The notes under the pieces were generated by a model. It was not told the origin of the DNA. It did no database searches and worked only from the letters and a program-made list of their open reading frames with translations. Below are positions 1 to 64,000 of a DNA stretch of 64,000 bases, one piece after another (within the stretch, counting starts at the first letter, position 1; each line of letters opens with the position of its first letter). The translations under genes were made by a program, and so were the position numbers. The DNA comes from Verrucomicrobiota bacterium. Lineage in GTDB: Bacteria > Verrucomicrobiota > Verrucomicrobiia > Opitutales > Cerasicoccaceae. The DNA is taken from positions 64,001 through 128,000 of the forward strand of contig JBCBUK010000005.1 in assembly GCA_039818205.1 (NCBI GenBank), read 5' to 3'.

Positions 1-483
1 ATCAAGCCCAGCAAATCCCTTCCACTGAAGGGAATCTTCGATCACGGGCCGCATCTTGGGACCGCAACCGCTGTGGTGGATGCCCATAAATACTCGCACC
101 TCAAGACCCGACGGCGCCGCCTCCTGGATTGCTTGAGAGACCGCTTTACCGTCGAGGCCTCCAAATTCAACCACCCCGCTGGCGAAGCTACATTCAACGT
201 AGCGAACACCCAGTTCTAGGTGTCGCTCGAATTGATACTTGGCTGAGCGATAGTATTGCTCTGGCGAGGTATAGAAAGCAAAGACCATCTCGAGCAGCTG
301 GGTCTCGAAATGGGCAAAATCATCGTATTTGAAATCGTCGGCCCAGGATTCGATCTCTTGCTGATGTGGCCACACCTCTTGAAGCAGCGGCAAAGGCAAG
401 CCACCTTCAATATGCAAATGCGTTTCGGTCTTCGGCAGCGCTCGAATAAACGCGCGGAGCTCAGGGTCAGGTTGGGTAAGCAT
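1..483 (-). CDS. Adenosine deaminase family protein (runs off the window edge)
   Basis: Not in the ORF track. Manual translation from the ATG at 483 gives MLTQPDPELRAFIRALPKTETHLHIEGGLP...RYVECSFASG. LPKxExHxHxEG is the ADA-family N-terminal metal-binding motif. Confidence 0.85.
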   Translation of the reverse strand, partial: MLTQPDPELRAFIRALPKTETHLHIEGGLPLPLLQEVWPHQQEIESWADDFKYDDFAHFETQLLEMVFAFYTSPEQYYRSAKYQFERHLELGVRYVECSFASGVVEFGGLDGKAVSQAIQEAAPSGLEVRVFMGIHHSGCGPKMRPVIEDSLQWKGFAGLD

Positions 484-616
484 GGGAATGGTTTCAATGG
501 CGAGGAGCAAGGCACTCTTCCGATGGGACTACAAAAACAATCCGTTCAAGCGCTTTCAGAACAAGCTCGATTCGGTCTATTCGGCATATTCGGCGGCTGG
601 GATTGTTTCACGAAAT

Positions 617-3600
617 CTATTGCTGAGTTTTCCGATAGGCTTGATAGAGCGAGTCTTTCAGGTCCTGCAAAACTAATGGCTTGGAAAGGTAATCATCAGT
701 CCCCGCATCGAGGCATTTTTTCCGGTCCCCCGGCAATGCATTCGCAGTGACCGCGATAATGTGGGTTCCACAATGATCTTCCCCATACTCACCCATGCGG
801 ATGCCGTCGGTGATCTCTAGCCCACCCTTTCCGGGCAGCTGAATATCCATCAATATGCAATCGTACGGCACATTGTTCTTGAGATGCTCGATGACGCCAT
901 CCTCGTTCTCTGCAATGTCACAGGCATAGCCGATACTGGAGAGAACATCTTTGGCGAGTTGCTGGTTCACAGGATCATCCTCAACCAGCAGGATGCGGAG
1001 TGGAGCCGAATCGGCCAGCGATTGATGGGTAAGGTCCTCGCTCGGCGCCGTATTGCCCTGAACGGTTGGCGCGCGGTTCAAAAAGACATGGAATGAAAAC
1101 ACAGATCCCGCGCCCTCCTCACTTTGAACTGCGATATCGCCTCCCATGCGCTCTACCAGGCGCTTACTGATGACCAAGCCCAAACCAGTCCCCCCGAAGC
1201 GGCGGGTGGTCGATGAGTCTGCTTGAGTGAAGGGTTGGAAAAGGCGATGCAGCTGGGCCGGAGCGATCCCGACTCCAGTATCCTTGACGGCGACATTGAT
1301 GCGGCATCGACCAACCTCCGGCGTGTTCGAGATCGTCAGGCTGACTTCGACGGAACCTTTCGAAGTGAATTTGACCGCGTTGTTCACCAGGTTCAGTAAC
1401 ACCTGACGCAAACGGTGTGAGTCACCAATAAAGCTTCCGGCCGGCTCGCCCGACAAATTGTATTTGATCTCAATCCCCTTTTGCTTGGCCTTAACAAGGA
1501 TCAGCTCCAGGGCCTCCATCACGCAGTTTTCCAGATTGAATACTTGATACTCCAACTCGACTCCGCGCGATTCAATTTTAGAATAGTCGAGGATGTTGTT
1601 GATCAGCTCGAGCAGCGATTTACCGCTTCGGTTAACGATCCCCAACCATTCCTTCTGCTGGTCGTTCATCGGGGTCTGAGCCAACAGGTCCGTATAGCCC
1701 AGCACCGCGTTCATCGGCGTCCGGATTTCATGGCTCATCATTGCCAGGAACTCGCCCTTGGCCTGGTTGGCACGGTCTGCCGCAACTTTGGCCTGGCGAA
1801 GCTTGTCCTCACCTTTGCGGCTTTGGATAAAGCTACCGATGCTACCCGCGGCGACCCGAAGCGAGGCGATCTCACTTTCTTCCCATAATCGAGCGCGCTG
1901 ATCGCAGAGCTCAAGGGCCCCCCAGAACTTGCCCTGTACAAAAATGGGTGCGAGCAAGATGGATTGAATGCTCCGGCGCTCCAGCAGGGTTTTTACCGTC
2001 TCCTCGCACTTGTCGATCGAGCGGTGGACAATTTCGCCAGCCTCCAGGCGCTCCGTCCAATCATCGTGCAATTCACGCCAGTTCAAACTGGGCTCTTCGG
2101 CCTCCTGGGAAAGTTTGGCAAAGGGAGCATTGGTCCACTTCCATGGTGGCGGAGATTTTTTGGCAACCTCGGTCACATCTGAGGCACGAGCCACCAACCG
2201 AATGGATTCTACCTGGACGTAGCTCCCGATCGAATCGAGAGCCTGAGCAACGCCTTCATCCATCTCCTCGCTAGCCAAGAGAGCGGTCGTGGCCTGGGAG
2301 ACACCTTCGAGCACACGGTCTCGGACCTCAAGCGCAGCAAGCGCCTTCTTGCGCTCCGTCACTTCGTAGGCAACCCAAATGACCTGATCGCGATTCTCCA
2401 ATTCATCCAGCATGGGTGCTACCCGGCCCTCAAACCAGTATTCCTGATCTGCCAACAAGTGCATGTATTCCAGGCTCTGTGGTTCCCGCGTCTCGAGGGC
2501 GCGATCAATGGCCACCATAAAACTCTCGGCCAACTCCTGCGGCCACCGCTCCCAAACCGTTTGCCCGATCCAGTCGTTCACATCGCGATAGACATCACCG
2601 CTTTGAGACGCATAGGCCTCAATGTAGCGCCCTTCCCGGTTCATAATAAAGGCAACGTCGGGCAAAGCATCAATAAATGCCTGAAGGTGGCGCTCGTTCG
2701 CGGCCGCCTTCTCCTCGCGCCGCAAGACCTCGGTCATGATCGCCGCAAGAAAGAAGGTTGTTGCGCTCAAAACGCCCACAAACACCCAGATAAACTCGGG
2801 ACGAGTGGAAATGTATTTTTGTTCGGGGCCGAGGACCTGAAGGATCTCCCAAATCGCCATGATCGAGACAATAACGACCCCGACCGTTGCACCCCGCTGA
2901 CCAAAGCGAATCGCTGCCCAGCAAAGAATCGGAAACATCGCCAATTCCAACGGGTACCTCAGCGTATCCGTCGGTGCCCAGTTTCCGAAGACCACGACGC
3001 AAACAAACATGAGGACGACCAGCCAGATCGCGACCTCAAATATCTGCCGGTTGCTCCAGTTGATTTTGGTGCGAGCGGTCCAAACCATCGCAAACGGCGC
3101 TAACACCAATATGCCAACCGCTTCAGCTAGCCACCAAGGCGTAAACAGACGGCTGAACTCTGACCAGGGGATTGATTCGTCTACCAGGCACAAGGAGGTG
3201 GTTGTTAGAGCCGCCACGACCAATCCACACGCCAATGGGCCAAGTGCCAAAAAGACAAAAACGTCTTTGATCGCCTCTAGTGCATGCCGCCGATCCAAGA
3301 TGTTGCGCATGGCGAAAGTTGCCAAACCAACGGAAGCCACAACGGATAAGGCTCTCAGAAACGCATAGAGCCATCCATACTGCTGGGCAAATCCGGTCCA
3401 GAGCAAAGCCGCAATGCCGAAGGTGATCAAGTAGCCATAGCCTCCTCGAACGGCAATGGCTAAGACAAACCCAGTTGCTGGCCAAAGCAGGAAGACGCTG
3501 TCATTGAGGTCTCGGATCGGCATAAACGACCCGAGTTCCATTAGGAGCAAGTAGATGAATACTGCGAGAATGTGACGAAGAAGTGTGATCCACCAATTCG

Positions 3601-3676
3601 TTTGCGTTGGAGACTCATCCAGAGTGCGATCCGCCTCTCTCAAAGTAGCGCCTGCGGTATCCATATTGGGCAGCAT
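617..3676 (-). CDS. Hybrid sensor histidine kinase (MASE1-PAS-GAF-HisKA-HATPase-REC)
   Basis: Multi-TM N-terminus; FLAMMSHEIRTPMN H-box; NLVNNAVKFT; GGTGLGL; C-terminal receiver ILLVEDD...MDIQLP...KP. Confidence 0.95.
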   Translation of the reverse strand: MLPNMDTAGATLREADRTLDESPTQTNWWITLLRHILAVFIYLLLMELGSFMPIRDLNDSVFLLWPATGFVLAIAVRGGYGYLITFGIAALLWTGFAQQYGWLYAFLRALSVVASVGLATFAMRNILDRRHALEAIKDVFVFLALGPLACGLVVAALTTTSLCLVDESIPWSEFSRLFTPWWLAEAVGILVLAPFAMVWTARTKINWSNRQIFEVAIWLVVLMFVCVVVFGNWAPTDTLRYPLELAMFPILCWAAIRFGQRGATVGVVIVSIMAIWEILQVLGPEQKYISTRPEFIWVFVGVLSATTFFLAAIMTEVLRREEKAAANERHLQAFIDALPDVAFIMNREGRYIEAYASQSGDVYRDVNDWIGQTVWERWPQELAESFMVAIDRALETREPQSLEYMHLLADQEYWFEGRVAPMLDELENRDQVIWVAYEVTERKKALAALEVRDRVLEGVSQATTALLASEEMDEGVAQALDSIGSYVQVESIRLVARASDVTEVAKKSPPPWKWTNAPFAKLSQEAEEPSLNWRELHDDWTERLEAGEIVHRSIDKCEETVKTLLERRSIQSILLAPIFVQGKFWGALELCDQRARLWEESEIASLRVAAGSIGSFIQSRKGEDKLRQAKVAADRANQAKGEFLAMMSHEIRTPMNAVLGYTDLLAQTPMNDQQKEWLGIVNRSGKSLLELINNILDYSKIESRGVELEYQVFNLENCVMEALELILVKAKQKGIEIKYNLSGEPAGSFIGDSHRLRQVLLNLVNNAVKFTSKGSVEVSLTISNTPEVGRCRINVAVKDTGVGIAPAQLHRLFQPFTQADSSTTRRFGGTGLGLVISKRLVERMGGDIAVQSEEGAGSVFSFHVFLNRAPTVQGNTAPSEDLTHQSLADSAPLRILLVEDDPVNQQLAKDVLSSIGYACDIAENEDGVIEHLKNNVPYDCILMDIQLPGKGGLEITDGIRMGEYGEDHCGTHIIAVTANALPGDRKKCLDAGTDDYLSKPLVLQDLKDSLYQAYRKTQQ

Positions 3677-3851
3677 TGGAGCCTAGAAAAAAAATACAAG
3701 CCTGTGCTCCTTAGTATAATTGATTGTTTTCGACCTCGATATTCGATTCTGAAAAGCATTGAAGCACATCATTTTCGACACCTCAACCCTGAACGATAAT
3801 GGGATTACGGCTTGCCCCAAAGCAAAAGAATTACTGAAATACGCCACTCAA

Positions 3852-4163
3852 ATGCCAATATACGTATACCAGGTAATTCAGCCCGATGGCGGCGAAGGGG
3901 ATACCTTCGAGGTGGAACAGTCGATGAGCGATGATGCCTTAACGCATCACCCGCGAACTGGCGAACCCGTCCGTCGAGTTTATCAGCCCCCAAACCTCGC
4001 CACCCAATACACCCCGGGCGCGACTAAGAGCAAACTTGAGAATAAAAACGTCGAGAAAGCCGGGTTCACCAAATATGAACGGGATAAACTGACCGGACAA
4101 TACCACCGAACCGCTGGAAAAGACCGCAAAGCCCCCGACGTGATCGATCCCAAAAACCTCTAG
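3852..4163 (+). CDS. FmdB-family zinc-ribbon-like small protein (Cys-less variant)
   Basis: MPIYVY...FEVEQSMSDDALTHHPRTGEPVRRV follows the FmdB MPxYxY...FE..Q.MSD..L..CP.CG pattern. Start moved to the ATG at 3852. Confidence 0.7.
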   Translation: MPIYVYQVIQPDGGEGDTFEVEQSMSDDALTHHPRTGEPVRRVYQPPNLATQYTPGATKSKLENKNVEKAGFTKYERDKLTGQYHRTAGKDRKAPDVIDPKNL

Positions 4164-4183
4164 CTTCCCAATAGACCGCTACC

Positions 4184-7100
4184 ATGAGTGAAGACATGCC
4201 ACCCGTGCCCAATGCACCATTGCCCAATGCGCCTGTTCCAGGGCGTGCCTACGAGGTATTGACCCCGGGAGAAAAGTTTGGAGACCATCAGGTATTACGG
4301 TGCGTTTCCTACGACCTGCTGGGCAGTCTCTATCGGGTGCGCCGGCCTCGCTCCAAAGAGGAAAAAACGGTCTTCGTGATGCCGCCTGTCATCCAGGCGA
4401 CCGAGGAGTTTCAAGAGCGGTTCAAACAACAAGCGCCGAAACTATGTGACCTCAAACATGACAACGTCTTTTCATTCGACAATCCCGACTTAATCAAGGA
4501 CCGCTTTACGTTTTATGGCGGTCCATTCGAAGGCGAGAATCTCGCTGACTATCTTCAAGCATACGTTAACAAGGAATTTACCGAGCGGGCGAAGGAGGAC
4601 GAGGAACTCAAAGAACTCGTTTCCGACATGCCTATGGGCCTTCCCCCCGAGGAAGTTCGCCCGATCTTGACCCAGATCCTCGACGGACTGGAATACCTCT
4701 CCAAGAACCGGATCCTTCACCTCAACTTGAATCCGACTAACATCCTTTGCACTAAGGATGGTAAAATCAAGATCGCCGGGTTCGGCTTGATGTCCCTAAT
4801 CGGCCAGCAATCCTTCGAGGAGATTGTTTCGGCCGGGATTCCGCCGATAGCCCTGGGCGGCCGGGCTATTCGTATCAACACGGTGGATATTCTTTCGCCT
4901 GAGGCCCGCCAAGGAAAGCCATCCGATGCGCGGTCCGACGTCTATGCCCTCGGAATCACCGCCTATTGGCTGCTTACTGGGCGCAAGCCCACGGCTGACT
5001 ACGTCGCCCCAAGTAAGATCGTTGAAGATCTAGACGAGAAGTGGGATCTGTTCATCGCCAACTGCTTGGACCGCGAACCTGAGAAGCGCTACCAGAACGT
5101 TTCTAAGGCCAAAGAAGACTTCAATGACTTCTCCCACATTAAGCTACTGCGCAATCGCCAGAGCTCAGATGTCATCGGGACCACTGACACCAGCACAATT
5201 TTTCGCCACCTGGATTTCATCCCGGTTCCCAAGAAGATTCAAGAGCGCGGAAAAAACACGGCCCGTGCATTCCGCTTGGCGATCGTCGGTGCTGTCGGCT
5301 TGGTCGCCGCATACCTGATCTTCTCCTTGCTCAATCTGATGCTTGGGGATGAGGACTACGGGGGACGCGTTGCAATAAAAACGCCTGCAGGCAAAGAACC
5401 AAAGCTCACGTTCAACATCGAGCCAGATAAAGCCAGTATCAGAATTTCTTCCACGGACTCCAATTTCATTGTTCGCAATGGTAAGCTCGACCTGAATATT
5501 TTGCCCGGCTCGTACCGCTTCGTCTTTTCGTCGCCAGGCTTCCAGAAGGCCTCGCGATTGCTCCAGATTGAACGTGAACCACAAGTAATCAATATTCGCC
5601 TGAAGCCCGATCTGGTCGACGCCGTCTTTACGAGTGATCCGGGCACCACGCTCAAAGCGATTGGTTCGGACGGAACCGAGACCGACCTCGGCACAACGAA
5701 TGCCGAAGGTGTCTTGTCCTTGGTGAAACTATTGACGGCTGGTGAATACGATATCGTCGCCAGCAAGGATGACTATCTCCCAACCACAACCGGCCCCTAT
5801 CAGTTGGTCGCCTCGGAGCCTAACCAATTTGAGATTCCGCTCGAAGCCGTCCTTGGTGTGTTGCGCGTGCGCTCAAATCCCAAAGGAGCCGAGATATTCT
5901 ACAAAGATGAAAGCGTTGGAACAACCAATGCGACAATCGAAGACCTGCCCGTTGAAGAAGAGTTTGTCGTGACTCTCAAAAAGGAAGGTTATCGCGATTC
6001 CACCCTCGCCGTTGTCGTTAAGTCTGACACTCGGACAATTCTCGATTTTGGTGATTTGACTCCGCTCTCCGGCGAGGTGATTCCCGTCATCAAGTTTGCT
6101 GGCCAAAACTCCACCGCCGAACAGTTGCAAGGGATCCAGGTTACGGGAACCAGTAAGAACCCAATTCTCGGTGAGCAGTCATTCTCGGCTTCCGGGAGCC
6201 AATTGGTTGACGGACAAATTTTGGTTCCAGGAATCAATGAGGGGACTGTGGAACTAACGGTTGACCACCCAAACTACAAAGAGCAAAGCCGCAGCTTCAC
6301 CCTCAATGACAAAGTTCGACTGAAGGTCGTCTATGATCTTCAAGCGCTCCCGGGCGTTATTACCCTTAGCCCGACACCTGCTGGCGCCGAATGGACCGTT
6401 ACAGTGAACGGTCGCGAGGTAGCCCCTAAGGACCTGAAGATTTCCCTGCCAGCTGGTCGGCGCTCTGAAATTGGTTTAAGCAACGTCAATTTCTTCCCTG
6501 AGACCAAGGTCTTTACTCTCACTGCCAACGAGCAGGTCGAATGGGCACCAGCCATGCGGCGAATTCCCGGGCCTGAGACCGGCAACGACTTCGAAGTGCC
6601 ATTCCTCGATATGCCGCTAAAATGGATTCCATCAGGCAGCTTTACGATGGGAAGTCCGCCAACAGAGCCCGCCCGCTTACCTGAAGAAGGCCCAGAGACC
6701 GAAATGACGATTAGCCAGGGATTTTGGATGGGCGCGCGCGAGGTCAGCCAGACGCAATACGAGGAAATCATCGGCGAGAATCCTTCCAAGCATCTCGGAG
6801 AAAACAAACCAGTTGACTACGTAACCTGGGAAGAGGCCATGGCCTATTGCGAGAAGCTCAACGAACGCGAGAAAGAAGCTGAACGCCTACCGAGTGGCTA
6901 TGAATATCGCCTCCCAACCGAGGCGGAATGGGAGTACGCCGCTCGCGCTGGTAGCCGCACACCATTTCACTGGGGCGACACAGCCGATGCTTCGCAAGGC
7001 AACTTCAAAGGCAAATATCCGCGCGATTTCACCAGCGGAAAAATCGATACACCCGACCACTATGGATCGCTTCCTGTCGGTGGCTTTAAGCCGAATGCTT

Positions 7101-7351
7101 GGGGCCTCTACGACATGCACGGCAATGTGCGTGAATGGTGTATGGACAGCTACAGCGACCGACTGCCTGGAGGTATCGAAACCGATTGGGTTCGCCTGAG
7201 TGGCTCGAGTCGCCACGTCGTGCGTGGCGGGGGCTGGGAAGATTTCGCGATTCATTCGCGGGCCGGCTCGCGCACCGAAGGTCTCGGAAAACGTTCCCGA
7301 ACCGCCAGCACTGGTTTTCGTATCGTCCTCGCTCCAGTTATCGACCGATAA
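4184..7351 (+). CDS. Membrane protein: kinase-like (pseudokinase) domain, TM, PEGA repeats and FGE-sulfatase/SUMF1 domain
   Basis: ILHLNLNPTNIL, IAGFGL, SPE and SDVYALG kinase scaffold; VRSNPKGAEI PEGA; F.MGS, RLPTEAEWEYAARAG, NAWGLYDMHGNVREW and GFR of the FGE fold. Confidence 0.9.
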   Translation: MSEDMPPVPNAPLPNAPVPGRAYEVLTPGEKFGDHQVLRCVSYDLLGSLYRVRRPRSKEEKTVFVMPPVIQATEEFQERFKQQAPKLCDLKHDNVFSFDNPDLIKDRFTFYGGPFEGENLADYLQAYVNKEFTERAKEDEELKELVSDMPMGLPPEEVRPILTQILDGLEYLSKNRILHLNLNPTNILCTKDGKIKIAGFGLMSLIGQQSFEEIVSAGIPPIALGGRAIRINTVDILSPEARQGKPSDARSDVYALGITAYWLLTGRKPTADYVAPSKIVEDLDEKWDLFIANCLDREPEKRYQNVSKAKEDFNDFSHIKLLRNRQSSDVIGTTDTSTIFRHLDFIPVPKKIQERGKNTARAFRLAIVGAVGLVAAYLIFSLLNLMLGDEDYGGRVAIKTPAGKEPKLTFNIEPDKASIRISSTDSNFIVRNGKLDLNILPGSYRFVFSSPGFQKASRLLQIEREPQVINIRLKPDLVDAVFTSDPGTTLKAIGSDGTETDLGTTNAEGVLSLVKLLTAGEYDIVASKDDYLPTTTGPYQLVASEPNQFEIPLEAVLGVLRVRSNPKGAEIFYKDESVGTTNATIEDLPVEEEFVVTLKKEGYRDSTLAVVVKSDTRTILDFGDLTPLSGEVIPVIKFAGQNSTAEQLQGIQVTGTSKNPILGEQSFSASGSQLVDGQILVPGINEGTVELTVDHPNYKEQSRSFTLNDKVRLKVVYDLQALPGVITLSPTPAGAEWTVTVNGREVAPKDLKISLPAGRRSEIGLSNVNFFPETKVFTLTANEQVEWAPAMRRIPGPETGNDFEVPFLDMPLKWIPSGSFTMGSPPTEPARLPEEGPETEMTISQGFWMGAREVSQTQYEEIIGENPSKHLGENKPVDYVTWEEAMAYCEKLNEREKEAERLPSGYEYRLPTEAEWEYAARAGSRTPFHWGDTADASQGNFKGKYPRDFTSGKIDTPDHYGSLPVGGFKPNAWGLYDMHGNVREWCMDSYSDRLPGGIETDWVRLSGSSRHVVRGGGWEDFAIHSRAGSRTEGLGKRSRTASTGFRIVLAPVIDR

Positions 7352-8957
7352 GCGAGCGCGCTGCTTGAATCATTGAGTCCGGCTTACTGCTCAGCAGCGA
7401 CGGGATGCGGACCGCGATGTAGCCATCAGGGCGGACCAAAACCGCGCCATCATTTTCAATGCCATAGGCTTCGCAAAAACCAGGTACAGCGACGGTATCA
7501 ACAACGACTAACTCGGTTGCCACGGGCCCAACGAGTGGCCAGTCCAAGTGTTCCAATACGGCATTCCAGGCCATGCCATCACGCCCAGTGAACAAGACAA
7601 ACCCTGGACCAATACAATCCAATGTTGAACGTGATTGGGCCTCATCCAGCCATACGTGAGGGGCTCGGCCACCAGGGCGACCACTCGGAGCATAGTCATT
7701 GATTGGGTCTTCGTATACCGGAGCACGGGTTCCGTCCAAAACGATGGCTCCAGTTTCATAAATCAAACCAAGATCCTGACCAAGATTTGTTCCCGCTCGA
7801 CGGCTGGAAGCGATATATTCCCGCGCCTTCTCCCACTCCCCAGACATTGCACTCTCAACAATTGCATAAACCTCGTGGAAATTTTCATTGCTGTTATTCG
7901 AGGTCAATCGAGCAACGGGCAACCGTTCAGCCTCATAGCTATCCAATAGATCATCTGCCGCCGCACCACGAATAACCGTAGCAAGCTTCCAGGCTAGATT
8001 ATGGGCGCTCTGGAGTCCGGTGTTCATTCCCAGGCCACCAGATGGCGACAATCGGGCAGCGGCATCGCCGACGAGAATGTGCCTTCCAATGCGCCATTGC
8101 AAGGCAATCTTCGGGCTCATCACCCAAGGTAGAACCGAGATGATTTCAACTGGAATATCCGGCATACCCGAGGCTTGTTTGATCAATTCGATCATGCGGG
8201 ATTCCGGGTAGTCCTCAACCGACTCCTCAGGCTCGAGATGGTGGTGCATCAACCAAAGGTCGTGTCCATTTACCGTGACAAAAAACTCGAAAAAGTCCTC
8301 TCCCAAAGACTGATGCAAGATGGCTTTTCGCTCGGCCAAAGCGGGACCGTAGTTTGCCCGACAATAGGTATTGATGTATTGCCCCATTTCACCGGGGCCC
8401 TCCGTGGCGATTCCGAGGTTCTCCCGAATGGTGCTCCGTGCTCCGTCGGCTCCGATCACATATTTTGCGCGGACGGAAAAAGACTCATCCGTCATACGAT
8501 CCCGCATGGTCACCTGGACCCCATCGCCATCCTCTTTCGAATGCTCGACCTCATGATAGTGCAAAATGGTTGATAGCTCTCCGGATTGAACCACCCGAGC
8601 AATGACCGCTTCCGTGTGCGGTTGGGGGCAATGAAACCGTTTGCAGGGGGAAACGGAATCCGGGGCGTGGACAATGGGCGTCTCTCCGAGGATTTCGCCA
8701 TTCAGCCCCTTGGACCAAATCGACAGAGCGTAATCTGGGCCACTGACATCCGCAGCAAGCATGCGCTCGTAAAGACCAAGCTGGCGAAAGATCTCGCCGG
8801 TTCGGCGACTAATCCCCATCGCCTTGGGATGAATGGAGATATCCGGGTGACGATCAACGACGAGGCTGGTTACCCCATATTGTGAGAGCAGCAATGAGCA
8901 TAGCAGTCCGCACGGTCCCCCGCCGACCACTACGACATCGTAGCTGCGCTCAGTCAT
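7338..8957 (-). CDS. FAD-dependent monooxygenase (PheA/TfdB-like aromatic hydroxylase family)
   Basis: VVVVGGGPCGL, IGADGARS, LVGDAAARLSPSGGLGMNTGLQSAHNLAWKL, C-terminal PGGRAPHVWL and LVRPDGY. Likely start MTERSY overlaps the arnC stop. Confidence 0.9.
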   Translation of the reverse strand: MTERSYDVVVVGGGPCGLLCSLLLSQYGVTSLVVDRHPDISIHPKAMGISRRTGEIFRQLGLYERMLAADVSGPDYALSIWSKGLNGEILGETPIVHAPDSVSPCKRFHCPQPHTEAVIARVVQSGELSTILHYHEVEHSKEDGDGVQVTMRDRMTDESFSVRAKYVIGADGARSTIRENLGIATEGPGEMGQYINTYCRANYGPALAERKAILHQSLGEDFFEFFVTVNGHDLWLMHHHLEPEESVEDYPESRMIELIKQASGMPDIPVEIISVLPWVMSPKIALQWRIGRHILVGDAAARLSPSGGLGMNTGLQSAHNLAWKLATVIRGAAADDLLDSYEAERLPVARLTSNNSNENFHEVYAIVESAMSGEWEKAREYIASSRRAGTNLGQDLGLIYETGAIVLDGTRAPVYEDPINDYAPSGRPGGRAPHVWLDEAQSRSTLDCIGPGFVLFTGRDGMAWNAVLEHLDWPLVGPVATELVVVDTVAVPGFCEAYGIENDGAVLVRPDGYIAVRIPSLLSSKPDSMIQAARSLIGR

Positions 8958-9894
8958 TGCTGAGATCCTCCAGCACCTCATTCAAGACATATCGAGGACG
9001 TTGCTGGACACATTGATAAGCCCGGCCAACGTATTCGCCAATCAAGCCAATTCCAACCATGCAAACGCTTACCAGGAAGAACAGTATTCCAAAGAGCGTA
9101 AACACTCCCTCAACTTCCGGCCCTACAAACAAGCGGCGTAGCGCCAGAACAATTACGAGCGCCAAAGAACCGCCTGCGCAAAGGAGCGCAAATAGAGTAA
9201 AGAGCTGAAGTGGAACCAGGGTGAAGCCCGTGACCAAATCAAAGTTTAAGCGTATGAGCTTATAATAGCTGTACTTCGATTCTCCAGCAGCACGTTCGGC
9301 GTGTTCCACCTCAACCTCGCCTGGCTTGGAAGCAAATTTGTAAGCGAGAGCAGGAATGAAGGTTGCCCGCTCTCCGCTGCGAGCAATGGCATCGACAACC
9401 CGACGACTGTAGGCCCGCAGCATGCAGCCCTGATCCGTCATTTGAATATCGGTAGTATATTCGCGAACGAAATTGATCAGCTTGGAAGCCCAACGCCGGC
9501 CGGCGCTATCCTGTCGGTTCTGGCGCATCCCGCCCACCGCATCATAGCCTTGCTCAAACATCGCGAGCAGCTTCGGAATCTCCTCCGGTGGGTTTTGCAA
9601 ATCGGCATCCAAGGTCACAACAACGTCTCCCCGCACCCGCTCAAAGGCTGCCATAATGGCCATATGTTGGCCATAATTTCCATTGAAATCGATGACCCGG
9701 ACCTGCCTGGGGCGAGCCTCGTGAAACTGGCGGAGTAATTCAGCTGATCGGTCCACCGAACCATCATTCGTAAAGACAACTTCCCACGGCTTCTCCGTCG
9801 AGTCCATGGTCTTACTCAAGCGTTCGAACAAGGCCTCCAGATTGGCCTCTTCGTTATAAACAGGGATGACTACCGAGCAATATATGTTCGCCAT
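8950..9894 (-). CDS. arnC: Undecaprenyl-phosphate Ara4FN transferase-like GT2 glycosyltransferase
   Basis: SVVIPVYNEE, NDGSVD, NYGQHMAIMAAF, TLDADLQNPPEEIP, DQGCMLRAYSR, IGEYVGR, two C-terminal TM helices. Confidence 0.85.
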   Translation of the reverse strand: MANIYCSVVIPVYNEEANLEALFERLSKTMDSTEKPWEVVFTNDGSVDRSAELLRQFHEARPRQVRVIDFNGNYGQHMAIMAAFERVRGDVVVTLDADLQNPPEEIPKLLAMFEQGYDAVGGMRQNRQDSAGRRWASKLINFVREYTTDIQMTDQGCMLRAYSRRVVDAIARSGERATFIPALAYKFASKPGEVEVEHAERAAGESKYSYYKLIRLNFDLVTGFTLVPLQLFTLFALLCAGGSLALVIVLALRRLFVGPEVEGVFTLFGILFFLVSVCMVGIGLIGEYVGRAYQCVQQRPRYVLNEVLEDLSND

Positions 9895-10059
9895 AATGAA
9901 ACGAGCGTCGATTCAGACACAGGACCGCCTGGCTGGAAACCGAAAAATCCATAAATGTATCCACCCGATTCCGGAACCGCTACCGCGATCACCGCGGAAC
10001 TTTTCACTCGAAACCAAGTCTAATAGACTGTATTACTGTTTTTCTAATTCTGAACGACC

Positions 10060-10839
10060 ATGTCGCGCTACCACTATATCCTAAAAATTGCCGTGCTCGC
10101 CTTCGCATTCACGAGCGTAAGCCCCTCTCTCTGGGCTACTTACCGAACCATAACCAACCAGGACGGAGTTTCGATCCAGGTTGAATTGATTGAATTGAAA
10201 GAGGTTGAAGGCAGTGACTATATCGTGTTCAAGCGCCGAAATATCGCCCAGCCCTACCAGATCTCGCTCGAAACACTGAGCGAAGATGACCAGAAATTTC
10301 TCCGAAATTGGTGGGAAGAAAAGCAACGACTCAAGGAGCTCCTATCCGCCGACATCGATCTAGAGATCGAGGTGAAGAATAACCGCAAGCGAAGCACGAG
10401 CCACAACGACTCCTATAGCCAGGATCGGGACTATTTCTACCGCCCAACAGTAACCATCACCAACGACGATTTCTACCGAACCTTCAAAGACAACACCGTT
10501 CGGATTGTTTACTTTGCCGAGCACACTCGCTATCGCGGTACCTTAGAAGTGGTTTCAGTCACCGAAAAGGATATCGATTTCCCCAAAAATTCTTCGGTAG
10601 TGGTCGAGGGCAATCGCTACTCCTTCAGCAACTACGAATCGGACTACAGCAACTACGAATATGGCTGGGAAGAAGCAGGATACATTATCATTATCAAGAA
10701 TTCGCAGAACGAAATCACCCACATCAAAAGCAGTATGCCCGCCTACGAACGCCGGTTGGATGTCGTCCTGAACTGCGATAAAGGCGAATACTACACCGCC
10801 GACCTATCGGAAGAACGCGAATCCTATTACCGGCGCTAG
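10060..10839 (+). CDS. Secreted hypothetical protein with an SHD1-like N-terminal motif
   Basis: Signal peptide; RTITNQDG..I.VEL...ISLETLSEDDQKFL resembles the SLA1-homology-domain motif common in PVC bacteria. Confidence 0.6.
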   Translation: MSRYHYILKIAVLAFAFTSVSPSLWATYRTITNQDGVSIQVELIELKEVEGSDYIVFKRRNIAQPYQISLETLSEDDQKFLRNWWEEKQRLKELLSADIDLEIEVKNNRKRSTSHNDSYSQDRDYFYRPTVTITNDDFYRTFKDNTVRIVYFAEHTRYRGTLEVVSVTEKDIDFPKNSSVVVEGNRYSFSNYESDYSNYEYGWEEAGYIIIIKNSQNEITHIKSSMPAYERRLDVVLNCDKGEYYTADLSEERESYYRR

Positions 10840-10951
10840 CCAAAGGCAGCGGCCAATTCTCAAAGCGGACATGGGAATCCGCCATTCTTTCGTGCAAAAT
10901 ACCTTGTCAACTCCCCAAACGGTTGTCAATTTACCGAGTTTTTTCCGGCAT

Positions 10952-11026
10952 GCTCCTGTAGTTCAATGGATAGAACAACGGTTTCCGGTACCGTCGATCT
11001 GGGTTCGACTCCCGGCGGGAGTACCA
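10952..11026 (+). tRNA. tRNA-Arg(CCG)
   Basis: Full cloverleaf: GCTCCTG/CGGGAGT acceptor, GTTC/GAAC D-stem, ACGGT-TTCCGGT-ACCGT anticodon arm, GGTTCGACTCC T-arm, encoded CCA. Confidence 0.97.
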
Positions 11027-11143
11027 CTCTAAAAACGAGTGGACGCTAGTATTAATCAGGGTTTCGCGTAAAAACGGCGAAACCGGCTATTAGTGCACAA
11101 AAATACTCGTAAACCTGAATAATCGGTATAAAACGAGGTATAA

Positions 11144-11815
11144 GTGAACGAAGCGAAGGTATATCCGGTAAAACACGAACGCTATTCTTTCATGGTGAAG
11201 TTCTCGCGGAAGGGCTTCAAACCCTACCGCCGATACTTCCGCGATCGAGATTCTGCCGATCAAGACGCTGCCGCATTCAACCAAAAGCTTTTTCGCGAAG
11301 GATCCGAAGGCGTTCACATTGGGCCGCGAGAACGTCGCGAATTGCAGAACCTTCTAGCCGTCATAAAAGATCGCGGTATGACCATTGGTCAAGCAACTGA
11401 GTTCTTCGAGAAGAATAGCCGCCCACGCAGTTCACTAACTTGGAAGGACGCTGTATTCTCTTTGATCGAAGCGAGAGAACGCCAAGGAGCAAGCGCCCGA
11501 ACCATTCAGAATCTCAGCAGCAGGTTGAACAACTTCGCTGACTATTCTGGCGTGAAGCTGGTGGACGAAGCCACTTCCAAGGACCTCCAAGAATACATCT
11601 ACCGCCCACTGTCAGTTCGCAATCAAATCAACGATTATTCCGCGTTTTCCAATCTCTTCAACTTCCTGCAGAAGCGTGGCCAGATCGAACAAAGTCCCCT
11701 CGCCCTGGTTGAGCGACCAAGAGACACTTCCAAAAAACGCCCAGCGATCCTCAAGCCTGATGAAGCCGCCCTAGCCGCACCGCCGCCCGACCGCCTTTCC
11801 TTGTTTAATAGGTAA
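11144..11815 (+). pseudogene. Tyrosine integrase N-terminal fragment (arm-binding and core-binding/SAM-like domains); catalytic domain missing
   Basis: Sits directly after the tRNA. Reads SARTIQN..SRLNNF...LSVRNQINDYSAFSNLFNFLQKRGQIEQSPLALVERP...RPAILKPDE, then ends where the catalytic domain normally starts. Confidence 0.8.
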
Positions 11816-11833
11816 CATAACTGACAGAGGCAA

Positions 11834-12082
11834 ATGAACACACCAAGAATGAACGATCTGGCCGCGATCAGATACGTCCGCGAAGTCCTCGGGAAGATGG
11901 GCATCGCACTCAAGTTTCCGCTCGTTAAATCGGGCTATGAATACCGCGTGGGGGTCGCCGTGGATGCGGTCACCTACGACGTCAAAGGTAAGTCTACCCG
12001 CAACTGGGAAGAGGCCTTCGCGAAGGCTGGTTTTAGAAGCATCCCAAACAAAGTCTATCACCCTCGATACCAAAAATCATGA
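11834..12082 (+). CDS. Hypothetical phage/island protein
   Basis: GAGG upstream of the ATG; ATGA overlap with the HNH gene. Confidence 0.5.
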   Translation: MNTPRMNDLAAIRYVREVLGKMGIALKFPLVKSGYEYRVGVAVDAVTYDVKGKSTRNWEEAFAKAGFRSIPNKVYHPRYQKS

Positions 12083-12474
12083 AGATGACGCAATCACCAC
12101 CAAGAAGACTTTTTTTGGCAAAGTCCGGCGTTTATACAGAGGGCGATGTGAGTTGGATCGTCCTTGTCGATCGCTTCAAAGATGCGCATCATTATCTCTT
12201 CGATACCGAAGACCTTAAGACTTTCGAACGACATCGCTGGGAATGGATTGGCTACGCAATCCAGTCGAAAGGGCGGGGCAGCTCTTCTTTTCATCGACGC
12301 ATCATGGGCGTGAAATCTCAGCTCCAATACGTCGAACACATCAACGGAGATCTACTGGACAATCGGAAGGCAAACTTGAAGGTCCTAAAGCGCTCCGGTG
12401 GTCGACCCGTTCGCGGGAAATTGTTCAACGACGAAGGTATAGTGATTTGTTTATTCCTCGTGGAAAGCCACTAA
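12079..12474 (+). CDS. Phage-type HNH endonuclease (HNH_3-like), C-terminus possibly replaced at the cassette junction
   Basis: FHRRIMG...VEHINGDLLDNRKANL motif. Confidence 0.75.
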   Translation: MKMTQSPPRRLFLAKSGVYTEGDVSWIVLVDRFKDAHHYLFDTEDLKTFERHRWEWIGYAIQSKGRGSSSFHRRIMGVKSQLQYVEHINGDLLDNRKANLKVLKRSGGRPVRGKLFNDEGIVICLFLVESH

Positions 12475-12669
12475 TAAAGCATCAAGAAAACGATGATGGC
12501 TGGAGATTGAAACTTTTGATTCGGGTTGTTCCTGGTTTGAGTAGCATTATTGAGATGGAGGGGCGGACACTGGATTTTAGAAAAGAAATTGAAAAGGAAG
12601 AAAGAATTGAAATTCATAATAGGGTGAAGGAGAATTATAGGCCTCCTCGAATAATGACTCAAAAAGAAA

Positions 12670-12730
12670 TGTGAACCAGTCACTGGTGGCAACTTCGCTA
12701 CGCTTCGTCGCCACAGCTTTACGATTCGCC
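12670..12730 (+). other. attC site 1 (degenerate R')
   Basis: TGTGAAC-CAGTCACTGGTGGC...GCCACAGCTTTAC-GATTCGCC. R' is GTTCGCC with one extra A. Confidence 0.75.
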
Positions 12731-12736
12731 AAGAAA

Positions 12737-13294
12737 ATGAAAAGAACCATAGCAATAATACTGGCGATTCTCACAACATTCAGCCTGCAAGCCATGACCG
12801 AAGAAGAATACGAAAAGTTTGCCGACGAGTCTTGCGGTTATCTCAGGGCAAAAATTGAATGGACTAAAAGGGAATATCTCCTTGGGGAATACGAGCGGTA
12901 TGATTGGGATCAGGACCGCGGAGAACTTATATTCTCAGATGGCGGAGTTCCTAAAGTGATAGCAAAGATTCAGTTTGTGGGATCCTACTCTGAGAAGTCG
13001 GGAACTTGGTTGTGGTCTTGGGATAACTCCTCAGTTCTAGATCACATAAAGCAAGACATACTCGAAGTGAAAGAATACGGAGAGAAGCATGATATCACCA
13101 AGTTGAGCGATCCGTATTGGAAGGCCGATGAAATCGACGCTTGGGAGATGACCGCGATTGCTGCGAATATACTCCAAGCAAAAGGAGCGTATCGATCGCC
13201 TGATAGCGACAAGCCCGGTTTTACATTCATGATTTTCACAAACATCAAATGGGCGAACAAGGCGGTGGATACAACGCCTACAGCTGCGCCGTAG
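12737..13294 (+). CDS. Cassette gene: DUF6882-like protein with a signal peptide
   Basis: YDWDQDRGELIF...IQFVGSYSEKSGTWLWSWDN...AKGAYR motif (family recalled from memory). ATG lies 6 nt after attC1; the stop lies inside attC2. Confidence 0.75.
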   Translation: MKRTIAIILAILTTFSLQAMTEEEYEKFADESCGYLRAKIEWTKREYLLGEYERYDWDQDRGELIFSDGGVPKVIAKIQFVGSYSEKSGTWLWSWDNSSVLDHIKQDILEVKEYGEKHDITKLSDPYWKADEIDAWEMTAIAANILQAKGAYRSPDSDKPGFTFMIFTNIKWANKAVDTTPTAAP

Positions 13295-13318
13295 GCGTGT
13301 ATCGCTTTAACGTTAGCC
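13252..13318 (+). other. attC site 2
   Basis: GGCGAAC-AAGGCGGTGGATACA-ACGCCTAC...GTAGGCGT-GTATCGCTTTAAC-GTTAGCC. Confidence 0.9.
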
Positions 13319-13331
13319 CAGAAAATTGAGC

Positions 13332-14303
13332 ATGGACGCACTCGATCGCAAAAAGGTCTCAGTCGTGACGAAGTATGCGATCGAGTCGTTTACTGAGGGC
13401 GACTGGTATACCCTCGGCCAAATTACAGGAAAACTCGATGCAGTCACAGATCATCCTCGCTTGTTTAGATCGCTAAGTTTTGGTGACGACGATTACGACT
13501 ACTGCGTTGCGCAGGTTTTAGACACGATTTTCAGTGAAGACCCAAACATGATCGGGGATGTCATTGATCACTTCGACATCGATCTTTGGTATCAACAAAA
13601 AGACCCCGAAAAATATCAGAAGGTATTCGCTGCGACCAAGGTGGCATCCGCTGATTTTTGGGTCGACGGTCAACTCAGAGTCTTCATCAGCCACCTTTCC
13701 TCGAATAAGGAGCGTATGTCGACAATGAAGGCAGAGCTTTCCCATTGGGGGGTCTCAGCATTTATCGCACACGAGGATATTGAGCCATCTCGCGAGTGGC
13801 TGAATGAGGTTGAGGCAGGACTTGAGACGATGGACGTCTTGGTGGCTGTAGTTGAACCTGGTTTTAAGGAGTCGGACTGGTGCGCTCAAGAGGTTGGATT
13901 CGCGTTGGGTCGCCACATAGACGTCATTCCTCTTCGAGCGGGTCTAGATCCATTCGGATTCTTCGGGAAGATTCAGGGAGTTCAGATCAAGGGCAAGATT
14001 CCGACCGAGGTTGCATCCGAGATTGTCAGGCTGCTCCTGAAGAAGCCTAAACATCGTGACAAGTTGCTTCGAGCGATGGGGAAGGCTTTTCGTGCACTTC
14101 AATCCGAACAGAAGACGCGAGCGTTTAAGCTGTTGGATTCATGGACGGTAGCAACTGATTCCCAGATCAGAGCTCTGCTGGAGAATAGCTCGCTTTCAGA
14201 TTTTGAGCGAAATAGACTCAAGTCTTTGATTTCACGGGTAGAGGCGTTCAAGCCTCACGAGGCAGAGCAGGTGCCAACTGACGATGATGAGATTCCGTTC
14301 TAA
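13332..14303 (+). CDS. Cassette gene: TIR-domain protein with an Abi-like N-terminal domain (putative anti-phage)
   Basis: RVFISHLS...AFIAHEDIEPSREW...SDWCAQEVGFALG is a TIR_2-type domain with the catalytic Glu; N-terminal HPRLFRSLSFGDDDY motif. Confidence 0.85.
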   Translation: MDALDRKKVSVVTKYAIESFTEGDWYTLGQITGKLDAVTDHPRLFRSLSFGDDDYDYCVAQVLDTIFSEDPNMIGDVIDHFDIDLWYQQKDPEKYQKVFAATKVASADFWVDGQLRVFISHLSSNKERMSTMKAELSHWGVSAFIAHEDIEPSREWLNEVEAGLETMDVLVAVVEPGFKESDWCAQEVGFALGRHIDVIPLRAGLDPFGFFGKIQGVQIKGKIPTEVASEIVRLLLKKPKHRDKLLRAMGKAFRALQSEQKTRAFKLLDSWTVATDSQIRALLENSSLSDFERNRLKSLISRVEAFKPHEAEQVPTDDDEIPF

Positions 14304-14312
14304 ACCAAATGA

Positions 14313-14440
14313 GGCTAACAAGCCGCGACATGACAACCACTACCAGCCGCCCTGTTTCGATGATTTCCCCTGACTACAACCCTAACCCCGTGATCGACGC
14401 TCGCCGCCGCTGTTAGTGGTGCATGCGCTCATCGTTGGGC
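14313..14440 (+). other. attC site 3 (long, 128 bp)
   Basis: GGCTAAC-AAGCCGCGACATGACAACCACTA...TAGTGGTGCATGCGCTCATC-GTTGGGC. Confidence 0.85.
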
Positions 14441-14447
14441 ATGAATA

Positions 14448-14858
14448 ATGGAACTAAACTTTAAGCTGCACTGGTTCAGATTTAAGCGTCCTATAACAAT
14501 CGAGTGTTCGGACGGCTCGAACTACACCTGCAAGTTCCAATACACACCACACAAAGCATTCTGGATATTTCGAGGTGAAGAAGAAATCGTAAGCGGGATT
14601 TCACAATACAGCGACGTCTGGCAGGTTCGTGACTCGAAAGAAGATAAAATACTATTCGTTACCAGCAACGACTGGGGGAAGTTTTCTATCAAAATTGGCG
14701 ACAAACAGATTCCGGAGAAAGAATTTCATCAGGAGTTTGGATGGGAATCTTACTCACGAACAGGACTCGCGTCATGGGGCCTTTCTTTTCCAGCAAAAGA
14801 AAAATATTTGGAAGAGCTAGCCTATGGATACTTGAAAGTTTATTGGCGCAGTGACTAA
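14448..14858 (+). CDS. Cassette gene: hypothetical protein
   Basis: 136-aa ORF filling the space between attC3 and attC4. Confidence 0.7.
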   Translation: MELNFKLHWFRFKRPITIECSDGSNYTCKFQYTPHKAFWIFRGEEEIVSGISQYSDVWQVRDSKEDKILFVTSNDWGKFSIKIGDKQIPEKEFHQEFGWESYSRTGLASWGLSFPAKEKYLEELAYGYLKVYWRSD

Positions 14859-14872
14859 TGTTCGACAACTAA

Positions 14873-14947
14873 GCCCAACGAGGCGAGAGTGGGCAACTCC
14901 GTTACGTGCTCCGCAGCTTCACTGCGTGCCACCTCTTAACGTTCTCC
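14873..14947 (+). other. attC site 4
   Basis: GCCCAAC-GAGGCGAGAGTGGGCA...TGCCACCTCTTAAC-GTTCTCC. Confidence 0.85.
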
Positions 14948-14954
14948 AAATAAT

Positions 14955-15482
14955 ATGAAAAGATCAATCAGGCATATTATCTTCGACTGGGGTGACACCT
15001 TGATGCATGACGACTCAACAAAGGAATCACCCATGTATCAGTGGGAAATCGTCAGAGAAGTGGAATGCGCAAGAAATGTGCTAAACGAACTGAGCAGACT
15101 CTATGAATTATCTGTTGCTACAAATGCAGAGCAGTCGAACGAACAAATGGTTTTGAAGGCACTAAACAGAGTTGAGATGGATAAGCACATTCAACGAGTG
15201 TTCACCAGTAGGGCGGTCGGAAAGAAAAAGAATGAAAGAGAATTCTGGATTTCTGTTTCGAATCAGTTGGAAGCAAAGGCAGAGGAAATTTTAGTTGTCG
15301 GAGATAGTTTCCAGAGTGACGTCATGACACCAACATCAGCAGGAATGCAAGCCCTCTGGTATAACTCACGCTCTGGTGAAAAGAAAGAAGGAATGAGATA
15401 TCGGACTATTCACAATCTATCAGAGATAACCAACGAAGCAGAACAAATCAGCGCAGGCAACGCAGACAAGCTGCGCGCCTAG
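14955..15482 (+). CDS. Cassette gene: HAD-superfamily hydrolase
   Basis: IIFDWGDTL motif I, VATNA motif II, VVGDSFQSDV motif IV. Confidence 0.9.
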   Translation: MKRSIRHIIFDWGDTLMHDDSTKESPMYQWEIVREVECARNVLNELSRLYELSVATNAEQSNEQMVLKALNRVEMDKHIQRVFTSRAVGKKKNEREFWISVSNQLEAKAEEILVVGDSFQSDVMTPTSAGMQALWYNSRSGEKKEGMRYRTIHNLSEITNEAEQISAGNADKLRA

Positions 15483-15496
15483 CTTCCACGTTCAAA
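15438..15496 (+). other. attC site 5 (59 bp)
   Basis: GCAGAAC-AAATCAGCGCAGGC-AACGCAGACAAGCTGCGC-GCCTAGCT-TCCAC-GTTCAAA. Confidence 0.8.
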
Positions 15497-15558
15497 GCGA
15501 TTCGAAGTATATATTTAGGTATAAATCCTGGAAACCCTATAAAATATAAGCCTTTGGA

Positions 15559-15760
15559 GGTTTCCAGTACCGTCGATCTGGGTTCGACTCCCGGCGGGAG
15601 TACCACTCTAAAAACGAGTGGACGCTAGTGCTAATCAGGGTTTCACGTGAAAACGGTGAAATATGCTGTTAGTGCAAAAAATTACCCATAGACCTGAAAA
15701 ATCAAAGGTATACCCCGTAACGAACGAGCGCAATTCGTTCATGGTGAAGCTCTCTAGCAA
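15559..15760 (+). repeat. attR: direct copy of the tRNA-Arg 3' half, downstream leader and a diverged integrase 5' remnant
   Basis: GGTTTCCAGTACCGTCGATCTGGGTTCGACTCCCGGCGGGAGTACCACTCTAAAAACGAGTGGACGC matches 10979 onward with one mismatch in the anticodon. The remnant encodes KVYPVTNERNSFMVKLS versus KVYPVKHERYSFMVKFS. Confidence 0.93.
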
Positions 15761-15772
15761 AGACGCTCATCG

Positions 15773-16573
15773 GTGGGAGGTCCGAGCGGTTTCCCATTGG
15801 CAGGGGTCTTGATTCAAGGCGGCGAATATGAGAATGCTACCTTCAATATCGCGATATTGAACCGTACAAATAGTAACCGTGTAGAGTTTGTGAAGAAAAC
15901 CGTTATCGAGAATGCAAGCATTACGCAATTCGCGAACACGGGTGTCCAACTCGACTGCGCCAATGATGATTTTAACTACGTTACGGATATGAATGGCCAT
16001 ATCGTTAGAAACTGCACCATTACCGGTCCTGGCCAATTTGCCGTGGGTACTACACTGACTAAAAACCTGGTTTACAACAGCAACACGTTGACCTGTAAGG
16101 ACGACCCGATCCACATCGAGTACCGATCATCGAATTGTAACAGCAAGAAGAATCGCTTGACGACGACTGAGCGCGATAGTCAGGGGCGGGCCAAATTTAG
16201 TTGTATTACGTTGATAACGGGAGATACATTCGTTGGGTCAAACGGCGGGATAAGGCTAAAAGAAAAAATTAGGCACGAAAATCGCGTTAGGAATTCATTC
16301 CATGTCGACAATGTGCTTCTGGGAAAGTCGTTCTTCGGTATTTGGGGGTCTGAGTCTTCGAATATTCGCGTCCAGAGAAATGATTTTCGTGGCAATCAGG
16401 CTCGCAATGAGAAGATCTTCCTCAGTACCGGTGACAAGAATCGCCAGTCTTTCGGTGGCAGCAGATTCAGCCAAGGCACCAGGGACTGGTTGGTCGAAGG
16501 TAATATTGGCGTGCGCAAGCGCGATATGTTCTTTGCGACCAATAGAGGTCATACCATCAACCAACCAAACTAA
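15773..16573 (+). pseudogene. 5'-truncated right-handed beta-helix (pectate-lyase-like) protein fragment
   Basis: Asn/Ile-rich parallel beta-helix-like repeats (HIVRNCTITG, DDPIHIE, NIRVQRNDF, LVEGNIG). No clear start; abuts the integrase remnant. Confidence 0.45.
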
Positions 16574-16666
16574 GCGTATTTACGAAGTCTCTTAGTTGAT
16601 TTGTGCAATAGTCCTTCGCGCCAAGCCTTAGGGAAGGCGCGAAGGGCCTGCCAAGAAAGGACGACA

Positions 16667-17962
16667 ATGAAAGTAAAGAGCCATGTATTGGTCGCAAATA
16701 TTTGCCTGTTGGTAGCTATATTTTTTCTATTCGAGCGGCTAAGTGAAGACACTTCACGAAGCTTGAATCCCGGGACGCAATCGCAACCTAAATTGACAAA
16801 CAACGATGAAACGCCGGCGGACCGTCCGGTGACAGAACTAAGTGCCGTAGACCAAATCCGCGCGCGCCTAGTCGCTGCTCAGTCGTTGGAAGAATTTTTA
16901 AAGATCCTTGAGGAGAGTCTACATGACGATGAGTTTAACACGATTCAGGCACTTGCCGGATTGAGAAGCCAATACCTAGAAGATAGTTACCCCGTTACCA
17001 CCTTATTTCGGGATTACTTCTCTGAACGATATACGGCACTTGAAGCTATTGGTCGGCTATCAGCACTGGAGGAGCCCTGGTATAATATTTACAAAATGAC
17101 CGCGATTGACCTCTTAGCTTGGCATGCTAACCGTGATGATCCCGTAGCCTTACTGGATTACTTGAATGACCCTGCGCACTACGATATTTCCAGTGTTGTT
17201 CCCGGTTCGTTGGCAGTCCATATTGCCCGGCAAGATCTTCAGAAGGCAGTTGAGCTGATCGATTTCATTCAAGACCCCGATATGCAGGCCGGTTTCCGCG
17301 AGGAGGTCTTCAACGAGTGGGTCGCTGTAGATCCTGGTGCCGTCACGGACTACCTTAACACGATCGAACGTGGCCCCGAACATGACGTTGCCATTCAATC
17401 GCTTGCCGATATCCTGGATCATCGCTACCACGATGTCGCCATGTCATGGGCTGATGCGATCACTGATCCTGAACTCCGTCAGGAAACTTATCAAAAAACG
17501 GCTCAGGCTTGGTATTTGATTCCTGATTCAGAAAATCGGGAGCAGTACGAAGCCTGGAAATCAACGGTTAGCGATCCGGAGTTGTTGAATCAACTGGCAC
17601 AACAGGAAGCCGACCACAACGCTCGACGCGAGATTAAGTTCACATTCTCGGAATCGGTTGACCGGATAAGAGATGAGGCTCTATTGGTCGGTGCGGGTAG
17701 TGGATCTCAGGAGACCCTTGATGTGGAATTGAATGAGTTTGCTTCCTTTTCCTCGGATATCATTGAGCAGGCGAACCAGAATCCGGAGGATTTTCTGCTC
17801 AACCAAGAGGCGTATATCATGCGCAAACGAATTGCCGAAGACTTTTCGTACCTTGGTGAACTGCATCCGACTTTCAAAGAGATAATCGTTGAGTTTCATG
17901 CCGAGCAACAACGTCAGATCGAGCAAGAAAGCCCGGAGCTTTTCGCTGATGATGCGCATTAA
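16667..17962 (+). CDS. Hypothetical membrane-anchored protein with helical W..xDP repeats
   Basis: N-terminal TM; repeats such as EWVAVDPGAVTDYL and SWADAITDPELR; AGGA upstream. Confidence 0.7.
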   Translation: MKVKSHVLVANICLLVAIFFLFERLSEDTSRSLNPGTQSQPKLTNNDETPADRPVTELSAVDQIRARLVAAQSLEEFLKILEESLHDDEFNTIQALAGLRSQYLEDSYPVTTLFRDYFSERYTALEAIGRLSALEEPWYNIYKMTAIDLLAWHANRDDPVALLDYLNDPAHYDISSVVPGSLAVHIARQDLQKAVELIDFIQDPDMQAGFREEVFNEWVAVDPGAVTDYLNTIERGPEHDVAIQSLADILDHRYHDVAMSWADAITDPELRQETYQKTAQAWYLIPDSENREQYEAWKSTVSDPELLNQLAQQEADHNARREIKFTFSESVDRIRDEALLVGAGSGSQETLDVELNEFASFSSDIIEQANQNPEDFLLNQEAYIMRKRIAEDFSYLGELHPTFKEIIVEFHAEQQRQIEQESPELFADDAH

Positions 17963-18138
17963 TCCGTACGGTCAACGACAACTGATAGCTAGACGCCCGA
18001 TCGCAGGATCGGGTCACCTGTTTTCACTTCATGTTCCGTGCGTGCGACTTGCAAAATAGGGTTGCTGACTCAAGATGCAGCCGGATGCAGCAAAATAACT
18101 TTAATCCGGCAAATTTTTGGCAAATATAACAGACACTA

Positions 18139-18179
18139 CAGGTAAGAGGTCGTCGGTTCGATCCATTTTGGCTCCACCA
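18139..18179 (+). repeat. Degenerate tRNA-Ala-like 3' fragment (att remnant)
   Basis: CAGGTAAGAGGTCGTCGGTTCGATCCATTTTGGCTCCACCA resembles the tRNA-Ala 3' half. Its first 19 nt recur (17/19) at 29670. Confidence 0.7.
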
Positions 18180-18219
18180 TTTTCAGGTTTGTTGAACCGT
18201 TGTTCAATGAAGCCCAAGA

Positions 18220-19137
18220 TCATGTGATGGCCTGTTGCGCGGTCACTGTTCTCTGGGCAACGCGCCGGCATTCTTGGAGGAAAGCCAAAACACTTTTTCG
18301 CTTTTCATTGCGTTGCACGATTGCGCTAAAACTGGGGTCCCCAATGCGTCGATCCAGGCTGACAAACTTGACCTGCTCAGGGGCCATTGATTCAGCAATG
18401 GAGGGGATGAGCGTAAAACCGTCGATAGAGGCCACCGCCGCCATAGCGCTTTGAATGCTGTTGGCTTTGATAAGGGGTGCGTAATCCCAACCGGCATCCT
18501 CACAGGCCAATCGAATCGCACGCTCGCAATCTACGAAATCAATTGGCGACAGGCTAATCAGTTGCATCCCAGTAACGGCATCTGTGCTAACCATCGACTG
18601 GCTGGCAATTGGGTTCTCGGCGGAGACGACGAGAGACATTTCCAAGTCGTAGATTTTGAAAAAGTCATAGGTTGTTGCAAGGTATTCGGGCGCAATACCA
18701 ATGAAAGCAATGTCCAAATTACCCTCATCCAGTCCGTCAATCTGCTCCTTCGGGCTCATCTCATACGGGTGAATGGAGATCGAGGGCATGGTTTGGCAGA
18801 AGGTCTGTAGCGCCGAGCCTAGAAACGCGTTCAGAGCAGTCGTCAGGTAACCAACTTCAAGGTGTTCGTCTTTATCACGACCCATTTGACGCAGCTCTTC
18901 GACGGTCTCATCGAGGATCAATAGCGCTTCATCCGCGCGAGGCAGGAGCTTCTGGCCGGCATCGGTCAAAGTGACACCGCTACTGGTGCGATTAAATAAA
19001 GTCGTCCCGATTTCTTCCTCTAGCTCTTTGATGCTGCGACTCAGCACTGGCTGAGTGACGCCAAGCCTCTTGGCCGCACGGCTGAAGCTGTGTTCTTCCG
19101 CCACAGCCATGAAATAGTTTAAACGCCTTAGGTCCAT
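18220..19137 (-). CDS. LysR-family transcriptional regulator
   Basis: MDLRRLNYFMAVAEEHSFSRAAKRLGVTQPVLSRSIKELEEEIGTTLFNR HTH; divergent from the pirin operon. Confidence 0.97.
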   Translation of the reverse strand: MDLRRLNYFMAVAEEHSFSRAAKRLGVTQPVLSRSIKELEEEIGTTLFNRTSSGVTLTDAGQKLLPRADEALLILDETVEELRQMGRDKDEHLEVGYLTTALNAFLGSALQTFCQTMPSISIHPYEMSPKEQIDGLDEGNLDIAFIGIAPEYLATTYDFFKIYDLEMSLVVSAENPIASQSMVSTDAVTGMQLISLSPIDFVDCERAIRLACEDAGWDYAPLIKANSIQSAMAAVASIDGFTLIPSIAESMAPEQVKFVSLDRRIGDPSFSAIVQRNEKRKSVLAFLQECRRVAQRTVTAQQAIT

Positions 19138-19220
19138 ATTCTGCCGTTAATTTTTACCACGTGCACAGTTTGACGCAAGCCAAGAGCATTCGCCGCACGT
19201 CCGTCAAGGGAAGCATAGGG

Positions 19221-19239
19221 TTATGCTTTTTAGGCATAA
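19221..19239. promoter_or_regulatory. Putative LysR binding box
   Basis: TTATGC-N7-GCATAA inverted repeat containing T-N11-A, in the divergent intergenic region. Confidence 0.6.
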
Positions 19240-19295
19240 GACAAAGGCAGGCACCCGTGTTATCTTTTCAAACACTAACACAATTTGGAGTTATT

Positions 19296-20015
19296 ATGTT
19301 AACTGTAGATGAAAACAACATCCTCATCCGCCGGTCTAGAGAACGTGGCAGCACGCAACTTGGCTGGTTGGGCAGTAAACACAGCTTTTCGTTCGGATCG
19401 TACTGCGATCCCAATTTTGTCGGCTACCGTTCTTTACGCGTCATTAACGAAGACATAGTCGACCCGGGCAAGGGTTTCGAGAGCCATCCTCATCGTTCAA
19501 TGGAGATTCTTTCCTATGTTATTAGTGGGGAGCTGGAGCACAAGGACAGTTTGGGTAATGGCCGGGTCATCCAGGCGGGCGAGTTTCAGTATATGAGCGC
19601 AGGCTCTGGCGTCATCCATAGTGAATACAATCCGTCAAACGCGAACTCAGTACACTTTATCCAGATCTGGATCGAACCGCGCAATCAGGGTGGCGTCCCC
19701 AGATACGAGGAGCGGGACACCAACCACTACGCATCTTCCAACAGCCTTTCCTTGCTTGCCTCACCGGATGGGCGCGAAGGTTCGGTCGCGATGCGACAGG
19801 ACACACTAGTTTACCTAGGCAAACTAGCGGTCGATGACCAGTTGAGCGTTTCATCCAGCGCTTCCAATTCCTATAGCTGGCTGCAAATGATCAAAGGAAA
19901 ACTGAAAATTAACTGCCACGAGCTTCAGCCCGGCGACGGGGCCTCCATCGAAAAGCAAAACATGACGCTGCAAGCTCTCTCAGCCTGCGAGTTTCTCCTC
20001 TTTCGCCTCTCATAG
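19296..20015 (+). CDS. Pirin family protein (YhhW-like)
   Basis: HSFSFG, LRVINED, GFESHPHRSMEI, HKDSLGN, MSAGSGVIHSEYN, QIWIEP; GGAG upstream. Confidence 0.95.
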   Translation: MLTVDENNILIRRSRERGSTQLGWLGSKHSFSFGSYCDPNFVGYRSLRVINEDIVDPGKGFESHPHRSMEILSYVISGELEHKDSLGNGRVIQAGEFQYMSAGSGVIHSEYNPSNANSVHFIQIWIEPRNQGGVPRYEERDTNHYASSNSLSLLASPDGREGSVAMRQDTLVYLGKLAVDDQLSVSSSASNSYSWLQMIKGKLKINCHELQPGDGASIEKQNMTLQALSACEFLLFRLS

Positions 20016-20090
20016 TATGCTTCAATAATATTAATTAACAACATGATTTCATTAAAATCACTATAGTGTCATGCAACAAGAAGCGTTAAA

Positions 20091-21896
20091 ATGAATACAA
20101 CAAACCGTAGAGATTTTATAAAAACGACCGCTGCAGCCTCGGCTGGCATGCTGGTCGGCAACACGCTTCTGGCTGAGGCGCAAGGCCACAGTGCGGATAA
20201 GCCGCTTGTTATTACGAATGCCAAAGTGCTAACGATCGACCACCAAAACCGCATTGCAGAAGCCTTCATCATCGAGGACGGATACTTCACCTTTGTCGGT
20301 AACTCTGCAGATGCTCTGGCCAAAAAGCCGGCCGGAGCCAACGTCATCGACGCGAAAGGAGCGACCATTATACCGGGGCTCAATGACTCGCACACGCATG
20401 TGATTCGTGGCGGAATGATGTATGCGCTTGAGCTGCGCTGGGACAACGTCACTTCGGTCGAAGAAGGCCTCGAATTGATCCGCCTGCAAGCGGCCCGCAC
20501 TCCGAAGGGGCAGTGGATTCGCGTAGTCGGTGGTTGGACTTACGAGCAATTTAAAGAAAAGCGCATGCCGACGCTGGACGAAATCAACAAAGTCGCCCCC
20601 AACCATCCGGTCCTTGTTAAATACCTCTACGCTCACGCTTGGCTGAATAAAAAAGCGATCGAAGAAATTGGCTACAATGGCCCCGACGCGCCGATCTATC
20701 CAGGAGGGTATATCGCCCGAAATCGCAATGGCAATGCGACAGGAATGCTCATGGCCGATCCTTCCGGACTCATTCTTTACAAGACGCTGCAGCGGACGCC
20801 AAAGCTCTCAAAGGACGACCAGTATCTTTCCAGCCGCCATTACCATCGCGAGCTGAACGGTCTCGGCATCACCAGCGTCGCCGACTGCGGCGGTGGCGGC
20901 ATGGTCTTTCCAACCGCTTACGATGTCATCCAACGCCTACACGACAAGGGCGACCAAACCGTCCGTGTCGGCTACTCCACTTTCCCGCAAGTTAAGGGTC
21001 AGGAAGACGACGACTATCGCCGCTGGACCAAGACTTGGAAAGCCGGTCAGGGCGACAACATGCTCCGCTTCATCGGAGCGGGGGAGAACATCTGCTGGGC
21101 GGCTTACGACTACGAGATTTTCCGCATGTCGCGTCCGGATATCGACCGCGATGCGGAGATTCGCCAAGAGCATATCCTCCGCACCATTCACGCGGCCGGC
21201 TGGCCGTCCCGCCAGCACATGACGTATAACGAGACGATTGATCGCCTCCTTCCGGTCTACGAAAAAGTCGCGCATCAGCTTGGTGGACTTTCCGGCCACT
21301 GGTGTATCGACCACGCGGAGACGATCACCGATGTGAATCTTGAAAAGATCGCCCGTCTCGGTGGCGGTATCGCGATTCAGAATCGTATCGCTTACCAAGC
21401 ACAGGATTTCATCGAGCAATACGGCTCCGAGGAACTCGCGCAAACACCACCCGTTCGCAAGATGCTCGACATGGGCATCCCTGTTGGCGGCGGCACCGAC
21501 TCGACCCGCGTCTCCAGCTATAACCCATGGCTCTCTCTTGAGTGGCTCGTCACTGGTAAGTCACTCGGCGGCCTGCAAATGTATGGCGACGAGAACATTC
21601 TCAACCGGATGGAAGCGCTCCGTATCTGGACCAAGGGCAGTGCTTGGTTCACAAACGAAGAGAAGGAAAAAGGTGCAATTGAAAAAGGTCAGCTCGCTGA
21701 CTTCGCCCTCCTCGACCGTGACTATCTCAACATCGCGGATGACGAAGTCCGGATGATTCGCTCCGACATGACCGTCGTCGGCGGACGCGTCGTCCACGGC
21801 AAGGGTCGCTACGAAATGTATGCACCCGTTCTTCCGAACCTTCGTCCCGGATGGTCGCCCGTCAATGAGTTCGGCGGCTTCTATCCAAACTCCTAG
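20091..21896 (+). CDS. Amidohydrolase 3 (YtcJ-like) with a Tat signal peptide
   Basis: NRRDFIK twin-arginine leader; PGLNDSHTHVIRGG; IDHAET; GGGTDSTRVSSYNPW; GQLADF. Confidence 0.93.
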   Translation: MNTTNRRDFIKTTAAASAGMLVGNTLLAEAQGHSADKPLVITNAKVLTIDHQNRIAEAFIIEDGYFTFVGNSADALAKKPAGANVIDAKGATIIPGLNDSHTHVIRGGMMYALELRWDNVTSVEEGLELIRLQAARTPKGQWIRVVGGWTYEQFKEKRMPTLDEINKVAPNHPVLVKYLYAHAWLNKKAIEEIGYNGPDAPIYPGGYIARNRNGNATGMLMADPSGLILYKTLQRTPKLSKDDQYLSSRHYHRELNGLGITSVADCGGGGMVFPTAYDVIQRLHDKGDQTVRVGYSTFPQVKGQEDDDYRRWTKTWKAGQGDNMLRFIGAGENICWAAYDYEIFRMSRPDIDRDAEIRQEHILRTIHAAGWPSRQHMTYNETIDRLLPVYEKVAHQLGGLSGHWCIDHAETITDVNLEKIARLGGGIAIQNRIAYQAQDFIEQYGSEELAQTPPVRKMLDMGIPVGGGTDSTRVSSYNPWLSLEWLVTGKSLGGLQMYGDENILNRMEALRIWTKGSAWFTNEEKEKGAIEKGQLADFALLDRDYLNIADDEVRMIRSDMTVVGGRVVHGKGRYEMYAPVLPNLRPGWSPVNEFGGFYPNS

Positions 21897-21967
21897 GCCC
21901 AACAAAAAAATTTACTTATTCAAGTAATCAAAAACTAAGAAACTAAAGACAAATAAATATACACATC

Positions 21968-22654
21968 ATGCCAGACTACCACAAACTATTCACAGCTGAG
22001 GACAGCGCCGTTGTCTTCATCGATCACCAACCGCAAATGACATTCGGCGTCGCGAACATCGATCGCGCGACTCTGATGCAAAACACAGTTCTTCTTGCGA
22101 AAGTTGCTAAGGAATTTGGGGTTCCTGCGATCCTGACTGCAGTTGAGACTGAGAGCTTCTCCGGTTACATCTGGCCTGAGCTCATGGACGTCTTCCCGGA
22201 CCAACAGCCAATCGAGCGAACCAGCATGAATTCTTGGGATGACAACGGTTTCCGCGATGCGATCAAGGCAACTGGCAAGAAGAACATCATCATGACCGGT
22301 CTTTGGACTGAAGTTTGCGTGACTTGGCCAACCATCGAGATGCTTGGTGAAGGTTACAACATCTACGTCGTTGAAGACTGCTGTGGCGCGACATCACCTG
22401 CCGCACACGAAGCAGCTCTCAGTCGCATGGTTCAAGCTGGCGCCGTTCGCCTCACCACAATCGGTGGCCTCCTGGAATGGCAGCGTGACTGGGCAAACCG
22501 TGAGCACTACAATGAGCTCATGAACCTTCTTAAGCCAGCTGCTGGTGCATACGGTGTGGGCGTTGAGTATGCTTACACAATGGTTCACAAGGCGCCACAA
22601 TCCGCCAAGAACGCACAAGTCGTCACACCATCTGCTGGTTCCGTCGAGAGCTAA
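21968..22654 (+). CDS. YcaC-like isochorismatase-family cysteine hydrolase
   Basis: FIDHQPQM, ERTSMNSW, GLWTEVCV, EWQRDW. Confidence 0.93.
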   Translation: MPDYHKLFTAEDSAVVFIDHQPQMTFGVANIDRATLMQNTVLLAKVAKEFGVPAILTAVETESFSGYIWPELMDVFPDQQPIERTSMNSWDDNGFRDAIKATGKKNIIMTGLWTEVCVTWPTIEMLGEGYNIYVVEDCCGATSPAAHEAALSRMVQAGAVRLTTIGGLLEWQRDWANREHYNELMNLLKPAAGAYGVGVEYAYTMVHKAPQSAKNAQVVTPSAGSVES

Positions 22655-22682
22655 GCGCAGGTTGATTGTTATTCAATCAGTT

Positions 22683-22710
22683 TGAGCGGCCGTGCGTACA
22701 CGGCCGCTCA
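22683..22710 (+). terminator. 12-bp perfect hairpin after the ycaC-like gene (terminator or mRNA stabiliser)
   Basis: TGAGCGGCCGTG-CGTA-CACGGCCGCTCA followed by TTTC. Confidence 0.55.
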
Positions 22711-22735
22711 TTTCAACCACCCAGATTTTCTTCCA

Positions 22736-24445
22736 ATGAGCACTGATACAGAAGCCATCGTGATCGTAAAGAACGCCAAGATCACCACGATGAACCCGCA
22801 ACAACCTGAGGCGACCTGTCTCGCTCTCGCCGATGGTAAATTTCTCGCCGTTGGAAATGATGAAGATGTTGCGAATTACGAAGGCGCCTCCACCCGCGTA
22901 GTCGACGCCAAGCGGCACCGCTTGATTCCCGGCCTGAACGACTCGCACATCCACGGTATCCGCCAGGGGCTCAACTATTCGATGGAGCTCCGCTGGGATG
23001 CTCAAACCACACTTTCCGAAGCCTTGTTCCGCCTCAAGGAGCAAGCCATGCGCACACCTCCGGGGCAGTGGGTCCGCGTCGTCGGCGGTTGGAGTTACAA
23101 CCAGTTTGCCGAGCAGCGTCACCCAACAATCGACGAAATCAATGTCGCGACCGGTGACACACCCGCCTACGTGCTTCACCTATATGATTACGCCGTGCTC
23201 AACAAAGCAGGCCTAAAAGCACTCGGTTTTGATAAAGATCGCGCCGACACTTTTCCCGGTGGCCGTATCATCCGTGGACCAAAGGGGAACCCAACCGGCA
23301 TGTTCATCGCTGTGCCCAGCGCGGTGATTCTCTACTCGCTCCTCAACATGCTACCAAAGCTCGATGAGGACGAAGCCTATCTTTCCAGCCGCCACTTCAT
23401 GAAGGAGATGAACCGCTTTGGCGTGACCAGTTTCCTCGATGCCGGTGGAGGTTTCCTCAACTATCCAGACGACTACGGCGTCATCCGCAAGCTGCGCGAA
23501 GAAAACAAGATGACCACCCGTATCGGCTTCAACCTCTTTGCCCAAAAGGCGGGCGGTGAGCTGGCAGACTTCGAGCGTTGGACGGAAACCTTCAAGCCGG
23601 ACGAAGGCGACCACATGCTCAAGATCAATGGTGCGGGTGAAATGCTTCGCGCCTCCGCCTACGACTTCGAGGACTTCATTCTCCCGCGTCCCGACTTCAA
23701 GGAAACCATGGAGGAGGATCTCTTCGAGGTTGTCGAGCTCCTCGCCCGCAAGCGCTGGCCCTTCCGTTTCCACGCCACCTACGATGAAAGCGCGACCCGT
23801 ATCCTCAACGTCCTGGAAACAGTGAACCGCGAGTATCCACTGGAAGGCCTCCACTGGATCTTTGACCACGGCGAAACGCTTAAGGAAAGGAACATCGAGC
23901 GTATCGCGAAAATGGGCGGTGGTATCTCCGTGCAGAATCGAATCGCCTTTCAGGAGAAGCAATTCCTCGACCGTTACGGTTCCGACATGGCCAACGACGC
24001 GCCACCGCTCAAAAAGATCATGGAGATGGGCGTGCCACTTGGTAACGGCACCGACGCGACACGTGTCTCTAGCTACAACCCGTGGCTTTCGATCCACTGG
24101 ACCGTCAGTGGTAAGGGCATGGGCGGCGCGACGCTCATCGGTAAAAAGAACCGCCTCGACCGCCACACCGCGCTCAAGCTCTACACCGACAATGCGTGGT
24201 TCTCACGCGAAGAAGACGTCAAAGGGCGCATTGAGCCCGGTATGCTCGCTGACTTCACCCTTCTTTCCGAAGACTACTTCACCATCGAAGAGGACGAAAT
24301 CCGCGACCTCGAGTCCGTGCTCACCATTCTCGACGGCGAAGTCGTCTACGGCAAGGGCCCATTCTCAGCACTCGCACCGGAAGATCTACCGGAGCTCGCC
24401 GAGTGGACACCCGTCAAAAACTACGGCGGTTTCGTTAGGCCATAA
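22736..24445 (+). CDS. Amidohydrolase 3 (YtcJ-like), cytoplasmic paralog
   Basis: PGLNDSHIHGIRQG, FHATYDES, FDHGET, GTDATRVSSYNPW; no signal peptide. Confidence 0.93.
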   Translation: MSTDTEAIVIVKNAKITTMNPQQPEATCLALADGKFLAVGNDEDVANYEGASTRVVDAKRHRLIPGLNDSHIHGIRQGLNYSMELRWDAQTTLSEALFRLKEQAMRTPPGQWVRVVGGWSYNQFAEQRHPTIDEINVATGDTPAYVLHLYDYAVLNKAGLKALGFDKDRADTFPGGRIIRGPKGNPTGMFIAVPSAVILYSLLNMLPKLDEDEAYLSSRHFMKEMNRFGVTSFLDAGGGFLNYPDDYGVIRKLREENKMTTRIGFNLFAQKAGGELADFERWTETFKPDEGDHMLKINGAGEMLRASAYDFEDFILPRPDFKETMEEDLFEVVELLARKRWPFRFHATYDESATRILNVLETVNREYPLEGLHWIFDHGETLKERNIERIAKMGGGISVQNRIAFQEKQFLDRYGSDMANDAPPLKKIMEMGVPLGNGTDATRVSSYNPWLSIHWTVSGKGMGGATLIGKKNRLDRHTALKLYTDNAWFSREEDVKGRIEPGMLADFTLLSEDYFTIEEDEIRDLESVLTILDGEVVYGKGPFSALAPEDLPELAEWTPVKNYGGFVRP

Positions 24446-24455
24446 ATTATTTTGT

Positions 24456-24530
24456 TAACCGCAGAGCTCGCTGAGAGCGCTGAGCGAAGGAGACTAGCTC
24501 TCCAAGATAGCTCTGCGAACTCTGCGGTTA
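24456..24530. repeat. REP-like palindromic element
   Basis: TAACCGCAGAG...CTCTGCGGTTA terminal inverted repeats with nested GCAGAG/CTCTGC-type submotifs. Confidence 0.6.
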
Positions 24531-24545
24531 GAACAAATTCCTAGG

Positions 24546-25580
24546 ATGATTCATTGTCTCATCACCCGCGAAGTTCGCGAAGGCAAAGAAGCCGAATTCG
24601 AGGCTGCCGTGCGCAGCTTCTTCTCCGATGCAATTTGTGATACCAATACCGCAGGAGCCCAGCTCGTCGCCCCGGTCAACGAAAGTTCACGAACTTATGG
24701 CATCCTACGCTCCTTTCCAGACGATGCCGCTCGCGATGCCTTTTATGCGTCCGACGGCTTTCGTGCCTGGTCGGAATACGTCTCCGAATTTGTCGAGGGC
24801 GAGGCCGTTCGGAAAGAGCTAAATGGCTTGGAAGCTTTCTTTCGAGATGAGGGCCCTGCAGGACCGCCGCCGACATGGAAAATGGCAATCATCACTTGGC
24901 TCGGTGTGAATTTTACCACCACGCCGCTGCTGCTCGTTCTCATGCCGCTGCTCGTCGGCACCTACGGGATAAAGTTTCCCTTCGATAACTTCGTTTTCAA
25001 TGTATTCGTTGTGGCACTACTTAGCTGGCTCGTCATGCCTGCTATCGCGAAGCTCTTTGACAAATGGTTGCATGCCAAGCCCGCTAAGCCAGCCGAACCA
25101 TCGAAAGCAAAGCAGTCCGGGGTGCCCAAGTTCTTGGCCATCTTCTTTGATTCCAAATCCTACGAGCCCGTTCGCGACCGTGCAATTGCCGCCTTCGCGC
25201 TCTTCCTGGGCATCACGACCGCCATGCTACACGGCTGGCCAAAACTGGTCGGCGCTTTTCATTACTTCACCAAGGCCGAACCTTGGCGGGATATTGATCT
25301 GGTTGTCGCCCTTGGGCTGCCATTTCCCGCCATCATGGCGACCTTCGCAGGTTGTATTCAGTTCTTCTGTAGTCTCGCGCTCAGTGTCGGATTCCTGACC
25401 CGCATCAACTCCATCATGGTAGGCTCGACTCTCATTGTCGCCCTCTATTGGAACGCCGCCCAAGGCAAAGACAATCAAGTCGCTCTGCTGTACTTTGCGG
25501 GCTTCACACTGCTCGCCGTCATCAACGGTGGTCGTATGAGCTTAGACTCTTTCATTAATCAGAAAAAGGTATTCGCATAA
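24546..25580 (+). CDS. Fusion: antibiotic-biosynthesis-monooxygenase-like membrane protein plus DoxX domain
   Basis: REVREGKEAEFE...GLEAFF...PPTWKMAIITWLG (ABM-like), then HGWPKL...LGLPFP...GFLTR...GGRMSLD (DoxX). Confidence 0.75.
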   Translation: MIHCLITREVREGKEAEFEAAVRSFFSDAICDTNTAGAQLVAPVNESSRTYGILRSFPDDAARDAFYASDGFRAWSEYVSEFVEGEAVRKELNGLEAFFRDEGPAGPPPTWKMAIITWLGVNFTTTPLLLVLMPLLVGTYGIKFPFDNFVFNVFVVALLSWLVMPAIAKLFDKWLHAKPAKPAEPSKAKQSGVPKFLAIFFDSKSYEPVRDRAIAAFALFLGITTAMLHGWPKLVGAFHYFTKAEPWRDIDLVVALGLPFPAIMATFAGCIQFFCSLALSVGFLTRINSIMVGSTLIVALYWNAAQGKDNQVALLYFAGFTLLAVINGGRMSLDSFINQKKVFA

Positions 25581-25586
25581 TAGATC

Positions 25587-27149
25587 ATGGGCTCCTTCTC
25601 ACCACTAAAAAACAAGGTGTTTCGGTCGCTATGGATTGCTACCGTTATTTCGAACATCGGACACTGGATGCACGAAGTCGGTGCGGCGTGGCTGATGACC
25701 GATCTAAGCGACTCGCCCTTCATGGTGGCTCTGGTGCAAACCTCCTTGACCTTACCGTTCTTTTTCTTCGCGCTGCCCGCAGGAGTGTTGACGGACTTGC
25801 TCGACCGCAGGAAATATCTTCTCACAATTCAAATCGGCGCAGCCATCGCGGCGGCGGCCCTAGCGATCACCGGGATCACGATAGGCTATACTCCGGTGAC
25901 CCTCTTGCTCTTTTCCTTCTTGCTCGGTCTCACCACGGCGATGACTGCACCGGCATGGCAAGCAGTCGTACCTGAGCTGGTCGATAAGTCGGAGTTGCCC
26001 AATGCCGTGGCGCTCAACGGCATGGGAGTCAATATCGCCCGTGCGATTGGACCGGCGGCAGCCGGGCTCTTGGTCGCCATGTCGGGACCAACGCTGGTCT
26101 TTGCACTCAACGCGCTCTCGTTCCTCTACATCACTTGGGCGCTTTGGCGCTGGAAACGACCGGCTAAGAAACAAAATCTGCCCCCGGAGCAATTTTGGGC
26201 AGCCGTCGTCACAGGGTTTCGGTTCATCCTGCATGCGCCGCCTTTCCGCGCCGTCCTTTATCGCATCGGCTGCTTCATGATCAGCGCGAGCGCGGTATGG
26301 GCTTTGTTGCCAGTCCTCGCTCGCAACGAACTGGGCCTGAACGCGACAGAATACGGGATACTGCTGGGCTCCCTTGGCGCGGGAGCCATTACCTTGGCTT
26401 CTCAGGTAACCGTCCTCAAAAAGCAGCTAGATCCAGCTCGCATGATTACCATTGGTGGCTTTGTTTTCGCGGGAGTCACCCTCGCGCTTGCTCTTGTTCA
26501 GAATTTCTGGGTGCTACTGCCGGTTATGTTCCTGGGCGGTGCCTCGTGGCTGAGCCTGCTCTCCACTTTTAACGTCGGCGCCCAAGCCGCGCTGCCTCCC
26601 TGGGTTCGTGGACGGGCACTCTCCGTCTACCTACTTATTTTCTTTGGCGGTATGGCGCTGGGTAGCCTGCTTTGGGGTGCGATTGCCGATCTGATTGGAA
26701 CGAGTAACACGCTTATGGCAGCCGCCGGGCTGCAACTCGTCGCCTGGTTCGTGACCCGCAAACTGCCAGTCCGCAATGGCGGCCAAAGCGAAATGACGCC
26801 CTCGCTTCACTGGCCAACCCCAAATTTTGACGGCGAGACCGTTACCGAACGGCCGCTGCTTTTGCAGAAAACCTATCTCGTGAATTCCGCTCGTGTTCAG
26901 GAATTCGTCAAGAAAGCCGAACGGCTTCGGTCCATACGGCTGCGCGACGGGGCAAACTTCTGGGGGATTTATGCTTCCTCCGAGAATCCAGGAGAGGTCT
27001 ATGAGTTCTTCCAGCACAACTCGGCCATCGACCATATTCGCAGCCACGAGCGTTTCACCAAGGAAGACCAAGATTTCGAGCAAGAGCTTCTCGAATTTCA
27101 TATCGGAGAGGAACCACCAAAAGTACTGCACTATACGCAGATGTGGTAG
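25587..27149 (+). CDS. MFS transporter (MFS_3-type with soluble C-terminal extension)
   Basis: FRSLWIATVISNIGHWMHEVGAAWLMT, PAWQAVVPELV, NIARAIGPA, RLRDGA tail. Confidence 0.92.
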   Translation: MGSFSPLKNKVFRSLWIATVISNIGHWMHEVGAAWLMTDLSDSPFMVALVQTSLTLPFFFFALPAGVLTDLLDRRKYLLTIQIGAAIAAAALAITGITIGYTPVTLLLFSFLLGLTTAMTAPAWQAVVPELVDKSELPNAVALNGMGVNIARAIGPAAAGLLVAMSGPTLVFALNALSFLYITWALWRWKRPAKKQNLPPEQFWAAVVTGFRFILHAPPFRAVLYRIGCFMISASAVWALLPVLARNELGLNATEYGILLGSLGAGAITLASQVTVLKKQLDPARMITIGGFVFAGVTLALALVQNFWVLLPVMFLGGASWLSLLSTFNVGAQAALPPWVRGRALSVYLLIFFGGMALGSLLWGAIADLIGTSNTLMAAAGLQLVAWFVTRKLPVRNGGQSEMTPSLHWPTPNFDGETVTERPLLLQKTYLVNSARVQEFVKKAERLRSIRLRDGANFWGIYASSENPGEVYEFFQHNSAIDHIRSHERFTKEDQDFEQELLEFHIGEEPPKVLHYTQMW

Positions 27150-27203
27150 TCTCATTTTCGTTTACATAACCCAATCACCGAACACCTAACCAAAGATACT
27201 AGC

Positions 27204-28112
27204 ATGCTCCCAAATCCCAATGACTGTCATTTCCGAACAGCCAACGCCGTGGAGACTTTCGAAGGCGTCGTGGTTGACGTTCGCACGCCTGAAGCCTATG
27301 CGGAGGCTCACATTCCCGGAACTGATAACCACTGCGTTTACCAAGTGGACTTCCTGGAAAGTTTTCCCGAAGCGTATCCGGACAAAAAAACTGAAATTCT
27401 CGTTTATGGAGACGGCGAACCGTATAAGGCGGACTTGGCCGCGCTCGGCCGTCTGCAAGCACTCGGCTATACGGATGTGTCCATTCTCAAAGGCGGACTC
27501 ACACAATGGCTGGCGGAATCACGTACCGTCGAAGGGGAGGAGAAAACCGCAGGCGAGACAATTGGAGCGCTTAGCCTTGTCTTGGAAGCCAAACGGACTA
27601 AAGTCCGCTGGGTGGGGCGCAACCTGCTCAACCAGCACTATGGTGAAATCATAGCCAAAGACGGTTTTCTGGAATTGAACGCAAATGGTCAACCGACCGC
27701 AGGCAAGGTAACTGTTGATCTACGTAAGATAATCAACCACGACATCGAAGATAAATCGCTTGCTAAGGGCCTCATCAGCCACTTGGCCAGTGCAGACTTT
27801 TTTGACGTGGAAAATCATCCCGATGCATTCTATGAACTGTCGTCAGCTAAGCCCCTCGCTGCTTCGACCTATGGAAAGCCAAACTATCGGGTTAGCGGTT
27901 TAATGACGGCCCGAGGGAAAACGATGGCGTTAGATATCGAGGCACTAATCGAACCCATTGAAAGCGGCTACGTGTTCCAGGCGACCTTCGACTTTGATCG
28001 AACTCAAGTGGGTGCGCTCTATGGCTCTGGTAGGATTTTTGAGCGTCTGGGCATGCACTTGGTGAATGATCTCGTCAGCGTAGATGTCGCTGCCTTTTTC
28101 ACGGCATCGTAA
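27204..28112 (+). CDS. Rhodanese-like plus YceI-like fusion protein
   Basis: VDVRTPEAYAEAHIPG and LKGGLTQW (rhodanese); VRWVGR and HLASADFFDVENHPDA (YceI). Confidence 0.85.
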   Translation: MLPNPNDCHFRTANAVETFEGVVVDVRTPEAYAEAHIPGTDNHCVYQVDFLESFPEAYPDKKTEILVYGDGEPYKADLAALGRLQALGYTDVSILKGGLTQWLAESRTVEGEEKTAGETIGALSLVLEAKRTKVRWVGRNLLNQHYGEIIAKDGFLELNANGQPTAGKVTVDLRKIINHDIEDKSLAKGLISHLASADFFDVENHPDAFYELSSAKPLAASTYGKPNYRVSGLMTARGKTMALDIEALIEPIESGYVFQATFDFDRTQVGALYGSGRIFERLGMHLVNDLVSVDVAAFFTAS

Positions 28113-28157
28113 TCATCTTTGCGCCAAGCGCTTTTTGTAGCAGCAACTAGGATTCCA

Positions 28158-29591
28158 ATGCATCTCCAAGCAAAATACACGAAGCGATTATGTCTTTACG
28201 GTTTATCGGTATTGGCGTGCGTTCTGGCGATCGAGCTTCCAGCGCAGGATCAAGACAATCCAGTCAAAGAGTATCCACCTTTGAAGAAGTTGTCCTTTGA
28301 TGAAAACCCGCGTGCTTACTGGAATTTTAAAAACAGCGGCAACCCGGTCGATTACTTGAAATTCGTTCCATTTGACGAAAACGGCGAGCACTTTGTCAGC
28401 TTTGGCGGGCTGGTTCGGCAGCGGTATGAGTACGTGAACAATCCGGACTTCGGAGCTACTCCTCAAGACAACGATGGCGCATGGCTTCAACGATACCTAG
28501 CGCACGTGGATCTGCATCTGGGAATGCGCTTTCGGGCGTATGTTGAGTTTATTGGGGCCGTGGCCGTAGGTCGGCCAAGCAGGCCAAGTCCGGTGGATGA
28601 GAATCAGCTCGATATACTCAACGGCTTTGTCGATGTGACGCTCATTCAAGAGGGGGATCAAAGTCTTACCTTTCGCACTATTCGACAGGAATTGGAGTAT
28701 GGCTCGGGCCGTCTTGTTGACGTTCGCGAAGGCCCTAATGTGCGGCGCACTTTTGATGCAGCCAAGCTCATGTACCGATTGCCTGGTTGGCAGATTGATC
28801 TGCTTTACGGCCGCCCCCTAGAGAACCGTCGCGGCTTTTTTGATGATGTGAGCAACGAAGAGCAGGCGCTGTGGGGCGTCTATGCCAGTGGCGGCAAAGA
28901 CTGGGCGCCGGTGGGCTCACTCGACGCTTACTACCTCGGCTACAGGAATGATAATAGCGCCTATGTTGTTGGCGTTGCCCGAGAGACACGTCACACAGTC
29001 GGAATTCGCCTGTGGGGCGACCATCAAGGCTGGGACTGGAACTGGGAAGGCATTTTCCAACTTGGCGAGTTCGGCCCGAATGACATTCTCGCCTGGTCAT
29101 TCGCCACAGATACGGGCTATACGTTTGAGGAGTTGGCGTGGACACCGCGTCTGGCGCTCAGCGCAAACATTGCCAGTGGCAATCAGAACCCAGCTGGCGG
29201 CACATTAAACACCTTTAACCCCCTGTTCCCGCGTGGTAACTATTTCTCCGAGGCTGCCATTCTCGGGCCAAGAAACTTCTTTAATTTGCACCCGTTCATT
29301 ACGGTTCGCCCGATGGCAAAGCTCGAGTTGACCGCAGATGTCAATTTTTTCTGGCGACTGGAGACCACTGATGGGGTCTATTCCCCGAGTGGCCAAATCT
29401 TACGCAGTGGGCAAAACACGAATGATCGCTATGTGGGCGCGGCAGTTTCATTCACTTCGAGCTACGAAATCATGCGCGGCCTAAGCCTAACTGCTATCTA
29501 CTCCCACTTTTTCCCAGGTGACTTTATCCAAGCGACAGGCCCTTCTGAAGCAATCGATTTTATTGAACTCACGTTGCAGTTTCAGTTTTAG
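28158..29591 (+). CDS. Alginate export family outer-membrane beta-barrel protein
   Basis: RQELEYGSGRLVDVREGPNVRRTFDA, TFNPLFPRGNYF, C-terminal Phe; signal peptide. Confidence 0.9.
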   Translation: MHLQAKYTKRLCLYGLSVLACVLAIELPAQDQDNPVKEYPPLKKLSFDENPRAYWNFKNSGNPVDYLKFVPFDENGEHFVSFGGLVRQRYEYVNNPDFGATPQDNDGAWLQRYLAHVDLHLGMRFRAYVEFIGAVAVGRPSRPSPVDENQLDILNGFVDVTLIQEGDQSLTFRTIRQELEYGSGRLVDVREGPNVRRTFDAAKLMYRLPGWQIDLLYGRPLENRRGFFDDVSNEEQALWGVYASGGKDWAPVGSLDAYYLGYRNDNSAYVVGVARETRHTVGIRLWGDHQGWDWNWEGIFQLGEFGPNDILAWSFATDTGYTFEELAWTPRLALSANIASGNQNPAGGTLNTFNPLFPRGNYFSEAAILGPRNFFNLHPFITVRPMAKLELTADVNFFWRLETTDGVYSPSGQILRSGQNTNDRYVGAAVSFTSSYEIMRGLSLTAIYSHFFPGDFIQATGPSEAIDFIELTLQFQF

Positions 29592-29680
29592 ACCGGAGTA
29601 GCGCCGTCTCTTTCCGCCCCCTGATGTCTGTAATCCGAAATCCGTGAAGAGGCAATTTAACAGGCATTGCAGGCAAGAGG

Positions 29681-29910
29681 TCGGCGGTAGGGTTTGAAGC
29701 CCTTCCGCGAGAACTTCACCATGAAAGAATAGCGTTCGTGTTTTACCGGATATACCTTCGCTTCGTTCACTTATACCTCGTTTTATACCGATTATTCAGG
29801 TTTGCGAGTATTTTTGTGCACTAATAGCCGGTTTCGCCGTTTTCACGTGAAACCCTGATTAGCACTAGCGTCCACTCGTTTTTAGAGTGGTACTCCCGCC
29901 GGGAGTCGAA
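29681..29910 (-). repeat. Inverted copy of the tRNA-Arg 3' end, leader and integrase 5' end
   Basis: The reverse complement matches about 11003-11232 with only a few substitutions. Confidence 0.95.
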
Positions 29911-30393
29911 TCCTCTCGAGTCGTTCATCTATTTTCGCCGTCTTCATCGTGGACTCGGCTAGCGATGCCTTCGCTACTAACATCGATTTCTACTCGGCTG
30001 AGCCGGCTTTCTCGCCGCATACTTTGGAGGTCAATCAGCTTGGGATTCAAATTGCCCGAGGATTGCCTGTAGGGTCTCAGTTTGCGTTTCTGGCTGAGTA
30101 ATGCATTGAGATTCTTACACTGAAAATCTCTCCTATTGCTTCTTATTAAACATGTATCGATGAATTTTCCAGGAGCCGGCTTCCTTTCTCAGGACAAAAA
30201 GTTCTCGGTTTTCTTCAGACACCTTTTCATCTGTTGCGCGAATCAAAACCGTTCCTTTTGAGCTCGTCCGCACATAGGCGAAGTCGCCAAGCACGGCTAT
30301 CTCATCAATGTAAAATTCTATATCGAGCAGTGTTCCGATTGCCTTGTTTCGTATGACCGAAGAGAGTACCCGGTTGATCCTTTCGATGTTGGC

Positions 30394-31968
30394 TCAGTTT
30401 TGAGCATGCGGCGCGGAGGCTTCGCCTGCGATATAGCGGTTCAGCAGTCCATTCATCTCTTGAACCCGTTCAGGATGTTCCAGGGCCAGATTTGTCTTCT
30501 GCGCCAAGTCGGCTTTCAGATTATAAAGTAATCCCGTGCTTGTTTCAGCTGCGTACCCCCGTTCTTCGTTGAACCAATCAGGAGACTTGGAATGCTCACC
30601 GGTGTGTGAGTTGAGATACACCCAATCACCTTGGCGAATCGCAAAGCGCCCTGGCCTCGTATTCTGAACCGTAGCAGTGCGCAGTGGTTGGTCATATACC
30701 CGGCCGTTGAGCAGAGGCAATAGGTCGTAGCTATCGATCGCGTCCTTGGCGTCCAAGTTGTAATCTATGATACTAGCGAAAGTGGCTGCCAAATCGACCT
30801 GATTGATCACTTCCTCCGAAACGCTACCGGCTTCAATCACACCCGGCCAACTGATAATAAACGGGACCCGGTGGCCTCCTTCCCAAAGATCGCGCTTCAA
30901 TCCGCGAAGCGGGCCGGAACTCCAGTGTTCATAGTTTTTCAACCGGTCATAGGCAAAGGTTTCCGCTCCATTGTCGGCGGTAAAAACCACAATGGTATTC
31001 TTCGCCAAGCCAGCATCTTCCACCGCTTTCAGAATGCGCCCCACCATGGCATCAGTCTCGACCACAAAGTCTCCGTATGGCCCAACACCCGATTTTCCCC
31101 GATACTCCTTGTTCGGCACAATCGGCTCATGAGGGGAAGGAAATGCAAAATACAAGAAGAACGGTTTTTCCGCGTGTTGCGATTCAATCCATTTCACCGC
31201 CTTATCAGTCATGCGTGGCAACACATCGTAGGGATTCCAACTTGGAGCAGCAGGACCCGGCCGACTACCCCAGTCTCCCTCAACAATCGGCTCAAACTTT
31301 GATAAATCGAGCATCTCAGCCGGAGCTTCCAACACCCGGTCGTTTTCAATAAAACAATAAGGTGGAAAGTTAATCGTTCCATCGCCGAAATAGTAATCGA
31401 ATCCCTGGTCTAAAGGACCACCGGGAACCGGCTTTGTCCAATCAATCGCATCGACCGCGTATGTACTCCTCATCAAGACCCGGCCGTCGGGACGATTCCA
31501 ACGCACCCGCGTCATCTCTGCTCCCGGCTTGACCACCGCATTCCAATCCCAGCCAAGATGCCACTTGCCAATCGCGGCTGTGTTGTAGCCCTTCTCGCTA
31601 AACATTTTCGGCAGGGTAAAATCATCTGGCTTAAAGACTGACGGACCAAACGATTGCACGATCTTATGAAAACGGCGCCAGTGATACTGTCCCGTTAGAA
31701 GCGCGAATCGACTCGGAGTGCAAACTCCTGATGAGCTGTGGCCATCGGTAAAGCGCATGCCCTGCGCGGTCAGTCCATCCAAATGCGGCGTCGGGATTCT
31801 ACAATCCGGATTGTTCGCGACCAAATCGCCATAGCCCATGTCATCAGCGTATAAGATAATCACGTTCGGCTTCCCAGCTACCGCTTCAGAACTCGACAAA
31901 AGTCCACCGGCGACCAGGGCCCAAACGAACCCCAATGCCACGTTCAACGTCATTGTTGTTTTTCTCAT
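30394..31968 (-). CDS. Arylsulfatase (S1 family, Cys-type), secreted
   Basis: [38 protein letters not shown]. Confidence 0.95.
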
Positions 31969-32039
31969 ACCGTTCACACCTTCAAATTTATTATTCAGCA
32001 ACATTGTTAAAGCCCGTTCTTCCGCGCACCTGGAATGCA

Positions 32040-33704
32040 TCATTCGTTACTTTCGACGATTGTGAGAATTCGGGGAAACTCATCATCCGTATCGCCAATC
32101 TGTTCCCGCTGCGCTGCCAGCTCTCTTTTCAGCGACGCAATGACATCCTTGTACTCAGGATCATCATATCTGTTATGGTTCTCCGCGGGGTCGCGCTCTA
32201 GATCGTAGAATTCCCACGCGACCGGCGTATCCAGTCCAAAGCGATTTCCTCCATACTGAGCCACAACCTTCTTGTTATGCACATCCTTGAAATCTGACCC
32301 GTAATAGAAGATGAGCTTGTAACGCTTGGTTCGGATGCCGAAATGCGCCGGAATATAGTGGTGCGCCATGTGCATCCAGTAGCGGTAGTAGGTCGACGTC
32401 CTCCAGTCCTCCGGTTCCGGCTGTCCCTTCAACGCGCCAACCACACTGTGCCCCTGCATATAATCCGGACGCCCTACCCCCGCAAGTTCCAGCAGGGTCG
32501 GCGCAAAGTCGGTGTTATTGATCAGCCAGTCATTTCGCGCCCCTGCCTTGACCATTGGCGGATAGTGGATGATCAAGGGCATGTGAATGGACTCTTCGTA
32601 CATCCAGCGCTTGTCGATAAAATCATGTTCGCCCAGACACATTCCCTGGTCACTGGTGTATATGATCACAGTGTTGTCCATTAGATCATTCTGCTGCAGG
32701 TAATTGAGCAGGCGCTGAAGGTTGTCATCAATGCCTTTAACGCAGCGTAGATATTTTTTCAGATAAAGCTGGTAGGTGAGATGAGTCCTTTCCTTATCCG
32801 ACAACTCGCGACCATCGACCATTCTGTCGATTTGCTTTGCCCATCGTTTGCCATAGCTCTTTTTAGTGCGGCTCGAGACAGTGGAACCAATCTGGCTCCC
32901 CCGAGAGCCGACCGAACCAAAGTTTGGACCTGGCTGATCATAAAGATTACTCGGCTCGGGAATCTCAACATCGGCCAAGTAGCCTTCGTAACGCCGAGCA
33001 TACTCAAACATATCATGCGGAGCCTTAAAGTGCTGCATGAGAAAAAACGGCTTCGACTTATCGCGCCCGTTTTCCAGCCACTCCAGGGAAAGGTCCGTGA
33101 TCACGTCGGAGGAATGCCCTTTCATATGAACGACGGGAACTGATTTGGTCAGAGTGCTGTCGAATCGAATGCGTTCCGGCGTTCCACCTTCGCTGACATG
33201 TATGATCGGATCATAGTATTTTCCTTGTCCGGCCAACACTGCGTAATAGTCGAAATAGGCTGGATCTTGCTTCAGATGCCACTTACCGACGACCGCCGTA
33301 GCATAGCCTGCCTGCTGCATCTCCCGAGAAAGGTGACTCTTTTCGCCCGGCAACGAATCATACAGGTCGAACACCTTGTTGCGGTGAGAATACTGCCCGG
33401 TCATAATTGAAGCGCGGCTCGGCGTGCAAATCGAGTTCACGCAGAATACATTTTCAAAAACCATTCCCGCAGACGCCAAGCGATCCAGATTGGGTGTCGG
33501 ATTCAGCTGCGCCAGCCGTTTCCCATAAGCACCAACCGCAGCGGTCGCATGGTCGTCACACATGATAAACAGAATATTCGGCTTACCTTTCGCGGATGCC
33601 TCATGGATGGACTGATCCGCTGCATGCGAGGCGGACAAAGTTGCGACTAGGCAACATAAAAAAACAGACACCAAGCGGGAGCAAAGGTTGTGGGGGTTAA
33701 TCAT
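32040..33704 (-). CDS. Sulfatase (S1 family, Cys-type), secreted
   Basis: [38 protein letters not shown]. Confidence 0.95.
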
Positions 33705-33844
33705 ACCAAGTATTCTATAGAAACAGAAGGTTACTGTAACTCGCACCTTCCAGGTGCAAAATCATCGGTCTGTCGCCGAAAAACTGGTAACATTCATTGC
33801 GATAGTTTTCATTCATTGTCCAAAGTAACGCTAAGGGAGTGTTA

Positions 33845-35263
33845 TTAGAAGGCTCCCATCGACACTTGCTCATCACCGAGCGTCTTTTGCTGCATCATCA
33901 GAATTTTGGAAAGCCTCTCGATGACTGCTCGATTTTCAGGCAGGTCAGAAACATCCATAAGTTCGTTGGGGTCGGTCTCCAGATCGAACAACCGGAATTT
34001 GTCCACATTCGTATAGTAGATCAGCTTCCACTGGCCGTGCACAATGCAACGACTCAAGTTTTTATATCCTCCATAAATCGGAACCGTATGCCCGGACGAG
34101 CCATCACGACCCAGCGGCAGAAGGCTCTCAAACTCAATATCCGCGTAGTCCGATCGGGACTGCCCCGCGATCTCGAGTGTCGTTGGCACCACATCCTGAA
34201 TGTAGATCCGCTGTTTGCTTCGCACACCCTTGGGGATTTCAGGACCGGCAATAATGAATGGCGAAGCCAGGCTATGGTCATACATGCTCTGCTTCGCCAT
34301 GAAGCTGTGGTTACCCAAGCTAAGCCCGTGATCTGCCGTGTAGATAATCACCGTATTCTCATACAGCCCTTCTTCCTTCAGTGTATCAATGATTCGCCCC
34401 AACTGAGTATCCAGATGACTGATCAACGCATAGTATTCACGACGGTGAGTTTTGATGGCAAATTCTGTGCGCGGTCGCGGTGCCATCCTTTCGGCTCGTA
34501 CATTCCAAACCCCAATCTGATTCGTGTAGGGATAGCTTTCCATAAAGCTATGCGGCAGCGGAACGGATTCAACTGGATATCGATCGAGATATGATTGAGG
34601 CGACTGGCGGGGATCGTGTGGTGCATTGAAAGCCACATAGGCAAAGAACGGTTTGCCATCATTGTCCCTGCCATAGTTTTGCAGGAATTCAATCGTCTCA
34701 TCAGCAGTGACAACGGACCAGTGTTTCCCGCCTTCCCAGTAGCCTTCCAGCATTAGGTCACTCGCGGACCAACGATCAGCCACTCCTTCAATCGGACGAT
34801 TATGGTCTCCGTCCGTGCTCGGCATCCCAGGCCGAATGGTGCCACAGAACTCAAAAAGCTGTTCCGGATCGTATCCTTTCACGTGCCATTTGCCTGCGAA
34901 AAAAGTCCGATACCCAGCACTTTGAAGACGTTGCGACCAGGACTTGTGCTTGAGGAGTTGATTGCCTTTTTGCAGCCGTTTTGCGTTCCAGAGCGAACGT
35001 CCGGTATTCAACATGGTTCTACTGGCGACACAAACAGCACCGCTCCAAGACCCCATATTGTAGGCCCGCTCAAAGTAGACCCCGGTAGAGGCGAGCGTAT
35101 CCATCGTTGGTGTTTGGACATAGCCATCGGTCATTAAACCGATCGAGTCGTAGGCATGATCGTCCGCAAAAAGAAAGAGGATATTGTATCGCTCGGCAGC
35201 ACTGAGCCCAACCGGACTCAAAACTACTGAGAACAATATGGCTATCAAGCGTCCGTTCTTCAT
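33845..35263 (-). CDS. Sulfatase (choline-sulfatase-like), secreted
   Basis: NILFLFADDH, AVCVASR, GKWH, APHDP, ADHG, KQSMYDHS. Confidence 0.93.
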   Translation of the reverse strand: MKNGRLIAILFSVVLSPVGLSAAERYNILFLFADDHAYDSIGLMTDGYVQTPTMDTLASTGVYFERAYNMGSWSGAVCVASRTMLNTGRSLWNAKRLQKGNQLLKHKSWSQRLQSAGYRTFFAGKWHVKGYDPEQLFEFCGTIRPGMPSTDGDHNRPIEGVADRWSASDLMLEGYWEGGKHWSVVTADETIEFLQNYGRDNDGKPFFAYVAFNAPHDPRQSPQSYLDRYPVESVPLPHSFMESYPYTNQIGVWNVRAERMAPRPRTEFAIKTHRREYYALISHLDTQLGRIIDTLKEEGLYENTVIIYTADHGLSLGNHSFMAKQSMYDHSLASPFIIAGPEIPKGVRSKQRIYIQDVVPTTLEIAGQSRSDYADIEFESLLPLGRDGSSGHTVPIYGGYKNLSRCIVHGQWKLIYYTNVDKFRLFDLETDPNELMDVSDLPENRAVIERLSKILMMQQKTLGDEQVSMGAF

Positions 35264-35603
35264 CTTCTCCCGGGGGCAATCGGCTTCATTTTAGACTTTC
35301 TAGTGCGCTGGAGAGATTTAGTCAATTGACTAAACAAACGAGCGTGGTTAGATTCTACTCGCGCGCAAACCAATCCGTTCAATGCTTTAAAACTTGGATC
35401 AGCATGGAGGTTCCTGGCCGTTATCGCCGATCTAAATAGGCTCTGTGCCTGGCGCCCCCTGGATTGTAATATTTAGTCACAAAATAATGTTGCCGAGGGA
35501 TTTACACAATCAATAGGATCAGCCTCATTCGTGTGACACCACCCAGTGTTAGAACCGCTAACAATTGCATCGTGTACCTAGACTAACCGGTTAGGGGAAG
35601 AGA

Positions 35604-35975
35604 ATGAAACTAGACCACATCCAATTGGCGATGCCAAAGGGAGAAGAAGAGAAAGCACGAAGCTTCTTCTCGGGCATCCTAGGAATGACCGAAGATGAAA
35701 AGCCATATCCTCTTAGCGAAAGGGGCGGATGCTGGTTTCGGAAAGAAGGCGCAATTCTCCACGTCGGCGTTGAGATAGAGTTTTCTCCGCAAAAAAAAGC
35801 CCACCCTGCTTTCTTAGTTTCAAACCTCAACGAACTCGAAATAAGACTGAAAGAAGAAGAATTCGAGGTAGTATGGGACGAAGCACTACCCAATCGCACA
35901 CGATTCTACTCGACCGACCCCTTCGGGAATCGAATAGAGTTTATAAAAGACGGGGACGGCTTCTCACAGAAATGA
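35604..35975 (+). CDS. Glyoxalase/VOC family protein (probable solo integron cassette)
   Basis: LDHIQL...ARSFF...GCWF...HVG...KKAHPAF...DPFGNRIEF. Confidence 0.92.
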   Translation: MKLDHIQLAMPKGEEEKARSFFSGILGMTEDEKPYPLSERGGCWFRKEGAILHVGVEIEFSPQKKAHPAFLVSNLNELEIRLKEEEFEVVWDEALPNRTRFYSTDPFGNRIEFIKDGDGFSQK

Positions 35976-36283
35976 AAAACAAATCCAACTAGGCGGCTGC
36001 TGCAGCTTGAGAAGCGCTCCGTAACACCTCCACGCTTGAGAAGGAAACATGAAGACATTCGAGCTATTGTTCCGCTACTGCAAGAGGTGACATCAAGCGG
36101 CGTATTTGGCTGGAGGGTGACGGAAGCATGCTGCGACCTTTTTGGGTTGAATTGAGAGCATGGATACTGCGACTTTGACCTTTGCTTTTAGGTGAAGTAG
36201 TCACGACACAACCACTTCTCTCGAGGCTCCTGCGGGAATCAAATGGCCGGGCTAGTCAACAAAGCGATCGGCAGCGCCCTTCC

Positions 36284-36832
36284 CTACCACTTCATCATCG
36301 GCAACGGATTCAATGGGCGGCTCCAGAATTCCTTTCTGGCGATTCGAATAAGGTTATTGTGAAAGCCAAAGTTTGCTATGGCATCCTGAACCCGCTTCAC
36401 CTCGGCTTTAGGCAAACCGAACCGACGCATGCCCATCGTGGCGTCAACCCAATCCCCTTTTCGCATGACCTCGACCAACGGCGGAAAGTCACTTGGACAA
36501 GCCCGAAAACGATGGTGGTATTCAATCATCAGCGAGATTTCTTGCTGCCAATCATCCCGACCCGTTCGAGCCAGAAACTCCTGAGCCAACTTGATCGAAG
36601 GCGCGAGGTAATCGATCTCATCGCCAGGCCACATTCCAAGATCGTGACAGGCGGCCGCAATAGCCAGCTTTTCCCGCCCTTCGGGACTCGGCCCATGGAA
36701 CATCAAGCAAAAATTGAGCACCCGATAGACGTGGTTCTTGTAAGGCAGGACCTGCTCGCCCATGTGGTGCTGATGGCCGCCAATAATCTCCTCTACGAGA
36801 CAATCATGCTCAACAATCGAATCCATAAACAA
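36284..36832 (-). CDS. HD-domain-like protein
   Basis: YKNHVYRV...AAACHDLG...YHH...D motif. Confidence 0.75.
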   Translation of the reverse strand: MFMDSIVEHDCLVEEIIGGHQHHMGEQVLPYKNHVYRVLNFCLMFHGPSPEGREKLAIAAACHDLGMWPGDEIDYLAPSIKLAQEFLARTGRDDWQQEISLMIEYHHRFRACPSDFPPLVEVMRKGDWVDATMGMRRFGLPKAEVKRVQDAIANFGFHNNLIRIARKEFWSRPLNPLPMMKW

Positions 36833-37026
36833 ACGTTACTTATTTCGTGCGAACAATGCGACCCAAAGCGCAATGTTTCGCAAACATTTGCGTAAAAACC
36901 ACATAGCTATATCCCGAGAAACCGCTATGAAGGAACGAGGATTTATAAAATTCCCAGATTGACCTGCGCTCAATTATCATTAATAAGGTGAAATTGTAAT
37001 ATTTTATTACAACAATTTCCCTACCA

Positions 37027-39477
37027 ATGAAGAACCTGCTACGTACCGCAACTGCGGCAATCGCGATATTCTGTACGAATATCGCACTCGCTCAACTACC
37101 AACTGTCGATCTTGGAAACGACCTCTTCGTCGAGCTTCCGGATGATTCCGTGTATCTGGATGCCGTTCCCACGGGAGATAGCCTCGATGGCCTGACCATT
37201 GATTGGTCGCTAGTCAACGGATCTCCCGTTTCAATATCGCCGGAGCCCAGCAATCCGGCTCAGGCAATCGTCACCTTTACCGAAGTCGGGAGCTACACGA
37301 TTCAATTCACTGCGAGCGACGACCTAGGAAACTCAGTGAGCGACACGATCAACATTACCCTCAGCTGGCCAGTCGTCGAAGTCGAACAAGGCGACCAGAC
37401 ATTCACCGACCTTCCGTTCAACGACATCTACCTGTCTGCACGCATCGGAACCCTGGAAGACGACCAAGGCCAAGGCGGATTCAATGAGCCAATCAACTAC
37501 AATAGCACCGGCGTCCAATGGATTCTCGTCGAGGGGCCAGGCGAAGCGATATTCACGCCATCCGAGCAGGACGCCGCCGATGGCGATATCGTTTTGACCG
37601 AGGTTGGCACCTACCAACTCGCCCTCGAGCTCTCCTTCGGCTCACAGATCTACACCGTGCCGCACACCGTCTACCTCAACTGGCCAATCGTCGAAGTTGA
37701 ACAAGGTGCGTCCAGTGCAATTACCCTGCCGGAGAACTCCATTTACCTGTCGGCCCGTGTCTCCGACTTGGAAGATCATTTGGTTCCGGGAGAGAGCGTC
37801 AACTACGGCGACATGACCGTTGCGTGGCTGAAAACTAGCGGTCCTGGCGATGTTACAGTGACGCCGTCGATGCTTGATTCTGCCGACGCAGAACTCGAGT
37901 TCTCTGCGGCGGGCGAATACGTTGTCTCGCTCGACTTAGCCTTCGGTTCACTCGTGTTCTCGACGCCACACGATGTGACCGTCAATCCCGAGCCCGGATT
38001 CACCGATGGTGACGACGATGGTTACGAAGATAGCATTGAGATCGCTCTCGGCACCGATCCAAACGATCCCAATGACAACCCAGAATGGGTGCAGATCGAC
38101 AAACTCCGTGCAATCGATGCCAATATAAGCGACAACTACGGCTTTCGCTCCGCAATCAGTGACAACTACGTCTTGATTGGCGCCAATAAGAGCGACGTGC
38201 TCGGAACCGATAGCGGGCAGGCCTACCTCTATGATTTCAACACTGGAGAGCTGCTCTTCCAGTTAGTCGGTGACAACACGGATTCAACCGATCAATTCGG
38301 TTCCTCTGTTGCCCTAACCGATCAATACGCGGTGGTTGGCGCCATGCGGGCCGACGGCGACTCCTTTCTCACAGGCGCCGCCTACGTATTCGATGTCCAA
38401 ACGGGACAACAGCTACACCGCTTGACTGCATCGGATGCTGGCTACCAAGACTATTTCGGCAACGCCGTTGCGATCAACGGTGACACGATCATCGTCGGGG
38501 CGCGCTTGAGTGATAGCATGGGAGCAGCCTACGTCTTCAGTGCATCGACCGGCCAGGAAATCGCCAAGCTCGTTTCAAGCGATATTGCCGACGATGACCG
38601 CTTTGGCCAGGCAGTCGCCATTAGTGACTCCTACGCCCTTGTTGGTGCTCATCGCGACGACGACAATGGTAGTCGCAGCGGCAGTGCTTATCTCTTTGAA
38701 ACTGACACCTGGCAAGAAACCCACAAGCTCACTGCGCCCGACGGCGCTGCGGAAGACTTCTTCGGTTTCTCGGTTGCAGTGACCGAGGAATACGCCGCAA
38801 TTGGGGCCTTCAGAGACCGCGACGACCCGAATAACAGCGGTAGCGCCTATGTCTTCGAAACAGAGACCGGCACCTTCGCTTACAAGCTCCGTGCGGATGA
38901 CACTCAACGTGTGACCAACTTCGGTATTGCAGTTGCCGCAAGTGACAACTTTCTGCTCGTCGGATCCAACTACTGGCTCGGACAGGTCTTCGTCTACACC
39001 CTGCACGATGGGCGTAAGCTTGAAAAGTTGATGGCGACCGACGCCCAATCCAGCGACAAGTTTGGCCGCAGCCTTGGCATTCAAGGGACCCGAGTAGTCG
39101 TGGGTTCTCACGAGGATGACGATGATGGTCACTCGAGTGGCAGCGCCTATCTCTACAACCTCGAGAAGTATATCAACCAAGACCCAACCGATATCATCCT
39201 GGATACGACTAATCAAAGTCAGGATCTGACGACAAATACGTTCATCGGTCATCTGTCGACAATTGATCCCGACGCTGGTGAATCGTTCTACTACACACTC
39301 ATCAGTGGCGCCGGAGGTAGCGGCAATCGCTACTTCATGGTGCCCGGTCCAAACTACGATGAATTACACATCTCACCGTTGTTCGATCTCAACAACTTAA
39401 GCGACTACTCGATTCGGGTAATCACCACAGACTCCAAAGGCGGGACTTTCGAGAAAACCTTCACCATCACGTTCTAA
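37027..39477 (+). CDS. Secreted surface protein: PKD-like domains, acidic Ca-binding motif, FG-GAP beta-propeller, cadherin-like C-terminus
   Basis: Signal peptide; W..V.GPG domains; DGDDDGYEDSIEIALGTDP; repeated D.FG.SVA...VGA...G.AY.F; PTDIIL...TIDPDAG...YSIRV.TTDSKG. Confidence 0.85.
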   Translation: MKNLLRTATAAIAIFCTNIALAQLPTVDLGNDLFVELPDDSVYLDAVPTGDSLDGLTIDWSLVNGSPVSISPEPSNPAQAIVTFTEVGSYTIQFTASDDLGNSVSDTINITLSWPVVEVEQGDQTFTDLPFNDIYLSARIGTLEDDQGQGGFNEPINYNSTGVQWILVEGPGEAIFTPSEQDAADGDIVLTEVGTYQLALELSFGSQIYTVPHTVYLNWPIVEVEQGASSAITLPENSIYLSARVSDLEDHLVPGESVNYGDMTVAWLKTSGPGDVTVTPSMLDSADAELEFSAAGEYVVSLDLAFGSLVFSTPHDVTVNPEPGFTDGDDDGYEDSIEIALGTDPNDPNDNPEWVQIDKLRAIDANISDNYGFRSAISDNYVLIGANKSDVLGTDSGQAYLYDFNTGELLFQLVGDNTDSTDQFGSSVALTDQYAVVGAMRADGDSFLTGAAYVFDVQTGQQLHRLTASDAGYQDYFGNAVAINGDTIIVGARLSDSMGAAYVFSASTGQEIAKLVSSDIADDDRFGQAVAISDSYALVGAHRDDDNGSRSGSAYLFETDTWQETHKLTAPDGAAEDFFGFSVAVTEEYAAIGAFRDRDDPNNSGSAYVFETETGTFAYKLRADDTQRVTNFGIAVAASDNFLLVGSNYWLGQVFVYTLHDGRKLEKLMATDAQSSDKFGRSLGIQGTRVVVGSHEDDDDGHSSGSAYLYNLEKYINQDPTDIILDTTNQSQDLTTNTFIGHLSTIDPDAGESFYYTLISGAGGSGNRYFMVPGPNYDELHISPLFDLNNLSDYSIRVITTDSKGGTFEKTFTITF

Positions 39478-39527
39478 GGAAGTTCGTGGCACTTAGTCTC
39501 CTCGAAACAACTCTTGAAGACTCCGAT

Positions 39528-39559
39528 GTCGCCTCCGCCGATTGCGGGGGCGACTTTTT
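39528..39559 (+). terminator. Rho-independent terminator
   Basis: GTCGCCTCCGC-CGATT-GCGGGGGCGAC followed by TTTTT. Confidence 0.8.
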
Positions 39560-39652
39560 GTTCATAAGTGCAAACGTATCGCAAAAAAGAACCGACAAGG
39601 AACCATCCCTCGCCCGTTCACCATGAATCAAAAAAGGCTCCTTCAGCAAATC

Positions 39653-40240
39653 CTACCGGCGACCGCGAATCAAAAAAGCACCGAGTAGGCATACTGCACC
39701 AAAGAGCGCACCGTAGGTCGAGGGCTCCGGGACCGTGGTAAACGAGATCCGGTAGTCAACAACGTTCGCGGAAGTCTCTTGCAACCAAAAGGAATAATTT
39801 CCGGCCGAAAGCTCTCCAGAGCCCCCGAGCAAGTTATCCAGTATTTCTCCGGAGCTTGCATTGACTAAAACGCTTCCGTCAATATCCCCTGCTGTTTGAC
39901 CACCAAAGCTGCTTCCACTGACAAAGCCAAGAAAGCTGACATTCGGGTTGCCAGGCGAAAAGGTATAGTCCTCTACAAAAATTGAAACGACGCTCAATCC
40001 TTGGGGAATCTCGACAGTAAAATAGTCTGCATCATTGCCATTAGTCGCACCGGTATCGCCATTGTTTCCAATCTGACCAGTTACATCGACGGTTACGGGG
40101 GCAAGCGGGAACGGGATCACCGTCGGAGCGCTGAAATCGCCGGAGAAATCTCCAAATCCTATTTCGGATAGCCCATGGGCCGCGGGGTTCAGAAAAACGA
40201 CCGCAGTCGCCGCAGTCAGGGAGAAAAAGTAAGGTTTCAT
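39653..40240 (-). CDS. PEP-CTERM sorting domain protein
   Basis: Signal peptide; C-terminal VPEPSTY, TM helix and RGRR. Confidence 0.92.
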   Translation of the reverse strand: MKPYFFSLTAATAVVFLNPAAHGLSEIGFGDFSGDFSAPTVIPFPLAPVTVDVTGQIGNNGDTGATNGNDADYFTVEIPQGLSVVSIFVEDYTFSPGNPNVSFLGFVSGSSFGGQTAGDIDGSVLVNASSGEILDNLLGGSGELSAGNYSFWLQETSANVVDYRISFTTVPEPSTYGALFGAVCLLGAFLIRGRR

Positions 40241-40364
40241 TGAAGTAGTAGATTGGGATTAAATACCGAATAAACCACTTCCAGCAATAACGCGACGATG
40301 CCGAAAACGAAAGTATATTCGAGCAACGTTCTTGTGACCAAGGTCACACCAACTGAGGCGATTT

Positions 40365-41276
40365 CTAGGCCTCGCTAGCGGTCTCGGTGACCTGGGGGCT
40401 GGACTCTTCAGGACGCTTACGCGCGTAGATTTCTTTCGGCGTAAATCCCTTTTCGCGGAAACTACGCAACGCCTCACTCTCGCTACGTTTTGCCAACCGA
40501 TTCCCGGCCGAATCGCGCACCAAAGGACAGTGAAAAAAGGCGGGTGGCTTCGTCTGCAAGGCGAGATAGATCAGCAATTGTCGAGCAGTCGAGCGCAGCA
40601 AATCCGCTCCGCGAACCACCTCCGTAACCCCCATCTCAATATCATCGACAACGACGGCGAGTTCATAGGATGGAATTCCGTCCCGTCGCCATATTAAAAA
40701 GTCACCGAAGTCACGGCCGGCGACGTAACTACGTGCTCCAAAATAGCCGTCGACAAATTTGACTGCAAGGCCGTCGGGCACGCGCATCCGCCAGTTCATA
40801 TTTCCCGGCTCATCCGCCTCCAACCCTGCCCCCGGCTCCGGACGCCAAGCTGGCGGGAAAATTGGCTCACCATCCTGCTCATCTTCATCCGGCGGTGCAT
40901 ATTGGGCCAGACCAGCCTGAGCGGCATTGGTCAGCTCCTTACGAGAGCGGGTCGTCGGATAGATAAATCCGCTTGCCTTCAGCTTTTCCCAAGCCTTCAG
41001 GTAGTGCTTTTTACGCTCGCTCTGGCGAAACGGTCCCCGTGGACCGCCAATATCAGGACCTTGGTCCCATTCGATCCCGAGCCAGCGAATGTCCTCAAGT
41101 GCGGCTTCCGAAAACTCCGGCCGGCAACGCTGCGGATCCAAATCCTCATCCCGATAAAGCAATTCGCCACCACGCTTTTGCGCACGCTTCCAGGCCACGA
41201 TGAACGTCTGCCCGTGCCCGCGATGCAGGTAACCAGTCGGCGTCGGGGCAACACGGCCTATGTAGGGACTGGACAT
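40365..41276 (-). CDS. gluQ: Glutamyl-Q tRNA(Asp) synthetase
   Basis: GRVAPTPTGYLHRGH, RDEDLD, GDF..RRDG..SYELAVVVDD...VVRGADLL, RLAKR; lacks the anticodon-binding domain. Confidence 0.88.
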   Translation of the reverse strand: MSSPYIGRVAPTPTGYLHRGHGQTFIVAWKRAQKRGGELLYRDEDLDPQRCRPEFSEAALEDIRWLGIEWDQGPDIGGPRGPFRQSERKKHYLKAWEKLKASGFIYPTTRSRKELTNAAQAGLAQYAPPDEDEQDGEPIFPPAWRPEPGAGLEADEPGNMNWRMRVPDGLAVKFVDGYFGARSYVAGRDFGDFLIWRRDGIPSYELAVVVDDIEMGVTEVVRGADLLRSTARQLLIYLALQTKPPAFFHCPLVRDSAGNRLAKRSESEALRSFREKGFTPKEIYARKRPEESSPQVTETASEA

Positions 41277-41436
41277 AGCGATACGAGGAAGGTCGGAAGG
41301 TAAGGTTGGAAAAGACTCACCTAAGGTAATCGAACGAAGCCGATTCTCATTAAGCGATGATCAAAAATACTGAATGAAATTCCCTATGGCAAGGGAATAG
41401 CCCTGACACCTAATATTCGGTAAACGGGCAATTTGC

Positions 41437-41955
41437 CTACTTCTTCTCAACCTGATCTTTCCAGTCGTCAGGATTTCGGTATTTCACCGTTTGGATGTGC
41501 TCTGCATAGAGTGCTAGCTCGCCCTCCCCTTTGAAAATTTCATAACTAACACGGATCAGACCCATCTCCGCGTACTTTGGGCGTTTTTCCAGGTGGGTAC
41601 GAATCGTGTAGATCGTGTCACCGATGAACACGGGCTTGATGAAACGGAGCTTATCATACCCGTAGCTAAAGGTATTAGTGTTGTTGTTGGCCATCAAACC
41701 AAGACCATAAGAGAAAACCTGCGCCCCAGATACCAAGCGCTTACCAAACATACCCTCTTCCTTAGCGAATTTCTCGTCACCAACGTATGGATGCATGTCC
41801 AAAACGAGTGAATTGAAGAGCATCGATTCACCCTCAGAAATGGTGCGGCGAATGGAGCGTTTTTTCTCCCCGACAACAAAGTCTTCGTACATCCACGTTT
41901 CCGTGTTGTAGAGCTCTACTGAGGAGTGGTTTTCGGGAGGGGTTGATTCAGGCAT
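41437..41955 (-). CDS. MaoC-family dehydratase (hotdog fold)
   Basis: YEDFVVG...RRTISEGE...DMHP...FGKRLVSG...[18 protein letters not shown]. Confidence 0.9.
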
Positions 41956-42111
41956 AATATAATCGGTTGTTACACAGCAATCGATGACTGATCACTTTAC
42001 GCTTTACAATGTAATTTTCAGTAGAGACCCCAAGCACATACACTCAGCGCGCTACAAAAATTACCCCACGATTAGCTTGAAAAATAGCACTGATAAGACT
42101 ATGTTTTCACC

Positions 42112-42348
42112 ATGGAATCGACGTCAGGGCTTCAATTGCCAACATCACTACTGCGTCGCCTCCGCTTCCGCGCGAAGCGTGATAATCGTTCAATGCAATC
42201 TGAACTGATTCACTGTCTGTATCTCGGGCTTCAGCTCAAGGTTGAACCCGAAAGCTTCCTGGAACAAGCCCGCCGCCTGCGACAGCAATGTCATGGCGTC
42301 CTTACCGAGGAAATTTACGAAGAAACCCTCAACGATGGACACCCCTAG
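42112..42348 (+). CDS. Arc/FitA-like ribbon-helix-helix protein
   Basis: LPTSLLRRLRFRAKRDNRSMQSELIHCL RHH pattern. Confidence 0.6.
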   Translation: MESTSGLQLPTSLLRRLRFRAKRDNRSMQSELIHCLYLGLQLKVEPESFLEQARRLRQQCHGVLTEEIYEETLNDGHP

Positions 42349-42364
42349 CCCGCCCCGTTAAGAA

Positions 42365-43300
42365 TCATTGAATCAAATCCTCATCGGTGCAGCGCCCCGA
42401 CTCAAACTGCAGCGTCACGTGAGTGATCTCAAATTTATCGTGTAGCAGGTCTTCGATCTCATCCGCGAGGCAAGCGGTATCGCTAACCATACGATCCTCA
42501 ATATTCACGTGTGCTTCCAGGTGAATGTTCTGGTCGTTAAGGGACCAGACATGAACATGGTGGATGCCTTTGACATTCTCCACGCCTTCGACCGCTTCCG
42601 CAATCGCTTTGATTTCTAGATTATCCGGGACCCCCATCATGAGGATGCGGAGTGACTCACGCACAATCGCCCAGCTCTCCTTGATGAGCCAAAGCGAAAT
42701 CAATACCGTGACGAGCGGATCGATCCACGAAAAACTGGGGCCAAGAACCATGATGGCGATACCGGCGAGGATGACTCCGATGCTCACCACCGCATCACTG
42801 AGCACATGAAGATACGCCGAGCGCATGTTGATGTTATCTTGAGCTCCTTTGTGCAGTAAGAACGCATTGATTATATTCGCGACTAGGCCGATTGTCGCGA
42901 CGCCGATCATCACCCCGGCCGCCACACTGTCTGGCTCGACAAAGCGATGAGCCGCTTCGAACAGGAGCCAAATACTGATCCCAATTAGCACGCCAGCGTT
43001 CATCACCGCGGCAACGATCTCGGCGCGCTTAAGCCCGAAGGTATGCTTTTCGGTCCCAGGCTTTTCGCCCAGTTTTACGGCAATAAAGCTCGCAACCAAC
43101 GCCACCGCATCCGTCGCCGTGTGAAGCGCATCCGACATCAACGCCAGCGACCCCGAAATAATCCCGCCAATGATCTGCGCTGCGGTAATGATCAGGCTGA
43201 TGCCTAGCGCCTGCAGAAGGCGTTGCTTGGGAACGCCGCGAGCCGAGTGCGAATGTCCCTCATGCGAGTGCGCATTGTGATCATGGTGGTGATGTCCCAT
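42365..43300 (-). CDS. Cation diffusion facilitator (CzcD/ZitB-like) Zn/Co/Cd exporter
   Basis: His-rich N-terminus, SLALMSDALHTATD, NMRSAYLHVLSD, HHVHVWSL, HVTLQFE. Confidence 0.95.
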   Translation of the reverse strand: MGHHHHDHNAHSHEGHSHSARGVPKQRLLQALGISLIITAAQIIGGIISGSLALMSDALHTATDAVALVASFIAVKLGEKPGTEKHTFGLKRAEIVAAVMNAGVLIGISIWLLFEAAHRFVEPDSVAAGVMIGVATIGLVANIINAFLLHKGAQDNINMRSAYLHVLSDAVVSIGVILAGIAIMVLGPSFSWIDPLVTVLISLWLIKESWAIVRESLRILMMGVPDNLEIKAIAEAVEGVENVKGIHHVHVWSLNDQNIHLEAHVNIEDRMVSDTACLADEIEDLLHDKFEITHVTLQFESGRCTDEDLIQ

Positions 43301-43414
43301 CGGCGCGAAGCTTGCGAAAAATACTACTTATGGCGATACCGAAATGCCTCCCCCTTCGCAGGATACGACACTACCGTCTTGACCTCAGCCAATGCCATGT
43401 TGCCATTAAGAACA

Positions 43415-43828
43415 ATGCCACTGACGCTGAAACGACGCGAACGCACGCCCGAGGATTTTCAAATCGCTCCGATGATCGATATGGTTTTCCTACTACTCGT
43501 TTTCTTCATGTGTGTATCGTCTTTGGCCCAAGCCGACCGCACTCAATCGGTCGATCTGGCAAAATCAGCAGAGAGTAAACAGTCCTCCGCCAACGCGGAT
43601 CGCGGGACGCTAACGATCGACTCCCAAGGGCGGATTTTCCTTGGCGAAAAACCATCGAGTATCGACGAAGTAAAGTTGGTAGTCCAAAAGTCCATTCATG
43701 AAAATCCGTCCCTCAAGATCGTGATCCGGGCCGATCGCCAAACACACTATCGGGACATCAAACAAGTGCTGGAGGCCTGCGCGGAAGTTGGTGCTCACCA
43801 GGTAGCCTTCGCCACCGTTCCAGATTAA
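43415..43828 (+). CDS. exbD: ExbD/TolR family protein
   Basis: IAPMIDMVFLLLVFFM; IRADRQTHY. Confidence 0.9.
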   Translation: MPLTLKRRERTPEDFQIAPMIDMVFLLLVFFMCVSSLAQADRTQSVDLAKSAESKQSSANADRGTLTIDSQGRIFLGEKPSSIDEVKLVVQKSIHENPSLKIVIRADRQTHYRDIKQVLEACAEVGAHQVAFATVPD

Positions 43829-43830
43829 TT

Positions 43831-44295
43831 ATGATCCGCCTGAAAAAGAAGATGCCAGATCGGGCGGTATTTCCTATCGCGCCCATGATCGATTGTGTCT
43901 TCCTGCTCATGGTTTACTTCATGCTCGCCACCACGTGGAACGATCAGGAGCGCGACCTCGCATTCGAATTGCCTGGCATAGTCGAGCAATCGGAGCCCTT
44001 GCACATGCCCGATGAGCAGACTATCGAGCTCACTGCAGGGGGCCAAGCCCTTGTCAACGGTTATGCCTACGACTCCCCCACCGACGAGCGCTACGCGCAA
44101 TTGAAAACAGTGTTGACACGGCTCAAACAAAGTAACGACGCCAACAAGACCGCGGCCCAAATCACCATTGCTCCGGCCGAGGGCACCGCACATCAGGCGA
44201 TTGTTAAGGTTATGGATGCAGCCCAGAACGCCGGAATCGAAACGATAAATTTTTCCCTGGATAGTGACACGATCATCGATGTAGTACGGGATTAA
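43831..44295 (+). CDS. exbD: ExbD/TolR family protein
   Basis: [29 protein letters not shown]. Confidence 0.9.
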
Positions 44296-44332
44296 ATTGC
44301 ACCACAGGGCAGCAGCCATCAAGATGCCGACC

Positions 44333-46069
44333 ATGGACAAATCTGAGATTGTCGCCGTATTAGAATCGATTGCTGAATTGCTGGAACTGAAAGGAGAGAA
44401 TCCTTTCAAGGTCCGCGCCTACCAATCGGGTGCCCGTGCATTGGAAAGCCTCGAAGAAGACGTCAGCGCAGTGATCGCAGAAGAGCGGCTCGGCAAAATT
44501 AAGGGAATTGGCAAAGCCCTCGTCGATAAGATTACGACGCTGCATGAGAGCGGCCAGCTGAACTATTTTGATGAATTGAAAGCCTCCGTTCCCGAAGGCC
44601 TTGTCGAGATGCTTTCGATTCCTGGGTTAGGGCCCAAGAAGATAAAGAAGCTCTACGACCTTCTCGAAATCGACAGTATCGACCGCCTACAGCAAGCCTG
44701 CGAAATGGGTGAGGTCGCCGATCTCGATGGATTCGGAGCAAAAACCGAGCACAAAATTTTGACCGGAATCAAGAACCGGGTTGCCTACCAGGCACGCCAC
44801 CATTGGTGGGATGCACAAACGACTTCGGAACCGATTTTGGAAGGCTTACGTGAACTCGATGACGTCGAACAAGCGGAGGCCGCTGGCAGCCTTCGGCGCA
44901 AGCGAGAAACCGTGGGAGATCTGGACTTCATCGTCGCATCCAACAATCCGCAGCCGGTTATGGATTGGTTCATCAACCTGGATGGCGTCGAGGAGGTGAC
45001 CGCACACGGCAACACAAAATCAAGCGTTCGATTCACCGATGGCCTCCAGGCGGACTTACGGGTTGTTCCTCCCGAACAATTTGCTTTTGCACTCCTACAC
45101 TTTACAGGGAGTAAAGACCACAATGTCCGCATGCGCCAACGCGCACTCGAGCGGGGACTCTCGCTCTCGGAATGGGGCCTTTTCGAAAAAGGCAGCGACA
45201 GCAACGACGCCCGTGAATCCGTTATCCACGCTAAATCAGAATCCGAGATCTACGCAAAACTTGATCTGCGTTTCGTGCCACCCGAACTGCGCGAAGACCG
45301 AGGTGAGATCGAGCAGGGAGAAACGGACGACTTCCCCCGTTTGCTTGAGGAATGCGACATTCGTGGCCTCTTCCACAACCACACGACAGCAAGTGATGGG
45401 CAGAACACCCTGGCGGAAATGACCAAGGCCTGCGACGAGCTCGGTATGGAGTATCTCGGCATATCCGACCATTCGAAGTCCAGCTTCCAGGCGAGCGGTC
45501 TCGACGAAGATCGGCTCCTGGCACAGATCCAGGACATTCGCCAACTCAACGAGAGTAAGAAATTCAAGTGCCATGTATTCGCCGGAAGCGAGGTCGATAT
45601 TTTGCGCGATGGTTCACTGGACTTCGCAGACGATATCCTCGCCCAACTCGACTACGTCGTTGCCTCCGTTCACAACTCATTTGGCCTGGCAGAAGACGAG
45701 ATGACGGACCGGATCATTAAGGCGATCGAAAACGAGAACGTAACGATGTTGGGCCATATGACTGGCCGACTCCTACTACGCCGGGAAGCCTACGCGGTAA
45801 ACATCCCAAAGGTTATCGATGCAGCGATCGCCAACCAGACGATTATCGAACTCAACGCTAATCCCTGGCGGCTGGACATGGATTGGCGTCACTGGCGGCA
45901 GGCTAGCGACCGTGGACTTCTGTGCTCCATCAACCCCGATGCGCACAATACCGGTGGCCTGGCATTTTTCGTTGCGGGAGTCAATGTGGCTCGCAAAGGC
46001 TGGCTAACTCGCGAGAAGGTCCTCAATTGCCGTTCAGTTGAGGACGTTCAGGCCTATTTTAAGCAGTAG
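44333..46069 (+). CDS. polX: DNA polymerase X with PHP domain
   Basis: [10 protein letters not shown], Hh[52 protein letters not shown]. Confidence 0.96.
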
Positions 46070-46222
46070 GAAGAGCGACGAACTTGCTCACGTTACAGAA
46101 CCGTTAGATTTCCGTAACGGAACGGAATCCCTCTTGTCAGTCGTACGCTGGCGAACTTAGCTGATTTAGTCCTATCGTTACTTCACGCGTAGGGCCTACG
46201 ACTTCAAAACAGCTACGAGACC

Positions 46223-47767
46223 GTGTCCTCATCAGATATTCCACCACTGGTCCCCGACCCGGAGCAGCCCTCAAAGCACCGCACGGTGCAGGACTACATT
46301 GATGAGCGCCCGGTTTGGGCCGATGGCACCGAAACGCCAACGACTCCGATGACTCCGATGCAGTGGCGCATATGGTTGTTGGCGATTGCGGGGAAGTTTT
46401 TCGAAGGAATGATCGTCTTTATGACGGGTGTCGCCCTGCCCCTCATATCCCAAGAGTTTAGTTTGGAAGCCTCGGACAAAGGCTTCGTCACCGCAGCCAG
46501 TCTCGCCGGAATTCTCGTTGGTGCATCTGCCTTAGGCGGACTTTCCGATTTCCTCGGTCGCAAGAAGATGTTCATCGTCGAGATGATTATCTTCACGGTC
46601 TTTTTGATCGCGCTATCTTTGGCACCCAATTTTCCGATGCTGGTGCTTTTCCTTTTCGGAGTCGGCATCGCACTAGGATGCGACTACCCCACAGCGCACC
46701 TCGTCATCTCGGAAAGTATCCCGACACTGATGCGTGGGCGGCTCGTCCTGGGTGCCTTTGCGTTTCAAGCCGTGGGCGCGCTCGTTGGCACCATCATCGG
46801 ATGCATCATTTTACTCAAAGCCCCCGAAGTCCAGGCGTGGCGCTATATGTACGCGACCGCGATAATACCGGCGATCCTCGTGATCGTTGGGCGCTTCTTC
46901 ATCACCGACAGCCCCCACTGGTTGCTGTCGCGCGGCCGCGTGGAGGACGCAGAAAAAGAAACCCACCAACTATTAAAGCGCCACCCGCAGTATCCCAAGT
47001 TTGTCCGTTTGTTCAACCCGCACAAAGGCGAGAAAGCCAAGCCGAAAGCTCACTACGGCATGCTATTCAACAAAGACAATCGGAAGGCCACTATTCTTGC
47101 TTCAGTTCCATGGTTCTTGCAGGACCTGAGCACCTACGGTATCGGCATTTTTACGCCAACGATTCTCGCGACTCTGATTGGGCAGAAATCCGACGAAAAT
47201 ACGCTGAAAGACATTATCCACAATGACATGCTGGCGGCCGAAGGGTCGGCCATTATGGATTTGCTCTTTGTTTTCGGTATTCTCTTCGCGATCTTCCTGG
47301 TGGACAAGGTAGGGCGGATCAAGCTCCAGGTGGTAGGCTTCATCGGCTGCGCGCTTGGGCTTTTCCTGGCGGCACTTTCAATGAACTCGGATGGTAGCCA
47401 CAACATGGTCCTGCTTTTCGCGGGTTTCATGCTCTTCTTCTTCATGACCAATCTCGGCCCCAACGCGATGACCTACCTGCTGGCCGGCGAGGTCTTTCCG
47501 ACTCAGGTGCGTGGCATGGGCGCGGGATTCGCCGCGTCGTTTGCCAAAATTGGCGCCGTGTTGACCGCGTTCCTGTTCCCCATTTTACTCACGGACATTG
47601 GTACGCAGCAATTACTCTTCGGGCTGGTCGGCGCTTCGATACTGGGTGCCATTGTGACTTTCATATTCGCCATTGAAACCAAGGGACTCAAACTCGATGA
47701 GATTGGGCAAAAGCCGACCGATGAAGAGATCGATCGAGAACGCGAAGCGGATGCTGACCTAGTCTAG
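46223..47767 (+). CDS. MFS transporter (sugar/metabolite:H+ family)
   Basis: GGLSDFLGRKK, GCDYP, VDKVGR, GEVFPTQVRG, ETKG. Confidence 0.92.
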   Translation: MSSSDIPPLVPDPEQPSKHRTVQDYIDERPVWADGTETPTTPMTPMQWRIWLLAIAGKFFEGMIVFMTGVALPLISQEFSLEASDKGFVTAASLAGILVGASALGGLSDFLGRKKMFIVEMIIFTVFLIALSLAPNFPMLVLFLFGVGIALGCDYPTAHLVISESIPTLMRGRLVLGAFAFQAVGALVGTIIGCIILLKAPEVQAWRYMYATAIIPAILVIVGRFFITDSPHWLLSRGRVEDAEKETHQLLKRHPQYPKFVRLFNPHKGEKAKPKAHYGMLFNKDNRKATILASVPWFLQDLSTYGIGIFTPTILATLIGQKSDENTLKDIIHNDMLAAEGSAIMDLLFVFGILFAIFLVDKVGRIKLQVVGFIGCALGLFLAALSMNSDGSHNMVLLFAGFMLFFFMTNLGPNAMTYLLAGEVFPTQVRGMGAGFAASFAKIGAVLTAFLFPILLTDIGTQQLLFGLVGASILGAIVTFIFAIETKGLKLDEIGQKPTDEEIDREREADADLV

Positions 47768-48462
47768 GCGGACTTTCTCCGCCTCAGGTAGGTGAGAACC
47801 ATCGCAACCCCCACGGCCATTAACACGTAGGTACGCGGTTCCGGGATCGCAAACGTGCTGGTCCCGTAGACGAGATCATCCGAGAGACCAACCTGGCGAT
47901 TCGTGCTCGGGGCAACGGTATCGATTTGGATTCGACTAACCCAGAAATTCGTATTTCCCGGATCGCCAGCAAACCCGACAAATGGGTTGGCCACCCCACT
48001 TAGCTCAAACAGCAGCTCATCTTCGCCGTTGTAGAACTGCGTCAGGGTCTGATCATTCCAAATCCGCTGGATGCCCGCATACTGCTGCGGAGTGTCGAAG
48101 GTGATCTCATACCCGACTCGACCATCGTCCGTGCCCGAGGCGAACGGCGTGCCCACAATCCGCCCCGCACTCGAGGCAAAAAACGAACCAACCACCGGCA
48201 AGCCAGAGGTTGGGGTACCGATCGTGGTGATATTCGATTGAAAACTGACTCCAGGAGCACTCGACAACGAGAAGAAGCGCGTGCCGGAGGTTTCGTTAAA
48301 ATCGACCAGGGTCCCTGAAATTGCTGCCTCCTGTTCGAAAAGGGCCTTTACATCCGCACCGTAGCCGCCGACTCCGAAAGCGTTGACGATCACCACAGCC
48401 TGTGCCCCAGTGGTGCATAGACTTATCGCAGCAAGTGCAGAAATAGTAGCTTTAAAAATCAC
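47764..48462 (-). CDS. PEP-CTERM sorting domain protein
   Basis: C-terminal IPEPRTY, TM helix and RRRK. The signal peptide suggests a GTG start at 48462 (uncertain). Confidence 0.88.
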   Translation of the reverse strand: MIFKATISALAAISLCTTGAQAVVIVNAFGVGGYGADVKALFEQEAAISGTLVDFNETSGTRFFSLSSAPGVSFQSNITTIGTPTSGLPVVGSFFASSAGRIVGTPFASGTDDGRVGYEITFDTPQQYAGIQRIWNDQTLTQFYNGEDELLFELSGVANPFVGFAGDPGNTNFWVSRIQIDTVAPSTNRQVGLSDDLVYGTSTFAIPEPRTYVLMAVGVAMVLTYLRRRKSA

Positions 48463-48575
48463 AGAGTCCCAACCTTGGCGAGAAACCGAAGCTTTTTCAA
48501 GACTAGACCTCAACGACAAGCGAACTTGCTTTTCAGCCATTACCCCCGCATAAAGGTGCGTTTTATTGACGGAAT

Positions 48576-49622
48576 ATGAAAGTATTGATCCTTGGCGTTA
48601 ACGGGTTCATTGGCAGTAGTTTGGTTTGGAAAATCCTGACCGAAACGGACTGGGAAGTTTGGGGCATGGACATGTCCGACAACAAACTCGGGGCTTCGAT
48701 CGGCCACGATCGCTTCCACTTTTTCGAAGGCGACATGACCATCAACAAAGAGTGGATCGAATACCACGTGAAGAAGTGCGACGTGGTGGTTCCCCTGGTC
48801 GCCATCGCCACCCCAGCGCTCTACGTCAAAGATCCAATCCGGGTCTATGAACTGGATTTCGAGGCCAATGTCTCGGTGGTTAAAAAGGCTGTCAAATACA
48901 ACAAACGCCTGGTTTTCCCGTCCACCAGCGAAGTCTATGGGCTCGTCCAAGATCGGGAGTTTGACGAGTATACGACCAACATGGTCTACGGCCCAATCCC
49001 CAAACAACGCTGGATCTACGCCACGATCAAACAACTGCTCGACCGCGTAATCTGGGCTTATGGCGAAACTGATGGTCTCGATTTCTCCCTGTTCCGCCCG
49101 TTCAACTTTGTTGGCCCGAAGCTCGATGACGTCAACGACCCCAAAGAAGGCTCGTCCCGCGTCGTCACCCAATTCATCCACAACATCATCACGGGAAAGC
49201 CGATCAAGCTGGTCGATGGCGGCCACCAAAAGCGTTGTTTCACGTTTATTGATGATGGTGTTGACGCGATCCTTCGCATCATTGCCAACGAAGATGGCTG
49301 TGCCTCCGGCCGCATCTTCAACATCGGTAACCCGCAGGAAGAATTTTCCATTCGCGAGCTGGCAGAACTCCTTGTCGAGTTGATCAGCGAATACGATGAC
49401 TATGCGGACCTGGCGAAGAATGTGGTTATCGAAGAAGTATCCAGTGGAGCCTATTATGGCGAAGCTTATCAGGATGTGGTGCACCGCGTGCCAAAAATCG
49501 AGGAAGCCAAAAAGCATTTGAATTGGAAGCCAAAAGCCGACCTGCGGACTGCGCTGAAGCTCACCCTGGACTACCACTTGCGCAACCAGGACTACGAGCT
49601 AAACGCCATGGAAGTCCGCTAG
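48576..49622 (+). CDS. arnA: UDP-glucuronic acid oxidase/decarboxylase (stand-alone ArnA C-terminal domain)
   Basis: ILGVNGFIG, EWIEYHVKKCDVVVPLVAIATP, FPSTSEVYG, RWIY...KQLLDRVIWAYG, FRPFN..GP, GSSRVVTQ. Confidence 0.92.
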   Translation: MKVLILGVNGFIGSSLVWKILTETDWEVWGMDMSDNKLGASIGHDRFHFFEGDMTINKEWIEYHVKKCDVVVPLVAIATPALYVKDPIRVYELDFEANVSVVKKAVKYNKRLVFPSTSEVYGLVQDREFDEYTTNMVYGPIPKQRWIYATIKQLLDRVIWAYGETDGLDFSLFRPFNFVGPKLDDVNDPKEGSSRVVTQFIHNIITGKPIKLVDGGHQKRCFTFIDDGVDAILRIIANEDGCASGRIFNIGNPQEEFSIRELAELLVELISEYDDYADLAKNVVIEEVSSGAYYGEAYQDVVHRVPKIEEAKKHLNWKPKADLRTALKLTLDYHLRNQDYELNAMEVR

Positions 49623-49631
49623 GAGATTGCC

Positions 49632-50570
49632 ATGCGCTTGGCCCTGAAAGTTGATGTCGATACCGATCGCGGAACGCGCGAAGGGATCGAACCCTTAGTT
49701 CGCATCTGTGAAAAACATGGCGCACCGGCGACCTTTCTTTTCTCTCTAGGACCAGACAACACAGGCAAAGCGATCCGGCGCATCTTTCGCCCAGGCTTCC
49801 TGCAAAAAGTCCAGCGCACCAACGTCGCTGGCAATTATGGGCTCCGCACATTACTAAACGGCACGCTGCTTCCCGCACCACAGATTGGTCGGCGAAACGC
49901 CGATCGCATGCGGGCGATTCAACAGGGTGGCTACGCGGTCGGAATCCACTGCTGGGATCATTTCCAATGGCAGGACTACCTGCACCGCATGCCGCTCGAA
50001 GCCATCCAGGATCAATTCGTGCGCGCCGTCGGGATGTTCCAAGAGATCTTTGATACACCGCCTCGCTGCGCCGGGTCACCCGGTTGGCAAAGCAATGCGC
50101 GAAGCCTGGAAGTCTACGATGCGGCTAAGCTGCTTTGGGCGAGCGACGCCCGATGGCAGACTCCATGGCCATCGGCTGATAACCAACAGCCCACCGTGTT
50201 CTATCCCGAAATCGACGGTCGCCGCTTTGACACGCTACACTTTGCCACAACCCTCCCAACCCTCGACGAATTGCTCGGACGCCCAGAGTATCCGGACGAT
50301 ACGATCAACAAGCACCTGATTGATCTCTTGAAGCAAGGAGGCGACCATGTTTTTACCCTTCACGCTGAATTGGAAGGCATGCACTACGCATCGTTATTTG
50401 ATGATTTCCTAGCTCGGGCCAAGGCCGAGGGCGCTGAATTCTATGATCTCAATCAAGAGGCTGAGAAACAAGTATCGGCCCCGGATAGCATTCCGATTTG
50501 CGAAATCATCCAAGGGGAAATCGATGGACGGAGCGGCACACTGGCAGTCCAGCAAAGCTCCGCTCGCTAA
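49632..50570 (+). CDS. arnD: 4-deoxy-4-formamido-L-arabinose-phosphoundecaprenol deformylase
   Basis: LKVDVDTDRGTREG, FSLGPDNTG, LLNGTLLP, HCWDH..WQ, TLPTLDEL, TLHAELEG. Confidence 0.9.
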   Translation: MRLALKVDVDTDRGTREGIEPLVRICEKHGAPATFLFSLGPDNTGKAIRRIFRPGFLQKVQRTNVAGNYGLRTLLNGTLLPAPQIGRRNADRMRAIQQGGYAVGIHCWDHFQWQDYLHRMPLEAIQDQFVRAVGMFQEIFDTPPRCAGSPGWQSNARSLEVYDAAKLLWASDARWQTPWPSADNQQPTVFYPEIDGRRFDTLHFATTLPTLDELLGRPEYPDDTINKHLIDLLKQGGDHVFTLHAELEGMHYASLFDDFLARAKAEGAEFYDLNQEAEKQVSAPDSIPICEIIQGEIDGRSGTLAVQQSSAR

Positions 50571-50576
50571 GTCGCC

Positions 50577-51158
50577 TTATTGAGCGTCTTGATCGAACCC
50601 GCCCTTTTTCACCGCGGTGGCCAGGCTGATCATGGTGATCCCACCCATGAGCAAGTTGACCCCAACAATGATACCGATAAACCACTGCGCCGATATCGGC
50701 CATTGCGAGATAACGATGCCCGCAATGATCAGCCCAAAGATACCATTGAGCAGGATGATGCCACGCCCCGGGATCTGTTTTCCCTGAGCAACGGCGATCA
50801 ATTTACAAACGCCGTCCACCAGATAGAAACCCGCCAGCAGGATCGTCAAAGTCAACACGCCGATAACCGGTTGTGCGATCATCAATCCGCCAGCAATCGC
50901 GGCAAAGACCCCGTTCAACAATGCCCAGATGAAGCCCTTGGCTTGAATGTGTTGAAAGGCGGAGATCGCCTGAAGGATGCCACCAATCAAAAACAACCAA
51001 CCTAAGAAGAGCTCTAGCCCCAGCGAAAACGCGCCGGGCAGCAATACGGCGAGCCCGCCAAGCACGATCATCACGATTCCCGCAACTTGAGCGAAGCCCG
51101 CGTTCTTTTTCAGCGTTTCCGGATCGATCTGCGCAAATGGATTGGTCGGGGAGGACAT
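50577..51158 (-). CDS. HdeD/DUF308 family membrane protein
   Basis: GIVMIVLG..A...P...LFLGW..LIGG...WP....WFIGIIVGVNLL. Confidence 0.88.
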   Translation of the reverse strand: MSSPTNPFAQIDPETLKKNAGFAQVAGIVMIVLGGLAVLLPGAFSLGLELFLGWLFLIGGILQAISAFQHIQAKGFIWALLNGVFAAIAGGLMIAQPVIGVLTLTILLAGFYLVDGVCKLIAVAQGKQIPGRGIILLNGIFGLIIAGIVISQWPISAQWFIGIIVGVNLLMGGITMISLATAVKKGGFDQDAQ

Positions 51159-51246
51159 AGTAAAAATGGTTAGGTTTTGATCGTAAACCAATATAGTGGC
51201 AGCAAATTCACAATCGTCCAATACCTAAGGCAAGATTCTACGACAC

Positions 51247-51519
51247 TTAGCCAACGTTGAGATCCTCAACAAAGCGCGCCTCCCGCGTGACTTGTTCTTT
51301 CTTCACGCTAAGCTGACAAACAATCAGTTCAACCAAGCGCTCCCAGACCTGCTCCTCACCCAATGCCTCAAGCTCTCCTTGCGACTCCAACCGCGAAACA
51401 ACGTAGTCATAGAGATCGCCAACTGTGAAGAGCTTTTCACCAACGGATTCCGGAATCTCCTCGCCCGAGAAAAACTCCTCCTCGACCGCCATAATCAACT
51501 CGACTCCATCAAGACCCAT
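51247..51519 (-). CDS. Acyl-carrier-protein-like protein, circularly permuted
   Basis: N-terminal LDGVELIMAVEEEF...TVGDLYDYV (second half of ACP) followed by VWERLVELIVCQLSVKKEQVTREARFVEDL (first half of ACP). Confidence 0.8.
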   Translation of the reverse strand: MGLDGVELIMAVEEEFFSGEEIPESVGEKLFTVGDLYDYVVSRLESQGELEALGEEQVWERLVELIVCQLSVKKEQVTREARFVEDLNVG

Positions 51520-51537
51520 TTCAACCGTTTCTTTACC

Positions 51538-52875
51538 TCAATTGAATCGCATCTGGCTGCGTGGAATCGTTTGAGTCCAGAGTTGGCCTCCCAAGGTGTT
51601 GAACACCGAAATCGTAATTTGGCGATCTCCTTCAGCTCCATGAAAACGCATGGTCGCAAACTGACGAGTGAAAGTCGATGTACTGGGCACGCGGTAGAAA
51701 TTGAGCTCACGGGTTTTCTCCGCGGGACGGTCGGTCAGAGGCCCCAACGTCAGCTCATAAAGATCTGGTGCATTGGCGCGAACCATCTTGGTAAACTCTC
51801 CAAAATCCTTTCCGCCCGCGACAAAGATCAGACCTTCGATTTTATCATCCTTGAGCTTGTCTATCATGCGTTCCTGCTCCGGCTTGGCCATGCGCAGGTT
51901 GCGCGGAATCTCAACTGGGCTCAGCGCAGGAGTACCCGAAACAACGACCTTAAAGGTGGCATCACTTTGGCGCAAGCTGCGGCGCAGCCACTCAAGCTGC
52001 TCGTCCCCGAATACCTTCTTTTGCTTAGGCACCGTATGGTCAAGATCCCGGTTAGTGCGGTCATCAAGAATGTAGAATTCTGCGTCGCCGTAGCGAACCA
52101 CAGTCGCCATTCCGTCGACGCTCTGTGGCGATGATGGGTTGGCCCAAAACAGATCGAAAACCTCCTGCGCGCTTCCGAGGTTGTTAAAGTGTTTTCCATT
52201 GTTGGTTGGGCCAAACTCGCCCTGACTAAAGGCGGCGACTTGGGGCACCTTCGCCAACAGCGGCTGAAGCTCGGGTTGCTTTCGATTGAAACTGTAGCGC
52301 TCGATCATGCCTTCGCGAGAACCCCAATCGGGTTCGCGAAGGTTAACCGCATCGCCTGCCCAAAGCATGAAAGCTGGATCCTTCGCAAGGATTGCGAGGA
52401 AAATGTCGTAGCCATCGCCAGGACTGCGATTGAGTGGATCGTAAAGCTCGTCATTGACCCGGTTATCACTGCCCAAAGCAATGGTGAAATCCGGTGGTGG
52501 AGCCCGGTCCGTGAAAAAAGGTGTCGTTGAAAACTCCGTTGCGTGGTCCGACTGAACAGCGGTTCCGTTGATCACAACGGAATACTCATAGGTCGTTCCT
52601 GGAACTAACGGCGCCGCGGCTGCCTCGGCAACAAAGCCGTTGGCTTGTTGCGTCTCAACCGTTGGCGTCTGATTGCGCTGACCGGGATAACCTTTTGGCC
52701 AGTAGGCGAAGGAGACCTTGGCTGGTGCATCTGTCTGCACCCACAGCGAAATTGCTCGCATCTCGGGCGCACCGACCATGGGACCAGCCACAATTTTAGC
52801 CGCGTTCAGGGAAGAAAAAACGGCCAACAAAGTAACCGTGACGAGGAGTAATGATCGATGATAACAAGCCAACAT
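51538..52875 (-). CDS. Alkaline phosphatase D family protein
   Basis: Signal peptide, GPMVG FN3-like N-domain, MLWAGDAV, ILDDR, QLEWL...ATFKVVVSG. Several metal ligands look divergent. Confidence 0.8.
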   Translation of the reverse strand: MLACYHRSLLLVTVTLLAVFSSLNAAKIVAGPMVGAPEMRAISLWVQTDAPAKVSFAYWPKGYPGQRNQTPTVETQQANGFVAEAAAAPLVPGTTYEYSVVINGTAVQSDHATEFSTTPFFTDRAPPPDFTIALGSDNRVNDELYDPLNRSPGDGYDIFLAILAKDPAFMLWAGDAVNLREPDWGSREGMIERYSFNRKQPELQPLLAKVPQVAAFSQGEFGPTNNGKHFNNLGSAQEVFDLFWANPSSPQSVDGMATVVRYGDAEFYILDDRTNRDLDHTVPKQKKVFGDEQLEWLRRSLRQSDATFKVVVSGTPALSPVEIPRNLRMAKPEQERMIDKLKDDKIEGLIFVAGGKDFGEFTKMVRANAPDLYELTLGPLTDRPAEKTRELNFYRVPSTSTFTRQFATMRFHGAEGDRQITISVFNTLGGQLWTQTIPRSQMRFN

Positions 52876-52939
52876 ATCGATGCCGCCAGACTCAGTGAGC
52901 CGAGTAAACGGGTCAAGCTAAAGCCGCATCGGCAACAAG

Positions 52940-53683
52940 CTATTGGCCTGGCGGTGGTGGGCGATTCTGGTTACCCCGCGAACCTTGGCCTTCTCGAGGC
53001 CGATTGACTCGGTATTCTTTGCGTCGCTTGTCGTCGCGATCGTCGCGTATTTCGGGCAAATTTCCTAAGTCATCCTGTTCGCGAGCCTGATCAACCAAGC
53101 CAGCGATAAACTGTTGCCGCTCCTCGCGTTCCATCCCCACGATCGTTTTTCGGATCTCCATGCTTTCTTCGCGAGGCAGGCTCATCATGTAGCGATGGAG
53201 CACATGGCGATCTTCGCGAGACATCTTCTTCCAGTGGCGATGGGCGTCGCGAATCTTAGCAATTTTTTCTTCGTGCATCCCACGAAACGAGCGAATCCTT
53301 TCCCGCAAGGCCTCCTTCTCAGCATCACTCATGCTTTCAACGCGCTCAATCGCTACCCGAATTCGGGCAAGCTGCTCGGGAGGCATCTCTAAGAAACGCT
53401 CTAACGCATGCAGTTGTTCCATTTGCGCTTGGCCATCTTTGGCGTCGAGCGGCTCAAAGAGCAGATCGGGATCAATGTCCTGCAAGCTGTCCCCGGTTTG
53501 CAACCGCTCCGGGGCCGGTGGCGGCGGAGCGGATTCAGTCTCGCTCACTGGCTTCTGTGGTCGCCCACCAAACGGATCCTTGAGCTCCGGATACCGGCGA
53601 TCCGCCAGCAAGCTCGAGGCCACACCCAAGACCGCGGCCAAGAGGCCGATTTGGAGTGTGCGTAACTGGATTCGTTTGGACAT
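52940..53683 (-). CDS. Exported helical protein (DUF3106-like), third gene of the ECF operon
   Basis: Signal peptide; repeated MPPEQ/MSDAEK/MSREDR/LPREE motifs. Confidence 0.6.
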   Translation of the reverse strand: MSKRIQLRTLQIGLLAAVLGVASSLLADRRYPELKDPFGGRPQKPVSETESAPPPPAPERLQTGDSLQDIDPDLLFEPLDAKDGQAQMEQLHALERFLEMPPEQLARIRVAIERVESMSDAEKEALRERIRSFRGMHEEKIAKIRDAHRHWKKMSREDRHVLHRYMMSLPREESMEIRKTIVGMEREERQQFIAGLVDQAREQDDLGNLPEIRDDRDDKRRKEYRVNRPREGQGSRGNQNRPPPPGQ

Positions 53684-53689
53684 GGTTGG

Positions 53690-54349
53690 TTAATTCAAAA
53701 AGCTACTCAGGGCGTTGAGGGTTTCGACATCGGCCAAAATCAAGGCATCACCCAGGGCCTCGTCCATCGTTAAAACAGATTCGTATTCAACAACTTCCGA
53801 GCCATCAGGAACGACGACATCATTGAACCCAGCGACTAGGGTATCATCATTTGATAGACCCTCTAATGGCAAAGGAGCCTCGACGATCACTTCGACTTCT
53901 TCGGGGATTGCTTCCGGCTGAGTATCCACGGTCTGGGGAGCCTCAACACCGATTCCGCTATCAGCAATCTCCGTCGAAGCACCCTGTGCCCGCTGGTCTT
54001 TGGCGTAATCGAACAGGGTCACAAAAGAAAAGATCCCGAGAACCATTGCTGCCGCGATACCACCAATGGCGATCGTCCAAGAAGGGAAGCCAACGACTTT
54101 GTCGTCTTCCGGCTCAGAGGAATCGGCGACTGCTGCCGCGACCACCTGATCTGCAAACCCCTGACTTGGAACCACTTCCTGAGACTCGAGCATAAAGTCG
54201 AGCTCCTCATCGAACGCCGCCTCATCCAGCCTATCGGACTCCGCTTCCAAGCGGTCCAAAGTCCGGTCAGCCAGGTCTTTGGACGGCTTGGGAAGCCGAG
54301 CAGCAAAGAGCTCGTCGAGCGGGTCTGGATTCTGGTCAGGTGTTTTCAT
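53690..54349 (-). CDS. Putative anti-sigma factor (single TM)
   Basis: Downstream of the ECF sigma gene; DPLDELF...PSKDLADR and PSQGFADQVV N-terminal motifs, then a TM helix. Confidence 0.6.
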   Translation of the reverse strand: MKTPDQNPDPLDELFAARLPKPSKDLADRTLDRLEAESDRLDEAAFDEELDFMLESQEVVPSQGFADQVVAAAVADSSEPEDDKVVGFPSWTIAIGGIAAAMVLGIFSFVTLFDYAKDQRAQGASTEIADSGIGVEAPQTVDTQPEAIPEEVEVIVEAPLPLEGLSNDDTLVAGFNDVVVPDGSEVVEYESVLTMDEALGDALILADVETLNALSSFLN

Positions 54350-54440
54350 GAGTGATCGTTAATATGGCAAACGCAGGGCGATATAAAAAGTTTCAAATTT
54401 TCGAGATATTTCGCGGCTATAAGGGTGAAAATTGTGGCTA

Positions 54441-55025
54441 TTAGTGATCGTTGGATTGGTAGAAATCGGACAGTTCTTCCTTTAGCTTTTGTCGTGCCCG
54501 ATGGATCCAGCTTTTGACCGCTGACTCCGACGCCTCCATGGATTTGGCGATTTCCTCGTAACTAAGCTGTTGCTGCTTGAGAAGCAAAATGGCGGTCCGT
54601 TGTTTTTCGGGGAGCTTTTCCAAGGCCTTGGCGAAGGCTTCTTCGAGCTCGAGCAACCGCAGTTTGTCACGACCCGGCGTGCTTGCATGCAGATCGGCGG
54701 GATCAACCGTGTCCAACGGTTTGCGCCCCTGGCGGCGAAACTCATTGATCAAAACGCGACGCGCAATGTGGAAGAGATAGGTGGAGAATTTTGCCGTAGG
54801 CTGATAACGATCGGCCGCCCGATAAATGCGGATAAACACCGTTTGCGCGAGATCTTCCGAAGATTCAACCGAACGCAGCGAACGATAGAAAAAATTGATC
54901 AGTGGCCCCTGCCAATGTTCGATCAGCTCCCGTAGCGCCGCCTGATCCCCCTGCGCGACTTTCATCATCAACGCGGCATCGGGGTCTAGCTTTGTCTCAT
55001 CTGGCACGGGCACCTCATTCGACAT
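54441..55025 (-). CDS. ECF RNA polymerase sigma-70 factor
   Basis: DAALM...GD..A..EL, EDLAQTVFIRIY, FSTYLFHIARR, LPEKQRTAILL...LSYEEIA...AVKSWIHRAR; start uncertain. Confidence 0.95.
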   Translation of the reverse strand: MSNEVPVPDETKLDPDAALMMKVAQGDQAALRELIEHWQGPLINFFYRSLRSVESSEDLAQTVFIRIYRAADRYQPTAKFSTYLFHIARRVLINEFRRQGRKPLDTVDPADLHASTPGRDKLRLLELEEAFAKALEKLPEKQRTAILLLKQQQLSYEEIAKSMEASESAVKSWIHRARQKLKEELSDFYQSNDH

Positions 55026-55215
55026 GGCACGCATCTTAGAGGAGCCTTGAGTCGATTGCCAAGCGGGAAGCTCGCTCGATATCGCAGGATTCACATATCG
55101 GTTAACCCGCCTTCGGAGAGAAAGTTGCAAACCCGCCGAAAACTTCTCCCAGGAACCGAATCGGTCCGGCACGACATCAGTTGACGTGACCCAGGCCAAT
55201 CAAACACGCCTCGAA

Positions 55216-55485
55216 CTACAGGCTATCAGCGACGTCTTCGACCCGTTCGCCAACGCCATCGGCCTTTTGCTCCAGATCGTCCGCCTTGTCCTCAACGTTG
55301 ACTTGCTTTCGGCCCAACGGATCTTGCATCCCAGTCGCCTCTTGCAATTCGCCCATCACTGGCCCGGTCTCGGTGGTTCGTTTACGGGCCGCACGTGCAG
55401 CGGCCATCGGCCAGGTTTCACACCCGACAAAGCAAAGCGTCAGGAGAATCAAAACAGGCGTGGTCAGTGAGCGTCGTTTCTTCAT
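55216..55485 (-). CDS. Small putative lipoprotein
   Basis: MKKRR, hydrophobic stretch and FVGC lipobox-like motif; directly follows the SLC13 stop. Confidence 0.6.
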   Translation of the reverse strand: MKKRRSLTTPVLILLTLCFVGCETWPMAAARAARKRTTETGPVMGELQEATGMQDPLGRKQVNVEDKADDLEQKADGVGERVEDVADSL

Positions 55486-55487
55486 CC

Positions 55488-57302
55488 TTAGAATTTCCAA
55501 ATGAGCGGTATAATTGCGACCGATACCACGAAATAAAGCAAATTCAGCGGAATCCCGACCTTGGCAAAATCAGAAAAGCGGTAGCCGCCCACACTATAAA
55601 CGTAAGTGTTGGTCTGGTAACCAATGGGCGTTGCAAAACTGGCGGATGAGGCCACACAAACCGCAATCGCAAAAGGTCGCGCATCAAGGCCAAGCGCTGC
55701 CGCGATCCCAATCGCCACCGGGGCCATCAACACGACCGTCGCGTTGTTGGAGAGAAATTCCGTGCAAATACTTGAGGCTAAGTAAACCAGCGCGAGCATG
55801 ACAAATGGCTGCGCACTTGGTGGAACGATCGATGACATCTCCACCAACTGATCGGCGACCATCCCCGTCGCCCCGCTATCTTCTAAGGCTTCACCCAGAG
55901 CGAGCATGCCGTAAATAAGCATGAGGATACGCCACTCCACCGAGGCATAGGCTTCCTTGGGCTTCACGATACCCAGAACCAAAATCGTGGCCACGACGGC
56001 AACCGAACCCGCGACAATCGGTAACTGAATGAAGCTAACCGCGGCGATCATCGCAATGACCAAGCCAACGACCAGCGGAAGCCACTTCTTGAGATTCTTA
56101 GCGGATACAGGTGGACGATCGAGCAGGATGATATCGTCGCTGCTACGCAAATTCTCGATCGCTTGATCCGTGCCCATCATAAGCAGGGTGTCGCCGAAAT
56201 CGAGCGGCAAGGTTTCCAGGCGCTCCCGCACGTTCCGTCCATGGCGGTGGACAGCGATGATGATCATCCGATAGCGTTGGCGGAAATTAATCTCTTGGAT
56301 GTTCTTGCCCACAATCGTGGACATCGGCCCGATCACGCCCTCCACAATCGCACCTTGGTGAGCGGCGATTTGCTCCAAATCCAGACCGCGCTCATGAACA
56401 AAGTCGATACCCTCGGTCGCCGAGGCGGATGCCAGGCTTGATGGGCGGCAGGACAGAACCAGGCGGTCCCCTTCTTCAAGCTTCGCTTGCTGAATGTTAC
56501 CGCGCACCGCAACACCGTCCCGGATAATCTCCATCAGCTTGAGCCCGCGCGCCTTCTTGAGGGCGGACTCCTTGAAGCTCTGGCCAACCAGGTCGGAATC
56601 GGGCTTCACGAAGGCTTCGGTAATGAATTCGCGCCGTTCCTCTTCTGAAAGGATTGCAGTCAAAGTTTCACGAACTGGGAGCAATTTCGGCCCGAATACG
56701 ACCAGGAAGAATGTCGCCACAAAGAGCAGCGGCAGACCAACCCAGGTGAGCTCAAACATGCCGAGCGGTGCCATATCGTAGTCCCGCAACATCTCACTCA
56801 TTAGGATGTTGGTGCTGGTACCCATGAGCGTACATACACCGCCAAAAATCGAGGCATATGAAAGCGGGATGAGCAGCTTGGACGCCGGCGTATCCATCTT
56901 GCGGGCAAGGCCGATCACCACGGGCATCAACACGACAACCACTGGGGTGTTGTTCATGAAAGCCGACACGAAGGCGACCGAGAAAATCATGATCACCAGA
57001 AACACACGCATCCGCAGCTTGGCCAAGCGCCCGAGCGCATCCGCCATCAGATCAATCGCCCCAACCTTCTCGAGCGATAAACTGATGATGAACATCGCCC
57101 CAATCGTTAACGGAGCGGGATTGGCGAAGACTCCGATCAGCTCATCCAAGGTCGGCAACTTGTCCGACCGAGTCACCATACTCACGAGCATCAAAATGCC
57201 GAATACCGCGATCGCGGTAACATCAACCGGGAGCTTTTCCAGGATGAAGCTAGCAATCGCGAAGACCAAAACGGCCACGACAAATATGATCTCCCAAGAC
57301 AT
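55488..57302 (-). CDS. SLC13/CitMHS-type permease with TrkA-C domains
   Basis: SAFMNNTPVV, SKLLIPLSYASIFGGVCTLMGTSTN, SNNAT, SASFATPIGYQTN, GGYRFSDF. Confidence 0.95.
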   Translation of the reverse strand: MSWEIIFVVAVLVFAIASFILEKLPVDVTAIAVFGILMLVSMVTRSDKLPTLDELIGVFANPAPLTIGAMFIISLSLEKVGAIDLMADALGRLAKLRMRVFLVIMIFSVAFVSAFMNNTPVVVVLMPVVIGLARKMDTPASKLLIPLSYASIFGGVCTLMGTSTNILMSEMLRDYDMAPLGMFELTWVGLPLLFVATFFLVVFGPKLLPVRETLTAILSEEERREFITEAFVKPDSDLVGQSFKESALKKARGLKLMEIIRDGVAVRGNIQQAKLEEGDRLVLSCRPSSLASASATEGIDFVHERGLDLEQIAAHQGAIVEGVIGPMSTIVGKNIQEINFRQRYRMIIIAVHRHGRNVRERLETLPLDFGDTLLMMGTDQAIENLRSSDDIILLDRPPVSAKNLKKWLPLVVGLVIAMIAAVSFIQLPIVAGSVAVVATILVLGIVKPKEAYASVEWRILMLIYGMLALGEALEDSGATGMVADQLVEMSSIVPPSAQPFVMLALVYLASSICTEFLSNNATVVLMAPVAIGIAAALGLDARPFAIAVCVASSASFATPIGYQTNTYVYSVGGYRFSDFAKVGIPLNLLYFVVSVAIIPLIWKF

Positions 57303-57424
57303 GGGTAAGGTGTATTAATTCCGAATGAGTAAATTGGGCAGGTGAAAAAACCGATAACTACTATACATTTCACCCTCGGCGTAAAGCCTCGAAAATTGGC
57401 CCAGCATGGGTCAACTTGACCCAC

Positions 57425-58240
57425 CTAGCTGGCAGATTCCGGCAGCTGCGCCAGCTGTTCGCTATCGCGATTATCCGACTGATACCATGCGTAGAAGCAC
57501 CAGGCCAGCAGACCCAACGAGACACCCATGTTGGTCACCTTCATGATGACACCGCCCAATATCTGGTCCTGTAAGGGGGTTAAATCCGTTACCCGCGGCG
57601 CAAACTCATAAGTCGGATAAAGCACTTGGTCGGATAGCGTCAAGAAGGCGAACACTGGCAATTGACCAACCATCAATGAAAAGAGATAGAGCATTCGGGG
57701 CCCGTAGCCAATTGTCGGAACGAGCTTGGAGGGGCTGATTATCGGCCACCACATCATGACTGCCGGAATAAACATGCACCAATGCTCCAGGACGTGAGCC
57801 CACTTTTCTTGGAGCGCCAGCTCGTAGAGGGTCGGGATATGCCAAACCGTATAGGAGAGGTTAAAAGTCAGCCAGGCTACAAAGGGATTCGCCAGAAATT
57901 TAGCGATTCGGCGCACCGATTGCGGTTTCAGCAGCCAATCCACCAACCATTCCGGCAAGCCGCGGATCAACATGGGCGGCACCAGGTACACCAGCAACAT
58001 GTGTTGGAGCATGTGGGCACTAAACAGAAAATCCTCGCCCCACTGGTCCAGCGGTGAGCCAACCGTCAAATACGCCGCCAGCAAACCGCCATAGAACAAC
58101 AGGGCTTTGCGTGGCGAGTAAGTAGCCCCGGGGGCAATCTTGTCCCGGTAGGGCCCAACCGCCAAGGCATACAACCAACCCGCTCCAATGAGTATGAGGA
58201 GCAACAACGGTTCGGTGTGCCAATGTAACGGAATAGGCAT
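57425..58240 (-). CDS. ctaG: Cytochrome c oxidase assembly protein (caa3-type CtaG)
   Basis: SPLD...LFSAHMLQHMLL...WHIP.LY...H..EH...WWP...DQ.LGG.IMK. Confidence 0.9.
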   Translation of the reverse strand: MPIPLHWHTEPLLLLILIGAGWLYALAVGPYRDKIAPGATYSPRKALLFYGGLLAAYLTVGSPLDQWGEDFLFSAHMLQHMLLVYLVPPMLIRGLPEWLVDWLLKPQSVRRIAKFLANPFVAWLTFNLSYTVWHIPTLYELALQEKWAHVLEHWCMFIPAVMMWWPIISPSKLVPTIGYGPRMLYLFSLMVGQLPVFAFLTLSDQVLYPTYEFAPRVTDLTPLQDQILGGVIMKVTNMGVSLGLLAWCFYAWYQSDNRDSEQLAQLPESAS

Positions 58241-58279
58241 GAGCGCAAAAACTAACGTTCAGCCCGAATCTGCCTCACG

Positions 58280-59095
58280 TCAAAAGACTTTTTCAAATAG
58301 AATGTAGATCGTAAGGGGCAAAAAAAGTATTAGCGAAGAAATGGAGAGCACGAGCCGCTTCCAGGCGCGAATTAGGTTGTCGAGATAGAGCTTAATTGCC
58401 CCGATGAGTGCCTTCTGGGAAACTCTGCGGGCAAGATCGAGATTAATAGCATCATGGCCTTGGTCCTTGAGCTCTTTGAGCAAGCGATCTTCCAGCAAGA
58501 AACGTAGAAACCTAATTACCAACGACATACACCGCTTCACAATCCAAGCTCCGATCGAAAAGAAGCCTCGTTTCCCACGTTTCACGTTTTGCTCAAGTTT
58601 TGAAATAACCGATTCAATCGAGTCCGTAAATCGATCGAACGGAATACCGTCGCGGCCAAACTCTACTTCAGATAAGATAGCATCGATCATGGGATCGATA
58701 CACTCGTGTATTTTCTCCTCCATGTTGGTCAAAGCCAGAAGAACCCGCGTAGACCCAAAGTATACGAAACCAGCAATACTACCAAGTAGCGTGTAAGGCA
58801 GCGCGGCGATCAAGATGATGGCCCATCCAATAAACTCGATCCAGCCATGTGGACTGGTAACCAACCAACCCAGCAGCCACAATCCCATCAAAATTGCCAA
58901 AAAGGCATAAACAAATGCTCCCAACAATGCGCCAGCCCCGGAGAATAACGCGACAGGAAGCCCCAGCTCCCGTCCAAGGTATTTCAAGATTCCCCATAAC
59001 GAAATCTTTGGAAAGACCATTGGTTTCTCCATCAGGTCCTCAACTCTGATTGGACTGAAACTCGTTGAATCGTTTTCGTTCGAATGGTCTGCCAT
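58280..59095 (-). CDS. Hypothetical membrane protein
   Basis: 271-aa ORF with several hydrophobic segments. Confidence 0.6.
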   Translation of the reverse strand: MADHSNENDSTSFSPIRVEDLMEKPMVFPKISLWGILKYLGRELGLPVALFSGAGALLGAFVYAFLAILMGLWLLGWLVTSPHGWIEFIGWAIILIAALPYTLLGSIAGFVYFGSTRVLLALTNMEEKIHECIDPMIDAILSEVEFGRDGIPFDRFTDSIESVISKLEQNVKRGKRGFFSIGAWIVKRCMSLVIRFLRFLLEDRLLKELKDQGHDAINLDLARRVSQKALIGAIKLYLDNLIRAWKRLVLSISSLILFLPLTIYILFEKVF

Positions 59096-59214
59096 TGGAG
59101 CGAAAAGCTAACGACATCAATTCGTATTTCAATCGAATACATCTCTGGCCAAAGCATTCGCTAAACTCAACGATTGAAACCGCCGAAGAAACTTTTTCCT
59201 AGGGGCGGCGTTCT

Positions 59215-60753
59215 ATGGATATGCCTAAGTGGAACCCATCAGTTGCATGCCTCTTTGTTGGACTGGCCTGCCTAACAAACGTGGACGCGGCGAAGGTCTT
59301 GCTTATTATCGCCGATGACCTGGGCCGAGACAGTCTCGCGGTCTACAATGATGAACCAAGCGCCTCAATCCCTCCAACCCCGGCAATTGATTCGCTAGCT
59401 GCAAACGGCATACTGTTCAACCGTGCCTATGCCTATGGAACCTGCTCTCCAACCCGAGCCTCAATCCTAACTGGACGCTACGACTTTCGAACGGGCGTTG
59501 ATCGGCCGGAAGGTCCCGACCTAAAGGCCAACGAATTTACGCTAGCGGAGGCAATCGTCGAATCCGGTGTAATTGGTAGCCGCCTTGCCCAGATTGGCAA
59601 ATGGCACCTCGGAAGCGATCCGGATGCACCCAACGATCACGGTGGCTGGCCCCACTACGCAGGTATGCTGGGCGGAGGTGTCCCCAACTACTACAGCTGG
59701 ACCAAGACCGTCAATGGAACCAATACCAGCCGCTATACCGTGTACACCACCACGGATATCGTGGACGATGCGATCGACTGGATTGAAGATCAGGGAACCG
59801 AGGATTGGTTTCTGTGGGTCGCATTCAATGCGCCACACAGTCCGTTCCACCTGCCACCCAATGATCTTCATGACTACGACCACTTAGATGGCAGCGATGC
59901 CGATGTCGCCGCAAATCCACGCCCCTACTACGAAGCAATGGTCCAGGCAATGGATACCGAAATCTCCCGGCTTTTGGAAAGCATCGATCTTGCGGACACC
60001 ACAGTCATATTCATGGGCGACAACGGCACGCCCGGCCAAGTCGTTCAGTATCCCTTCGTCCGGGGGCACGCGAAAGGCTCCCTGTATGAAGGCGGAGTCA
60101 ATATCCCGCTGATTATTGCGGGACAGAGCATACCCCCTTCACTCGAGGGCAGCATCAATCAATCGATTGTCCATAGTGTGGATCTATATCGAACCATCCT
60201 TGATTTGTTCGGTGTGGATCCCGGGGTCCTGCCTCAAGAGCTAGCCTTTGATTCCCGTTCGTTCCATGCGGTGCTCACGGGTGCTAGCGATTCCCACACT
60301 CGCACGTTTGCTTATTCGAGCAAACCCGGGTCGGCGGGTGGAGCGGACACGATGCTCGTCAACGCCGACCACAAATGGATAGTGGTCGATGGTGGTGCAC
60401 AAGAATTCTACACACTTGCCGATGGCTTGGAGGAAGACACAGACTATTGGGGTGCACTTGACCAAGCACAGTTTGCATCCTATCAGCTTTTTCTTCAAGA
60501 GACTGAATCACTGCAAAACATACCGGAGATTTTTGAGACCTATCTGGATGATCAAAACCAATTCACACTTGAGCTAGGTTGGTTTGCCAACGCCCAGCTC
60601 ACACTACAAACTCGGTCCCACCTATTCGCGGGCGATTGGGAAGAGGTCGCGAGTTTCACGATGAGTGACGACAGCGGAAGCGTCTACTACCTCAGGGACA
60701 ATGCACCGTTCTCCGGAACCCAATTTTACCGAGTTGTGATAGACGAGATCTAG
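59215..60753 (+). CDS. Secreted sulfatase with a C-terminal FYRV-type tail
   Basis: LLIIADDLG, CSPTRAS, GKWHLG, NAPHSPFH, GDNG, KGSLYEGG; ends ...QFYRVVIDEI. Confidence 0.93.
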   Translation: MDMPKWNPSVACLFVGLACLTNVDAAKVLLIIADDLGRDSLAVYNDEPSASIPPTPAIDSLAANGILFNRAYAYGTCSPTRASILTGRYDFRTGVDRPEGPDLKANEFTLAEAIVESGVIGSRLAQIGKWHLGSDPDAPNDHGGWPHYAGMLGGGVPNYYSWTKTVNGTNTSRYTVYTTTDIVDDAIDWIEDQGTEDWFLWVAFNAPHSPFHLPPNDLHDYDHLDGSDADVAANPRPYYEAMVQAMDTEISRLLESIDLADTTVIFMGDNGTPGQVVQYPFVRGHAKGSLYEGGVNIPLIIAGQSIPPSLEGSINQSIVHSVDLYRTILDLFGVDPGVLPQELAFDSRSFHAVLTGASDSHTRTFAYSSKPGSAGGADTMLVNADHKWIVVDGGAQEFYTLADGLEEDTDYWGALDQAQFASYQLFLQETESLQNIPEIFETYLDDQNQFTLELGWFANAQLTLQTRSHLFAGDWEEVASFTMSDDSGSVYYLRDNAPFSGTQFYRVVIDEI

Positions 60754-60759
60754 GGACAG

Positions 60760-62301
60760 CTACTGCTCTTCGGGCGGAGGCATCTCCACCCCCTCCTTAG
60801 CTTGCCGCCAGAGGTATTTTCCGAAGGCTTTCATGACGAAGTAGTGAACCACCGCTTGAGAGCATTCATAAATCCACCAGGGCAGACGGGGCGCAAAGCC
60901 GTGGATTGCCGCGATCAAACAATAGTTCTCGGGGAAAATCCGAAATTCAAAGCGGCCGGGTGGATCCACTTTGCGGGCTAATACACCGCCCGAAATGTAG
61001 AACGCGCGGCGGCGCCCACCCCCGCGACTGAAGGGCGTTGGCGTAAGCTCAAGCAACTTCAAACGCATCGTGCCGATACCGATCGTGAAGCGGATGACGT
61101 TGCCCTCATCGCGAAACACCGAAATAAGCGAACTGGATTTGTCGGTGAGCCATTGGCCATACACTTTCGCAATATAGGGCGCGTCCCAGCCTGGCGGCAA
61201 CGGCATCCGCTGAACCGACCGTACCCGGCTATCCTTTTTGATCAAACGGGAATCTCGCTTCTGGGTAAAGCTACGTGGATTGGGCAAGGGTTGCCCATGG
61301 ATGTCGACGGAGCTCAACAGCGAGTCATCAAAACTAATCGCATTGGGCTTTATCTCCTCCAACAAAGGATTGTTCTCGGCATGCAGGCTGTGGCGCAAAC
61401 TTTCCAGCAATGGGCTAACCAACTGCGACGATACGCCACTCAGCTTAGCTACCCACAGGCGCGATACCGAAAACCAGTTGATCGGCAGATCGATTACTCG
61501 TGGTGATCGATCGAGCAGCTTTGCCGTGCGCAAAATCATCGTTCGGTAGGTCATGGGCTGGTGCCCGCCGAGATCGTACGTCTTGCCCCAATACTCCGGA
61601 TGATCCAGCACAATCGAAAACGCCCGAATTGCGTCTCGGATGTCGATCGATTGCGTTTCAGAATTCGTCCATTGGGGCATCAACATGATCGGTAGCCGGC
61701 GCACGAGGTTTATCAGGATTCTAAGCGATGACCCGCCTGGACCAATGATCAACCCAGCGCGCAGAACGGTAACCGGCAGACTTCGACTCCGCAGCACATG
61801 CTCGACCTCCATGCGGCTACGCAGATGAGGAGACAGGTGATCATCATTAGGAATTAACCCGCCCAAGTAGATGATGTGCTTAACCCCGGCGGCCTCCGCC
61901 GCGCGCACAAAATTATCCGCCAAAAGCAGGTCCAGGTCTTCGAACTTCGCTTGAACCAGACGGCTCGACGGCAACATGGAATGAACCAGATAAATCGCAT
62001 AATCCGCGCCCTCCATGGCGGACTCAACTTTGGGCAACGAGTAGAGGTCGCAGAGACGCCACTCGGTGTTGTCACGCAGAACGTCCCGCTCCACAATAGC
62101 CTCAGACCGGGTCAGCGCCCGCCAGCGAAAGCGACCCGCCAGGGCGACTCGCAAACTGGCTCCAACAAACCCACTAGCCCCAGCAATGACGACCACCGGA
62201 TGCTTCCGCCCCGCTGGCAACGGCTGGGCATGCGCCTCCGGCGAGTAGTCTTGAACTACCTGGCGCGCTTGCTGTTCCTGCGCAGTTGTGGGCTCAGCCA
62301 T
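60760..62301 (-). CDS. NAD(P)-binding atypical SDR (YbjT-like)
   Basis: IAGASGFVG, YLVHSM, IIYLGGL, SPHLRSRMEVE, LRAGLIIGPGGSS. Confidence 0.88.
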   Translation of the reverse strand: MAEPTTAQEQQARQVVQDYSPEAHAQPLPAGRKHPVVVIAGASGFVGASLRVALAGRFRWRALTRSEAIVERDVLRDNTEWRLCDLYSLPKVESAMEGADYAIYLVHSMLPSSRLVQAKFEDLDLLLADNFVRAAEAAGVKHIIYLGGLIPNDDHLSPHLRSRMEVEHVLRSRSLPVTVLRAGLIIGPGGSSLRILINLVRRLPIMLMPQWTNSETQSIDIRDAIRAFSIVLDHPEYWGKTYDLGGHQPMTYRTMILRTAKLLDRSPRVIDLPINWFSVSRLWVAKLSGVSSQLVSPLLESLRHSLHAENNPLLEEIKPNAISFDDSLLSSVDIHGQPLPNPRSFTQKRDSRLIKKDSRVRSVQRMPLPPGWDAPYIAKVYGQWLTDKSSSLISVFRDEGNVIRFTIGIGTMRLKLLELTPTPFSRGGGRRRAFYISGGVLARKVDPPGRFEFRIFPENYCLIAAIHGFAPRLPWWIYECSQAVVHYFVMKAFGKYLWRQAKEGVEMPPPEEQ

Positions 62302-62479
62302 ACTTCAAAGCTAATCGATCCGCGAACCGGGTCAATGCGTTAGCCACAAGTCTTTGTGCCAATATCGTGTAAATGATAATGAACGCTGATTCAGCCAATA
62401 GTTCTGCTTTTTGAAATGACTTCGTGGGAATCGCTGCTTGAATTTCGGCGCAGATCTGGCTTCATCACTCCTCCTTGCC

Positions 62480-63109
62480 ATGAAAACCATTTTAATCATC
62501 GGCGGCCTCCTGGTCGCTCTCCTCAATTTGCTGGCGATGGTGCCATCGCTCGAAAATGTCGCCCTTGCCTTGAATGCCCTGTCAATCGTTGCCGGAGCAG
62601 GAATCGCAGTGGCTGCGACAAAGTGGCCTTCGGAAACCGCTACCGCAGAGCCGGCCGAACCCGAGCCCAAGCCGGAGCCCGTGGAGGCAGCACCACCCCC
62701 CGCTGCTGTCGCCAAGGAGCCCGACCATGGTGAACTCCTCCAGCTACTGGCCCAACTTCAGGAAAAGGGACGCTTTGTCGATTTCGTGATGGACGACGTC
62801 GCGAGCTATTCCGACCAGCAAGTGGGTGCCGCGGCACGCGTCGTTCATCAAGGCTGTCAGACGGTGCTCAAAGAATCCCTGAGCATCGTGCCGGTAACCG
62901 ACAAGACCGAGAACGCCGCCATCACCCTAGAGCCCGGATATGCCGTTAGCGACTATCGTTTGGTCGGCAAGGTCCAGGGTGAGCCTCCGTACAATGGTCT
63001 TCTAGTCCACAAGGGCTGGAAGGTAACCGACTTCAAGCTGCCCAAGCTGAGCTTGACCGAAGGTGCTCCCCTCCCACCGATTGCGCCCGCGCAAGTCGAA
63101 CTCAAATAA
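62480..63109 (+). CDS. DUF2760 domain protein
   Basis: LQLLAQLQEKGRFVDF...YSDQQVGAAARVVHQGC...G.LVHKGW...PAQVEL; typically found next to Hsp70-like genes. Confidence 0.85.
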   Translation: MKTILIIGGLLVALLNLLAMVPSLENVALALNALSIVAGAGIAVAATKWPSETATAEPAEPEPKPEPVEAAPPPAAVAKEPDHGELLQLLAQLQEKGRFVDFVMDDVASYSDQQVGAAARVVHQGCQTVLKESLSIVPVTDKTENAAITLEPGYAVSDYRLVGKVQGEPPYNGLLVHKGWKVTDFKLPKLSLTEGAPLPPIAPAQVELK

Positions 63110-63161
63110 ATCGATCTCAGTTGCCCGTATCTCCCGCGAAACCCCGCAACCCATTCTTGCC

Positions 63162-64000
63162 ATGGATTCGCTAAAATATTGCCTGGGTATTGACCTTGGA
63201 ACCAGCAACTCGGCCCTCACGCTTGCCTCAGTTGAGGATCGTGAGCTGACCGTGCTTCCCATCAAACAAGCCTTCGGGCCAAACAGCGTCGGCGAGCAGT
63301 CCGGCTTACCATCCGCGCTTTACCTTCCCGCCGAAAACGAGTTCGAAGCTGGGGCTTTCGAAACGCCGGGAGTCGATCCCGCCCAACCAGGCTTTGTTGG
63401 ACGGTTTGCTCGCGACCATGGAGCCCAGTCCCCCGACCGCCTAGTAAGCTCCGCCAAGAGCTGGCTGTGCCACGGGCAAGTCGATCACCGGCAAGCAATT
63501 CTGCCCTGGGGCTCAACCGTAATTCCGACCGAAGAAAAGCTTTCGCCGTTGGCAGCAACCCAACGTTATTTGGAAGTACTCAAAGCAAGCTTTGCATCAC
63601 AGAGCCAACTTGAGGGAGCAAACAGTGAGAACACGCAGGTCGTCTTAACGGTACCAGCTTCCTTTGATGAAGTCGCTCGACATTTGACCCTGGAAGCCGC
63701 CCAAGCCGTTGGCATGGGAGAGGTCATATTGATGGAGGAACCACAGGCGGCGTTCTATGCTTGGCTGGATAAAATGGGCGGCAATTGGCGCGAACACGTT
63801 TCGCCTGGCGACATCATTCTCGTTTGCGATGTGGGCGGCGGTACGTCAGATTTCTCGTTGATCGTGGTTTCGGACGATGGCGGCAATCTGCAACTGGAAC
63901 GGGTCAGCGTTGGCGAGCACATCTTGCTCGGTGGCGACAATCTCGACCTTGCCTTGGCCTATGCCCTACGTGCGCAGATGGAAGCCGAAGGTTCATCAAT
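63162..64000 (+). CDS. Hsp70-family (DnaK-like) protein, runs off the window edge
   Basis: MDSLKYCLGIDLGTSNS, SSAKSWL, LTVPASFDEVAR, EEPQAAFY, CDVGGGTSDF, LLGGDNLD. Confidence 0.93.
   Translation, partial: MDSLKYCLGIDLGTSNSALTLASVEDRELTVLPIKQAFGPNSVGEQSGLPSALYLPAENEFEAGAFETPGVDPAQPGFVGRFARDHGAQSPDRLVSSAKSWLCHGQVDHRQAILPWGSTVIPTEEKLSPLAATQRYLEVLKASFASQSQLEGANSENTQVVLTVPASFDEVARHLTLEAAQAVGMGEVILMEEPQAAFYAWLDKMGGNWREHVSPGDIILVCDVGGGTSDFSLIVVSDDGGNLQLERVSVGEHILLGGDNLDLALAYALRAQMEAEGSS

Follow-up and report, generated by a model that had tools for sequence, protein, structure and literature searches.

The window, a stretch of 64,000 nucleotides from a contig of a Verrucomicrobiota bacterium (Opitutales; Cerasicoccaceae), holds a tRNA-anchored island that contains an array of integron cassettes. 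The following features are found from the tRNA gene onward on the top (+) or bottom (-) strand; the E-values of the attC sites come from the covariance model R3.

10952..11026, +, tRNA-Arg(CCG) gene, the integration target (attL)
11144..11815, +, island tyrosine integrase gene, truncated, 223 codons; homology stops near 11770
11770..11790, deletion junction 1, between blastn blocks 10045-9228 and 5503-5270 on L035
11794..11822, +, non-coding motif conserved among islands of the Rep family
11834..12082, +, 82-aa core gene of the island family, 65% identical to an ORF of congener G003
12079..12443, +, HNH-AP2 endonuclease gene, 5' half (277 aa in G003)
~12441, deletion junction 2, HNH stump joined to the cassette 1 remnant
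12441..12674, +, cassette 1 remnant, C-terminal ~75 codons of a ~120-aa protein
12670-12730, -, attC1, 61 bp, E 1.2e-5
12737..13294, +, cassette 2 gene, DUF6882 (PF21813), 185 aa, 125.7 bits
13252-13318, -, attC2, 67 bp, E 7.4e-8
13332..14303, +, cassette 3 gene, AbiJ_NTD5-TIR fusion, 323 aa, Glu187 in the TIR WCxxE motif
14313-14440, -, attC3, 128 bp, E 1.1e-4
14448..14858, +, cassette 4 gene, 136 aa, without a family match; 46% identity to the product of a C19 contig cassette
14873-14947, -, attC4, 75 bp, E 3.6e-7
14955..15482, +, cassette 5 gene, HAD-family hydrolase, 175 aa
15438-15496, -, attC5, the last site, 59 bp, E 2.6e-10; attR follows ~60 bp further on
15559..15605, +, attR, equal to tRNA positions 29-75 with one mismatch, in the anticodon loop

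Each attC has the layout R''(AAC)-5 nt-L''(8 nt, one extrahelical base)...L'(7 nt)-5 nt-R'(GTT), and the L-boxes of attC1 to attC5 score 6.5, 5, 7, 7 and 6.5 of 7. The GTT/AAC cores are intact in four of the five sites; attC1 carries one base inserted in the R' core (GTT) and is probably inactive. In a sequence-only reading of this DNA, the sites, which together span 2.8 kb, had been picked out as hairpins of 59-128 bp, and a search with an attC covariance model had been proposed. R3, trained on 12 attC sites from three other genomes, recovers them as its ranks 1 to 5 in the 64-kb window, all on the bottom strand and at E 2.6e-10 to 1.1e-4, with rank 6 at E 0.073. The complementarity between neighbouring sites described in that reading is borne out, 15 of 16 variable R' bases being complementary to the R'' that follows (p ~2e-7, taking a chance of 0.3 for each base) as against 9 of 20 bases for R' and R'' inside the same attC. 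The co-oriented ORFs do start 6-13 nt downstream of R', as it had also claimed. Its proposal to fold the bottom strands gave a divided answer: the R- and L-boxes pair with an extrahelical base, whereas the folding energy reaches z < -2 in one site of five, and free-folding energies alone are weak evidence. Compensatory changes are seen in all eight L-box pairs of the R3 training sites, a count that is partly circular since these sites were chosen for L-box pairing. An 85% match to attC3 lies on contig C10 of G003, and an Rfam search of the window returned only the tRNA.

Counts of attC sites were taken from covariance models because rule-based scans proved either unspecific (372 sites in the genome, with two spurious clusters) or, in strict form, blind to the array in the window and to that of L139. 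Genome-wide, R3 reported 11 attC sites and missed attC3 in that run; the scores of a further model, R1, are not independent for the source genome, since it includes four attC of the window. The five sites are confirmed as genuine attC. With at least two clustered attC (here five) and no TIGR02249 or IntI tblastn match near 76-80 kb of the contig (C5), the array is a CALIN, an element of known kind.

The cassette 1 remnant (GC 0.37) encodes a protein that aligns from residue 46 of P0122 (118 aa), with no similarity upstream; the gene is 5'-truncated at the deletion junction. The AbiJ_NTD5-TIR protein of cassette 3 has 474 homologs across phyla (63-94% among the matches listed), and its gene is present in none of the 15 genomes of the family examined. 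Against known TIR defence systems (Thoeris and others) it reaches 36.7 bits where the curated cut-off is 220, which leaves it outside them, and PADLOC gave weak matches to the TIR domain only. A candidate abortive-infection protein, it most likely confers abortive phage defence. For cassette 4, the Atlas offers only a lead to a Tubby/LOR-like fold, with a score under the bar.

Both ends of the island, tRNA-Arg and its 3' repeat, are real, as the sequence-only reading had it. Its description as a phage-integrase island holds for the tyrosine integrase and the att repeats, but the integrase is a stump cut at codon ~210: 210 of 361 aa align, with 81% identity, to the intact G003 copy, and the catalytic half is gone. 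The closest integrase paralogs in the source genome are stumps of 31 and 59 codons. The island is thus not an active integrative element, having both att sites and no full-length integrase. Downstream of attR come ~150 bp that resemble the post-tRNA arm together with the opening codons of an integrase gene from an older copy. The array was originally taken to start at 12423. The GTT found there is part of the HNH gene, which stays homologous to a sister copy as far as ~12443, so that entry at this GTT is ruled out and the array begins instead at the junction near 12441.

The proposed comparison of the tRNA-Arg locus across relatives was informative. Four of five congeners have the site without island genes, while G003 carries in the same tRNA an intact and cassette-free element of 8.1 kb (no attC match in L035), ordered integrase, regulators, G2P-type Rep, SSB-like protein, 98 aa, 85 aa, HNH-AP2, cargo and attR. 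Relative to G003, ~3.7 kb were lost at junction 1, comprising the 3' part of the integrase gene, the regulators, Rep, the SSB-like gene and one further gene. The island is a 4.6-kb deletion relic of the 8.1-kb tRNA-Arg element, and attI and Pc, if once present, would have been lost at junction 2. In run X1, which may be the source sample, single contigs cover both junctions with no differences, and no joint that skips a cassette is seen among them. This copy of the island is frozen, with integrase, Rep and attI lost and no intact cognate integrase or IntI in the assembly.

The G003 Rep is an inovirus-type rolling-circle protein (PF23343, 56.6 bits against a cut-off of 27.8). Among the nine core ORFs of the G003 island, Pfam and PHROGs matches are limited to the integrase, the G2P Rep and HNH/AP2. 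PICI and P4-like satellites have a primase-helicase replication module and capsid-hijacking genes, and the island was rejected as one of them on these matches. An inovirus prophage is expected to carry a coat protein and the Zot/pI assembly ATPase. Here Rep is deleted, and coat and Zot/pI are absent, as they are from the G003 island. Other relatives have coat, pIII-like and Zot/pI genes downstream of the 85-aa gene; Inovirus coat B and Zot score above cut-off in related elements, a Zot-like match is found in 3 of 57 Rep loci, and L212 has the full inovirus gene order. The 82-aa gene has a homolog in L126/L212 and lies directly upstream of the coat gene in a full inovirus-like prophage. Helper-type prophages occur in the genus (L212), with pieces in the source genome (C7, C42). 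The G003 relative, with its own Rep and SSB and no morphogenesis genes, resembles in this an inovirus satellite of the RS1/TLC-like type; of these features, the island in the source genome retains only the downstream motif and the 82-aa gene. The best reading of the gene content is that the family comprises small, tRNA-integrating, inovirus-satellite-like islands of Opitutales with an inovirus-type rolling-circle Rep. The motif at 11794, present in 39 of 57 Rep loci, in none of 48 upstream controls and at two places in the source genome, is a candidate origin, promoter or operator. Reading it as a LexA box, together with promoter scans, gave nothing firm.

The absence of an integron integrase noted in the sequence-only reading stands for the window, and no intI scores above cut-off in the genome; yet the genome has several N-terminal intI stumps and seven copies of the attI leader, and intI is above cut-off in three congeners. 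An intact gene could be missing, as the assembly breaks at these repeats and 908 of its bases are withheld. No attI leader lies within the island, the nearest copy being 20 kb away, and the array is therefore not a complete integron. Those arrays of the source genome whose 5' end survives start with the leader (seven copies). A search of 300 genomes that scored two candidates in each detected the leader in just one other genome. In one case, an attI leader with a cassette lies no more than 20 bp behind the 3' half of a sister HNH-AP2 gene, which shows 90% identity over 67 bp; this copy belongs to a different island, in a tRNA-Ser. In two other islands (C48/C39; C7), a truncated island gene is joined to an intI stump.

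Arrays were also found in related elements. Among the 43 Rep loci with at least 4 kb downstream, four from other Opitutales (L260, L261, L220 and L244) carry attC arrays in the cargo slot, where ~0.4 would be expected, a rough enrichment as the background comes from one family and thresholds differ; a match in L218 (E 0.083) was left out of the count. All model matches in these four lie downstream of Rep and are co-oriented with it, and in L260 and L244 the arrays are flanked by full-length integrase, Rep and both att repeats. The hosts of array-bearing relatives include marine and soil bacteria of the same group; two of the four are attC-rich (65 and 16 matches), and the sites of L244 are degenerate. 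Within the source genome, a tRNA gene or a tRNA-end repeat is found no further than 5 kb from six of nine attC loci, against a background of 10.5%. In the congeners and G008, 6 of 40 retrieved attC loci include a tRNA in their ~20 kb, with no general preference of attC clusters for tRNAs; most of these clusters lie away from tRNAs, so that scattered small CALINs are commonplace in the family. The same island with the same cassettes was not found in two genomes, so transfer is not demonstrated. A phylum-wide search of 400 genomes gave no integrase closer to that of the island. Scans of metagenome and viral contigs with the G003 integrase or Rep as single proteins gave no match; a Rep alignment matched one viral contig, which has no attC. 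In 80 metagenome and viral loci there was one attC match, apparently the same DNA as L220.

The claim that a CALIN sits inside a tRNA-anchored phage-type island of a verrucomicrobium is thus supported, with an inovirus-type Rep island family of Opitutales as the carrier. We consider it reasonably probable that the array entered the cargo slot of this now decayed island by capture. The island would have taken up an attI-bearing piece of the integron of the genus directly behind HNH-AP2, where a then-intact IntI would have stacked at least five cassettes. One deletion would then have removed the stretch from the 3' half of the integrase gene to SSB, and another the 3' half of HNH-AP2, attI and the start of cassette 1. 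The attC anatomy, the independent model, the chain of complementary ends and the intact cassette-free relative in the same tRNA speak for capture, and the Rep, coat and Zot genes of relatives, the retained 11794 motif, the sister HNH-AP2 gene with attI and the arrays in four of 43 Rep loci suggest the same. Against it, attI would be deduced from the sister copy in the tRNA-Ser island rather than from the island itself, no attI leader or intI stump is seen in the four array-bearing relatives, and 39 of the 43 Rep loci are array-free. Since the array starts at a deletion junction, the locus itself does not tell capture from use of the island as a landing pad.

In the latter case, an IntI encoded outside the island would have put cassettes, or one circle holding several, into a secondary GWT/attG site by attP, and the island would never have had attI. 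According to the accessible part of Loot et al. (10.1101/2022.09.11.507474), cassette insertion by IntI is highly frequent at GWT sites; the L220 array starts at a plain GTT, has a perfect chain (16/16), ends on the integrase stop codon and shares its genome with an IntI-like gene elsewhere; and dispersed CALINs and single attC sites are common in the family (115 matches at 69 loci in 64 Mb). The attI leaders at the surviving 5' ends, one of them behind the sister HNH-AP2, tell against such an entry, as do the sole candidate GTT at the left end, which is part of the HNH gene, and the lack of a GTT at the right-junction position in the island of the congener; we regard it as rather unlikely. 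Still less probable is that dead, tolerant tRNA islands merely received shuffled pieces of a chromosomal integron and never moved with cassettes. In the source genome, truncation affects all integron parts and almost all island integrases observed, no identical island-plus-array recurs, and the accessible text of Qi et al. 2023 (PMC9892861) states the same ambiguity for cryptic prophages; but the complete elements around the L260 and L244 arrays, and the constant slot and orientation of the arrays, tell against it. An ordinary accessory operon with terminator-like or REP-like hairpins would suit the unremarkable folding z-scores of four attC, and conserved gene order in relatives had been named as a sign of it. 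The order was not found in 60 relatives, the TIR gene is missing from the 15 family genomes, and the R3 matches, the paired changes in its training sites and the R'/R'' chain oppose this reading, which the model and the chain together refute; we give it hardly any credence.

Returning to capture, cassettes 3-5, with sound attC on both sides, would be excisable by an incoming IntI, and their expression would need island or cassette promoters. The view of the tRNA island as a cassette vehicle draws indirect support from the intact relatives with arrays, but not from this copy, which lacks integrase, Rep and attI. More speculatively, and in our estimate doubtful, filamentous-phage satellites of Opitutales might use integron cassettes as an accessory-gene system, with attI or a GTT landing site in the cargo slot of small tRNA islands that have an inovirus Rep, loading in trans by the IntI of the host, and transfer between cells in filamentous particles. 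If true, such satellites would act as integrons that move without an intI of their own, and the many dispersed CALINs of the order would in part stem from them.

In the accessible text of Cury et al. 2016 (PMC4889954), the average CALIN has five attC, Verrucomicrobia are among integron bearers, and four routes are listed for the origin of CALINs. The present array resembles those CALINs in having at least two attC, no intI close by, cassettes whose function is either unknown or defence and a genome of 4-6 Mb, and differs in lying between attL and attR of a Rep island; prophages are unmentioned in that main text. Phage integrons and CALINs (PMC9892861, accessible text) likewise occur in temperate and cryptic prophages, with arrival before or after prophage death left open, whereas the carrier here is a small, recurrent island with a single-strand-type Rep; inoviruses, tRNA and Verrucomicrobia are absent from that main text, and inoviruses from one supplement. 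Integrase-type inovirus prophages with hypervariable defence regions (PMC12715192) and satellites such as RS1 (PMC11389934), as far as these articles are accessible, share with the island family the G2P-type Rep, SSB-like protein, a tyrosine integrase of their own, coat and Zot/pI genes in part of the members, other members with Rep but no morphogenesis genes, and a variable cargo slot with defence-like genes. The family differs in its Opitutales host and in a cargo slot built of integron cassettes, integrons being unmentioned in the accessible text of PMC12715192; moreover, the copy in the source genome is without Rep and integrase, and packaging by a helper is putative. The attG/SALIN model of Loot et al. 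accounts for cassettes remote from intI and for the abundance of small CALINs in the family, but arrays in the source genome start with attI leaders, beside intI stumps, and prophages are unmentioned in the accessible part of that work. Finally, tRNA/tmRNA islands (PMC12595487, accessible text) carry a tyrosine integrase, AlpA, an inovirus Gp2-like protein and defence cargo and are moved by a helper phage; they are larger, reside in Pseudomonas and depend on a jumbo-phage helper, with no mention of integrons or cassettes there.

Carriage of CALINs by an inovirus-satellite-like island family was not found in print, and the data hint that cassettes, a likely anti-phage gene among them, have a vehicle that has so far gone unrecognised. 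While the locus itself is a relic, its value lies in the family pattern: arrays in Rep islands bring together integron arrays and satellite cargo slots, both known as hotspots of defence genes. Intact examples of this recurring carrier occur in cultured strains, namely of Pelagicoccus mobilis (L244, with an array) and of Cerasicoccus (L211, cassette-free, and L212), which opens to direct test one route by which CALINs may arise and cassettes may travel between species outside the clinical integron classes. The AbiJ_NTD5-TIR cassette is a widespread candidate defence gene supplied by such an array.

The integron cassette array of the window is real. All five attC positions proposed in the sequence-only reading were borne out by inspection, every site having the layout R''-5 nt-L''(8)...L'(7)-5 nt-R'. 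The attC covariance model R3, which was trained on 12 sites from three other genomes (the G030 array, the G001 integron and G035) to guard against circularity, was run unfiltered over the whole window and ranked these sites first to fifth, each with its hit on the bottom strand (E 2.6e-10 to 1.1e-4); the sixth-best match had an E value of 0.073. Complementarity between R' and the next R'', the expected mark of cassettes integrated as circles, was likewise recovered, with 15 of 16 variable positions matching the reverse complement versus 9/20 within sites. On the bottom strand the L-boxes pair at 5 to 7 of 7 positions. Folding energy by itself does not set four of the five bottom strands apart from shuffled sequences. 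Because of an additional base within its GTT core, attC1 is probably dead.

The cassette genes comprise a DUF6882 gene, an AbiJ_NTD5-TIR fusion, a 136-aa gene without a family and a HAD hydrolase. They do not form an ordinary operon, the alternative raised in the sequence-only reading: gene order is not conserved in 60 relatives, from which the block is absent except for attC-sized pieces (with four candidates evaluated in each genome), and 0/15 family genomes have the TIR gene, although it has 474 homologs across phyla. Domain content and Glu187 suggest an abortive-infection role for the AbiJ_NTD5-TIR cassette. According to a preprint, integron cassettes often encode defence, and the N-terminus of cassette-encoded Taranis is related to AbiJ_NTD5 (Darracq et al., 10.1101/2024.07.02.601686).

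The array sits, as had been claimed, in a tRNA-Arg island, here of 4.6 kb.

Features of the window
10952-11026: tRNA-Arg(CCG), one end of the island
11794-11822: non-coding motif
about 12443: junction of deletion 2
15559-15605: repeat of the 3' part of the tRNA, other end of the island
29681-29913 (-): the tRNA-Arg 3' end again (third copy, inverted), with the arm region and the opening 31 codons of the integrase; 97% identity
35458-36040 (+): orphan attI leader with a cassette of the glyoxalase family and a degenerate attC behind it

Four congeners lack island genes at this locus, and the congener G003 carries an intact 8.1-kb island (L035) in which no attC was found. Its order is integrase (361 aa), two divergent small genes, a 109-aa gene, Rep (family PF23343, REP_ORF2-G2P, above cut-off), a gene presumed SSB-like from its position, 98-aa and 85-aa genes, HNH-AP2, unrelated cargo and attR. 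Judged by this comparison, the window island is a double deletion of an L035-type island. Deletion 1 took out about 3.7 kb between integrase codon ~210 and a point immediately upstream of an 82-aa gene. Deletion 2 joins the HNH gene to the interior of cassette 1; in homologs of ~120 aa, the alignment with the cassette 1 protein begins only at residue 46. The array start previously placed at GTT 12423 is therefore no insertion point, since the second junction fuses the HNH gene into cassette 1 and this GTT belongs to HNH sequence. Both junctions are spanned without differences by contigs of a public run, possibly the source sample. The 14-kb block between attR and the third tRNA copy (pirin, amidohydrolases, isochorismatase, MFS, LysR) could have been inverted or could be cargo of the island.

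The motif at 11794 places the relic in the family of small tRNA-integrating islands with an inovirus-type rolling-circle Rep: it lies behind Rep in 39/57 related loci and in 0/48 upstream controls, and recurs in the source genome at a single further place, within a related element. It is preceded by a GC-rich hairpin, lies between the SSB-like gene and cargo or coat genes, and is a candidate rolling-circle origin or promoter; deletion 1 ends about 20 bp upstream of it. On gene content, the family includes filamentous prophages, as in locus L212 (Rep-SSB-X-85 aa-coat-like-pIII-like-small-Zot/pI), and in the source genome an element on C7 carries Inovirus coat B and another, on C42, carries Zot. 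Filamentous prophages with coat B, Zot/pI and G2P Rep are seen in Opitutales at C7:214559-219321, C42 and L212. Rep matches occur in 20/301 genomes of the order, and the closest named records are from Cerasicoccus and other Opitutales.

The reported absence of intI holds genome-wide in that no TIGR02249 match exceeds the cut-off, but N-terminal stumps are present on contigs C39 (67% identical to the G003 IntI), C1 and C48, with a different type on C7; the C-terminal half of the congener's IntI retrieved only Xer-like proteins from this genome. Three of five congeners have an intI over cut-off. IntI proteins of the genus (L074, L076, L077, L038, L078, L079) have 414-469 aa with an additional N-terminal region, and their genes differ in locus by genome and are frequently frameshifted or split. 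A ~270-bp leader, present in seven copies in the source genome, ends in an attI-type core conserved to G|TT, after which cassettes follow; on C39/C16 and in G003 it precedes intI and the first cassette, and this placement is what marks it as attI. Leaders without intI (C2, C39, C9, C16, C1; in G003, L197-L199 and L036) all start abruptly on their left side at a short imperfect palindrome, which lies about 270 bp 5' of the crossover point. In L036 (G003:C10 42857-44572), leader and cassettes directly adjoin the tail-gene end of a tailed prophage.

Integron debris also lies in sister islands. C2 has a sister HNH-AP2 gene whose 3' half is intact, with an attI leader immediately behind it; a truncated Rep on C48 continues into a reversed intI stump; and C7 reads tRNA-Arg(TCT), integrase stump, intI stump, attI core, cassettes. 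Of the nine attC loci found in this genome, six have a tRNA gene or tRNA-end repeat no more than 5 kb away (background 10.5%); the remaining three lie next to island or intI fragments, on short contigs or at the ends of contigs. Since these repeats interrupt the assembly, exact layouts are uncertain. At the C2 start, C14 start and C45 end, the graph forks right after the GTT of one attC, reflecting either two copies or a recombined subpopulation.

In relatives, 64 Mb of sequence gave 115 attC hits, spread across 69 loci; small CALINs (attC clusters without intI) are common, mostly away from tRNAs, and 6/40 fetched loci have a tRNA in ~20 kb. We scanned 57 GTDB Rep loci, 12 others and 80 metagenome/viral loci. 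Island-internal arrays occur in four of the 43 GTDB Rep loci having at least 4 kb downstream.

Rep loci with cassette arrays
L260: 4 attC sites; full integrase, PIN, Xis-like HTH, Rep, att repeat
L261: 2 attC sites
L220: 4 attC sites; R'/R'' chain 16/16
L244: a single weak model hit plus two degenerate sites recognised by eye; full integrase, Rep, att repeat

About 0.4 such loci would be expected from the family background (rough p about 5e-4). With equal sequence up- and downstream, all model hits are downstream of Rep and co-oriented (p about 0.004, rough, from four loci). The L260 host has no intI over cut-off and one other attC locus.

The sequence-only reading had left the choice between capture by the island and use of it as a landing pad by IntI. 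None of these four loci showed a recognisable attI leader, and both routes may therefore operate. For the window, the island would have taken up an attI-bearing piece behind HNH-AP2, a then-intact IntI would have loaded cassettes, and island and array would have decayed later. The island now appears immobile, while cassettes 3-5 might still be excised by an incoming IntI.

As a CALIN in a cryptic element, the locus belongs to a known kind, and it is a frozen relic. It fits the CALIN definition of Cury 2016 (PMC4889954); other sources describe CALINs in phages and cryptic prophages (Qi 2023, PMC9892861), off-platform cassette insertion (Loot et al. preprint, 10.1101/2022.09.11.507474) and defence-rich hypervariable regions in inoviruses (PMC12715192). 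The recurrent pairing of cassette arrays with inovirus-satellite-like Rep islands appears to be a new variation on it; among the papers listed by full-text searches of non-subscription literature, none described arrays in inovirus-type Rep islands or Opitutales islands. The pairing is open to testing in cultured strains.

Further cassettes were seen in the source genome. A tRNA-Ser island (C14:95-961 and C2:1042-2130) holds a second TIR-domain cassette and a RelA/SpoT-domain gene, both defence candidates. At C1:89078-92440 (-) and C9:209832-211120 (+), attI leaders precede arrays with decayed attC, that is, fixed cassettes. At C19:62053-63750, a tRNA-Met end repeat accompanies two cassettes, of which one shares 46% identity with cassette 4; beside the attC lies what we take to be a group II intron reverse-transcriptase fragment.
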